DNA of 64,000 bases from an uncultured Pseudomonadota bacterium (GCA_963749075.1 CAVVLJ010000021.1:576001-640000); one strand, 5' to 3'; shown: positions 1 through 64,000, counted from the stretch's first letter. The notes: generated by a model not told the origin, from the letters alone. Made by a program: numbers and translations.

Positions 1-11
1 AGCCGCCTGAA

Positions 12-564
12 ATGGGTGAGGCGTCAGGAGCGTAAGCGAGAACCCACGCAAGTGTCCGGGCGGGACACCCCTGACGCCTCTGGAGCCGAAGCCCCATGGC
101 GCAGGAGAGCGGCCAGGCTTCCGGCTGTCCCGCTCCGCAGACGCGACCCCGTGAGGGGACGCCCCCTTTGGAGCGGGGAGCCGTATCCCCCTCGCGGAGG
201 ATCGCCGGCAAAGAGGCTCACCCGTCGGCCGCGTCCGCTCCTCCCGTCGCGTCCCTCCTCCCTTGCGGGAGAATTTTCGCGCCTGGGACCGCGATTCCCC
301 GTAAGGTCTCGCGGCCCCCCGTGACGGCCCCGGCAGCCCGAAGGCTTACCGACGCCGATCTGGGAAAAGAGCGGCCAACCGGGAGTTCGACCTCCCGCCC
401 GGCGGCGCGGTGTCCCGAAGAACTCCCCGCCACCGAGGCCGGGCGGTGCCGCCCCGAAGGGCCGCATCGCCCCGAAGCCCTCGTCCTCTAGCCCGCCGGC
501 CGAAACCCCAAGGGGCAACGGTCAGTTCCGCTTGGGACGATCCGCTTCGACACTCTCTCGTGCC
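12..564 (-). ncRNA. Candidate large structured ncRNA, copy A (family not recognised)
   Basis: No credible ORF. The minus strand is rich in cUUCGg/GNRA-capped hairpins. The 3' domain (18-80) is shared with 4090-4153, with compensatory changes. A sigma70-like promoter lies upstream. Boundaries are inferred. Confidence 0.6.
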
Positions 565-570
565 GCATAA

Positions 571-598
571 ATCGTACTTCACCAAGATGGAAGATCAA
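571..598 (-). promoter_or_regulatory. Putative sigma70 promoter of ncRNA copy A
   Basis: Minus strand TTGATC-16 nt-TACGAT. Confidence 0.55.
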
Positions 599-627
599 TA
601 AGAAAAGCGCGGCGACTTGAAAATATC

Positions 628-688
628 TGTGCGCAGATTTGTCAATTCCGCACAATGGCTCCACAAGTTCTCCACAGTCTTATCCACA
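628..688. promoter_or_regulatory. Cluster of DnaA-box-like 9-mers
   Basis: Perfect TTATCCACA at 680-688; TTCTCCACA 668-676, GGCTCCACA 657-665, TTCCGCACA 646-654; inverted TGTG site at 628. Confidence 0.6.
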
Positions 689-774
689 AACAGTATTCGC
701 TTGCGGCGGACGCGGCATTGCCATGGCCGGTTCGAGCCATTGCACGAGCTGCCGCGGAGCGCCGCCTGGCGGCC

Positions 775-2238
775 TCATGGCTCGGGCAATCCGGCCTTGC
801 GCAGCCCCTCGATCATATGCTCCCGGGCGGCCGCATCGGAGTATTGCTCGAGACGCCATCGCGTCGCCCTGACGCTGCCGTTCGGCAGCATGAGCATCTC
901 GGCGAGCGCGCCTTTCGCCTCCTCGCCGCGGCCGAGTTGCGCATAGCTCGCCGCCAAGAGATGCGAGCTATGGCCATCGGGGCGGATGCGGTGCGCTTCC
1001 AGCGCGACCTCGAGCGCGCCCTCGTAGCGCCCGAGGCTATAGAGGGCCGCTGCCTTGTGGCAGAGCATGAAGAAGGCCTGCGGGTCCCGCGGGCTGAGGC
1101 GCTGCCAAACCTCGACCGCGTCGATCGCTGCCGCGTGCTGGCCGGCATGGGTCAGCGCGGCACCGAGGGCGACGTAGCCCAGAGCGAAATTCGCGTTCAA
1201 CTCGATCGCCCGGCGCGCCGAAGCGATCGCGCTGACGGCGTCGCCGGCCTCGTCGCGAATGCGCGACAGCATGTAATGGGCAGCTGCGTTCTCGTCATCG
1301 AGCGCAATCGCCCGCTCTGCGGCCGCTTCCGCTTCCTCCCTGATCGAGGCGAAGTCCCGCGAGCCGTAGAGGCATTGCATGTTGAGCGCGCGGACCACCC
1401 CGATATGAGCTTCGGCGAGATTGGCATCGAGTGCGATCGCCGTCTGGAACAGCCGGTAGGCGGCGAGCGCCTCCGCCTCGGCCGCCTTTCCCTTGTAGGT
1501 GAAGCTCGAATTGCGCGCGATGACGAAAAACGAGCGCCACTTGGAGAGCGCCGTGATGATGTCCTCGGTGATGCCGTCGACGAAGTATTCCTGCTCCGGG
1601 TCGCCGCTCATGTTGTTGAACGGCAGCACGGCGATCGAGGGCCGGTCGGGCAGCGGCGGCGATGGCGCAAGCTGCGGCGGCGCCGCGGGAGCCCTCCGCC
1701 CGCCGAGCAGGATGCGGTGGGCGTGAACCGGCCTTGCGATGTTCTTGACCTGTTGCTGGCCCATGTCCTCGAAGACGAAGCCGAGTTTGTCGCGCACCTG
1801 GTCGCGCACGACGCGGCTCACGCAGATGCCGCCGGGCTCCGCCAGGGCTTCGAGCCGCGCCGCGACATTGACGCCGTCGCCGAAGATGTCGCCCTTGTCG
1901 ATGATGACGTCGCCGAGGTTGATGCCGATGCGGAACTCGATGCGCCGCCCGGCCGGCACCGGGGCATTGCGCTCGGCCATTGCCGTCTGCACCTCGACGG
2001 CGCAGCGCACCGCATCGACGACGCTGGCAAACTCGACGAGCAGCCCGTCGCCGGTGGTCTTGACGATGCGGCCGCGGTTCTCCGCGATCCTGGGGTCGGC
2101 CAATTCGTGGCGCACCGCCTGCAACGCCGCAAGCGTGCCCTCCTCGTCCTCGCCCATCAGCCGCGAATAGCCAGCGACATCGGCGGCGAGGACCGCTGCC
2201 AGCCGCCGCTCGACGCGCTCCCGCTCCCCGCTGCTCAT
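775..2238 (-). CDS. Class III adenylate/guanylate cyclase with TolB-like and TPR regions (apparent internal deletion)
   Basis: RRLAAVLAADVAGYSRLM, KTTGDGLL, FRIGINLGD, GDGVNVAARLE, PSIAVLPF-NMSGD, followed by TPR-like helices. Confidence 0.9.
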   Translation of the reverse strand: MSSGERERVERRLAAVLAADVAGYSRLMGEDEEGTLAALQAVRHELADPRIAENRGRIVKTTGDGLLVEFASVVDAVRCAVEVQTAMAERNAPVPAGRRIEFRIGINLGDVIIDKGDIFGDGVNVAARLEALAEPGGICVSRVVRDQVRDKLGFVFEDMGQQQVKNIARPVHAHRILLGGRRAPAAPPQLAPSPPLPDRPSIAVLPFNNMSGDPEQEYFVDGITEDIITALSKWRSFFVIARNSSFTYKGKAAEAEALAAYRLFQTAIALDANLAEAHIGVVRALNMQCLYGSRDFASIREEAEAAAERAIALDDENAAAHYMLSRIRDEAGDAVSAIASARRAIELNANFALGYVALGAALTHAGQHAAAIDAVEVWQRLSPRDPQAFFMLCHKAAALYSLGRYEGALEVALEAHRIRPDGHSSHLLAASYAQLGRGEEAKGALAEMLMLPNGSVRATRWRLEQYSDAAAREHMIEGLRKAGLPEP

Positions 2239-2414
2239 CGCCCTGCATCCAAAAGCTCGGCGAAGCCTGTCCGGACACTCGCAAGTGGAGCCCGACCGCC
2301 CGGCGCCAGCATAGCCGGGGGCGCTCGCGTTATGGAAGCGATCCGATCGAGGCCGCGCGGGCGATCGGCTCATCCGACCTGCGGCGAGGCCGCCATGCGC
2401 TTGGTGCCGCGCGC

Positions 2415-2999
2415 TCAGCCGCGCCGGCGCAGCACCGCCACGAGATAGCGGCACCGTCCGCGTCCCGGGTTGACGAAGCGGCAGTCCGCGGGCGGGCCGA
2501 GGCGCAGGCAGTCGCCCGGGCCGAGATCATAGGCGGTCTCTCCCTGGACGAAGCGCAGGCGCCCCGCGAGCGCCACGATCTGCTGGTCCTCGATGAAGGC
2601 GAAGGCGGTGCTGGGGTAGGCGATCTCGGCACCCGCCGGCAACTCGCCCCAGACGAGCTCGAGCGGCGCCTCGGAGCTGCCGGGCGGCGTCAACGCGCGG
2701 CGGCGGAAGCCGGTCGCGGGGTCGCGCCAGACCTCTTGCCGGGCGGCGCGCAGAAGCCGCCCGCCCGCACCCTCGGCGCGGGCGAGGAGCTGCGAGAGGC
2801 TGAGCCCGAAGGCGCCCGAGAGACGGCCCAAGAGGGCCGCCGTCGGGCTGCTCGCGCCGCGCTCGACCTTGCTGATCATGGCGCGCGAGACGCCCGAGCG
2901 CCGCGCCAGCTCGTCCAGGCTCCAGCCCCGCGACGCGCGCTCGCTCTTCAGCCGGGCGGCCAGCCGGGCGTCGATCGAGTCCTCTATCATAGGAGACAT
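2415..2999 (-). CDS. XRE-family HTH plus cupin transcriptional regulator
   Basis: SLDELARRSGVSRAMISKVERG-SSPT HTH and C-terminal LGPGDCL cupin motif; divergent from the GNAT gene. Confidence 0.9.
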   Translation of the reverse strand: MSPMIEDSIDARLAARLKSERASRGWSLDELARRSGVSRAMISKVERGASSPTAALLGRLSGAFGLSLSQLLARAEGAGGRLLRAARQEVWRDPATGFRRRALTPPGSSEAPLELVWGELPAGAEIAYPSTAFAFIEDQQIVALAGRLRFVQGETAYDLGPGDCLRLGPPADCRFVNPGRGRCRYLVAVLRRRG

Positions 3000-3061
3000 T
3001 GTTATATTATAGTAGAAAATGCCAGGGACGGCCAAGGCCTTTCTCGGAGAGGTGCCGGGCG

Positions 3062-3568
3062 ATGACGGACGACATCCGCGATGCCACGCGCGACGACCTG
3101 CCGCGCATCCTCGCCATCACCAACGAGGCGATCGCCAACACGACGGCGCTTTGGACGCTCACGCCGACGGCGCTCGCGGCGCGCGCCGAGTGGTACGAGG
3201 AGCGCCGCCGCCTGGGCTTTCCCGTCCTCGTGGCGAGCATCGGGGGCGAGGTGCTCGGCTTCGCCTCGTTCGGCAGCTTCCGGCCGTGGGAGGCCTATGA
3301 GCGGACGGTCGAGCATTCGCTCTACATCGATGCCGCGGCGCGCGGGCGCGGGCTCGGCTCCGCACTCCTCGCAGCCCTCGTGCGGCGCGCCGAGGCGGGC
3401 GGCATGCACGCCATGGTCGGCGGCATCGAGGCGGGCAACGCCGCCTCGCTCCGCCTTCATGCCCGGCTCGGCTTCCGCGAGGCCGGCCGTCTCCGCGAGG
3501 TCGGGCGCAAGTTCGGCCGCTGGCTCGATCTCGTGTTCATGGAGCTCCTGCTCGGCGGCGGGCGCTGA
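3062..3568 (+). CDS. GNAT N-acetyltransferase (phosphinothricin/methionine sulfoximine, YncA/MddA-like)
   Basis: TVEHSLY, ARGRGLG, N-AS-RLHARLGF, VGRKFGRWLD motifs. Confidence 0.9.
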   Translation: MTDDIRDATRDDLPRILAITNEAIANTTALWTLTPTALAARAEWYEERRRLGFPVLVASIGGEVLGFASFGSFRPWEAYERTVEHSLYIDAAARGRGLGSALLAALVRRAEAGGMHAMVGGIEAGNAASLRLHARLGFREAGRLREVGRKFGRWLDLVFMELLLGGGR

Positions 3569-3596
3569 AGGGCGCCGCCTCGGGGAGAGCGCAAGC

Positions 3597-4040
3597 GTGC
3601 TCGGCACCCTGGCAACGCTTCTCCTCCTCGCCGCCGCCGGCTGCGGGCTCGTCGCGCAGAACCTGCTGATGAGCCGCATCGCCGGCGGCGGGGCGATCTT
3701 GCCTGCGCTCTTGGCGAACTCCGCCGTGGGCTTGGCCCTCATCGTGGCGGCGGGATCGGGGTGGTACGGCAGCGCCTTCATAGCCGACACGGCGGCGCGC
3801 TTTCGCAGCTGGTGGATTCTTCCGGGCGTGCTCGGAACCCTCTTCGTCTTCGCCAGCGTCGCCGGCTACCGCCAGCTCGGCGCCGCGGCCACCTCGGCTG
3901 TGCTCATCGCCGTGCAACTCGCGGCGGCGCTGATGGCCGATGCGCTCGGCCTTGGCCCTGCCTTGCGGCCGGTCGGCCTCACGCAATGGCTCGGCGCCGC
4001 GCTTCTCGTGCTCGGCGCGACGCTTGTGCTGCGCAAATGA
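3597..4040 (+). CDS. DMT family (YdcZ-like) membrane protein
   Basis: Hydrophobic helices with WWILPGVLG and LMADALG; next to a yncA-like gene as in enterobacteria. Confidence 0.8.
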   Translation: MLGTLATLLLLAAAGCGLVAQNLLMSRIAGGGAILPALLANSAVGLALIVAAGSGWYGSAFIADTAARFRSWWILPGVLGTLFVFASVAGYRQLGAAATSAVLIAVQLAAALMADALGLGPALRPVGLTQWLGAALLVLGATLVLRK

Positions 4041-4082
4041 AGGCGGCGTCAGGAGTGTCCCGAGGCCCCGAATACTTAGCAG

Positions 4083-4645
4083 AAATGAAGGCGGCGTCGG
4101 GAGCGTAAGTTGGACTTACGCGCGTGTCCGGGCGGGACACTCCCGACGCCGCCGGGGCCTGGGCGGACCCCCGATGCCGGAGCGGCATGCGACCGCACCG
4201 CCACCGGCGCGCGCGTGCCTCAGGGAGAAACGCGCGCCACGCCGGTGCTTGAGGGCCAAGTCCGCCCTGGGCGGGACGGAGCCCTGGCCCGCGGCACGTC
4301 GCGGTTCGCGAAACCATGCCGGGGAACGGCCGCCGCTCGCGCGCCGACCCTTCCCAAGCTCAGGGAAGCCGGCTCTCCCGGGCGAGGAGAGGGCCCCCCT
4401 TGGCCGGCCTTGCGGGGCGCCTTGCGGCGTCCCTCCGTCCGGCCCCTGGCCCGCGTCCCGACGATCCGGCCTCCCCTGTCGCGACGGGCCGATCTGCGCG
4501 GACCGGCCTGCGACCGAGGACACCCCGCCCTCTTGCGAAGGCGGCGCCGCGCGTGCTTTGGGATCGCGGCCCGCGCCGGCCGGCGCCCGAAGGCGGCACG
4601 TCCGATGCGACCCGCATGTCCCATTGCGATGCACTCCAGCACCGA
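4083..4645 (-). ncRNA. Candidate large structured ncRNA, copy B (paralog of copy A)
   Basis: Hairpin-dense intergenic region with the same 3' three-way junction, invariant GUGUCCCGCCCGGACAC and CAUUUC tail. Boundaries are inferred. Confidence 0.6.
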
Positions 4646-4651
4646 GAAAGA

Positions 4652-4680
4652 ATAGTGACGGCCGTTCCTGCGAGCAGCAA
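4652..4680 (-). promoter_or_regulatory. Putative sigma70 promoter of ncRNA copy B
   Basis: Minus strand TTGCTG-17 nt-CACTAT; same 30-bp offset from the box cluster as in copy A. Confidence 0.45.
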
Positions 4681-4709
4681 TGGAAAAATCAAGTAATTGT
4701 CAAATTTCT

Positions 4710-4770
4710 TGTGAATAAACAATGGCCTTCCTCACAATCTCCCAACAGATTGTCCACAGAGTTGTACACA
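4710..4770. promoter_or_regulatory. Cluster of DnaA-box-like 9-mers
   Basis: Inverted TGTGAATAA (=TTATTCACA) at 4710-4718; TTCCTCACA, CTCCCAACA, TTGTCCACA and TTGTACACA ending at 4736, 4747, 4758 and 4770. Confidence 0.6.
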
Positions 4771-5004
4771 GATTCTCTGCACGCCGCGCTCCCTTCAGGT
4801 GCGCAACCGCCGAAGCCCTGCGGTTCCCCGGGAAAAATCCCCCCATCGCCGCCGCGGCCGCGCGTTTTTGCTGCGTTGCCGCAGATTGACTTAGGCGCCC
4901 GCGAGGCATAGAAAACCTACCGATACCCTGCCGGAACCCGGGCAGCTCACCGCCCGCGGCCGCTCCAGCGCTCGGCACGCCGAACCCGCCGAAGAAGGCG
5001 CCTC

Positions 5005-5403
5005 ATGACTCCCCGCAACAGGCCGCTCTCGCCCCATCTCACGATCTATCGCCCGCAGCTCACCTCGGTGCTCTCGATCATGCACCGGATGACCGGAGTG
5101 GCGCTCTCCTTCGGCACGTTCCTCCTCGTGTGGTGGATCGTGGGTCTGGCGCGCGGCCCCGCTTCCTTCGCGACCGTCCAGCATTTCCTCGCCTCGATCA
5201 TCGGCAGGCTCATGCTCTTCGGCTGGAGTTGGGCGCTCTTCTACCATCTCACGAACGGCCTCCGCCATCTCGCCTGGGACGCCGGCTGGGGTTTCGAGCT
5301 CAAGGACGTCTATCGCAGCGGCTGGTTCGTATTCGCGACCTCGGTGGCGCTCACGCTCATCGCCTGGATCGCCGGCTACGCCGTGATGGGGGCGCAGCCA
5401 TGA
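5005..5403 (+). CDS. sdhC: Succinate dehydrogenase cytochrome b556 subunit
   Basis: RPLSPHL-IY, SI-HR-TG, H---GLRHL-WD. Confidence 0.97.
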
Positions 5404-5789
5404 GCGGCATCCGCACGCCGCTCGGCCGCGCGCGCGGCCTCGGCTCGGCGAAAGAGGGCCCGCAGAATTGGTGGATGGAGCGCTTAACCGCGCTTGCCCT
5501 CGTGCCGCTCGGGCTGTGGTTCGCCTATTCGATGGTGTCGCTCGCGGGCGCCGACCACGGCACGGTCGCCATGTGGCTTGCGCGCCCGCGCAACGCCGTG
5601 CTCATGATCGTCCTCGTCATCGCCACCTTCCGTCACGCCCAGCTCGGCCTCAGCGTGGTGATCGAGGACTATGTTCAAGGCAGGGCGTTGCAGCTGGCAA
5701 CGCTCATCGCCGTCAGGTACCTCGCCGTGCTGCTCGCGGCGGGCAGCGTCTTCGGCATCGTCAGGGTCGCGTTCGGAGTGGTCGGCTGA
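5400..5789 (+). CDS. sdhD: Succinate dehydrogenase membrane anchor
   Basis: [32 protein letters not shown]. Confidence 0.96.
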
Positions 5790-7579
5790 TGGCACAGGCC
5801 TACGAGATCATCGACCATAGCTACGACGTGGTGGTGGTGGGTGCGGGCGGCGCGGGCTTGCGGGCCGCACTCGGCATCGCCGAGAAGGGGCTCAAGTGCG
5901 CCTGCGTGACCAAGGTCTTCCCCACGCGCAGCCATACGGTGGCGGCGCAGGGCGGCATCAGCGCCGCCCTCGGCAACATGGGGGAGGACGACTGGCGCTG
6001 GCACATGTACGACACGGTCAAGGGCTCCGACTGGCTCGGCGACCAGGACGCCATCGAATACATGTGCCGCGAGGCGGTCCCGGCGGTAATCGAGCTCGAG
6101 CATTACGGCGTGCCCTTCTCGCGCACGCCCGAGGGCAAGATCTACCAGCGCCCCTTCGGCGGCATGACGACGGACTTCGGCGAGGGCACGGCGCAGCGCA
6201 CCTGCGCCGCCGCCGACCGCACCGGCCATGCCATCCTCCACACCCTCTACGGCCAGGCGCTCAAGCGCCATGCCGAGTTCTTCATCGAGTATTTCGCCCT
6301 CGACCTCATCATGGACGAGGACGGCGGTTGCCGCGGCGTGATGGCCTGGAACCTCGACGACGGCACCATCCACCGCTTCAGCGCGGCGCTCACCATCGTG
6401 GCGACCGGCGGCTACGGCCGCGCCTATTTCTCCTGCACCTCGGCGCATACCTGCACGGGCGACGGCAATGCCATGGTGCTGCGCGCCGGCCTGCCGCTTG
6501 AGGACATGGAGTTCGTGCAGTTCCATCCGACCGGCATCTACAGCGCCGGCTGCCTCATCACCGAGGGTGCGCGCGGCGAGGGCGGCTACCTCACCAACTC
6601 CGAGGGCGAGCGCTTCATGGAGCGCTACGCGCCCCACGCCAAGGACCTCGCCTCGCGCGACGTGGTGAGCCGCGCCTCGACCATCGAGATGCGCGAAGGG
6701 CGCGGCTGCGGGCCCAAGAAGGACTACGTGCTCCTCCACCTCGAGCACCTCGATCCCAAGGTGCTGCACGAGCGTCTCCCCGGCATCTCGGAGACGGCGA
6801 TGATCTTCGCCGGCGTCGACGTGACCAAGGAGCCCATCCCGGTGCTGCCCACTTGCCACTACAACATGGGCGGCATTCCGACCAACTACCACGGCGAGGC
6901 GCTGACGCGCTTGAATGGCGACGCCAATCACGTGGTGCCCGGGTTGATGGCGATCGGCGAGGCTGCCTGCGTCTCGGTGCACGGCGCCAACCGGCTCGGC
7001 TCGAACTCGCTGCTCGATCTCGTGGTGTTCGGCCGGGCTGCCGGCCTGCGTGCCGCCGAGCTGGTCAAGCCGGGCGAGCGGTTGAAGCCGCTTGCCAAGG
7101 GTGCCGGCGAGGCAGCGCTCGCGCGTCTCGACCGCCTGCGCCATGCCGACGGCGGCACACCGACGGCGCGCCTGCGCCTCGAGATGCAGCGCGCCATGCA
7201 GAGCGACTGCGCCGTCTTCCGCACGGGCGAGGTGCTGGCGGTCGGGCTCGCCAAGCTGCAGCAGTGCTGGGTGAAGCGCGCCGATCTCAAGGTGAGCGAC
7301 CGCTCGCTCATCTGGAACAGCGACCTCATGGAGACCCTCGAGCTCGACAATCTCCTGGCCCAGGCGCTCTGCACCATGGGCTCGGCCGGCCAGCGCACCG
7401 AGAGCCGCGGCGGGCACGCGCGCGAGGACCACAAGGAGCGCGACGACGTGAATTGGCTGAAGCATACGCTCGTGTGGTGCGATGACGGCGGCAAGCTCAG
7501 CTTCTCCGACCGCCCGGTGCACCTGCAGCCGCTCACCAACGAGGTGCAGTCCTTCCCGCCCAAGGCGCGGTCGTACTGA
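5789..7579 (+). CDS. sdhA: Succinate dehydrogenase flavoprotein
   Basis: [16 protein letters not shown] covalent FAD motif, [11 protein letters not shown]. Confidence 0.98.
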
Positions 7580-7615
7580 GCGGCTGGCTCTCTCCCTCGC
7601 GCAAAGGATTCCGCG

Positions 7616-8392
7616 ATGCTTGTATTCAACCTTCCCGCCAATTCCAAGGTGCGCCCCGGCAAGACGCACCCGCCGCCGCCCGCGGCGAAGCGGCCCAAGG
7701 TCTTCAAGATCTACCGCTGGGACCCCGAGGACGGCGAGCGGCCGCGGCTCGACCGCTACACCGTCGATCTCGCGGACTGCGCGCCCATGGTGTTGGACGC
7801 CCTCATCAAGATCAAGAACGAGGTCGATGCCACGCTCACCTTCCGCCGCTCCTGCCGCGAGGGGGTGTGCGGCAGCTGCGCCATGAACATCGACGGCACC
7901 AACACGCTCGCCTGCACCAAGCCGATCGAGGAGGCGAAGGGCGAGGTCGCGGTCTACCCGCTTCCCCACATGCCGGTCGTCAAGGACCTCGTGCCCGACC
8001 TCACCCAGTTCTACGCCCAGCACGCCGCGATCGAGCCGTGGCTCAAGAGCGAAACACCGCCGCCCGACCGCGAGCGGCCGCAGGCGCCGGAGGACCGCGC
8101 CAAGCTCGACGGGCTCTACGAGTGCATCCTCTGCGCCTGCTGCTCGACCTCCTGCCCGAGCTATTGGTGGAACGGCAAGCGCTATCTCGGCCCCGCCACC
8201 TTGCTGCAGGCCTATCGCTGGATCAGCGACAGCCGCGACGAGGCGGCGGGCGAGCGCCTCGATGCGCTCGAGGACCCCTTCCGCCTCTACCGCTGCCACA
8301 CCATCATGAACTGCACCAAGACCTGCCCCAAGCATTTCAATCCGGCCAAGGCGATCGGCGAGCTCAAGAAGCTCATCTTCGAGCGCCGCTGA
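7616..8392 (+). CDS. sdhB: Succinate dehydrogenase iron-sulfur subunit
   Basis: [34 protein letters not shown]. Confidence 0.98.
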
Positions 8393-8410
8393 GGCGGCAG
8401 GGACCGGGCC

Positions 8411-9034
8411 GTGTACATCCCCAAGGGCTTCGAGGTCGAGGACCTCGCCACCCTTCATGGCTTCATGGAGCGCAACAGCTTCGCCACCCTGGTTGGTGTC
8501 CAGGGCGGAGCACCCTTCGCCACCCATCTCCCCTTGCTCGTCGAGCGCGAGAAGGGCGAGCGGGGAACCATCGTCGGCCACGTCGCGCGCGCCAACCCGC
8601 ACGGCAAACTGTTCGACGGCTCGAGCCCGGCGCTCGCCATCTTCACGGGTCCCCACGCCTACGTCTCGCCGAGCTGGTACGCCACCGCCGACAAGGTGCC
8701 GACCTGGCTCTACACCGCCGTGCACGCCTATGGCAGGCCGCGCGCGACGGAGGATCCTCGCGCGGTGCGCGCCCTCCTCGAGCGCATGGTCGAGCTCTAC
8801 GAGGGGGGCTTCGCCGAGCCCTGGCGGCTCGCGGGCCAGCGCGAGGTCTATCTCGAGGGCATGCAGCGCGGCATCGCCGCCTTCGAGATGCCGATCGAGC
8901 GCATCGAGGGCAAGTTCAAGCTCAACCAGATCAAGAACGAGGCCGACCGCCGCGGCACGATGGCCGGGCTCACGGCAACCGGCGACGCCATGGCGCGCGA
9001 GGTGGCCGAGCTCATGCAGGCGCTGGAGCCCTGA
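8411..9034 (+). CDS. FMN-binding negative transcriptional regulator (PaiB family)
   Basis: MYIP, ATHLP, GHVARANP, GPHAYVSPSWY, VPTW. Confidence 0.9.
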   Translation: MYIPKGFEVEDLATLHGFMERNSFATLVGVQGGAPFATHLPLLVEREKGERGTIVGHVARANPHGKLFDGSSPALAIFTGPHAYVSPSWYATADKVPTWLYTAVHAYGRPRATEDPRAVRALLERMVELYEGGFAEPWRLAGQREVYLEGMQRGIAAFEMPIERIEGKFKLNQIKNEADRRGTMAGLTATGDAMAREVAELMQALEP

Positions 9035-9052
9035 GGCGGGGCCGCGGCTTCC

Positions 9053-9260
9053 CTATCCGAGCTTGATCGTGCCCTCGACCGTGTGCGTGAGGCCGAGACT
9101 TCTCGACGGTGAGCACGACCCTGGCGGCCAGCGCCTCGCTGCCGGCGAGCTTGCCCGCGGCGAGCGCCTGGCGCACCGCCTCCTCGATCTCGCGCTGGGA
9201 GGTGACGCCGACCGTCTTGAGGAACTTGCGCAGGTCCATGTTGAAGATGTTCTCGTCCAT
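9053..9260 (-). CDS. Small conserved hypothetical protein (DUF6494-like), frameshifted near 9100
   Basis: MDENIFNMDLRKFLKTVGVTSQREIE continues as LGLTHTVEGTIKLG in another frame. Confidence 0.7.
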
Positions 9261-9364
9261 GACGCCCTCGCTTCTCCGGCGGCCGGCGCAGCGAATGGGT
9301 CTCCCGGTCCGCACCGCCCCATGCTAGCGTCGCGGCCTGACCATGGGAACGGGGAGGGCGCCCC

Positions 9365-10732
9365 TTGAATCTCGGCATGTTGCTCGGCAAGCGCGCGGAG
9401 GAGGGCCATCCGGTGCGCGTCGGCCTCATCGGCGCCGGCAAGTTCGGCACCATGTTCTTGGCGCAAGTGCGGCGCACGCCCGGCCTGCAGCTTCTCGGCA
9501 TCGCCGATCTCTCGCTTGCGCGCGCGCGGGCGGCGCTCGAGCGCACCGGCTGGCCCGCGGAGCGGATCGCGGCACCCGGCTTCGCCGCAGCGCTCGCGAG
9601 CGGTGCGGTCGCTTTGACCGACGACGCCGAGGCGCTGATCGCCGCCGACGGCCTCGACGTGGTGATCGAGGCGACCGGCGTGCCCGCGGCGGGCCTGCGC
9701 CACGCGCTCGCGGCCATCCACCGCGGCCGCCACGTGGTCATGGTGACGGTCGAGGCGGACGTGCTCGCAGGTCCCCTCCTCGCGCGCAAGGCCAAGGCGG
9801 CGGGCGTCGTCTATTCCATGGCCTATGGCGACCAGCCGGCGCTCATTGCCGAGCAGGTCGATTGGGCGCGCGCGACAGGATTCGACATCGTGGCCGCGGG
9901 GAAGGGCACCAAGTACCTCCCCGCATACCACCAATCGACGCCGGAGACCGTGTGGTCGCACTACGGCCTCTCGCCCGAGGCCGCGGCGGCCGGCGGCATG
10001 AACGCCCAGATGTTCAATTCCTTCCTCGACGGCACCAAATCGGCGATCGAGATGGCGGCGGTGGCGAATGCGACCGGTCTCACCCCACAGCCGGACGGGC
10101 TCGGCTTCCCGCCCGCAGGCGTCGACGAGCTGCCGCGCGTCTGCCGGCCGCGGAGTGCGGGCGGCGCGCTCGCCCACAAGGGCACGGTCGAGGTGGTCTC
10201 GAGCCTGGAGCGCGACGGCTCGCCCGTCTTCCGCGACCTGCGCTGGGGCGTCTACGTTACCTTCGAGGCGGGAAGCGATTACGTGCAGCGCTGCTTCGCC
10301 GAATACGGGCTCTTGACCGACGAGAGCGGGCGCTACGCCGCACTCTACCGTCCCTACCACCTGATCGGGCTCGAGCTCGGCGTCAGCGTCGCCTCGGCCG
10401 CCCTGCGCGGCGAGGCGACGGGTGCCGCGCGGTTCTTCATGGGCGATGCGGTGGCGACCGCCAAGCGTGATCTCGCAGGCAACGAGATGCTCGACGGCGA
10501 GGGCGGCACCATGGTCTACGGCAAGCTGATGCCGGCCGCGACGTTGCTCGAGCTCGGCTGCCTGCCCATCGGCCTCGCCCACAAGGTCAGGCTCAGGAAC
10601 CCGGTCAAGGCCGGCGCCGTCTTGCGTGCGGCGGACGTGGCACTCGACGACCACGACATCGCCGTGCGCCTGCGCCGCGAGATGGAAGCCGCCTTCGGCT
10701 GCAGCGACCGCCCTCGCGCGGCGGCGCAGTAG
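9365..10732 (+). CDS. Homoserine-dehydrogenase-like NAD(P)H oxidoreductase with C-terminal SAF domain
   Basis: GLIGAGKFG, YGDQP, SFLDGTKSAIEM, AKRDL-GE-LDGEGG. Confidence 0.88.
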   Translation: MNLGMLLGKRAEEGHPVRVGLIGAGKFGTMFLAQVRRTPGLQLLGIADLSLARARAALERTGWPAERIAAPGFAAALASGAVALTDDAEALIAADGLDVVIEATGVPAAGLRHALAAIHRGRHVVMVTVEADVLAGPLLARKAKAAGVVYSMAYGDQPALIAEQVDWARATGFDIVAAGKGTKYLPAYHQSTPETVWSHYGLSPEAAAAGGMNAQMFNSFLDGTKSAIEMAAVANATGLTPQPDGLGFPPAGVDELPRVCRPRSAGGALAHKGTVEVVSSLERDGSPVFRDLRWGVYVTFEAGSDYVQRCFAEYGLLTDESGRYAALYRPYHLIGLELGVSVASAALRGEATGAARFFMGDAVATAKRDLAGNEMLDGEGGTMVYGKLMPAATLLELGCLPIGLAHKVRLRNPVKAGAVLRAADVALDDHDIAVRLRREMEAAFGCSDRPRAAAQ

Positions 10733-10739
10733 GGCTGCC

Positions 10740-11486
10740 ATGGCCGCTGCACTTCTCATCACTGGCGGCAGCCGCGGCATCGGAGCGGCCACCGCCCGCC
10801 TCGCCGCCGGCCGCGGCTACGACGTGTGCATCAGCTACCGCAGCGACCGTGCCGCTGCGGATGCGGTGGTAGCAGCCATCGCCAAGGCCGGCCGGCGCGC
10901 GCTAGCCGTCCAGGGCAATGTCGCCGAGGAGGCGGACGTCGTGCGTCTCTTCGACGAGGCGGAGAAGGCGCTGGGACCGCTCAGCGGCGTCGTCAACAAC
11001 GCCGGCATCGTCGGTCCCGCGAGCCGCGTCGCCGACGTGCCGCTCGCGACCGTCAAGGAGGTCTTCGACATCAACGTGCTCGGCGCCTTCCTCGTGGCGC
11101 GCGAGGCGGTGCGGCGGATGTCGACCACGCGCGGCGGCAAGGGCGGCTCACTCGTCAACCTCTCCTCCATGGCCGCCTTCTTGGGGATGCCCAACGAGTT
11201 CGTGCATTACGCGGTCTCCAAGGGCGCCATCGAGACGCTCACCATCGGCTTGAGCCGCGAGGTGGCGCGCGAGGGCATCCGGGTGAACGCGGTGGCGCCC
11301 GGCCTCATCGCGACCGAGATCCACGCCTCGACCGGGTTGCCCGACCGTCTCGAGCGCCTCGCGCCTCTCGTGCCGATCGGCCGCAGCGGCACGGCCGAGG
11401 AGGTCGCCGAGGCCATCCTCTGGCTGCTCTCGGACGCCGCCTCCTACGTGACCGGCACCTCGCTGCGCGTATCAGGGGGGCGGTAG
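10740..11486 (+). CDS. SDR family oxidoreductase
   Basis: TGGSRGIG, NNAG, YAVSK. Confidence 0.93.
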   Translation: MAAALLITGGSRGIGAATARLAAGRGYDVCISYRSDRAAADAVVAAIAKAGRRALAVQGNVAEEADVVRLFDEAEKALGPLSGVVNNAGIVGPASRVADVPLATVKEVFDINVLGAFLVAREAVRRMSTTRGGKGGSLVNLSSMAAFLGMPNEFVHYAVSKGAIETLTIGLSREVAREGIRVNAVAPGLIATEIHASTGLPDRLERLAPLVPIGRSGTAEEVAEAILWLLSDAASYVTGTSLRVSGGR

Positions 11487-11583
11487 GGGATGATCGCGCG
11501 GCGCTGTTGACAATCCCGCCTCTCCGAGCCCAATTGTGCGGCCCTGAGAGAGCGGGCCAGTCAGTTCGGCGCCATCCCACCCG

Positions 11584-12726
11584 ATGCCAAATCCCCCACC
11601 GACGACCCTCGGACCCGGTTCGCAGGGGCCGCTCGCCGCCTACCGCGCGATGCGCCAGGCGGGCAAGCTCAACCCGGATCCGGCCCAGCTCCTTGCCGCG
11701 GAGAAGCTGCAGGGCCTCGCCAAGGCGCTTGCCGGCTATCGCCCCCTCGATAACGGCAGCGGCTGGAAGGCGCGGCTCGGGCTCGCCGACCGGCGCGGGA
11801 CGCTGCCCCAGGGGCTCTATCTCTTCGGCGAGGCGGGGCGGGGCAAGTCCATGCTCATGGATCTCTTCTTTGCGCACGCGGCAGTACCCCGGAAGCGCCG
11901 CGTCCACTTCCATGCCTTCATGCTCGAGGTGCACGCGCGCATCCACCGCCTGCGCCAGGCGGGGAAGGGCGCCTCCATCGCACCCGTGGCGGCAGCGCTT
12001 GCCGAGGAGGCCTGGCTTCTCTGCTTCGACGAGTTCCACGTCACCGACATCGCCGACGCCATGATCCTCGGGCGCCTTTTCGAGGCGCTCTTCTCGGCGG
12101 GCGTCGTGATCGTCGCCACCTCCAACTATGCACCCGACGAGCTCTACCGCAACGGCCTCAAGCGCGAGCTCTTCCTCCCCTTCATCGCCATCATCAAGGA
12201 GAAGCTCGACGTGCTCCAGCTCGAGGGCGGCGTCGACTGGCGCCGCCGGCGCCTCATCGGCACGCGCACCTACCACGTCCCGCTCGGCGCCGCGGCGAGT
12301 GCCGCCTTGCGCGAGGCCTTCGCAGCGCTGACCGACGGTGCTGCGCCGGCGCCCGACAGCCTCATCGTTCAGGGCCGCACCTTGCGCCTGGCGCGCGCGG
12401 CCCAGGGCGTGCTCCTCGCGAGCTTCGCCGAGCTCTGCGAGGCCACCCTCGGCCCCGCCGATTATCTCGCCCTCGCCCAGCATTTCCGCGCGGTGGTGCT
12501 CGACGGCATTCCCCGCCTCGGCCCCGCGCGGCGCAACGAGGCGCGCCGCTTCGTCACCCTCATCGACGAGCTCTACGAGCATCGCGTGCATCTCGTAGCC
12601 GCTGCCGAGGCCGAGCCCGACCGGCTCTGCCCCGCGGGCGAGGCGGCCGAGCTCTTCCGCCGCGCCGCCTCGCGGCTTATCGAGATGCGCACGGCGGAGT
12701 ATATGGAGCTCGCCCATCTCACGTGA
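11584..12726 (+). CDS. zapE: Cell division ATPase ZapE (AFG1 family)
   Basis: GLYLFGEAGRGKSMLMD, CFDEF, RRFVTLIDELYE; upstream of mdh as usual. Confidence 0.92.
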   Translation: MPNPPPTTLGPGSQGPLAAYRAMRQAGKLNPDPAQLLAAEKLQGLAKALAGYRPLDNGSGWKARLGLADRRGTLPQGLYLFGEAGRGKSMLMDLFFAHAAVPRKRRVHFHAFMLEVHARIHRLRQAGKGASIAPVAAALAEEAWLLCFDEFHVTDIADAMILGRLFEALFSAGVVIVATSNYAPDELYRNGLKRELFLPFIAIIKEKLDVLQLEGGVDWRRRRLIGTRTYHVPLGAAASAALREAFAALTDGAAPAPDSLIVQGRTLRLARAAQGVLLASFAELCEATLGPADYLALAQHFRAVVLDGIPRLGPARRNEARRFVTLIDELYEHRVHLVAAAEAEPDRLCPAGEAAELFRRAASRLIEMRTAEYMELAHLT

Positions 12727-12735
12727 GGCGGTGCC

Positions 12736-13744
12736 ATGAAGGCCTATCAGCTGGGCGAGCCTTTCGGCCTCGAGGCCTTGCGCCTCTTAGACCTGCCCGA
12801 GCCTGAGCCGGGACCCGGCGAGGTCAAGCTGCGCGTGCGCGCCGTCTCGCTCAACTACCGCGACCTCCTCATCGCCAAGGGCGACTACAGCCGCCGCCTG
12901 CCGCTGCCGCTCGTGCCGGGCTCGGACGGTGCGGGCGAGGTGGCGAGCGTGGGCGAGGGGGTGCGGCACTTCGCCCCTGGCGACCGCGTCGTCGCCGCCT
13001 TCTTCCAGCGCTGGCTCGAGGGGCCGATCGGGCCTGCGGCGCGCGCCTCCGCACTCGGCGCCGGCAGGGCCGGCATGCTCGCCGAATATGTGGTGCTGCG
13101 CGAAGAGGGGCTGCTCGAGGTGCCGGCGCACCTCTCATTCGAGGAGGCGGCGTGCCTGCCCTGCGCCGGCGTCACCGCCTGGCATGCCCTCGAGGCCGCA
13201 AGGCCGCTCGCCGAGGGCGAGAGCGTGCTCACGCAAGGCTCGGGCGGCGTCTCCCTCTTCGCCCTCCAGTTCGCCAAGCTGCGCGGCGCCCGCGTCATCG
13301 CCACCTCGAGCCGCGACGAGCGCTGCCAGCGCCTCAAGTCCCTCGGCGCCGACGAGACGATCAATTACCGCGACCAGCCCGAGTGGGACCGCCGGGTGCT
13401 CGAGCTCACGGGCGGCCAAGGCGTCGACCGCGTCGTCGAGGTGGGCGGTGCGGGCACGCTCGCAGCACTCGCTCCGCGCCGTGCGCGTGGGCGGCCTCAT
13501 CGCCGTCATCGGCGTGCTCGCGGGCAAGGGCTCCTTCGACCCCATGCCGCTCATCATGAAGAGCGTGCGCCTCCACGGCATCAGCGTCGGGCCCAAGGAG
13601 ATGTTCGAGGCGATGAACCGCACCATCGCGGCGAGCGGCTTGCGCCCGATCATCGACCGCGTCTTCCCCATGGCCGGGCTCCCCGCGGCCTTGCGCCACA
13701 TGGAGGCGGGGGCGCATTTCGGGAAGATTTGCGTGGCCGTGTGA
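12736..13744 (+). CDS. MDR-family NAD(P)-dependent alcohol dehydrogenase, frameshifted near 13463
   Basis: SLNYRD, PGSDGAG, LPCAGVTAW, GSGGVS; C-terminal HFGKI in a second frame. Confidence 0.88.
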
Positions 13745-13771
13745 GGGAATTATCCCCTGGACGCACGTAGT

Positions 13772-14180
13772 TTACGATGCCCGTCGTATCCGCGCCTTGA
13801 ACCAATCCGTGATCTCATCAAGCGCCATGGCGCCTGTTGCGGCCGCCAGAATCATTTCTTCGAACGCGTCGTCAATCGATTCGTTCGAGTCGAGTGCAGA
13901 AAGCCGGTAGCCGCTATTCACGATGAGGGTATGGGCGAGAATGATGGTCGTCCGTTTGTTGCCGTCCGCAAATCCATGGTTGTTCACCATGGATTGCACG
14001 AGTGCGGAAGCCTTTCGCTCTATAAGACGATAATAGCCGCTGTATGGCCTCTGGATCGCCGATTCGACTAGGTCTCGATGCGGGATTCCAGGCAAGCCGC
14101 CAGTTCTAAGCGCTCGCTCATGAGCACTTCATGAGCACTTAGAGCATCGGCGAGCGTGATTCGATAGTGCCGCTTACCGA
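13772..14180 (-). pseudogene. Doc/Fic-family toxin disrupted by an 11-bp tandem duplication
   Basis: HGFADGNKRT Doc motif. CATGAGCACTT is duplicated at 14119-14140, shifting the N-terminus (KRHYRITLADALSAHE) out of frame. Confidence 0.8.
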
Positions 14181-14413
14181 TTGGCGAGCCGTTTCAGCGC
14201 ACGATCATAGAGCCTAACCGCTTCGTCCATGGCCCTTACCGATTTGCTGCTCGTAACATAGGTGTGGCGCTCCCCACCTGAGTCCACATGCCAGACCTCG
14301 CGATGGGAAGTGCTGTGGGCTTTGCTGGCCTCGGACAGAGTTCTGCCGGCCAGCGCTTTCTCAGCCCTCCCGGAGCGTGGTTCACCAGATTTGCCGTTCT
14401 TCCGCTGTGCCAT
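14174..14413 (-). CDS. Probable antitoxin of the Doc module
   Basis: Small ORF overlapping the toxin start and ending YDRALKRLANR, typical of Doc partners. Confidence 0.65.
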   Translation of the reverse strand: MAQRKNGKSGEPRSGRAEKALAGRTLSEASKAHSTSHREVWHVDSGGERHTYVTSSKSVRAMDEAVRLYDRALKRLANR

Positions 14414-14758
14414 GGCGGCCCTTTTCACTCTCTGATAGTATGGAGATATATCATTCGTATTAATACGATAGTATAGTAGGACACACGGGAGCAATCTTTT
14501 TATTGTAAACCACATTGCATGACGAATGCGCAATAAAATGCGCGCTCACAAACCGTTATTTCCATAGACGCGCCGCCGCACTTGCGGTGTCTCCCATTAC
14601 CGATAATCATTGCGGTGTGGGGGATAGGACGGCCATCCGACACACGCCGCACTCGGTCGTGCTTCTCCTCCATCCTTTCATCGGAGCCCGATCGGAGCGG
14701 GGATGGCGGGCGATATTCTGCGCGGCGAATGGGTGCGTCTCAACCGGAGGGTTTGAGC

Positions 14759-15191
14759 GTGGCGAGCGAGGCGCCCAACGTCAAGGCCGTCCGTGCCGAG
14801 AAGGATCGCCATCTGGTCATCACCTGGAAGGGCGGGGCGGAAGCTGTCGTCGATGTGTCGAAGCATCTCGCGGAGTATGCGATCTTCACGCCGCTCCGCG
14901 CCGACGACGCGTTCTTTCACAAGGCCGCGGTCGGCGAGCGGGGCTGGTGCGTCCGCTGGTCCGGACGACATGGAGATTTCCTCCGACACGCTCTGGCGTC
15001 TGGCGCTCGAGCAGGGAAGTGCCACGCTGCGGTCATGGCGCAAGGCGCACCGCATGACGCAGGCCGAGGCCGCCGCGGCCTTGGGCGTGAGTCCTCGGAT
15101 GTGGCGCTATTATGAGGCCGGGTCGCACCTTCTGCCCAAGACCGTGCGGCTTGCTTGTGCCGGTCTCGATGCAGAGGCAAGGGCAGCGTGA
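14759..15191 (+). CDS. DUF2442 plus HTH antitoxin-like protein, frameshifted near 14960
   Basis: L-ITW-GG...F-PL...GW-V-W / DDMEISSDTLW, followed by TQAEAAAALGVSPRM HTH. Confidence 0.7.
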
Positions 15192-15234
15192 GAGCCTCCG
15201 CGCTCTTGGCCGCCCCGCGACCGCCGCAAAGTGA

Positions 15235-17601
<2,367 letters not shown>

Positions 17602-17602
17602 C

Positions 17603-18478
<876 letters not shown>

Positions 18479-18510
18479 AGGTGCGGCGAGCGGGGTCGCG
18501 CTAGGACGCA

Positions 18511-18608
18511 CCCCCCACCCCAACCCTCCCCCTCAAGGGGGGAGGGGGTAAGCGACCGGGGGCGATAGAATTTCCCCTCCCCCTTGAGGGGGAGGGTCGG
18601 GAGGGGGG
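18511..18608. repeat. REP-like extragenic palindrome pair (CCCTCCCCCTCAAGGGGGGAGGG type)
   Basis: Two inverted hairpin units; related copies at 34134-34233 and 38017-38105. Confidence 0.85.
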
Positions 18609-18656
18609 TAGGTTGGCAAGCGCGGCGCAGCATTGGCAGGCAACTCCGGATCGATT

Positions 18657-21518
18657 ATGAGCAACCGTCTCGAGACCGAGCGACAATCCTTTCTCTTCGG
18701 CTCCAATGCCGACTTCATCGCCGAGCTCTACGGCCGCTTCCTCGCGGACCCGGGAAGCGTCGACGCGGGCTGGGCGGCCTTCTTCCGCGGCTTGCACGAC
18801 GATCCCGCGAGCGTGCTCGGCGAGGTGCGCGGGGCGAGCTGGGCGCCGCGCGGAAGCATGATCGCCGACGGCTCGGAGACGCCGCCGGCCCCAGCCAAGG
18901 GCAACGGCGCCACAGCACAACTCAGCGCCGAGGAGGTGCGCCAGGCCCAGCGCGACGTGCTGAGCGCCATCATGATGATCCGCGCCTATCGCGTGCGCGG
19001 CCACCTCATCGCCAACCTCGACCCGCTCGGCCTCGAGAAGCGCAAGTACCATCCCGAGCTCGACTACAAGACCTACGGCTTCACCGACGCCGATCTCGAC
19101 CGCCCGATCTTCATCAACAACGTGCTCGGCCTCGAGAGCGCCTCCTTGCGCGACATCGTCAAGCGCGCGCGAGAGACCTATTGCGGCAACGTCGGCGTCG
19201 AGTACATGCACATCCAGGACGCCGACCAGAAGCAGTGGATCCAGGAGCGCATCGAGGGCCACAACCGCACCGAGTTCACCAGCAAGGGCAAGCAGGCGAT
19301 CCTCGAGCGCCTGACCGCCGCCGAGGTCTTCGAGCGCTTCCTCGACAAGAAGTTCACCGGCACCAAGCGCTTCGGCCTCGATGGCGCCGAGACGCTCATC
19401 CCGGCGCTCGAGCAGATCATCAAGGTGGGCGGCCGGCTCGGCATCGAGGAGATCGTCATCGGCATGCCGCACCGCGGCCGCCTCAACGTGCTCGCCAACG
19501 TGATGAGCAAGCCCTTCACCGCGATCTTCGCCGAGTTCGAGGGCCATGCCGCACCCGACGAGGTGCTCGGCTCGGGCGACGTGAAGTACCACCTCGGTAC
19601 CTCGTCGGACCGCGAGTTCGACGGCAAGAACGTCCACCTCTCGCTCACCGCCAATCCCTCGCATCTCGAGGCGGTCGATCCGGTGGTGCTCGGCAAGGCG
19701 CGCGCCAAGCAGCGCCTGCGCGGCGACGCCGAGCGCTCGCAGGTCATGGGCCTCCTGATGCACGGCGACGCCGCCTTTGCCGGGCAAGGCATCGTGGCGG
19801 AGACCTTCGAGCTCTCCGAGCTCTACGACTACCGCATCGGCGGCACCATCCATTTCGTGGTCAACAACCAGATCGGCTTCACCACCAATCCCGCCAACGC
19901 GCGCACCGGCGCCTATTGCTCGGACATGGGCAAGGTGGTGCAGGCGCCGATCTTCCACGTCAACGGCGACGACCCGGAGGCGGTGGTCCACGTCTCGCGC
20001 ATCTCAACCGAGTTCCGCCAGCGCTTCAAGCGCGACGTGGTGATCGACATGTTCTGCTACCGCCGCCACGGCCACAACGAGATCGACGAGCCCGCCTTCA
20101 CCCAGCCGCGCATGTACCGCAAGATCGCCCAGCACCCGACGACGCGTCAGCTCTACGCGGAGAAGCTCGCCGCGGAGGGCGAGGTCTCGGCCGAGGCGGC
20201 CGAGGCGCTGGTGGCCGGCTTCAACGCCCGGCTCGAGCGCGACTTCGAGGCGGCCAAGAGCTATCGCGTCAACAAGGCCGACTGGCTCGAGGGCGCCTGG
20301 AGCGGCTTCGACGTGGCGCGCGGCGAGGCGCGGCGCGGCGAGACCGCGGTCGAGCTCGACGCGCTGCGCCGGATCGGCCTCAAGCTCTGCGCCTGGCCCG
20401 AGGGCTTCCGCATCAACCGCAAGCTCGCGCGCTTGCTCGAGCAGAAGCGCAAGTTGATCGAGACGGGCGAGGGCATCGACTGGGCGACCGCCGAGGCGCT
20501 CGCCTTCGGCTCGCTTGTCGTCGAGGGCACGCCCGTGCGGCTCTCCGGACAGGATTCGGGCCGCGGCACCTTCTCCCAGCGCCACGCGGTCTGGGTCGAC
20601 CAGGAGAGCGAGGAGAAATACGTGCCGCTCGCCAATCTCGCGGCGGACCAGGCCGACTTCCGCGTCATCGACAGCCCGCTCGCCGAGGCCTCGGTGCTCG
20701 GCTTCGAGTACGGCTATTCGCTCGCCGACCCGCGCTCGCTCGTGCTGTGGGAGGCGCAGTTCGGCGACTTCGCCAACGGCGCCCAGGTGATCATCGACCA
20801 GTTCTTGAGCTCGGGCGAGAGCAAGTGGCTGCGCATGTCGGGCCTCGTGCTTCTTCTGCCCCACGGCTACGAGGGCCAGGGGCCCGAGCACAGCTCGGCG
20901 CGGCTCGAGCGCTATCTGCAGCTCTGCGGCGAGGACAATATGCAGGTCGTCAATTGCTCGACGCCTTCGCAATATTTCCACGCGCTCAGGCGCCAGATGC
21001 GGCGCAACTTCCGCAAGCCGCTCGTGGTGATGACGCCCAAGTCGCTGCTGCGCCACCGCCATTGCGTCTCCCGGCTCGCCGACATGGGGCCGGGCACCAG
21101 CTTCCACCGCGTCTACTACGACTGGGCGCCGCGCCTGCCCGACGGCGGGATCGCGCGCATCGTGCTGTGCTCCGGCAAGGTCTATTACGACATCCTCGAG
21201 GAGCTCGAGAAGCGCGGGCTCAAGGAGGTCTATCTCCTCCGCCTCGAGCAGCTCTATCCCTTCCCGGTGCGCGCACTCTCCGCCGAGCTGGCGCGCTTCA
21301 AGCAGGCCGAGTTCGTCTGGTGCCAGGAGGAGCCGCGCAACATGGGCGCCTGGTCCTTCGTCGGGCCGCGCCTGGAGGAGGTCCTCGCCGCCGTCGGCGC
21401 CGCGCGCCCGCGCCCCATCTACGCCGGCCGCGCCGAGTCCGCCTCGCCGGCGACCGGCCTCCATGCGCGCCACGTCCAGGAACAGAAGCGGCTGATCGAC
21501 GAGGCGCTCTCGCTCTGA
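18657..21518 (+). CDS. sucA: 2-oxoglutarate dehydrogenase E1
   Basis: GMPHRGRLN, GDVKYHLG, HGDAAFAGQG, WEAQFGDF, GPEHSSAR. Confidence 0.98.
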   Translation: MSNRLETERQSFLFGSNADFIAELYGRFLADPGSVDAGWAAFFRGLHDDPASVLGEVRGASWAPRGSMIADGSETPPAPAKGNGATAQLSAEEVRQAQRDVLSAIMMIRAYRVRGHLIANLDPLGLEKRKYHPELDYKTYGFTDADLDRPIFINNVLGLESASLRDIVKRARETYCGNVGVEYMHIQDADQKQWIQERIEGHNRTEFTSKGKQAILERLTAAEVFERFLDKKFTGTKRFGLDGAETLIPALEQIIKVGGRLGIEEIVIGMPHRGRLNVLANVMSKPFTAIFAEFEGHAAPDEVLGSGDVKYHLGTSSDREFDGKNVHLSLTANPSHLEAVDPVVLGKARAKQRLRGDAERSQVMGLLMHGDAAFAGQGIVAETFELSELYDYRIGGTIHFVVNNQIGFTTNPANARTGAYCSDMGKVVQAPIFHVNGDDPEAVVHVSRISTEFRQRFKRDVVIDMFCYRRHGHNEIDEPAFTQPRMYRKIAQHPTTRQLYAEKLAAEGEVSAEAAEALVAGFNARLERDFEAAKSYRVNKADWLEGAWSGFDVARGEARRGETAVELDALRRIGLKLCAWPEGFRINRKLARLLEQKRKLIETGEGIDWATAEALAFGSLVVEGTPVRLSGQDSGRGTFSQRHAVWVDQESEEKYVPLANLAADQADFRVIDSPLAEASVLGFEYGYSLADPRSLVLWEAQFGDFANGAQVIIDQFLSSGESKWLRMSGLVLLLPHGYEGQGPEHSSARLERYLQLCGEDNMQVVNCSTPSQYFHALRRQMRRNFRKPLVVMTPKSLLRHRHCVSRLADMGPGTSFHRVYYDWAPRLPDGGIARIVLCSGKVYYDILEELEKRGLKEVYLLRLEQLYPFPVRALSAELARFKQAEFVWCQEEPRNMGAWSFVGPRLEEVLAAVGAARPRPIYAGRAESASPATGLHARHVQEQKRLIDEALSL

Positions 21519-21552
21519 GCGGGTGCTGCACGGCTGAGAGGGAATGGATGCC

Positions 21553-22863
21553 ATGGCGACCAACATCGTGGTGCCGACGCTCGGCGAGTCGGTGAGCGAG
21601 GCGACGGTCTCGAAATGGCTCAAGCGCGCGGGCGAGGCGGTCGCGATGGACGACCCGCTCGTCGAGCTCGAGACCGACAAGGTGACCCTCGAGGTGCCCT
21701 CGCCCGTGGCCGGAACCCTCGGCGAGATACTGGCACCGGAGGGCAGCACCGTCCTGGTCGGCGCCACGCTCGCGATCGTCGAGGACGGCGCCGGCGCCCC
21801 GGCGAAGGCAGCTCCCGCCAAACCCGCTCCGGCGGCACCGCCGCCCGCCGCTCCGGCCCCGCCCGCCGCCGCTCCGGCTCCGGCCGCCGCGGCTCCGGCA
21901 ACGGCTGCCGACGTGCTGGCGCCCGCGGTGCGCAAGCTCGTCGAGGAGAACGCCCTCGATCCCGCCGCGATTCCCGCCTCGGGCAAGGACGGCCGCCTCA
22001 CCAAGGGCGACGTGCTCGCCTATCTCGAGAGCCGGGCGAAGCCCGCCTCAGCACCGCCGCCTCCGCCCGCGGCACCTGCAGCGCCGGCATCTGCAGCACC
22101 CGCACCCGCACCCGCAGCGCCGGCGCCCGCGGCAGCGGCAGCACCTCCCGCCGCGGCGGAAGGCGCCCGCGAGGAGCGCGTGCACATGTCGCGCTTGAGG
22201 CGCACCATCGCGGCCCGCCTGAAAGAGGCGCAGAACAGCGCCGCCATGCTCACCACCTTCAACGAGGCGGACATGTCGGCGGTGATGGCGCTCAGGGCCC
22301 GCTACCGCGACAGCTTCGAGAAGCGGCACGGCGTGCGGCTCGGCTTCATGTCCTTCTTCGTCAAGGCCTGCGTGGTCGGCCTCAAGGAGCTGCCCTCCGT
22401 CAATGCGCAGATCGACGGCGAGGACATCGTCTACAAGAACCACTATGACTTCGGCGTCGCAATCGGCAGCGGCCAGGGCCTGGTGGTGCCGGTGGTGCGC
22501 GACGTGGACAGGAAGTCGTTCGCCGTGCTCGAGAAGGAGATCGGCGCCTTGAGCGCCCGCGCGCACGACGGCAAGCTCACCATCGAGGAGCTGACCGGCG
22601 GCACCTTCACCATCACCAACGGCGGCATCTACGGCTCGCTCATGTCGACGCCCATCATCAACCCGCCCCAGAGCGCCATCCTCGGCATGCACAAGATCGC
22701 CGAGCGCCCGGTCGCGATCCAAGGCAAGATCGAGATCAGGCCGATGATGTATCTCGCCGTCTCCTACGACCACCGCATCATCGACGGCCGCGAGGCGGTG
22801 AGCTTCCTCGTGCGCGTCAAGGAGTGCATCGAGGATCCGGAGCGCTTGCTGCTCGACATGTGA
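21553..22863 (+). CDS. sucB: Dihydrolipoamide succinyltransferase E2
   Basis: ETDK lipoyl site, Ala/Pro linkers, SYDHRIIDG. Confidence 0.98.
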
Positions 22864-22870
22864 GGGTGCG

Positions 22871-24277
22871 ATGGCCGACCAGTACGACCTCGTCGTCATC
22901 GGCGGCGGCCCGGGCGGCTATGTCGCCGCCATCCGCGCCGCCCAGCTCGGCATGCGGGTAGCCTGCGTCGAGAAGCGCGGCACCCTCGGCGGCACCTGCC
23001 TCAACGTCGGATGCATTCCCTCGAAGGCGCTCCTGCAATCCTCCGAGAAGCTCGAGGAGGCGCGCCACGCCTTGGGCGTCCACGGCGTCAAGCTGAGCGG
23101 CGTCGAGCTCGACCTCGCCCAGATGATGGCGCAGAAGGAGAAGGTGGTCGGCGAGAACACGCGCGGCGTCGAGTTCCTCTTCCGCAAGCACAAGATCGCT
23201 TACGTGAAGGGCAGCGGCCGCATCGCGCGCGCGGGCCTCGTCGAGGCAGCACTCTCGGACGGCGGCAAGGCGGCGCTCGAGACGAAGAGCATCGTCATCG
23301 CCACGGGCTCGGACTCGACCCCCTTGCGCGGCGTCGAGGTGGACGAGAAGACCATCGTGAGCTCGACCGGCGCCCTCGCGCTCGCAGCGGTGCCGCAGCA
23401 TCTCGTGGTGGTGGGCGGCGGCTATATCGGGCTCGAGATGGGCTCGGTGTGGCGCCGCCTCGGCGCGCAAGTCACCGTCGTCGAGTTCCTCGAGCGCATC
23501 GTCCCCGGCATGGACTACGAGATCGGGCGGCAATTCCAGCGCCTCCTCGAGCGCCAGGGCTTCAAGTTCCGCCTGGCGACCAAGGTCGCCGCGGCGAAGG
23601 CGGGGAAAGACGGCGTGACACTGACCCTCGAGCCGGCGGCGGGAGGGGCGGCGGAGACGCTCGTCTGCGACCGCGTGCTGGTGGCGGTCGGCCGGCGCCC
23701 CTATACCGAGGGGCTCGGCCTCGAGGCCTGCGGCATCGCCCTCGACAACCGCGGCATGGTCCCGGTCGACGAGCATTTCGCGACGCGGCTGCCGGGCATC
23801 TACGCCATCGGCGACGTGATCCGCGGCCCCATGCTCGCCCACAAGGCGGAGGACGAGGGCATCGCCGTGGCCGAGACCATCGCCGGCCAGAAGGGCCACG
23901 TGAACTACGACGCGATCCCCGGCATCGTCTACACGTCGCCCGAGGTGGCGACCGTGGGCCAGAGCGAGGAGCAGCTCAAGGCCGCCGGCATCGCCTATAA
24001 GACCGGCAAGTTCCCCTTCACCGCAAACGCCCGCGCGCGCGCCATGGCGGCGACCGACGGCTTCGTCAAGATCCTGGCCGACGCCAAGAGCGACCGCGTG
24101 CTCGGCTGCCACATCCTCGGCCCCGACGCCGGCACGGTCATCCACGAGGTCGTCATGGCCATGGAGTTCGGCGCCTCGTCCGAGGACATCGCGCGCACCT
24201 GCCACGGCCACCCGACGCTGAATGAGGCGGTCAAGGAGGCGGCGCTCGCGGTGGCGGGACGGGCCATCCATATCTGA
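22871..24277 (+). CDS. lpdA: Dihydrolipoyl dehydrogenase
   Basis: GGTCLNVGCIPSK, HPTLNE. Confidence 0.98.
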   Translation: MADQYDLVVIGGGPGGYVAAIRAAQLGMRVACVEKRGTLGGTCLNVGCIPSKALLQSSEKLEEARHALGVHGVKLSGVELDLAQMMAQKEKVVGENTRGVEFLFRKHKIAYVKGSGRIARAGLVEAALSDGGKAALETKSIVIATGSDSTPLRGVEVDEKTIVSSTGALALAAVPQHLVVVGGGYIGLEMGSVWRRLGAQVTVVEFLERIVPGMDYEIGRQFQRLLERQGFKFRLATKVAAAKAGKDGVTLTLEPAAGGAAETLVCDRVLVAVGRRPYTEGLGLEACGIALDNRGMVPVDEHFATRLPGIYAIGDVIRGPMLAHKAEDEGIAVAETIAGQKGHVNYDAIPGIVYTSPEVATVGQSEEQLKAAGIAYKTGKFPFTANARARAMAATDGFVKILADAKSDRVLGCHILGPDAGTVIHEVVMAMEFGASSEDIARTCHGHPTLNEAVKEAALAVAGRAIHI

Positions 24278-24298
24278 GAGACGGCTCGCCACAAGGGC

Positions 24299-24991
24299 TC
24301 AGGCGTCCTTGACCTCCTCGATCGCCGGATGCCCCCGCCCTTGCCAACGGAAGCGGTAGGTTCCCGCTTTGCGTACGTTCATGACGAGCGCCGGCCGGAA
24401 AGAGGCGAGGCAAACGCCGCCGCGGCGGCGCACGCTCCCATAGACGATGCCGAGCGAGCCCGCCTCGAGGAGCCGCTCGGCCAGGTTCTGCGAGGCCACG
24501 TAGCTGTCCCGTGCCAGGCAATCGGCGAAGCGCCCGTCGCCGCGGATGTCGTGGAACTCGGCGCTGAAGTCTGCGAGGTAATCGTCGTAGGTCGCGGTCT
24601 CGTTCTGCCAACCGACTTCGGCGAGCTCGACCGACTTGTGGAACGCCACTTCGGCTTGCGCGGTCGCGCGCTCGAAAGCCGCATACCAGGCACCGCGCTC
24701 CGGCCCGTTGAAGCGGTTCCCGAGCGGATGGGCATGGCAGAAGGCGGCGTTGACGATGCGGTGGTACGGCACGCCGAACACGAGCTCGTCAATGCCGATG
24801 CCGGGCAAGAGGCCGTTCTCTGCAAGCAGGCGCTCGTCGGTGGCGTTGTCCAGTGCGAAAATGTCCTGGAGATGCGCGTCGTCGTCGGAAATGCGTGCGA
24901 GCACGCTCGCACCATCATCGCGGTATTTGGCGGGAACGAAGCGGTGCGTGTCGTTGCGGCGAACGAGCAAGGCGCGCGGCAGCGCCGTCAC
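24299..24991 (-). CDS. RES-domain toxin (NAD+ phosphorylase/ParT-MbcT-like)
   Basis: RFNGPERGAWYAA, AEVAFH, GIVY-SVR motifs. Confidence 0.85.
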   Translation of the reverse strand: MTALPRALLVRRNDTHRFVPAKYRDDGASVLARISDDDAHLQDIFALDNATDERLLAENGLLPGIGIDELVFGVPYHRIVNAAFCHAHPLGNRFNGPERGAWYAAFERATAQAEVAFHKSVELAEVGWQNETATYDDYLADFSAEFHDIRGDGRFADCLARDSYVASQNLAERLLEAGSLGIVYGSVRRRGGVCLASFRPALVMNVRKAGTYRFRWQGRGHPAIEEVKDA

Positions 24992-25425
24992 ACCCCGCCC
25001 CGCCGCGCATCCAACAGGCGCCGCACCGTCGCGAGAGCGGGAGTGCCGCCCTTCTTCATATAGGCGAGCGGGGTTTCGCCTCCGAATATCCTATTCGTGT
25101 TCGGAAGCTGCATCCAGGCATCGGCGAGCGCGTCGGAATAGAGAATGTTGAGCGCCTTGAAGATGCCGACGAGGTAGGAGATGCGCAGCAACCTGTCCTC
25201 GTCGAGGACGCGCACGGGGTTCCTTTTCATCTCGTAGAACGGCCCATTCGACATGCCGCCGAGCAGCGCCCGCGCATCCTCGTCGCGCACCCGCCAGCGT
25301 CTCATGATATTGAGGAAGGCCTTGATGGCAGCCGGACTCAAGCGCTCCCGCTCGGCCTTGGCGCCAAGGTCCACGAGCGGCGAAGGCGCGTAGCGGGTAG
25401 CCGGATAGCTGGGGTGGAAGGTCAT
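24988..25425 (-). CDS. Xre/MbcA/ParS antitoxin
   Basis: RISYLVGIFKAL, W---PN---FGG-TPL, VRRLLDARRG; 4-bp overlap with the RES gene. Confidence 0.88.
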   Translation of the reverse strand: MTFHPSYPATRYAPSPLVDLGAKAERERLSPAAIKAFLNIMRRWRVRDEDARALLGGMSNGPFYEMKRNPVRVLDEDRLLRISYLVGIFKALNILYSDALADAWMQLPNTNRIFGGETPLAYMKKGGTPALATVRRLLDARRGGV

Positions 25426-25569
25426 TGCGTCCTCCGTATCAGGATATATTAATTTCCTGATACGGAGTTATCAAGCCTCTTGGCTTGCCCCGGGGGCACG
25501 TTTCGCGGGTTCGCCTGAAGGCAGCAGATGATACGGTCTTACGCTATGTCGATCGATCGGAGCTTCGTA

Positions 25570-25788
25570 ATGCGATCCAAAATGACGGCCAAGTTGTCGG
25601 CCAAGTTCCAGATTTCCATTCCGAAGGCGGTGCGGGCTGCCCAGCACTGGCAGGCGGGGCAGGAATTCGCCTTCATTCCAAAGGGCGAAGGTGTGCTGCT
25701 CGTCCCGGTGCCGAAGCCGGAGGCTCTCGCCGGCTTGGCGCGCGGTGCCAAGCCGGTGGGCTATCGCGGCCGGGCGGACCGCATTTGA
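25570..25788 (+). CDS. AbrB/MazE/SpoVT-family antitoxin
   Basis: LSAKFQISIPKAVR motif. Confidence 0.85.
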   Translation: MRSKMTAKLSAKFQISIPKAVRAAQHWQAGQEFAFIPKGEGVLLVPVPKPEALAGLARGAKPVGYRGRADRI

Positions 25789-25830
25789 TACGGCTCGTCG
25801 ATACCTCAGCCTGGATCGAGCGGCTGAAAG
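25785..25830 (+). pseudogene. Truncated VapC (PIN) toxin N-terminus
   Basis: TTG start overlapping the antitoxin stop; IRLVDTSAWIE, after which homology stops. Confidence 0.7.
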
Positions 25831-25878
25831 CGGCAACGGTCATCCCGCAGCCGAAATCGCTCGCAAGATCGAGCGCCC

Positions 25879-26835
25879 CTATCCCCTCGCCCGCGGGTGC
25901 GACCGCTCGTAGACCGCGATGAGCTCCGTCGCATCGACCTCGGTGTAGCGCTGCGTCGTCGAGAGGGAGGCGTGGCCCAGGAGCTCCTGGATGGCGCGCA
26001 AATCTCCGCCGGCGGCGAGGAGGTGGGTGGCGAAGCTGTGGCGCAGCGCGTGGGGGGTCGCGGAATCGGGGAGGCCGATCCACGCGCGCAGCTTGCGCAT
26101 GCGGGCCTGGACGACCGCGGGGTCGAGAGCGCCGCCGCGGGCGCCGAGGAAGAGGGCGCCGCTCGGGCCGGGATCGTAGGGGCAGGCCGCGAGGTAGCGC
26201 AGAATCGCCTCGCGCACGACGGGGAGAACCGGCACGATGCGCTCCTTCCGCCCCTTGCCGAGGACGCGCAACGCGTCGCCCTGCGGCGCCTCGTGGCGCT
26301 TCAGGGCGAGCGCCTCGCCGATGCGCAGGCCGCAGCCGTAGAGGAGCGTCAGAAGGGCTGCGTCGCGCGCGGCGATCCACGGCACCTCCGAGAGCACGGC
26401 CGCCTTGTCGATGACCTCCGCCGCGTCGGCGACCGAGAGCGCCTTGGGCAGCGCGTGGGGCAGCTTGGGCGTGCGCACGGCGCGCACGGCGGCAGCGTCG
26501 GCGAGCCCGCGGCGCTCGCAGAAGCGGAAGAAGCTGCGCACCACCGAGAGTGCCCTCGCGCTCGAGCTCTTGGCGAGCCCGTCCGTCGTGCGCCGCGCGA
26601 GCCAGGCGCGGAAATCGGCCGTCCGCAGGTGCTGGAGCGCCGCAAGGCCGGGAAGCTCGCCCAAATGCTCGGCGAGGAAGGCGGTGAAGGCGGCCAAGTC
26701 GCGGCCATAGGCGTCGACCGTATGGAGCGAGGCGCGCCGCTCGTTGGCGAGCCAGCTCTGCCACTGCATGATGGCGGCGCGGAGGTCCGTGGCCGCGGTG
26801 AAAGCGCTTGCCGCTAGAGGGGCAGGTCGAGCCAT
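25879..26835 (-). CDS. xerC: Tyrosine recombinase XerC
   Basis: YGCGLRIGE, GKGRKER, TPHALRHSFATH, LGHASLSTTQRY; next to DUF484. Confidence 0.92.
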   Translation of the reverse strand: MARPAPLAASAFTAATDLRAAIMQWQSWLANERRASLHTVDAYGRDLAAFTAFLAEHLGELPGLAALQHLRTADFRAWLARRTTDGLAKSSSARALSVVRSFFRFCERRGLADAAAVRAVRTPKLPHALPKALSVADAAEVIDKAAVLSEVPWIAARDAALLTLLYGCGLRIGEALALKRHEAPQGDALRVLGKGRKERIVPVLPVVREAILRYLAACPYDPGPSGALFLGARGGALDPAVVQARMRKLRAWIGLPDSATPHALRHSFATHLLAAGGDLRAIQELLGHASLSTTQRYTEVDATELIAVYERSHPRARG

Positions 26836-27533
26836 GCGCGGATGCTGTGCTCGACCGCACGGGCGAGGAAGCCCAGGAGCTCGGTGCCCTGGCCGGGATG
26901 GAAGCGGCCCTCCTTGCGCGCGCCGAGGGCCAGGAGCCCGGTCGGCGTCGCCTCGCTGATCTTGAGGCGCAGCAAGGCGTCCGAGCGCACGAGGCTCGCT
27001 CCGCCGCCGAAGATGGCGCGCTCGCCGCGCACGCGTCCGCGCAGCAGCATCTCCCGCGCCGGGCCGATCAGGCGGTCGACGGCACCCTTGTCGAGCAGCC
27101 GCACGCCGGTGGTCTCGCAGCGCGGCGGCGGATTTGCCGAGGATTCGATGCAGAGCGCCGCCACGTCGAGGCCGAGGAAGACCGGCAGGTCGATGGTGAT
27201 GACCTGGATGAGGTGCTCGAAGCTCGCCGCCCCCATGAGCGCCAGCGCCGTGCGGTGGACGCGCGCCTGGCTCTTGAGGTTGAGGCGGGCGAGCGCCACC
27301 ATCTGCTGGCACTCCTCCTCGAGCTCGCGCGCGCGCCGCTTGAGGCGCTCGACCATGAAGCGCTGCAGGTCGACCACGCGGTCGCCGCTCTCGCGCTCGC
27401 GGTCGAGGAGCGGGGCCAGGAGTTCGGCATGCTCGGCGAGGAAGCCGCGGTGCGCGCGCAGGTAGGCGAGCACCTGGGCGTCGTCGATGCCGGTCTCGAG
27501 CTCGGCCTTGGCTTGTTCGTTAGGCTTTTGCAA
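26814..27533 (-). CDS. DUF484 family protein
   Basis: [26 protein letters not shown]; start uncertain. Confidence 0.85.
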
Positions 27534-28212
27534 CGGCGCGCGGTCCCTGTTCGTGCCCGAGGATCGACTGCCCGGTCTTGGCCCAGTCGGCGAGGAATTG
27601 GGCGAGGCCCTTGTCGGTGAGCGGATGGTGGAAGAGCTGGCGCAGCACCTGCGGCGGCAGCGTCGCCACATGGGCGCCGAGCCGCGCCGCCTCCACCACG
27701 TGGAGAGGGCCGCGCACCGAGGCCACCAGCACCTCGGTCTTGAAGGCGGGATATTGCCGGTAGATCGCCACGATGTCGCGGATGAGCTCCATGCCCGGCT
27801 GGGCCACGTCGTCGAGGCGTCCCACGAAGGGCGAGACGAAGGAGGCCCCCGCCTTGGCCGCGAGGATCGCCTGGGCGGCCGAGAAGCAGAGCGTGACGTT
27901 CACCATGGTGCCCTCGTCGGCGAGGGCCTTGCAGGTCTTGAGCCCGTCCATCGTGAGGGGCACCTTGACCGCGACGTTCTTGGCGAGGCGCGCGAGCCGG
28001 CGGCCCTCGGCCAGCATGGTGGCGTGGTCGAGCGCCGTCACCTCGGCGCTCACCGGGCCGGGCACCACCGCGCAGATCTCCTGGATCACGTCGAAGAACT
28101 TTCTCCCCGACTTGGCGACGAGGGAGGGATTGGTGGTGACGCCGTCGAGGAGCCCCGTCGCGGCAAGCTCGCGGATCTCGCCCAAGTCCGCCGTGTCGAC
28201 GAAGAATTTCAT
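27520..28212 (-). CDS. fsa: Transaldolase/fructose-6-phosphate aldolase
   Basis: [29 protein letters not shown]. Confidence 0.93.
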
Positions 28213-28277
28213 GGTAGCCGTGCTCCTCTGCCGTCCTCTGGTGCCGCCCTCGGGTCGCGGGTGCTAGTCTACATCCA

Positions 28278-30491
28278 ATGGCGCTCGAAAACACCATTGC
28301 GACGAAGCCGGCCCCCTTCGCTGAAAGGCTTGCGGTGCTGCTTCCCCTCCCGCTCAAGGGGGCCTACGATTACGGCGTGCCGCCGGCGCTGGTGATAGCA
28401 CCGGGCGATTTCGTGCGCGTGCCGCTCGGAAGCCGCGAGGCGATCGGCGTGGTATGGGGCGAAGCCGCGGGCGAGGTGTCGGCGCACAAGCTCAAAGCCA
28501 TCGCGGCCCGCCTCGAGGTCCCGCCGTTGCCTGAGGTGGAGCGCCGCTTCATCGACTGGGTCGCACGCTACACGCTGACGCCGCCGGGTGCGGTCTTGCG
28601 CATGGCGATGACGGCACCCGAGGCGCTGGAGCCGCCGCGGCCGACGCTCGCGTACGGGCGAACGGCGTTGGAGCCGGAGACGCTCGGCCGGCGGCTCACG
28701 CCCGGGCGCGCGCGCGTGCTGGCGCTCCTCGAGGGCGGCCCCCCGCGCGCCCTCCGCGAGCTCGCGCGCGAGGCGGGCGTCGGCCCCGCCGTGATCAAGG
28801 GCCTCATCAAGGCAGGTGCTCTCGAGGCGCTTGAGCTCAAGCCGCCCGCTCCCTTCGCCGAGCCCGATCTGGCACGGCCGGGCGTGCCGCTCTCGTCCGA
28901 CCAGGCGGCGGCGGCGGCGGCCTTGCGCGCGCGCGTAGCCCGCGGCGGCTTCAGCGTGACGCTCCTCGATGGCGTCACCGGCTCGGGCAAGACCGAGGTC
29001 TATCTCGAGGCCGTCGCGGCAGCGCTCGCCGCCGGCCGCCAGGCCCTTGTGCTGGTGCCCGAGATCGCACTCACGCAACAGTGGCTCGCGCGCTTCGCGC
29101 GGCGCTTCGGCGTGGCACCGGCCGCCTGGCACTCGGAGCTCTCCTCGGCCGAGCGGCGCACGGCCTGGCGCGCCGTGGCGGAGGGCCGCGCCAAGGCGCT
29201 GGTGGGTGCCCGCTCGGCGCTCTTCCTCCCCTTCCCGGATCTCGGCCTCATCGTCGTCGACGAGGAGCACGACGCCTCCTTCAAGCAGGAGGAGGGCGTC
29301 ATCTATCACGCCCGCGACATGGCGGTGGTGCGTGGGCGCCTCGCCGCTCACGCGGTGGTGCTCGCCTCGGCGACGCCCTCCCTCGAGACGCTCGAGAACG
29401 TGCGCCAGGGCCGCTACGAGGTGGCGCACCTCAAGGACCGCCACGGCGGCGCTGCACTTCCCGAGATCGCGGTCGTCGACATGCGCCACGAGAGCCCCGG
29501 GCGCCAGTCCTGGCTCTCGGCAAGCCTGCGCCAGGCCCTCGCCGAGACGCTTCGGCAGGGCGAGCAGGCCATGCTCTTCCTCAATCGCCGCGGCTATGCG
29601 CCCCTCACGCTCTGCCGGCACTGCGGGCACCGCATGCGCTGCCCGCACTGCTCGGCCTGGCTCGTCGAGCATCGCCTGCTCGGGCGCCTGCAATGCCACC
29701 ATTGCGGCCTGGCCACGGGCGTGCCGGGCACGTGCCCCGCCTGCGCAGCCGCCCAGAGCTTCGTCGCCTGCGGCCCGGGCATCGAGCGCCTGGCCGAGGA
29801 GGTGTCGGCACTCCATCCCGAGGCGCGCGTCGCCATCGTGGCGAGCGACACGCTCGGCGGGCCGGCGGAGATCGCCGAGCTCATCCGCCGCGTCGAGAGC
29901 CGCGAGATCGACGTGCTCATCGGCACCCAGATCGTGGCCAAGGGCCACCATTTCCCCATGCTCACGCTCGTCGGCGTCGTCGACGCCGACCTCGGGCTCG
30001 ACGGCGGCGAGCTGCGCGCGGCCGAGCGCACCTACCAGCTCCTCTCGCAAGTGGCGGGCCGCGCCGGGCGCGAGCTGCGGCCGGGCCGCGTTCTCTTGCA
30101 GACCTACCGCCCGGATCATCCGGTGATGGCCGCACTCGCGGCGGGCGACCGCGAGGGCTTCCTCGCCGCCGAGGCGGCCGAGCGGAAGAAGGCGGGCTGG
30201 CCGCCCTTCGGCCGGCTCGCGGCGCTCATCCTGGCGAGCCGCGACGAGGCGGCGGTCGACGCCACCGCGCGCGTTTTCGGACGCACGGCACCGCGCGGCG
30301 CGGGCATCGAGGTGCTGGGCCCGGCGCCGGCGCCGCTCGCCCTTCTGCGCGGCCGCTTCCGCCGCCGCCTCCTCCTCAAGGCCGCGCGCTCGGTCAACGT
30401 CCAGGCCGCTCTCGCCGGCTGGCTCGCCAAGGTCAAGGTGCCCTCGGCCGTGCGCGTGCAGGTGGACGTGGATCCCCAGAGCTTCCTTTAG
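28278..30491 (+). CDS. priA: Primosomal protein N'
   Basis: [20 protein letters not shown] and two Cys clusters. Confidence 0.97.
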
Positions 30492-30546
30492 CGCGTGTTT
30501 TGCCGAATAATGCCGCCCGGGCAGCGTGGCGACGGGGGAGGTCCAG

Positions 30547-31716
30547 GTGAACGCAACGATCGGCAATGGTTCCCTCGACGAGGAGATCGTCGCCATCCGG
30601 CACGACATCCACCGCCATCCCGAGCTCGCCTACGAGGAGACGCGGACGAGCGATCTCGTGGCCGAGCGCCTCGCCGCCTGGGGCTACGAGGTGCACCGCG
30701 GCCTCGGCAAGACCGGCGTGGTCGGCACCTTGCGGCTCGGCTCCGGCGCGCGCTGCCTGGGCCTGCGCGCCGACATGGATGCGCTCCCCATCCACGAGAC
30801 GACCAACCTCCCTTACGCCAGCGTCAACCCCGGCAAGATGCACGCCTGCGGCCATGACGGCCATACGGCGATGCTGCTGGGTGCGGCCAAGCGGCTCGCC
30901 GAGAGGTGCTGCTTCGACGGCACCCTCCATCTCATCTTTCAGCCGGCCGAGGAGGGCCAGGCGGGCGCCAAGAAGATGATCGAGGACGGCCTCTTCCGCC
31001 TCTTCCCCTGCGATGCGGTCTACGGCATGCACAACATGCCGGGCTATCCCGAGGGCAAGCTCGTCTTCCGGCCCGGCCCCTTCATGGCCTCGGCCGACCG
31101 CTTCGAGATCACCATCGAAGGCACGGGCGGCCACGGCGCCATGCCGCACAAGGCGATCGATCCCGTGGTGGTGGCCGCCAGCACGGTCATGGCGCTGCAG
31201 ACGGTCGTCGCGCGCAACGTCGATCCGCAGGAGTCGGCGGTGATCACGGTCGGTGCGATCAAGGCCGGCGAGGCGGCGAACGTCATCCCCGGCGAGGCCG
31301 AGATGCGCCTCACCGTGCGGGCGCTCGACCCCAAGGTGCGCGTGCTCCTGCGCGAGCGCATCGCGGCACTCGTGAAGGCGCAGGCCGAGAGCTTCGGGGC
31401 CGTGGCGCGCGTCCGCTTCCGCGAGGGCTATCCGGTCCTGGTCAACCACGAGAAGGAGACCGCCTTCGCCGCGGCGGTGGCGACCGAGCTCGTCGGCGCC
31501 GAGAACGTGGTGCGCGACCCCGTGCCGCTCATGGGCAGCGAGGACTTCGCCTTCATGCTCGAGGAGCGCCCGGGCGCCTATCTCCTTATCGGCAACGGCG
31601 CGGGCGAGGGGAGCTGCATGGTGCACAACGCCGGCTACGACTTCAACGACCGCTGCATCGCCATCGGCAGCCGCTACTGGGTGCACCTCGCCGAGCGCTA
31701 TCTCGCGAAGGGGTAA
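30547..31716 (+). CDS. M20D amidohydrolase (hippurate hydrolase-like)
   Basis: RADMDALP, MHACGHDGH, FQPAEE, SEDF. Confidence 0.93.
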   Translation: MNATIGNGSLDEEIVAIRHDIHRHPELAYEETRTSDLVAERLAAWGYEVHRGLGKTGVVGTLRLGSGARCLGLRADMDALPIHETTNLPYASVNPGKMHACGHDGHTAMLLGAAKRLAERCCFDGTLHLIFQPAEEGQAGAKKMIEDGLFRLFPCDAVYGMHNMPGYPEGKLVFRPGPFMASADRFEITIEGTGGHGAMPHKAIDPVVVAASTVMALQTVVARNVDPQESAVITVGAIKAGEAANVIPGEAEMRLTVRALDPKVRVLLRERIAALVKAQAESFGAVARVRFREGYPVLVNHEKETAFAAAVATELVGAENVVRDPVPLMGSEDFAFMLEERPGAYLLIGNGAGEGSCMVHNAGYDFNDRCIAIGSRYWVHLAERYLAKG

Positions 31717-34092
<2,376 letters not shown>

Positions 34093-34133
34093 GGCGAGCG
34101 CGTGTCCTTTTCCAGCGGATCGCACGCGTCATA

Positions 34134-34233
34134 CCCCCCTCCCCGCCCTCCCCCTCAAGGGGGGAGGGGGATATCTCGTCGATTGCCGCGCCATCTCCCC
34201 TCCCCCCTTGAGGGGGAGGGTAGGGTGGGGGGC
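34134..34233. repeat. REP-like extragenic palindrome pair
   Basis: Same motif as 18511-18608, between atpA and atpG. Confidence 0.85.
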
Positions 34234-34262
34234 GAACCGACCGGCGAAAGGCGTCGCTAAGC

Positions 34263-35165
34263 ATGCCGAGCCTGAAGAGCCTCCGACTGCGCATCGTCAG
34301 CGTCAAGCAGACGCGCAAGATCACCTCCGCCATGAAGATGGTGGCGGCGGCCAAGCTGCGCCGCGCGCAGGAGACGGCGGAGGCGGCGCGCCCCTATGCC
34401 GAGCGCATGGAGGCGGTGGTGGCGGGCCTGGCGGCGAGCATGGCGGGCCGCCCGGGCGCCCCGCCCTTGCTGGTCGGCACGGGCAAGGCGGACGTCCAGC
34501 TGGTCGTCGTCATGACCGCCGACCGCGGGCTCTGCGGCAGCTTCAACTCCTCGATCGTGCGCGAGGCGCGGCGGGTCATCCGCGCGCGCCTGGAGAAGGG
34601 CCAGAGCGTCAAGATACTCTGCATCGGCCGCAAGGGGCGCGACCAGCTGCGCCGCGACTACGGCTCGCTCATCGTCGATACGGTGCAGGACATCGCGCGC
34701 CCGCGCGTCACCTTCGCCGCGGCGGATGCGGTCGGCCGGCGCATCGCCGGCATGTTCAAGGCCGGCGAGTTCGACGGCTGCACCATCGTCTACAACAAGT
34801 TCAAGAGCGCCATGACGCAGCTCGTGACGCGCCAGCAGATCATCCCCTTCGCGGCCGAGGCCGAGGGCAAGGCCGAGGCGAAAGGCGGGGAGACGGCCGC
34901 GGCGGGCGGTGCGGTCTACGAGTACGAGCCCGAGGAGGAGGACATCCTCGCCGCTCTCCTGCCGCGCAACCTCGCGGTGCAGCTCTTCAAGGCCCTCCTC
35001 GAGAACAACGCGAGCGAGCAGGGTGCGCGCATGACCGCGATGGACAACGCCACGCGCAACGCGGGCGACATGATCAACAAGCTGACGCTCAACTACAACC
35101 GCACGCGCCAGGCGGCCATCACCAGGGAACTCATCGAGATCATCTCGGGCGCCGAGGCGGTGTGA
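34263..35165 (+). CDS. atpG: ATP synthase F1 gamma
   Basis: [29 protein letters not shown]. Confidence 0.98.
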
Positions 35166-36626
<1,461 letters not shown>

Positions 36627-36628
36627 GC

Positions 36629-37036
36629 ATGCCCGAGAGATTGCGCTTCGAGCTCGTGAGCCCCGAGCGCCTCTTGCGCTCGGAGGAGGTCGAGATGGTG
36701 GTGGTGCCCGGGAGCGAGGGCAACTTCGCCGCCATGCCGCGCCATGCCCCGCTCCTCGCCGCCCTCCGCCCCGGCATCCTCGACATCTACGAGGGGCGGA
36801 CGGTTAAGGCGCGCTACTTCGTCTCGGGCGGCTACGCCGAGGTCACCCCCGAGCGCTGCACGGTGCTCGCCGAGGAGGCGATGCCGCTCGCCGAGCTCGA
36901 GCGCGAGGCGCTCGAGGCGGCGCTCAAGGACCTGCGCGAGGACCTCGAGGACGCGGGAGACGCGGAGGCGCGCGCGCTCGCTCTTCAGCGCATCGCCGTG
37001 GCCGAGGCCAAGCTCGGCGCCATTGCCCGGCGATAA
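36629..37036 (+). CDS. atpC: ATP synthase F1 epsilon
   Basis: FELVSPE, HAP, SGGYAEV. Confidence 0.96.
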   Translation: MPERLRFELVSPERLLRSEEVEMVVVPGSEGNFAAMPRHAPLLAALRPGILDIYEGRTVKARYFVSGGYAEVTPERCTVLAEEAMPLAELEREALEAALKDLREDLEDAGDAEARALALQRIAVAEAKLGAIARR

Positions 37037-37146
37037 CCTACGGGAACTAATGCGATAATCGCGCCGGAACGCCCTTGCCATGGGGGCTCCGGAGGGTCAT
37101 ATAATGGTGCCGCGAACCGTGCTGTAGGAGGCGTTGCAGGGCCGCC

Positions 37147-37965
37147 ATGGCGCATTGGACGCTCGACGACATCCCGTGGGAGCGCTTCGCGGCCTCGAAG
37201 GTCGACGGCGAGCTCCTCAAGATCGTGAAGGCGGCGAGCTTGGTCGAGCATAACGGCTACGAATACGCGCGCTATCTCGAGCACGTCTTCGCCGACGACG
37301 CCGAGTTCAAGGACGCCGCCTGGGCCTGGGCGCGCGAGGAGGTGCAGCACGGTGCCGCACTCGCGCGCTGGGCGAAGATCGCCGACCCCGCCTTCGACTT
37401 CGACGCGGCCTTCGCGCTTTTCGCCGCCAAGATCAAGCTGCCGACCGGGCAGCCCCGCTCCGTGCGCGGCACCCGTGCCGGCGAGCTCGTCGCGCGCTGC
37501 GTCGTCGAGGTCGGCACCAGCTCCTACTACACCGCCCTCGCCGCGGCGGCGGAGGAGCCGGTCCTCCACGAGATCTGCAAGCGCATCGCCGCCGACGAGC
37601 TGCGCCACTACAAGCTCTTCTACGGCCACCTCAAGACCTACCTCGCGCGCGAGCGCATCGGTCCCTTGCGCCGCGTGCTCGTGGCCTTGGGCCGCGTCTT
37701 CGAGAGCGAGGACGACGAGCTCGCCTTCGCCTACTACGCGGCGAACCACGCGGGCGAGAGGCCCTATGACCGCAAGTACTACGGTGCCGCCTACGCGCGC
37801 CGCGCCTACGCCTTCTACCGCCCGGGCCACGTGGAGCGCGCCGTCGCCATGACCTTGAAGGCGGTGGGCCTGAAGCCGCAAGGGCTGCTCAGCCGCTCGC
37901 TCTCCCGCCTCGCCGCCCGGTTCATGGCGCACCGGTTGGCCAAGCTCGCGCGCGCGGGGGTGTGA
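37147..37965 (+). CDS. Ferritin-like di-iron protein
   Basis: EEVQH and DELRH ExxH motifs. Confidence 0.85.
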   Translation: MAHWTLDDIPWERFAASKVDGELLKIVKAASLVEHNGYEYARYLEHVFADDAEFKDAAWAWAREEVQHGAALARWAKIADPAFDFDAAFALFAAKIKLPTGQPRSVRGTRAGELVARCVVEVGTSSYYTALAAAAEEPVLHEICKRIAADELRHYKLFYGHLKTYLARERIGPLRRVLVALGRVFESEDDELAFAYYAANHAGERPYDRKYYGAAYARRAYAFYRPGHVERAVAMTLKAVGLKPQGLLSRSLSRLAARFMAHRLAKLARAGV

Positions 37966-38016
37966 GGGGCGGGAAGAGCCCGAGCCTTCCGGCGCTCGCG
38001 CGGGCCGTCCTTCAAT

Positions 38017-38105
38017 TTCCCCCTCTCCCCCTTCCTTCAGGGGGAGAGGGTTGCGGAGGGTTGGCGAGGCGAAGCCGAGCCCTACCCGAAGCTGGGTGAG
38101 GGGGC
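38017..38105. repeat. REP-like palindrome variant
   Basis: CCCCTCTCCCC...GGGGAGAGGG...GGGTGAGGGG. Confidence 0.7.
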
Positions 38106-38124
38106 AGCAGTCGACTCAGACGAG

Positions 38125-52307: not shown

Positions 52308-53156
52308 TCACATCGCCGCCAGCTTCGCCCTCGCCGCCGCCGCCACGCGCGCGGTGACCGCGGCGATGTCGCTTTGCAGCTTGGCGAAGCCGGCGCTCTT
52401 CTCGACGGCGGCCTCCTCGAGGTAGAGCCCCCGGTTGATCTCGACTTGCACCGAGTGGCGCTCCTCGGCCGGCGAGCCGTAGCGCCGCACGATGGCGGCG
52501 CCCTTGTAGGGGTCGTTGAAGGCGACGCGGTAGCCGAGGGCGCGGAAGGCCTCGGCGAGAAGTTGGCTGAGCTCCGCGGCACAGCTCGTGCCGTCGAGGT
52601 CGCCGATGACGAAATCGGCGCGCCGCCGCCCGCTATCGGGGGTCATGGCGTTGCCCACCGACTTCATCGAGTGCCAATCGATGTGCCAGGCGAAGCCGAA
52701 GCGGCGGTGGAGGCCGTCGAGCGCCTCACCTAGGGCGCGGTGGTAGGGCCAGTAGACGCGCTCGAGGCGCTCGGCGACCTCGGCCACGCTGAGCTTGTCC
52801 GCATGCACCTCGACACCCGGCGTGAGATAGCGCCGCACCAGTCCCAGCCCCTTGCGCGTCTTGTTCGTGGGCCTGAGCGGTGCCGGCCAGGGCTCGGCCA
52901 GGAGCTCGCGGTCGAGGTCGTCGGGCTCGCGGTTGGCGTCGATGTAGCAGCGCGGGTAGTTGGCGTGGAGGAGCGTGACGCCGAGTGCCGGTGCCGCCGC
53001 CACCAGCTCGTCCACATAGGCGTCCTCGCCCTGGCGAAGGATGTCCTGCGGCAGCCGCACGCGCCAGTCGGCCGGATAGAAGCGCCCGCTGTGCGGCGAG
53101 TCGAAGAGCACCGGGGCGGGCTCGCACTCGGGCTCGAGAAGCTCGTAAGCTCGCAT
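52308..53156 (-). CDS. N-formylglutamate amidohydrolase
   Basis: DSPHSGR-YP, ED-YVD, D-NR, Y-PYH, IDWHSM, QVEINR-LY. Confidence 0.92.
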   Translation of the reverse strand: MRAYELLEPECEPAPVLFDSPHSGRFYPADWRVRLPQDILRQGEDAYVDELVAAAPALGVTLLHANYPRCYIDANREPDDLDRELLAEPWPAPLRPTNKTRKGLGLVRRYLTPGVEVHADKLSVAEVAERLERVYWPYHRALGEALDGLHRRFGFAWHIDWHSMKSVGNAMTPDSGRRRADFVIGDLDGTSCAAELSQLLAEAFRALGYRVAFNDPYKGAAIVRRYGSPAEERHSVQVEINRGLYLEEAAVEKSAGFAKLQSDIAAVTARVAAAARAKLAAM

Positions 53157-53173
53157 CTCGACCTCCCGCCCGC

Positions 53174-55228
53174 TCAGCGCAACGCCGCCGCGATGTTGCC
53201 GCCGTCGCAGGTGAGCACCGCACCCGTCGTCTTCTCGGCGAGCGCCAGCGAGACGAAGCATTGCGCCACGTCCTCCGCCTTGACCTCGCGCTCGAGCAGG
53301 TTGCCCGCCATATATTGCCGCTCCGAGAGGCCGCGCGCCTTCGAGCGCGAGGCGATCATCTCCGCCGTGAGGAGGCCCGAGCGGATGCGGTCGGCGTTGA
53401 CCGCATTGGAGCGGATGCCGTCCTTGCCGTAGTCGACGGCGTATTGCCGCATGAGGAAGAGGGTCGCCGCCTTGGGCAGCCCATAGGGGCCGAAGTCGGG
53501 GCCCGGGTTGACCGCCTGCTTCGAGGTGTTGAAGAGGAGGCAGCCGCCGGTCGCTTGCGCGCGCATGACGGCGACCGCGTGGCGCGCCACCGTCTGGTGC
53601 GCGAAGAAATTGAGCTCGAAGCTCTGGCGCAGCGTGGCATCCGCGACCTCGCCGATGCGGCCCTGCCAGGCCGCCCCGGCGTTCGACACCAGGATGTCGA
53701 GGCCGCCATAGGCCTCGCAAAGGCGCGCGAAGGCCGCCGCCACTTGCTCGCCATCGGTCACGTCGCAGGCGAGCGCCAAGCCGCCGATGGCCTTGGCGAC
53801 CGCACCTGCGAGCTCTCGGTCGCGGTCGAGCACCGCCACCTCGGCGCCCGCGGCGGCAAAGGCGGCGGCGGTCGCGGCGCCGATGCCGCTCCCCCCGCCG
53901 GTCACCGCGACGATGCGGCGCTGGAGCGGCTTCTCCGCGGCCTTGCCGAGCTTCGCCTGTTCGAGCGACCAGTATTCCATGTCGAAGCACTCGGCCTCCG
54001 AGATGCTCTCGAAGCGGCCGATGCGCTCGGCCGCGGCGATCACCTCGACGGCGGTCTCGGCAAGATCGCCGGCGACCCGCGCCTCCTTGGCCGAGGCGCC
54101 GAGTGCGAAGAGCCCGACGCCGGGCACGAGGATGACGCGCGGCACCGGATCGAGCTCCTTCTTCTTGTTTGCGGCCATCGCATTGTTGCGCGCGAAATAG
54201 GCGCTGTAGGCGGCCCGGTAGGCGGCAAAGGCGTCCTTGGCCGAAGCCGCGAATCCCGCGAGATCGCCGGCCGCGGGTGCGGGGAGGATGAGCGGCAGGC
54301 GCTTGGTGCGGATCACGTGGTCGGGCGTCACGACGCCGGCCTGGCCGTAGCGCTGGAGCTCGGCGCCGTTCACGAAGGCGAGCACCTCGGGCGTGTTGCG
54401 CAAGCTCATGACGAAGCGGGCGGTGCCGCCCGCCGCGCTCGCCGCGGGAAGTGCCGCGAGGCCGCGGAGGATGGGGGCGATCGCGGCGGCAGGAGCGACG
54501 CTCTCCGGCAAGGCCGCGCGGGCGAAGCTGCGGTTGGCGCCGTGTGCCAAGCGCTCCTCGGCGCGCGTCACGAGCGCGATCATGCGCTCATAGGCCTCGC
54601 GCGCCGTGGCGCCGAAGCTGAAGATGCCGTGCTTGGCGAGGATGAGGCCCTCGACCTCGGGGTCCTCCTCGTAGACCTCGGCGGCTTTCTTGGCCAGTGC
54701 AAAGCCGGGCATGATGTAGGGCACCACGGCGGCGCGCCGGCCGTAGACCTCGCGGCAAAGCGCCTCGCCCTCCGGCTGGTCGGCGAGTGCGAGCACCGCA
54801 TTGGCATGGGTATGGTCGATGAACTTGTGCGGCAGGAAGGCGTGCAGCAGCGTCTCGACCGAGGGATTGGGCGCGTTGCTGTCGAGGAGGTTGCCGCGCT
54901 GGGCATTGACCATGTCCTCGTCGGAGAGTGCGGCAAGCGCGCGCAGCTCGCGCAAAGGGCCGAGGCGGACCGCGGGCAGGCCTTGGGGCTCGATCGACGC
55001 CATGTCCCAGCCGCTGCCCTTGACGCGGAGCACCTCGACCTCGCGGCCGAGGAGATCGCGGGCTTGCGTCTTCAAGGAGGTGTTGCCGCCGCCGTGCAGC
55101 ACGAGCCGCGGCTCGGCGCCGAGGAGCCGGGTCGTATAGACCCTGAGGGCGAGCTCCGCCGCGACGCCGGCGGCGCCATAGCGCGCGCGCGCGGCCTCGG
55201 CATCGCGGTCGGACCACAGGCTCTGCAT
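53174..55228 (-). CDS. Bifunctional class II aldolase/short-chain dehydrogenase
   Basis: HGGGNTS-K, PSVET-LH, DHTH, TGGGSGIG, YGLPK. Confidence 0.93.
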   Translation of the reverse strand: MQSLWSDRDAEAARARYGAAGVAAELALRVYTTRLLGAEPRLVLHGGGNTSLKTQARDLLGREVEVLRVKGSGWDMASIEPQGLPAVRLGPLRELRALAALSDEDMVNAQRGNLLDSNAPNPSVETLLHAFLPHKFIDHTHANAVLALADQPEGEALCREVYGRRAAVVPYIMPGFALAKKAAEVYEEDPEVEGLILAKHGIFSFGATAREAYERMIALVTRAEERLAHGANRSFARAALPESVAPAAAIAPILRGLAALPAASAAGGTARFVMSLRNTPEVLAFVNGAELQRYGQAGVVTPDHVIRTKRLPLILPAPAAGDLAGFAASAKDAFAAYRAAYSAYFARNNAMAANKKKELDPVPRVILVPGVGLFALGASAKEARVAGDLAETAVEVIAAAERIGRFESISEAECFDMEYWSLEQAKLGKAAEKPLQRRIVAVTGGGSGIGAATAAAFAAAGAEVAVLDRDRELAGAVAKAIGGLALACDVTDGEQVAAAFARLCEAYGGLDILVSNAGAAWQGRIGEVADATLRQSFELNFFAHQTVARHAVAVMRAQATGGCLLFNTSKQAVNPGPDFGPYGLPKAATLFLMRQYAVDYGKDGIRSNAVNADRIRSGLLTAEMIASRSKARGLSERQYMAGNLLEREVKAEDVAQCFVSLALAEKTTGAVLTCDGGNIAAALR

Positions 55229-55346
55229 GCCGAACTCCGTGCTCAGGGGTGGCGGTCGCCTATCATATCGCACACTCGCCGGCCCTCTTCAGCCCGAAAC
55301 TTCGCACTAACCACAGCTAGCCATGATATGCGCTGTGCAAAGGCGC

Positions 55347-55478
55347 CTCGGACCGGCAGCGGCGCGTCCTTCGAGACGCTCGCTTTCGCTCGCTCCTCAG
55401 GACGAGGTCCAGTCTTTCTGCCACACACAAATCGACCTCATCCTGAGGAGCGCCCCAAAGGGGCGCGTCACGAAGGAC
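55347..55478. repeat. Second extragenic palindromic element (TCCTTCGAGACG...CTCCTCAGGA-GAGG type)
   Basis: Two inverted halves resembling a common alphaproteobacterial intergenic repeat. Confidence 0.75.
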
Positions 55479-55509
55479 CCACGGCGGAACTGCAAGCGTC
55501 CTTGCAGCA

Positions 55510-56007
55510 TCAGCCGCTTTTATCAATCCTCAACGGAGGCAGATGGTCGCGGAACTCGGCGAGCACGGCCTCGTAGAGGTTGCGCTTGAAGGCGACGGCG
55601 AGACGCGGCAGCGAGGCGGGCTCGGCCCAGCGCCAGCGGCTGAATTCCGGATGGTGGTCGCGCTCGAGGTCGATGTCGGAGTCCTCGCCGGCAAAGCGGC
55701 AGAGCAACCACTTCTGGCGCTGGCCGCGATAGCGCCCGCCCCACGCGCGCGCGCGCGTCTCCGGCGGCAGCTCGTAGACCAGCCAGTCGCGGCTCTCGGC
55801 CAGGATCTCGGCCTTGTCGGTGCCGATCTCCTCGGCGAGCTCGCGCAGTGCCGCTTCCGCCGGCGTCTCGCCCGCGTCGATGCCGCCCTGGGGCATCTGC
55901 CACGCGCCCGGCATGCCGATGCGCTCGGCGACGAAGACGAGGCCGGCCCGATTGACCAGCATGATGCCGACGCCGCGGCGATAGACCGTATCGTCATGGG
56001 CTGCCAT
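55510..56007 (-). CDS. rppH: RNA pyrophosphohydrolase
   Basis: YR-GVG, WQMPQGGID Nudix box, YRGQ-QKW. Confidence 0.93.
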   Translation of the reverse strand: MAAHDDTVYRRGVGIMLVNRAGLVFVAERIGMPGAWQMPQGGIDAGETPAEAALRELAEEIGTDKAEILAESRDWLVYELPPETRARAWGGRYRGQRQKWLLCRFAGEDSDIDLERDHHPEFSRWRWAEPASLPRLAVAFKRNLYEAVLAEFRDHLPPLRIDKSG

Positions 56008-56008
56008 G

Positions 56009-57256
56009 TCAGCTGCCGCTCCGCTGGCGCACCATGGCCGAGACCGGGGCCAGGGCGATCCCCTTGTCGGGCAGCGTCGCGGTCCAGGCCGCGACCCGCT
56101 CGATGGTCACCGGATAGGGAAAGCCCATGGCGATGCTGGCGCCCTTTGCCCGCGCCTCCTCCTCGACGGCCTCAAGCATCTGGTCGATGGCGGCGCGCGA
56201 GGCCTCGGTATCGATGATGCGCTCGTTGCTGGCCGCCGGCAATCCGAGCTTGTCGGCAAGCGCGCGGACGGCGCTGGCGCCCGCCGCGTGGCTGTCGAGG
56301 AAGAGGAGGCCGCGCTCCTTGAGCTCCTCGAGGATCGGCCACATGCTGCTGTCCGAGGCGGTGAAGCGCTGGCCCAGGTAATTGGTCGCTCCGACGTAGC
56401 CGGTGAAGCGCGAGAGCAGCCAGCTCAGCCGGTCGAGGTTCTCCGAGGGCGTGAGCACGGTAAGGAGGGCGTGCGGCCCGGCGTCGCCGGTCGAGAGGTC
56501 CTCCGCCTCCATGGGAAGGCTCATCAGCACCTCGTGCCCGGCGGCACGGGCGAGCGAGATGTACTCCTCGAGCCCATGGGCGTAAGGCGAGAAGGCGAGC
56601 GTGACCCCGCCGGGGAGCTCCTGGATTGCCGCCTCGGTCGCCGCCCCCGAGAGCCCGAGGTTGCCGATCACGATGGCGACGCGCGGCCGGCTGTCGCTCT
56701 TGTCGAAGGGGCGGGCGTAGACGCGCCAGGGGGCGCGGCCGTCGGGGGCGATGCGCGGCAGCGGCCCGGCCCTGCCGCGCTCGACGAGGCCGGGCGCCGG
56801 CGCCGGCACGAGGGCGAGCTGCGGCGGCGCCTTGGCGCTGGCGGCGGGCTTGCCGGGTGGGCTGCCGGCGGGACTGGCTGCGGGCGCCGGCGCTGCCGCT
56901 GGCGGTGCCGGCTCCGCTGCCGTGGGCGGGGCTGCTTGGGGCGCCGGTGCGGCCGGAGTTTCCTCCGCCGCCGGCTTCGCCGGCAGGGGAGGCGCCTCAG
57001 GCGGGGCAGCGGGCTCGGGCGCCGGCGCCGCCACCACCGCCGGCGCCGGTGCTGCTGCCGGCGCGGCGGGAGCCGGCAGCGGCGGCGGCAGGTGGACCCT
57101 CACGCGCGTCAGCGAGGCGGTCTGCACCTCGCCCGAGAGGGTCGATATCCAGAGCCAGGCAGCCACCTCGAGGACGAGCGCGAGCAGGACGACGATCGTC
57201 GCGCCGAGCGGGCTCAGCCGTCGATTCTCGTCCCTTCGCAGCCTGCTGCCATTCAC
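56009..57256 (-). CDS. Divergent polysaccharide deacetylase family protein
   Basis: VTLAFSPY, GHEV---PME, NYLG-RFT, FLDS; Ala/Pro linker. Confidence 0.88.
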   Translation of the reverse strand: MNGSRLRRDENRRLSPLGATIVVLLALVLEVAAWLWISTLSGEVQTASLTRVRVHLPPPLPAPAAPAAAPAPAVVAAPAPEPAAPPEAPPLPAKPAAEETPAAPAPQAAPPTAAEPAPPAAAPAPAASPAGSPPGKPAASAKAPPQLALVPAPAPGLVERGRAGPLPRIAPDGRAPWRVYARPFDKSDSRPRVAIVIGNLGLSGAATEAAIQELPGGVTLAFSPYAHGLEEYISLARAAGHEVLMSLPMEAEDLSTGDAGPHALLTVLTPSENLDRLSWLLSRFTGYVGATNYLGQRFTASDSSMWPILEELKERGLLFLDSHAAGASAVRALADKLGLPAASNERIIDTEASRAAIDQMLEAVEEEARAKGASIAMGFPYPVTIERVAAWTATLPDKGIALAPVSAMVRQRSGS

Positions 57257-57292
57257 GCGTCCGTCCTTGAGAATGCCCGCCGTGCTGCGGAC

Positions 57293-58750
57293 CTAATTGC
57301 TCGCCCGCTGGTTGAAGAGGGCGAGCCCGCGCAGCAGGTCGAGAGCGCGCGAGAGCTGGTAGTCCTGGTTCTCGACCGCCTTGTCGCTGTCGGCCTCCGT
57401 GGCGGGAGCGGCATGACCCGGGGCAGCAGCCGAGGGGGCAGCGGCACCATGGGCGGCAGTCCCAGGGGCCGCAGCGCCGGGGGCGGCAGCAGCCGGTGCC
57501 GCGGCACCGGGGGCGGCGGGTGCCGCCTTGCTCTCGGGAGCCGTCGCCTTGTTGGCCTTGTCCGGCGAGGCCGGCTGCTCGTCGGGGTTCGGCAAGGCGC
57601 CCTTGAGCTCGCGCTCGCTGGGGAACTCGGGCTGGGCGATCTGCTCGATCTTGGCCTGCTCGACCGCGATGTCCGGCTCGATGCCGCGCGCCTGGATCGA
57701 GCGCCCGGAGGGCGTGTAGTAGCGCGCGGTGGTGAGCCGCATGGCGCCGTGGGTGCCGAGCGGCACGATGGTCTGCACCGAGCCCTTGCCGAAGGAGCGC
57801 GTGCCGAGCAGCACGCCGCGATGGTGGTCCTGCAGCGCTCCGGCCACGATCTCCGAGGCGGAGGCGGAGCCGCCGTTGATCAGCACCACCATGGGCACGC
57901 CCGCCGCGAGGTCATGGCCGTGCGAATTGAAGCGCTGCACGTCCTCGGGGCGGCGCCCGCGGGTGGAGACGATCTCGCCGCGGTCGAGGAAATCGTCGGA
58001 CACCGCGACCGCCTGGTCGAGGAGCCCGCCCGGATTGTTGCGCAGGTCGAGGACGACGCCGGCGAGGTTCTTGCCGAGCTTGTCCTTGAACTTGGCCATC
58101 GCGGCCTTGACGCCGTCGTCGGTCTGCTCGCTGAAGGAGGAGATGCGGATGTAGCCGACGTTATCGAAGATCTGCGAGCGCACCGACTGGATCTTGATGG
58201 TGGCGCGCTTGAGCGTCACCTCGAAGGGCTGCTCCTTGCCGCGCCGGATGGTGAGCTTGATGGGAGAGTTCACCGGCCCGCGCATCTTCTCGACGGCATC
58301 CTCGAGCGTCATGCCGAGGACGGGCTCGTTGTCGAGCTGGACGATGAGGTCGCCCGGCTTGAGGCCGGCCTGGGCCGCCGGGGTGTCGTCGATCGGCGAG
58401 ACGACCTTCACGAGGCCGTTCTCCATGGTGACCTCGATGCCGAGCCCGCCGAACTCGCCGCGCGTCTGGATCTGCATGTCGCGGAAGCTCTTCGCGTTCA
58501 TGTAGCCGGAGTGCGGGTCGAGCGAGGTCAGCATGCCGTTGACGGCGGCCTCGATCAATTTGTCGTCATCGACGGGCTCGACGTAATCCTCCTTGACCTT
58601 CGAGAATACGTCGCCGAACAGGCTCAAGGCCCGATAGGTGTCGGCGCTGTTGCCTGCGGACTCGGTGCCGGCGTTCTGCGCCGAGCCCACGTCCCGGGAG
58701 AGAAGGAGGACGGCCGCCACGGCCGCCGCCGTCATGATGTGACGCATCAT
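57293..58750 (-). CDS. ctpA: S41 carboxyl-terminal processing protease
   Basis: LDPHS, GGLG PDZ, LDLRNNPGG, SASASEI, FGKGSVQ. Confidence 0.93.
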   Translation of the reverse strand: MMRHIMTAAAVAAVLLLSRDVGSAQNAGTESAGNSADTYRALSLFGDVFSKVKEDYVEPVDDDKLIEAAVNGMLTSLDPHSGYMNAKSFRDMQIQTRGEFGGLGIEVTMENGLVKVVSPIDDTPAAQAGLKPGDLIVQLDNEPVLGMTLEDAVEKMRGPVNSPIKLTIRRGKEQPFEVTLKRATIKIQSVRSQIFDNVGYIRISSFSEQTDDGVKAAMAKFKDKLGKNLAGVVLDLRNNPGGLLDQAVAVSDDFLDRGEIVSTRGRRPEDVQRFNSHGHDLAAGVPMVVLINGGSASASEIVAGALQDHHRGVLLGTRSFGKGSVQTIVPLGTHGAMRLTTARYYTPSGRSIQARGIEPDIAVEQAKIEQIAQPEFPSERELKGALPNPDEQPASPDKANKATAPESKAAPAAPGAAAPAAAAPGAAAPGTAAHGAAAPSAAAPGHAAPATEADSDKAVENQDYQLSRALDLLRGLALFNQRASN

Positions 58751-60078
58751 CCGCTTACCTTACCTTTGTGAAGTGCCAGCCACGGCAATGGGTTGATCGG
58801 CCGGCCGTTACGCCGCAACTCGATGTAAAGCTCGGGCTCGCCCGTCTCCTGCGGCCCCATCACGCCTACCGGCTCGCCTGCCAGCACCCATTGGCCGGCA
58901 ACGGCGTCAACCCGCGACATGCCCGCGAGCAGGGTATGATAGCCCTCGCTGTGCTCGATGATCAAGATTTGCCCGTAGCCGCGGAAAGCGCCGGCGAAGG
59001 CGACCTGACCGTCGTAGGGGGCCACGACCTCGGCCGCGGGGCGGGTCCTGATCGTAATACCCTTGCTGGTGCCGCCATAGGCGTCGGGCTCTCCGAACTG
59101 CTTTGCGATCTCGCCGCGCGCGGGCAGCGTCAAGCGGCCCTCGGCCGCGCTCATCGGGCGGATCGCCGTGGGAGCGCCCGGCGGCAGCGCTGCGAGCGCC
59201 TCGCCCTCGCCCGGGGCCTTAGGCGCTGCCTCGGCCGGCCCTTGCGGCTTCGGGTGGGCGAGCGCCTCGCGCGCCTTCTCCTCGGCTTCGAGGCGGGCCT
59301 TGCGCTCGGCCTCGAGGCGGGCCTTTTCCGCTGCCTCGAGGCGCGCTTTCTCCTCCGCCTCGATGCGCGCCATGAGATCGCGCAAATCCTTGGCCTCGGC
59401 GGCGAGCTTCACCACCCGGTCCTCGGCACCTTGGCGCTCCTTCTCGACGCCGAGGTAGAGCTCGCTCTTGCGCGCGAAGAGGGCGGCCAGGCGCTCATGG
59501 TCGCCCGTGAGCCTGCGCTCCGCCGCGGCCGCCGCCCGGCGCTCGGCCGCGATCTGCTTTTGCAGCGTGCGCAGCGCCTCGAGATCGGCGCGCAGCTTGC
59601 CCGCGCGCGCCTCGATCGCCGGCACCGCGGCGCGCAGCAGGAGGGCGCTCCGCAGCGTGTCGACCGGGCTCTCCGGCAAGGCGACGAGCGCCTCGGGGGG
59701 ATAGAGCGCCAGCCGCTCGAGCGTGCCGAGCGTCAGCGCCAGGCGCCCGCGCTCGCCGGTGAGCGCCCGGCTCTTCTCCGCCTCGGCGGTGCCGAGTGCG
59801 GCGAGCCTGCCCTCGAGCTCGCTGAGCTGATCCTCCTCGTCCTGCGTCGCCTTGGCCGCCGCGATCATGTTGCGCTGTACGTCCTCGAGCTCGCCGGCGA
59901 GCGCTGCCGAGCGCTTGCCGAGGTCGAGGGCGCGCGCCTTGTCCGCTTCGAGCGCGCGCTCCACGTTCTGCAGCGCCTCGGCGGGAGGCCTGCCGCCGGG
60001 CTCGCCGGCGGCGGCAGGCCCGGCCAGGAGCAGCATGGCCGCGAGCACGAAGACTGCGGCCGGCTCACGCGGAGGCAC
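58747..60078 (-). CDS. envC: Murein hydrolase activator (coiled coil plus degenerate M23)
   Basis: Signal peptide, long coiled coil, GYG-ILII-H, LY-ELR--G-P-NP; gpmI-envC-ctpA synteny. Confidence 0.88.
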   Translation of the reverse strand: MPPREPAAVFVLAAMLLLAGPAAAGEPGGRPPAEALQNVERALEADKARALDLGKRSAALAGELEDVQRNMIAAAKATQDEEDQLSELEGRLAALGTAEAEKSRALTGERGRLALTLGTLERLALYPPEALVALPESPVDTLRSALLLRAAVPAIEARAGKLRADLEALRTLQKQIAAERRAAAAAERRLTGDHERLAALFARKSELYLGVEKERQGAEDRVVKLAAEAKDLRDLMARIEAEEKARLEAAEKARLEAERKARLEAEEKAREALAHPKPQGPAEAAPKAPGEGEALAALPPGAPTAIRPMSAAEGRLTLPARGEIAKQFGEPDAYGGTSKGITIRTRPAAEVVAPYDGQVAFAGAFRGYGQILIIEHSEGYHTLLAGMSRVDAVAGQWVLAGEPVGVMGPQETGEPELYIELRRNGRPINPLPWLALHKGKVSG

Positions 60079-61648
60079 GCTCGTCTTCTGTCGTGAGGCT
60101 GGGCGCGCGCGCGGCGATGAGCGTATGCCCGGTCATGGCCGCCGGCTGCGGCAGGCCCATGATCGCGAGGATGGTCGGCGCCACGTCGGCGAGCCGTCCG
60201 TGCGCCAGCTGCTGCGCCCAGCTGGGGCCGTTCACCAGGACGAGCGGCACCGGGTTCGTGGTATGGGCGGTATGCGGCTGGCCGGACTTGGGATCGCGCA
60301 TCTCCTCGAGGTTGCCGTGATCCGCCGTGATGAGCAGGACGCCGCCCGCGCGCACGACCGCCGCCTCGAGCCGGCCCAGGCAACGGTCGACCGTCTCGGC
60401 TGCCTTGACCGCGGCGGCGAGGATGCCGGTATGGCCCACCATGTCGCCGTTGGCATAGTTCACCACGATGAGGTCGAAGCGGCCGCCGTCGATCGCCGCC
60501 ACCAGGCGGTCGGTCAGCTCGTCCGCCGACATCTCCGGCTTGAGGTCGTAAGTCGCGACCTTGGGCGAGGGCACCATGATGCGCTCCTCGCCGGGGAAGA
60601 GCCTCTCCTCGCCGCCGTTGAAGAAGAAGGTGACGTGCGCGTATTTCTCCGTCTCGGCGATGCGCAGCTGGCGCAGTCCCGCCCTGGCGATGACCTCGCC
60701 CAAGGTGTCGGAGAGATCCTGGGGCGGGAAGAGCGCCGGGAGGTAGCGGTCGAGTGCCGCCGAATAGGAGACCAGGCCGAGCGCTGCCGCGAAGGCGGGG
60801 CGCTCTTTGCGCGGGAAGCCGTCGAAGGCCGGATCGAGGAGTGCTGTGAGCAGCTGGCGCACGCGGTCGGCGCGGAAGTTTCCCATGAGGAGGCCGTCGC
60901 CCTCGGCGATGCCGCGGTAGCCGCCGAGCACGCTCGGCTTGACGAACTCGTCCGTCTCGCCGCGCGCATAGGCGGCCTCGATGGCGCCTCGCGCGTCCGC
61001 GGCGGGCACGCCCTCGCCTGCTGTGAGCGCGTCGTAGGCGAGCGCGATGCGCTCCCAGCGCTTGTCGCGGTCCATCGCGTAATAGCGCCCGCCGATGGTG
61101 CCGAAGCGCACGCCCTCGGTGCCGCGCAAGCTCTCCTCGAAGCGCTCGAGGAAGCCGAGGGCGCTCTTGGGCGGCGTGTCGCGCCCGTCGAGGAAGCCGT
61201 GCACCACGACCGCAATGCCGGCCCCGGCGAGGGTGCGGGCGAGGAAGGCGAGCTGGTCCTGGTGGGAATGCACGCCGCCCGGCGAGAGGAGGCCCATGAG
61301 ATGGGCCCGTCCCTTGCTCGCCTTGAGCTTGGCGATGAAGTCCCGGAGAAGCGCCAGCCCGGCAAGCGAGCCGTCGGCGATCGCGGCATCGATGCGCGGC
61401 AGGTCCTGCGTCACCACGCGGCCAGCGCCGAGGTTCATATGGCCGACCTCGGAATTGCCCATCTGCCCCGCGGGCAGGCCGACCTCGTGGGCCGAGGCGT
61501 CGAGCAGCGCATGCGGGCACTCGGCCACGAGCCGCCGCCACACCGGCATGCGGGCCTGGCAGATCGCGTTGTCCTCGCTGCTCCGGCGATAGCCCCAGCC
61601 GTCCAGCACAGAGAGGACGACGGGGCGGGGTCGGCGAGCCTCGGTCAT
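60065..61648 (-). CDS. gpmI: Cofactor-independent phosphoglycerate mutase
   Basis: LDGWG, QMGNSEVGH, AETEKYAHVT, DMVGHTG, ADHGN. Confidence 0.98.
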   Translation of the reverse strand: MTEARRPRPVVLSVLDGWGYRRSSEDNAICQARMPVWRRLVAECPHALLDASAHEVGLPAGQMGNSEVGHMNLGAGRVVTQDLPRIDAAIADGSLAGLALLRDFIAKLKASKGRAHLMGLLSPGGVHSHQDQLAFLARTLAGAGIAVVVHGFLDGRDTPPKSALGFLERFEESLRGTEGVRFGTIGGRYYAMDRDKRWERIALAYDALTAGEGVPAADARGAIEAAYARGETDEFVKPSVLGGYRGIAEGDGLLMGNFRADRVRQLLTALLDPAFDGFPRKERPAFAAALGLVSYSAALDRYLPALFPPQDLSDTLGEVIARAGLRQLRIAETEKYAHVTFFFNGGEERLFPGEERIMVPSPKVATYDLKPEMSADELTDRLVAAIDGGRFDLIVVNYANGDMVGHTGILAAAVKAAETVDRCLGRLEAAVVRAGGVLLITADHGNLEEMRDPKSGQPHTAHTTNPVPLVLVNGPSWAQQLAHGRLADVAPTILAIMGLPQPAAMTGHTLIAARAPSLTTEDERASA

Positions 61649-61698
61649 GGGCTTTATATAGGCCAAGGACGTGCCGGCGAACAGGGCTTTGCAGCCGC

Positions 61699-63210
61699 TC
61701 AGGCCCGCCTCACGCGATCGAGCCCCGCACGCAGCCGCGCGCGCAGCCTCAGCCACGCGACGGCGAGGCGGGTGCCGCGCGGGAGGCTTCCGCCGTGCCG
61801 CCTCGGCGAGGCGCCAAAGGGGAAAGCGGGCACGCGGCCCGCTTGCGGCACGCCGCCGGCCGCGAGCTCGATCGCGAGGACCTTCGCCTGCAGATCATCG
61901 AGGCTCATGGCGTGCGGGAAGGCGGCCAGCCCGCGCTCGCCCAACGCGGCTGCGTCGACGGCGCCCGCGGCGAGCGGCAGTGCCACGAAGCGCCGCTTGT
62001 AGGCGATGAGGTTGTAGCCGAGATAGTTCTGCTTCACGAGCACGGGGGCGTTCCCCGCGTCCGCCGGCCACAGCTCGAGCGGGCGGCGGCGGAACTCGTC
62101 CCGGCGCCGCGGCATCGCGGCCTCGGTATCGCCGGCGCGCGGGACGTAGCCAAGCTCGTCGAGATAATCCTTGGGCAAGCGCTCGAGCGCTGCCCACGCG
62201 GCAGCGCTCAAGACGGAGCGATAGGCGCCGATCCTGCCCTCGCGGAAGGTCGGGCTCCGGGGATTGAAGATGCGCTTGCCGATCGCAGCCGGATCGCCGG
62301 GAATCTGCAGCTTGAGCAGCAGCGACCAGATGAGCTGCCGCTGCAGCCTGTCGCTGCCGCCTCCTGCCTCGCCGACCAGCTCCTCGAAGGCGACGGGGAT
62401 CACGTTTCCGAAGCTGAGCCACGGAACGAAGCGGCCAACGCGGTCGCGCAAGCTGCCGAGCAGCCAAGGATCGTCGATCAGGCGGAGGAGCCTCTCCTCC
62501 GGGCTCAGCCCGGCGAGATAGCCGGCGAAGGGACTGTTGCCCGGCTCGTGGTAATAGCCGGCTTCCGAGACGACGATGTCGTAGGGGTTGCGGTAGATGA
62601 AAAGCGCCGGCGTCCGCATGAAGGGGTGGAGGCGATTGCCGTGCGGCTGGCGCCTGACGCTGTCGACGAAGAAATCGGGCGCCGCGGTGTGTGCGTTGCT
62701 GTACTCGACATAGTACCAGAAGCCCGGCTCCGGCTGGTCCGGGGGCGTGAAGCCGTCGCGATAGCCCAACGCCCGCACGAGCTCCAACAGCAGGTGGGTG
62801 CCCGCTTTCGGAATGGCGATGACGAAGAGCGGCCGCGCCAGGCCGTACGCCTCCGTGAGCGGCGCCACGATCCGCGTGCCGTCGCGATCGACGTAGCCGA
62901 GGAGCTGCCGCGCGAGCGTCCGCGGAGCGGTCTCGCACATGATGATCGTGGCATGACGCCCGCTCGCAGGGTCCGCGGCTTCGTCGGCGATGGCGAGCCG
63001 GCCGCCATGGGCACTTGCCGGCACCAGTTCGGCCACCCGTTGCGCGAGTGTCCCCGCCGGCTCGAGCCGCACCCTGCGGCCCCGCCTCAGCTCGTCGCGT
63101 ACCGCCGCCGCAAGGCTCTCCGGGTGCCCGGGGACGAAGCGGAGCTCCCCGCTCGCTTCCGAGCTGCCCGGCCAACGAGCCCTTGCCGGCGCCATCTCCC
63201 CGTTCGCCAT
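61699..63210 (-). CDS. Sulfotransferase-domain protein
   Basis: IPKAGTHLL (5'-PSB-like), YRNPYDIVVS (3'-PB-like), FEEL, TFREGRIG; start uncertain. Confidence 0.7.
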   Translation of the reverse strand: MANGEMAPARARWPGSSEASGELRFVPGHPESLAAAVRDELRRGRRVRLEPAGTLAQRVAELVPASAHGGRLAIADEAADPASGRHATIIMCETAPRTLARQLLGYVDRDGTRIVAPLTEAYGLARPLFVIAIPKAGTHLLLELVRALGYRDGFTPPDQPEPGFWYYVEYSNAHTAAPDFFVDSVRRQPHGNRLHPFMRTPALFIYRNPYDIVVSEAGYYHEPGNSPFAGYLAGLSPEERLLRLIDDPWLLGSLRDRVGRFVPWLSFGNVIPVAFEELVGEAGGGSDRLQRQLIWSLLLKLQIPGDPAAIGKRIFNPRSPTFREGRIGAYRSVLSAAAWAALERLPKDYLDELGYVPRAGDTEAAMPRRRDEFRRRPLELWPADAGNAPVLVKQNYLGYNLIAYKRRFVALPLAAGAVDAAALGERGLAAFPHAMSLDDLQAKVLAIELAAGGVPQAGRVPAFPFGASPRRHGGSLPRGTRLAVAWLRLRARLRAGLDRVRRA

Positions 63211-63372
63211 GCCCAACCCTTGCGCAGGCTCCGCCGCCTCGCGTCCCGGCGGCCGCCGCTCGCGATGACGCGCCGCGCTCTCTGGCATCAGACCACACGA
63301 CGTTCAAGGAGGTACTACGGTCGGCTGAGCGACTTCCTTCGCTCTTCCCTCGCGGGAGGGCGGCAGCGGCTC

Positions 63373-63831
63373 TCAACCACGGTGATAGGGGTGCCCCGCG
63401 AGGATGGTCTCCGCGCGGTAAAGCTGCTCGGCCAGGAGCCCGCGCACGAGGAGGTGAGGCCAGGTGACCCGGCCGAGGGAGAGCACGAGGTCGGCGCGCG
63501 CGAGCACGGCGTCGGCCAAGCCGTGAGCACCGCCGATGGCGAAGGCGAGCTCGCTCACGCCGCCATCACGCCAGGCGGCGAGCTGCGCTGCAAAACCCTC
63601 GCTCGTCAGGAGCTCGCCCCGCCCGTCGAGGGCCGCGAGCTTGGCGCCGGCCGGTATGGCGGCGAGCAGCGCCTCGCCTTCCTTGGCCTTGGCCTCCGCC
63701 GGCGCCATGGCGGAATGCTGTGCCAACTCCTTGAGCCGCAAGGGCCAGGAGAGGCGGCGCGCGTAATGCTCGTAGAGTTGGCACTCGACGCCGCCGCGCG
63801 CTCGGCCCACCGCGGCCACAAGGATTCGCAT
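63373..63831 (-). CDS. rlmH: 23S rRNA m3Psi1915 methyltransferase
   Basis: IGGA-G, TWPH--VR-LL-EQLYRA, GHPYHR. Confidence 0.96.
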   Translation of the reverse strand: MRILVAAVGRARGGVECQLYEHYARRLSWPLRLKELAQHSAMAPAEAKAKEGEALLAAIPAGAKLAALDGRGELLTSEGFAAQLAAWRDGGVSELAFAIGGAHGLADAVLARADLVLSLGRVTWPHLLVRGLLAEQLYRAETILAGHPYHRG

Positions 63832-63877
63832 GGCACCTCGGATGCGGGCGGCGGCCGCGCGGCCGGCACCGTCATGC

Positions 63878-64000
63878 TCAGGCGATCAGCTCTGCGGCAT
63901 GCTCGGAGCCGGGGAACGCGCGCCCCCACATCTTTTCCAGCCTGTAGAGTGCCCTGATCTCGGGGCGGAAGAGGTGGACGATCACATCTCCGGCGTCGAT
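63878..64000 (-). CDS. rsfS: Ribosome silencing factor, partial (3' end)
   Basis: IDAGDVIVHLFRPEIRALYRLEKMW read from the window edge. Confidence 0.93.
   Translation of the reverse strand: MDAGDVIVHLFRPEIRALYRLEKMWGRAFPGSEHAAELIA

What the first reader, a model, noticed from the sequence alone, without database searches (positions are those of the whole stretch)
12..4770. Two paralogous ~550-nt structured non-coding loci with a covarying 3' domain: candidate unrecognised large ncRNA family
Seen: the intergenic blocks ~12-564 and ~4083-4645 have similar length, no credible ORF and little body identity, but end (minus strand) in the same three-way junction. The outer stem covaries: GGCGUCAGG/CCUGACGCC versus GGCGUCGGG/CCCGACGCC, an A-U to G-C swap. 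One inner hairpin is invariant (GUGUCCCGCCCGGACAC). The other is GCGUGGG/CUUACGC versus GCGUAAG/CUUACGC, where G-U versus A-U pairs work only on the minus strand. Both end in a CAUUUC tail. Copy A in particular is rich in cUUCGg and GNRA loops. Knowledge: I cannot match them to RNase P, tmRNA, 6S, SRP, group II intron domain V or a riboswitch I know. Inference: independently transcribed large RNAs with a conserved functional 3' module.
Basis: partly seen in the sequence, partly recalled or inferred. Interest (0 to 1): 0.88.

Follow-up and report, generated by a model that had tools for sequence, protein, structure and literature searches.

The report
Abundant large RNA with DnaA-box promoter
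Two neighbouring genes encode an apparently undescribed, heavily folded non-coding RNA of about 560 bases that is very abundant in soil RNA samples and is driven by a promoter carrying repeats that look like binding sites for the replication initiator DnaA.

Summary
Window 5-564 (copy A) and 4083-4643 (copy B), both minus strand, are two paralogous genes of a large structured non-coding RNA.

- **Structure:** nine orthologues of A give 183 consensus pairs. 93.6% of cells are paired, against 42-52% in slid controls. 66 pairs changed on both sides, against 24±3.5 in shuffles.
- **No coding signal:** there is no 3-periodicity, and 88 of 92 indels are not multiples of three.
- **No known family:** Rfam 15 gives no hit here or in 20 homologous loci. 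RNase P, tmRNA, 6S and SRP RNAs lie elsewhere in the genome.
- **Shared gene plan:** phased TGTGGATAA (DnaA-box-like) repeats, a reverse box, a T-tract, -35/-10 elements, a 5' end GGCACG…, a 530-710-nt body, then a three-way-junction terminator.
- **Distribution:** a model of the 3' domain hits 15 of 151 sampled alphaproteobacterial genomes, and only A and B in this genome. It is not a dispersed repeat.
- **Expression:** contigs from four soil metatranscriptomes (one study) cover only the two RNA loci, at word depths up to about 114,000. The genes between them show 0-4.

Function is unknown. My best guess is a trans-acting structural or protein-binding RNA whose synthesis is tied to DnaA. It appears novel.

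The parts
5..564 (-). Copy A RNA gene. The 5' end GGCACGAGAGAG starts at 564. The three-way junction ends at 18 and the tail CACCCAUUUCAGG runs to about 5. A further hairpin followed by UUUCGUUUAU lies just outside the window (L001 about 1453-1495).
   Evidence: 5' end from the promoter alignment of 32 sequences. Conserved in 11 of 11 family genomes. 183 consensus pairs, 66 with changes on both sides. Exact-match metatranscriptome contigs cover window 52-532. Downstream hairpin read.
18..80 (-). Copy A 3' three-way junction: outer stem GAGGCGUCAGG/CCUGACGCCUC, hairpin GUGUCCCGCCCGGACAC, and hairpin GCGUGGGU…GCUUACGC. It is followed by a U-rich tail.
   Evidence: The outer stem is 99.2% paired in 35 sequences, and 4 of its pairs changed on both sides. 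Model R1 scores it 91.6 bits.
83..96 (-). Conserved cUUCGg-capped hairpin (GGGGCUUCGGCUCC) just 5' of the junction in copy A.
   Evidence: Helix 20 (100% paired in 9 sequences). The alignment of this hairpin across more distant groups is poor (54.9% paired).
571..598 (-). Copy A core promoter: -35 TTGATC (598-593), a 16-nt spacer, then -10 TACGAT (576-571). The inferred start is at 564.
   Evidence: ATTG of the -35 and positions A2 and T6 of the -10 are invariant in 9 orthologues and conserved in 32 sequences. The simple consensus scan does not call it.
628..688 (-). Copy A upstream array: TGTGGATAA (688-680, a perfect DnaA-box 9-mer), TGTGGAGAA (676-668), TGTGGAGCC (665-657), TTGTGCGGAA (655-646), and a reverse-oriented box-like CTGCGCACA (636-628).
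   Evidence: This is one of only 9 perfect boxes in the 5.49-Mb genome.
4083..4643 (-). Copy B RNA gene, a family-specific paralogue. The 5' end GGUGCUGGAG starts at 4643, and the tail UUCAUUUCUGC follows the junction.
   Evidence: Conserved in 8 of 8 family genomes searched. 201 consensus pairs, 61 compensatory, in 7 sequences. Metatranscriptome contigs of 444-480 nt span window 4150/4186-4629 in 3 of 4 runs.
4090..4153 (-). Copy B 3' three-way junction: outer stem GGCGGCGUCGGG/CCCGACGCCGCC.
   Evidence: Model R1 scores it 86.2 bits.
4652..4770 (-). Copy B promoter region: boxes TGTGTACAA (4770-4762) and TGTGGACAA (4758-4750), reverse box TTATTCACA (4718-4710), -35 TTGCTG (4680-4675), and -10 CACTAT (4657-4652).
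   Evidence: Aligned with the other 31 promoters. The reverse box is among the 34 relaxed DnaA boxes of the genome.
4041..4075 (-). Remnant of a third copy of the 3' junction. It carries the outer-stem arm and the start of the hairpin, and it directly follows the stop codon (4038-4040) of the YdcZ-type gene.
   Evidence: Read. Complete extra copies sit at the same place in relatives (L041 about 6939-7013, L047 about 6345-6427; row G006_x).

Best explanation
**What it is (shown).** The two blocks are paralogous genes of a large, highly structured non-coding RNA family that I could not find described. It is about 560 nt here and 530-710 nt in other lineages. Each gene is its own minus-strand transcription unit with this plan:
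1. Two to four helically phased TGTGGATAA-type repeats, which match the DnaA-box consensus.
2. One reverse-oriented box about 60 bp downstream of them.
3. A T-rich tract.
4. -35 and -10 elements.
5. A conserved 5' end (GGCACG-CGAGAGCG in most lineages).
6. A body closed by a 5'-3' helix and built from many helices capped by UUCG or GNRA loops.
7. A small capped hairpin, then a three-way junction followed by a U-rich tail.

**What is inferred.**
- The three-way junction plus tail acts as a branched intrinsic terminator and 3' stability element. It may also be a protein-recognition element.
- The RNA acts in trans through its three-dimensional shape, as a scaffold or sequestering partner for one or more proteins. 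It does not act through a single-stranded antisense seed.
- DnaA sets the RNA's level through the upstream boxes, which would couple its amount to replication or growth state.

**Odds.**
- About 0.93 that this is a real, expressed, structured ncRNA family.
- About 0.6 that DnaA binds the boxes.
- About 0.4 for the protein-scaffold or sponge mechanism.
For: **Conservation and structure**
- A is found in 11 of 11 family genomes. B is found in 8 of 8.
- For 9 A orthologues, 93.6% of 1630 cells are paired, against 41.8-51.6% when partners are slid.
- 66 pairs changed on both sides, against 24.2±3.5 in shuffles (0 of 500 reach it) and 15-26 when slid.
- A plus the distant D group (13 sequences, about 47% identical) give 181 pairs, 108 of them compensatory.
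- B gives 201 pairs, 61 compensatory.
- Many G-U pairs work only on the minus strand.

**Not coding**
- Variable columns by position mod 3 are 114/101/120 for A and 94/97/96 for B.
- 88 of 92 indels in A and 51 of 62 in B are not multiples of 3.
- No reading frame is conserved between groups.

**Not a known RNA**
- Rfam gives 0 hits in the window and 0 in 20 homologous loci.
- RNase P, tmRNA, 6S and SRP RNAs lie elsewhere in the genome.

**Promoter**
- The same architecture is seen in 32 aligned sequences and in 11 of 13 further loci found with model R1.
- A box with at most 1 mismatch lies upstream on the RNA strand in 23 of 27 pattern-found loci. The other 4 are cut short upstream.
- Such boxes occur only about once per 31 kb in this genome: 179 in 5.49 Mb, both strands counted.

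**Expression**
- Contigs of 4 soil metatranscriptome runs lie only on window -119..600 and 4021..4740.
- Summed word depths reach 114,468 for A and 9,610 for B. The 3.3 kb of protein genes between them show 0-3.66.

**Shape rather than seed**
- Only 142 of 558 A+D consensus positions are at least 85% conserved, and 108 of those are paired.
- Most hairpin loops are UUCG or GNRA caps.

**3' module**
- Model R1 finds it in 15 of 151 sampled class genomes, and only at A and B in the own genome.
Against: - No experiment or partner protein supports the scaffold or sponge mechanism. It is an inference by exclusion.
- Strand and exact ends are not shown. The runs are kept as contigs, come from one study, and their depths sum over related organisms.
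- DnaA binding is inferred from the consensus alone. I could not find an oriC in this genome carrying the same boxes for comparison: no cluster of 3 or more boxes occurs anywhere.
- The boxes lie upstream of the -35, so the sign of regulation is open. An OmpR-type or other regulator that binds 11-bp direct repeats is not excluded.
- The simple promoter/terminator scan calls neither the promoters nor the terminators.
- B and a mini copy with a body of only about 100 nt (L101) share only the promoter and the two ends with A. The large body may therefore not be the functional core.
- The alignments are MAFFT alignments of related genomes. The counts are not independent events.
Confidence: 0.55

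Rival explanations
1. The RNA is a self-assembling architectural or catalytic RNA. It would work through its own fold or through homo-oligomers, as recently reported for other orphan large RNAs, with no dedicated protein partner.
For: - The RNA is large, and 23 helices are conserved by covariation.
- Its helices are hyperstable and capped.
- It is very abundant.
- Primary sequence is poorly conserved, but architecture is conserved between the A and D groups.
Against: - I saw no self-complementary loops or conserved junction sequences that would suggest kissing contacts or an active site.
- The mini paralogue and B keep only the two ends.
- Nothing here tests oligomerisation or catalysis.
Confidence: 0.15
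2. The RNA is a base-pairing regulator of mRNAs. The obvious candidate target is the divergently transcribed sdhCDAB operon or other central-carbon genes.
For: - sdhC lies divergently upstream in 15 of 27 pattern-found loci, in all 9 relatives fetched, and in 6 of 13 loci found with model R1.
- From recalled knowledge, sdh mRNAs are classic sRNA targets in enterobacteria.
Against: - A duplex test of each RNA against its own sdhC start region gave z-scores from -2.07 to +1.96 and no common site in 19 RNA/target pairs. The test was weak, because several start positions were imprecise.
- Conserved unpaired positions are few: 34 of 558.
- The D-group loci have no sdhC within the fetched 8 kb.
- Size and abundance are atypical for antisense sRNAs.
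Confidence: 0.12
3. The selected function is in the DNA. The box arrays would form a DnaA-titrating or DnaA-recycling locus (datA/DARS-like), or part of a replication origin. The transcript would be a by-product or a means of modulating that DNA element.
For: - Phased DnaA-box-like arrays plus a reverse box are conserved in more than 40 loci.
- In this genome the loci (C21:576-581 kb) lie near the only internal minimum of cumulative G-C skew (590-620 kb).
- No other relaxed boxes lie between 581 and 655 kb.
- The RNAs and sdhCDAB diverge from the box region.
Against: - The skew in G078:C1 runs monotonically through the locus from 90 to 236 kb with no switch. G007:C4 shows no V at the locus.
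- The array is duplicated, with one copy per RNA gene.
- Compensatory changes across 23 helices show selection on the RNA itself.
- hemE, the usual neighbour of alphaproteobacterial origins (recalled), is 426 kb away.
Confidence: 0.08
4. The blocks are not RNA genes. They would be unusual protein-coding genes, or repeats or mobile-element remnants whose 3' motif is only a terminator or REP unit.
For: - Long stop-free frames exist: up to 165-237 codons, and full length in several sequences.
- The 3' motif is duplicated locally, with a remnant at 4041-4075.
Against: - Stop codons are depleted in all six frames by composition.
- There is no 3-periodicity, and indels are overwhelmingly not multiples of 3.
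- Translated frames do not correspond between groups.
- Model R1 finds the motif only at A and B in 5.49 Mb.
- Synteny is kept across families.
Confidence: 0.03

Closest known systems
OLE, ROOL and GOLLD RNAs (orphan large structured bacterial ncRNAs; properties recalled, plus abstracts seen in the listing)
   Same: - Size of 500-800 nt.
- Many helices supported by covariation.
- No ORF and an independent gene.
- Function not deducible from context.
- High expression.
   Different: - No sequence or structure match: Rfam 15 holds these families and gives no hit.
- Different phylum range: this RNA is in GC-rich Alphaproteobacteria.
- Not phage- or tRNA-associated.
- It carries a DnaA-box-like promoter and a three-way-junction terminator.
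6S RNA and mycobacterial Ms1 (abundant RNA-polymerase-binding RNAs; Ms1 abstract seen in the listing, the rest recalled)
   Same: - Very abundant, stable, trans-acting structured RNA.
- Possibly linked to growth state.
- Present as paralogue pairs in some bacteria.
   Different: - The genome has its own canonical 6S gene (C4:393920-394078).
- Three times larger.
- Multi-domain fold rather than a rod with a central bubble.
- Binding to RNA polymerase was not tested.
RsmY/RsmZ or CsrB/CsrC sponges, and the OmrA/OmrB tandem pair (recalled)
   Same: - Paralogous RNA genes share a conserved upstream regulator-binding array and conserved ends, while their bodies diverge.
- Tandem duplication.
   Different: - No repeated GGA loop motifs: the loops are UUCG or GNRA.
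- Much larger.
- The putative regulator is DnaA, not GacA or OmpR.
DnaA-box clusters outside oriC: datA, DARS and DnaA-regulated promoters (recalled)
   Same: - 9-mers matching TTWTNCACA in phased, same-orientation arrays with one reverse box.
- They lie upstream of a promoter.
   Different: - Attached to a structured RNA gene. I found no such case in six full-text searches.
- DnaA binding was not tested.
Rho-independent terminators
   Same: - A GC-rich closing stem followed directly by a U-rich tail, for example U7 in L077.
   Different: - The stem encloses a two-hairpin three-way junction.
- The outer-stem sequence is conserved across families, which suggests more than termination.
- The simple scan does not call it.

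Membership tests
Any Rfam 15 family | Covariance-model score at or above the family's gathering threshold | tested here: not met
   0 hits in the 64-kb window. Only chance-level matches at E up to 10 in window 1-5000. 0 hits in 20 homologous loci, 97,748 bases.
RNase P RNA, tmRNA, 6S RNA and SRP RNA | The locus is the genome's copy of that housekeeping RNA | tested here: not met
   Each is found elsewhere above its cut-off: RF00010 at C16:114906-115318, RF01849 at C16:137483-137861, RF00013 at C4:393920-394078, and RF00169 at C21:708081-708172.
REP or other dispersed intergenic repeat | Many copies scattered over the genome, unlinked to a particular gene | tested here: not met
   Model R1 finds 2 copies (A and B) in 5,488,800 bases, plus one weak reverse-strand match overlapping B. 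BLAST finds the same 2. The motif always sits 3' of a long body with the same promoter.
Protein-coding gene | Three-base periodicity of substitutions, indels in multiples of three, and a conserved reading frame | tested here: not met
   Chi-square p = 0.43 for A and 0.98 for B. 4 of 92 indels in A and 11 of 62 in B are multiples of 3. Frames are not conserved.
Structured non-coding RNA (generic) | A conserved secondary structure supported by compensatory changes beyond the controls | tested here: met
   66 pairs with changes on both sides against 24.2±3.5 in shuffles (0 of 500) and 15-26 slid. 93.6% paired against 41.8-51.6% slid.
Structured non-coding RNA (generic) | A discrete transcript of the predicted strand and ends | tested here: inconclusive
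   RNA-library contigs cover only the two loci, at very high depth. Contigs show neither strand nor true ends, and all 4 runs come from one study.
DnaA box / DnaA-regulated promoter | 9-mers matching TTWTNCACA, clustered and phased | tested here: met
   Consensus tGTGgAtAA - 2-3 nt - tGtGGAtAA, then weaker repeats and a reverse TttAtccACA, in 32 aligned promoters. Seen again in 11 of 13 further loci. Variation is concentrated at the N position.
DnaA box / DnaA-regulated promoter | Bound by DnaA, with transcription dependent on DnaA | not testable with these tools
   No binding or expression data are available. The organism is known only as a metagenome-assembled genome.
Chromosomal replication origin (oriC) | A strand-composition switch at the locus, and a single copy | tested here: not met
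   There is no skew switch at the locus in G078:C1 (monotonic from 90 to 236 kb) and none evident in G007:C4. The array is duplicated in this family. In G000 the skew minimum lies 10-40 kb away, which is inconclusive on its own.
Intrinsic (Rho-independent) terminator | A GC-rich stem immediately followed by a U-tract | tested here: inconclusive
   An 11-12-bp GC-rich closing stem and U-rich tails are visible in the 35 aligned sequences. The stem is branched, copy A's tail is only moderately U-rich, and the scan does not call it.
CsrB/RsmZ-type protein sponge | Many hairpin loops presenting a repeated GGA-type motif | tested here: not met
   The hairpin loops in the consensus structure are mostly UUCG, GCAA and GCGA. 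Only one is a GGAA loop.

The most novel reading that the evidence does not exclude
This is a previously unrecognised class of large RNA, present in roughly a tenth of alphaproteobacterial families and among the most abundant transcripts of its carriers in soil. It is wired directly to the replication initiator DnaA through a conserved box array. It would form part of the circuitry that couples chromosome replication or growth state to cell physiology. For example, it could sequester or scaffold a replication, transcription or central-metabolism factor, or feed back on DnaA itself.
Probability: 0.2. Interest if true: 0.92.

Novelty: categorically new. Interest (0 to 1): 0.82.

Why it matters
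**Why a specialist would care**
- New classes of large, intricately folded bacterial RNAs are rare. Each earlier one (RNase P, tmRNA, 6S, OLE, ROOL/GOLLD, raiA) has opened a line of work.
- This RNA is well supported by covariation.
- It is found in about 8-10% of sampled alphaproteobacterial families.
- Soil RNA samples hold it at depths thousands of times above those of the neighbouring genes.
- It carries an unusual regulatory signature: phased DnaA-box-like repeats. I found no described precedent for a structured RNA gene under such an array.

**What it would mean**
- If DnaA really controls the RNA, it gives a direct handle on how replication status is broadcast in these bacteria.
- Even if not, an abundant unannotated 560-nt RNA matters for interpreting soil metatranscriptomes and for annotating these genomes.

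**Caveat on 'categorically new'**
- The label applies to the family: no relative exists in Rfam or in the papers I searched.
- The general kind, an orphan large structured ncRNA, is known.

Tried and rejected
1. **Divergent housekeeping RNA.** Rejected. RNase P, tmRNA, 6S and SRP RNAs are found elsewhere in the genome.
2. **Coding gene.** Rejected. The long stop-free frames made me check twice. Stops are depleted in all frames and on both strands, and frames do not correspond between groups.
3. **Dispersed repeat.** Rejected.
4. **Replication origin.** I followed this because the G000 skew minimum lies at C21:590-620 kb. It was rejected on G078 and G007.
5. **Search for the genome's own oriC, for comparison.** This led nowhere.
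   - I found no cluster of boxes near hemE or dnaA, or anywhere else.
   - My chain search at up to 2 mismatches found no chain of three, not even at the RNA promoters, because their third and fourth repeats are weaker.
6. **Antisense pairing to the sdhC start region.** No support. The test was crude: duplexfold allowed large bulges, the shuffles were mononucleotide, and several C-group start sites were imprecise.
7. **Full-length alignments of groups C and D with MAFFT.** These were too gappy for a trustworthy consensus fold. For the A+D fold I dropped 2 of the 7 D sequences (L077 and L054, which have long insertions).
8. **Simple promoter/terminator scan.** It does not call the features.
9. 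**Literature.** Six full-text searches found nothing describing this RNA. Term look-ups in two papers also found nothing: PMC11109978 and bioRxiv 10.64898/2026.09.22.753630. For both I saw passages or counts only. Subscription journals and supplementary files were not searchable, so an earlier description cannot be excluded.
10. **Habitat.** The RNA runs hold only 0.08-0.13 of the sampled words of the 4.8-kb query. That fits the two RNAs alone. It is no evidence that this exact strain is in those samples.
11. **Organism names.** I could not obtain names for the G handles, so I could not check whether any cultured species carries the RNA.

Full report
**1. Observation**

The window is G000:C21:576001-640000. 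The two blocks are as described.

On the minus strand, copy A ends at window 80->18 and copy B at 4153->4090, each in a three-way junction. The junction has three parts:
- An outer stem: GAGGCGUCAGG/CCUGACGCCUC in A and GGCGGCGUCGGG/CCCGACGCCGCC in B.
- The hairpin GUGUCCCGCCCGGACAC.
- A second hairpin that uses G-U pairs in A and A-U pairs in B.

A U-rich tail containing CAUUUC follows in both copies. The 17-nt hairpin occurs only at these two places in 64 kb, with 0.02 expected by chance. The bodies are about 44% identical in a forced alignment. Profile searches connect A and B only over the last 80 nt or so.

**2. Both copies are conserved genes, and the pair was once tandem**

- A is found in 11 of 11 genomes of the family at 67-84% identity over nearly its full length.
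- B is found in 8 of 8 family genomes searched.
- In the relatives, B and A lie head to tail, divergent from sdhC, with an extra copy of the 3' junction between them.
- In this genome a 3.3-kb block sits between A's promoter and a remnant of that extra junction at 4041-4075. The block spans window 775-4040 and holds four genes:
  - an adenylate cyclase with TPR repeats;
  - a predicted regulator gene that I did not test;
  - a predicted acetyltransferase gene, also untested;
  - a YdcZ-type membrane protein.

**3. A structured RNA, not a protein**

- For nine A orthologues, RNAalifold predicts 183 pairs in 23 helices.
- Counted with controls, 93.6% of cells are paired, against 41.8-51.6% with slid partners.
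- 66 pairs changed on both sides, against 24.2±3.5 in shuffles (0 of 500 reach it) and 15-26 slid.
- Adding five distant 'D-group' sequences (about 47% identical) keeps the architecture: 181 pairs, 108 compensatory. I dropped two D sequences with long insertions.
- B has its own fold: 201 pairs, 61 compensatory, in 7 sequences.
- The fold is closed by a helix between the 5' end and a segment about 80 nt from the 3' end. A capped hairpin and the three-way junction follow.
- Substitutions show no three-base periodicity, and 88 of 92 indels in A and 51 of 62 in B are not multiples of three.
- Long stop-free frames exist. Stops are depleted in all six frames, and translated frames do not correspond between groups.

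**4. Not a known RNA**

- Rfam 15 gives nothing at gathering thresholds in the window and only noise at E up to 10.
- It gives nothing in 20 homologous loci from other lineages.
- The genome's RNase P, tmRNA, 6S and SRP RNAs are elsewhere.
- Six literature searches and two in-paper look-ups found no description. Subscription journals and supplements could not be searched.

**5. The wider family**

- An exact-pattern scan of 185,579 species genomes for the hairpin plus a GGCG anchor gave 32 stretches.
  - 27 are in uncultured Alphaproteobacteria or 'Proteobacteria' genomes from soil, groundwater and the deep ocean, and they carry the whole junction.
  - 5 are in other phyla and do not carry it.
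- The sequences fall into four groups:
  - A;
  - D, which is full-length homologous to A;
  - C, which is weakly full-length homologous;
  - B, which shares only the promoter and the two ends.
- RNA lengths from the inferred start to the tail are 533-561 nt (A), 551-569 (B), 575-657 (C) and 566-711 (D).
- A covariance model of the 3' domain (R1) hits only A and B in the own 5.49-Mb genome.
- R1 hits 15 of 151 genomes in a one-per-family sample of the class. I judge one of these, L097, to be false.
- In those loci the 'invariant' hairpin covaries, for example GUAUCUCUCCGAGAUAC and CGUGCCCUUGGGCAC. Its invariance in the pattern-found set is therefore by construction.
- One genome has a second, miniature copy whose body is only about 100 nt (L101).

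**6. The promoter**

Aligning 32 upstream regions shows one architecture:
- tGTGgAtAA, 2-3 nt, tGtGGAtAA, then weaker ttgtGg and TTGTG repeats at 11-12-bp spacing.
- A reverse-oriented TttAtccACAgaaat about 60 bp downstream of the first box.
- A T-tract.
- TTG(c) as the -35 and nAnnaT as the -10.
- About 7 nt later, the conserved RNA start cGGCACG-CGAGAGCG.

The most conserved -10 positions are A2 and T6, as expected for a sigma-70-type promoter (the expectation is recalled knowledge). This places the starts at window 564 (A) and 4643 (B).

The boxes fit the DnaA-box consensus TTWTNCACA (recalled), with variation concentrated at the N position. Their frequencies are:
- Only 9 perfect and 34 relaxed boxes exist in the whole genome.
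- 179 boxes have at most one mismatch.
- 23 of 27 pattern-found loci have such a box on the RNA strand upstream of the junction. The other 4 are truncated upstream.
- 11 of 13 loci found with model R1 show the same array.

**7. Is it an origin?**

In G000 the cumulative G-C skew of contig C21 is lowest at 590-620 kb, which is 10-40 kb from the loci. I therefore tested two other genomes.
- In G078:C1 the skew runs monotonically through the locus from 90 to 236 kb.
- In G007:C4 there is no V at the locus.

The array is also duplicated, and selection acts on the RNA fold. I therefore read the boxes as promoter-associated regulatory sites. dnaA and hemE lie 556 and 426 kb away.

**8. Expression**

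- Four soil metatranscriptome runs, all from one study, hold 8-13% of the sampled words of window 1-4800.
- I laid them on C21:575701-581100, where locus position equals window position plus 300.
- Their contigs lie only on window -119..600 and 4021..4740.
- Summed word depths for A are 23,468-114,468 in the best bin. For B they are up to 9,610.
- The protein genes in between show 0-3.66.
- Exact-match contigs tile window 52-532 of A.
- Contigs of 444-480 nt with 7 differences span window 4150/4186-4629 of B in 3 of 4 runs. They stop 14 nt short of the inferred start.
- Caveats: contigs give no strand and no true ends, depths sum over related organisms, and there is only one study.
- Some contigs skip 78, 93 or 203 nt. 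These are probably relatives lacking a helix domain.

**9. Context**

- sdhC is divergent from the RNA in all 9 relatives fetched, in 15 of 27 pattern-found loci, and in 6 of 13 loci found with model R1.
- Downstream and convergent in groups A and C are a mesaconyl-CoA hydratase-type gene and an HpcH-type aldolase gene.
- In group D the neighbours differ. In this genome the downstream gene is a Gfo/Idh/MocA oxidoreductase.
- No RNA-binding protein, nuclease, reverse transcriptase or transposase is a conserved neighbour.
- A crude duplex test against sdhC start regions showed nothing.

**10. Mechanism**

*Shown:* a conserved, structured and abundant RNA with its own promoter and a branched, terminator-like 3' end.

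*Inferred:*
- Minus-strand transcription from 564 and 4643.
- Termination at the junction plus U-tail. For A there is a back-up hairpin with UUUCGUUUAU just outside the window.
- Regulation by DnaA through the boxes.
- A trans-acting role that depends on shape. Only 142 of 558 A+D consensus positions are conserved, 108 of them are paired, and most loops are UUCG or GNRA caps.

I favour a protein scaffold or sponge, at about 0.4. A self-assembling or catalytic RNA gets 0.15, an antisense regulator 0.12, and a DNA-level DnaA element 0.08.

B and the mini copy share only the promoter, the 5' end and the 3' module. This suggests those ends carry a common function, or common stability and processing signals, while the bodies diverge.

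**11. Verdict**

Noticed in passing
window 775-4040: A 3.3-kb block separates RNA genes that are directly tandem in the four same-genus relatives that hold both (G001, G003, G004, G005). It therefore looks like an insertion into the RNA pair. The block holds an adenylate/guanylate cyclase with TPR repeats (775-2241, minus strand), a likely XRE/cupin regulator (2415-3035, minus strand; not scanned), a likely acetyltransferase (3062-3568; not scanned), and a YdcZ-type membrane protein (3597-4040).
   Followed up: partly
window 4041-4075; L041 about 6939-7013; L046 7609-7713: A third, body-less copy of the 3' junction lies downstream of B on the RNA strand, between B and A's promoter in the relatives. 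It is complete in relatives and truncated here, where it directly follows the YdcZ gene's stop codon. It could be a relic of a further RNA copy or a duplicated terminator.
   Followed up: partly
L101 (G060:C35:24593-27693), boxes at about 1343, junction at 1500-1601: A miniature paralogue in another alphaproteobacterial family. It has the same box array, promoter and three-way-junction terminator, but a body of only about 100 nt.
   Followed up: no
G000:C21 about 590,000-620,000 (window about 14,000-44,000): The only internal minimum of cumulative G-C skew in the assembly lies here. It may be a replication origin or a rearrangement breakpoint. No DnaA-box-like 9-mers lie inside it. Other contigs show maxima at C16 about 1.13 Mb and C20 about 425 kb, and C17 has a minimum near 1.19 Mb.
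   Followed up: partly
G000:C21:20390-20873: The Bac_DnaA domain matches as two adjacent pieces in different open frames (profile positions 1-113 and 111-161). This suggests a frameshift in dnaA or an assembly error in this metagenome-assembled genome.
   Followed up: no
G000:C21:105636 and 105670: Two perfect DnaA-box 9-mers in opposite orientation lie 25 bp apart in a locally AT-rich stretch. This is the only such pair in the genome, and its neighbouring genes were not examined.
   Followed up: no
L083 400-479, 585-679 and 4471-4675 (window 100-179, 285-379 and 4171-4375): Some metatranscriptome contigs join across 78, 93 or 203 nt of the RNAs. They are probably relatives whose RNA lacks a helix domain, which hints at modular, dispensable domains.
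   Followed up: no
L001 about 1453-1495 (just left of window position 1): A hairpin GGCCGCGGAGGUGCCUCAGCACCCCGCGGCC followed by UUUCGUUUAU on the minus strand lies between copy A and the convergent Gfo/Idh/MocA gene. It looks like a second, conventional terminator for copy A. Metatranscriptome cover extends into this stretch at low depth.
   Followed up: partly
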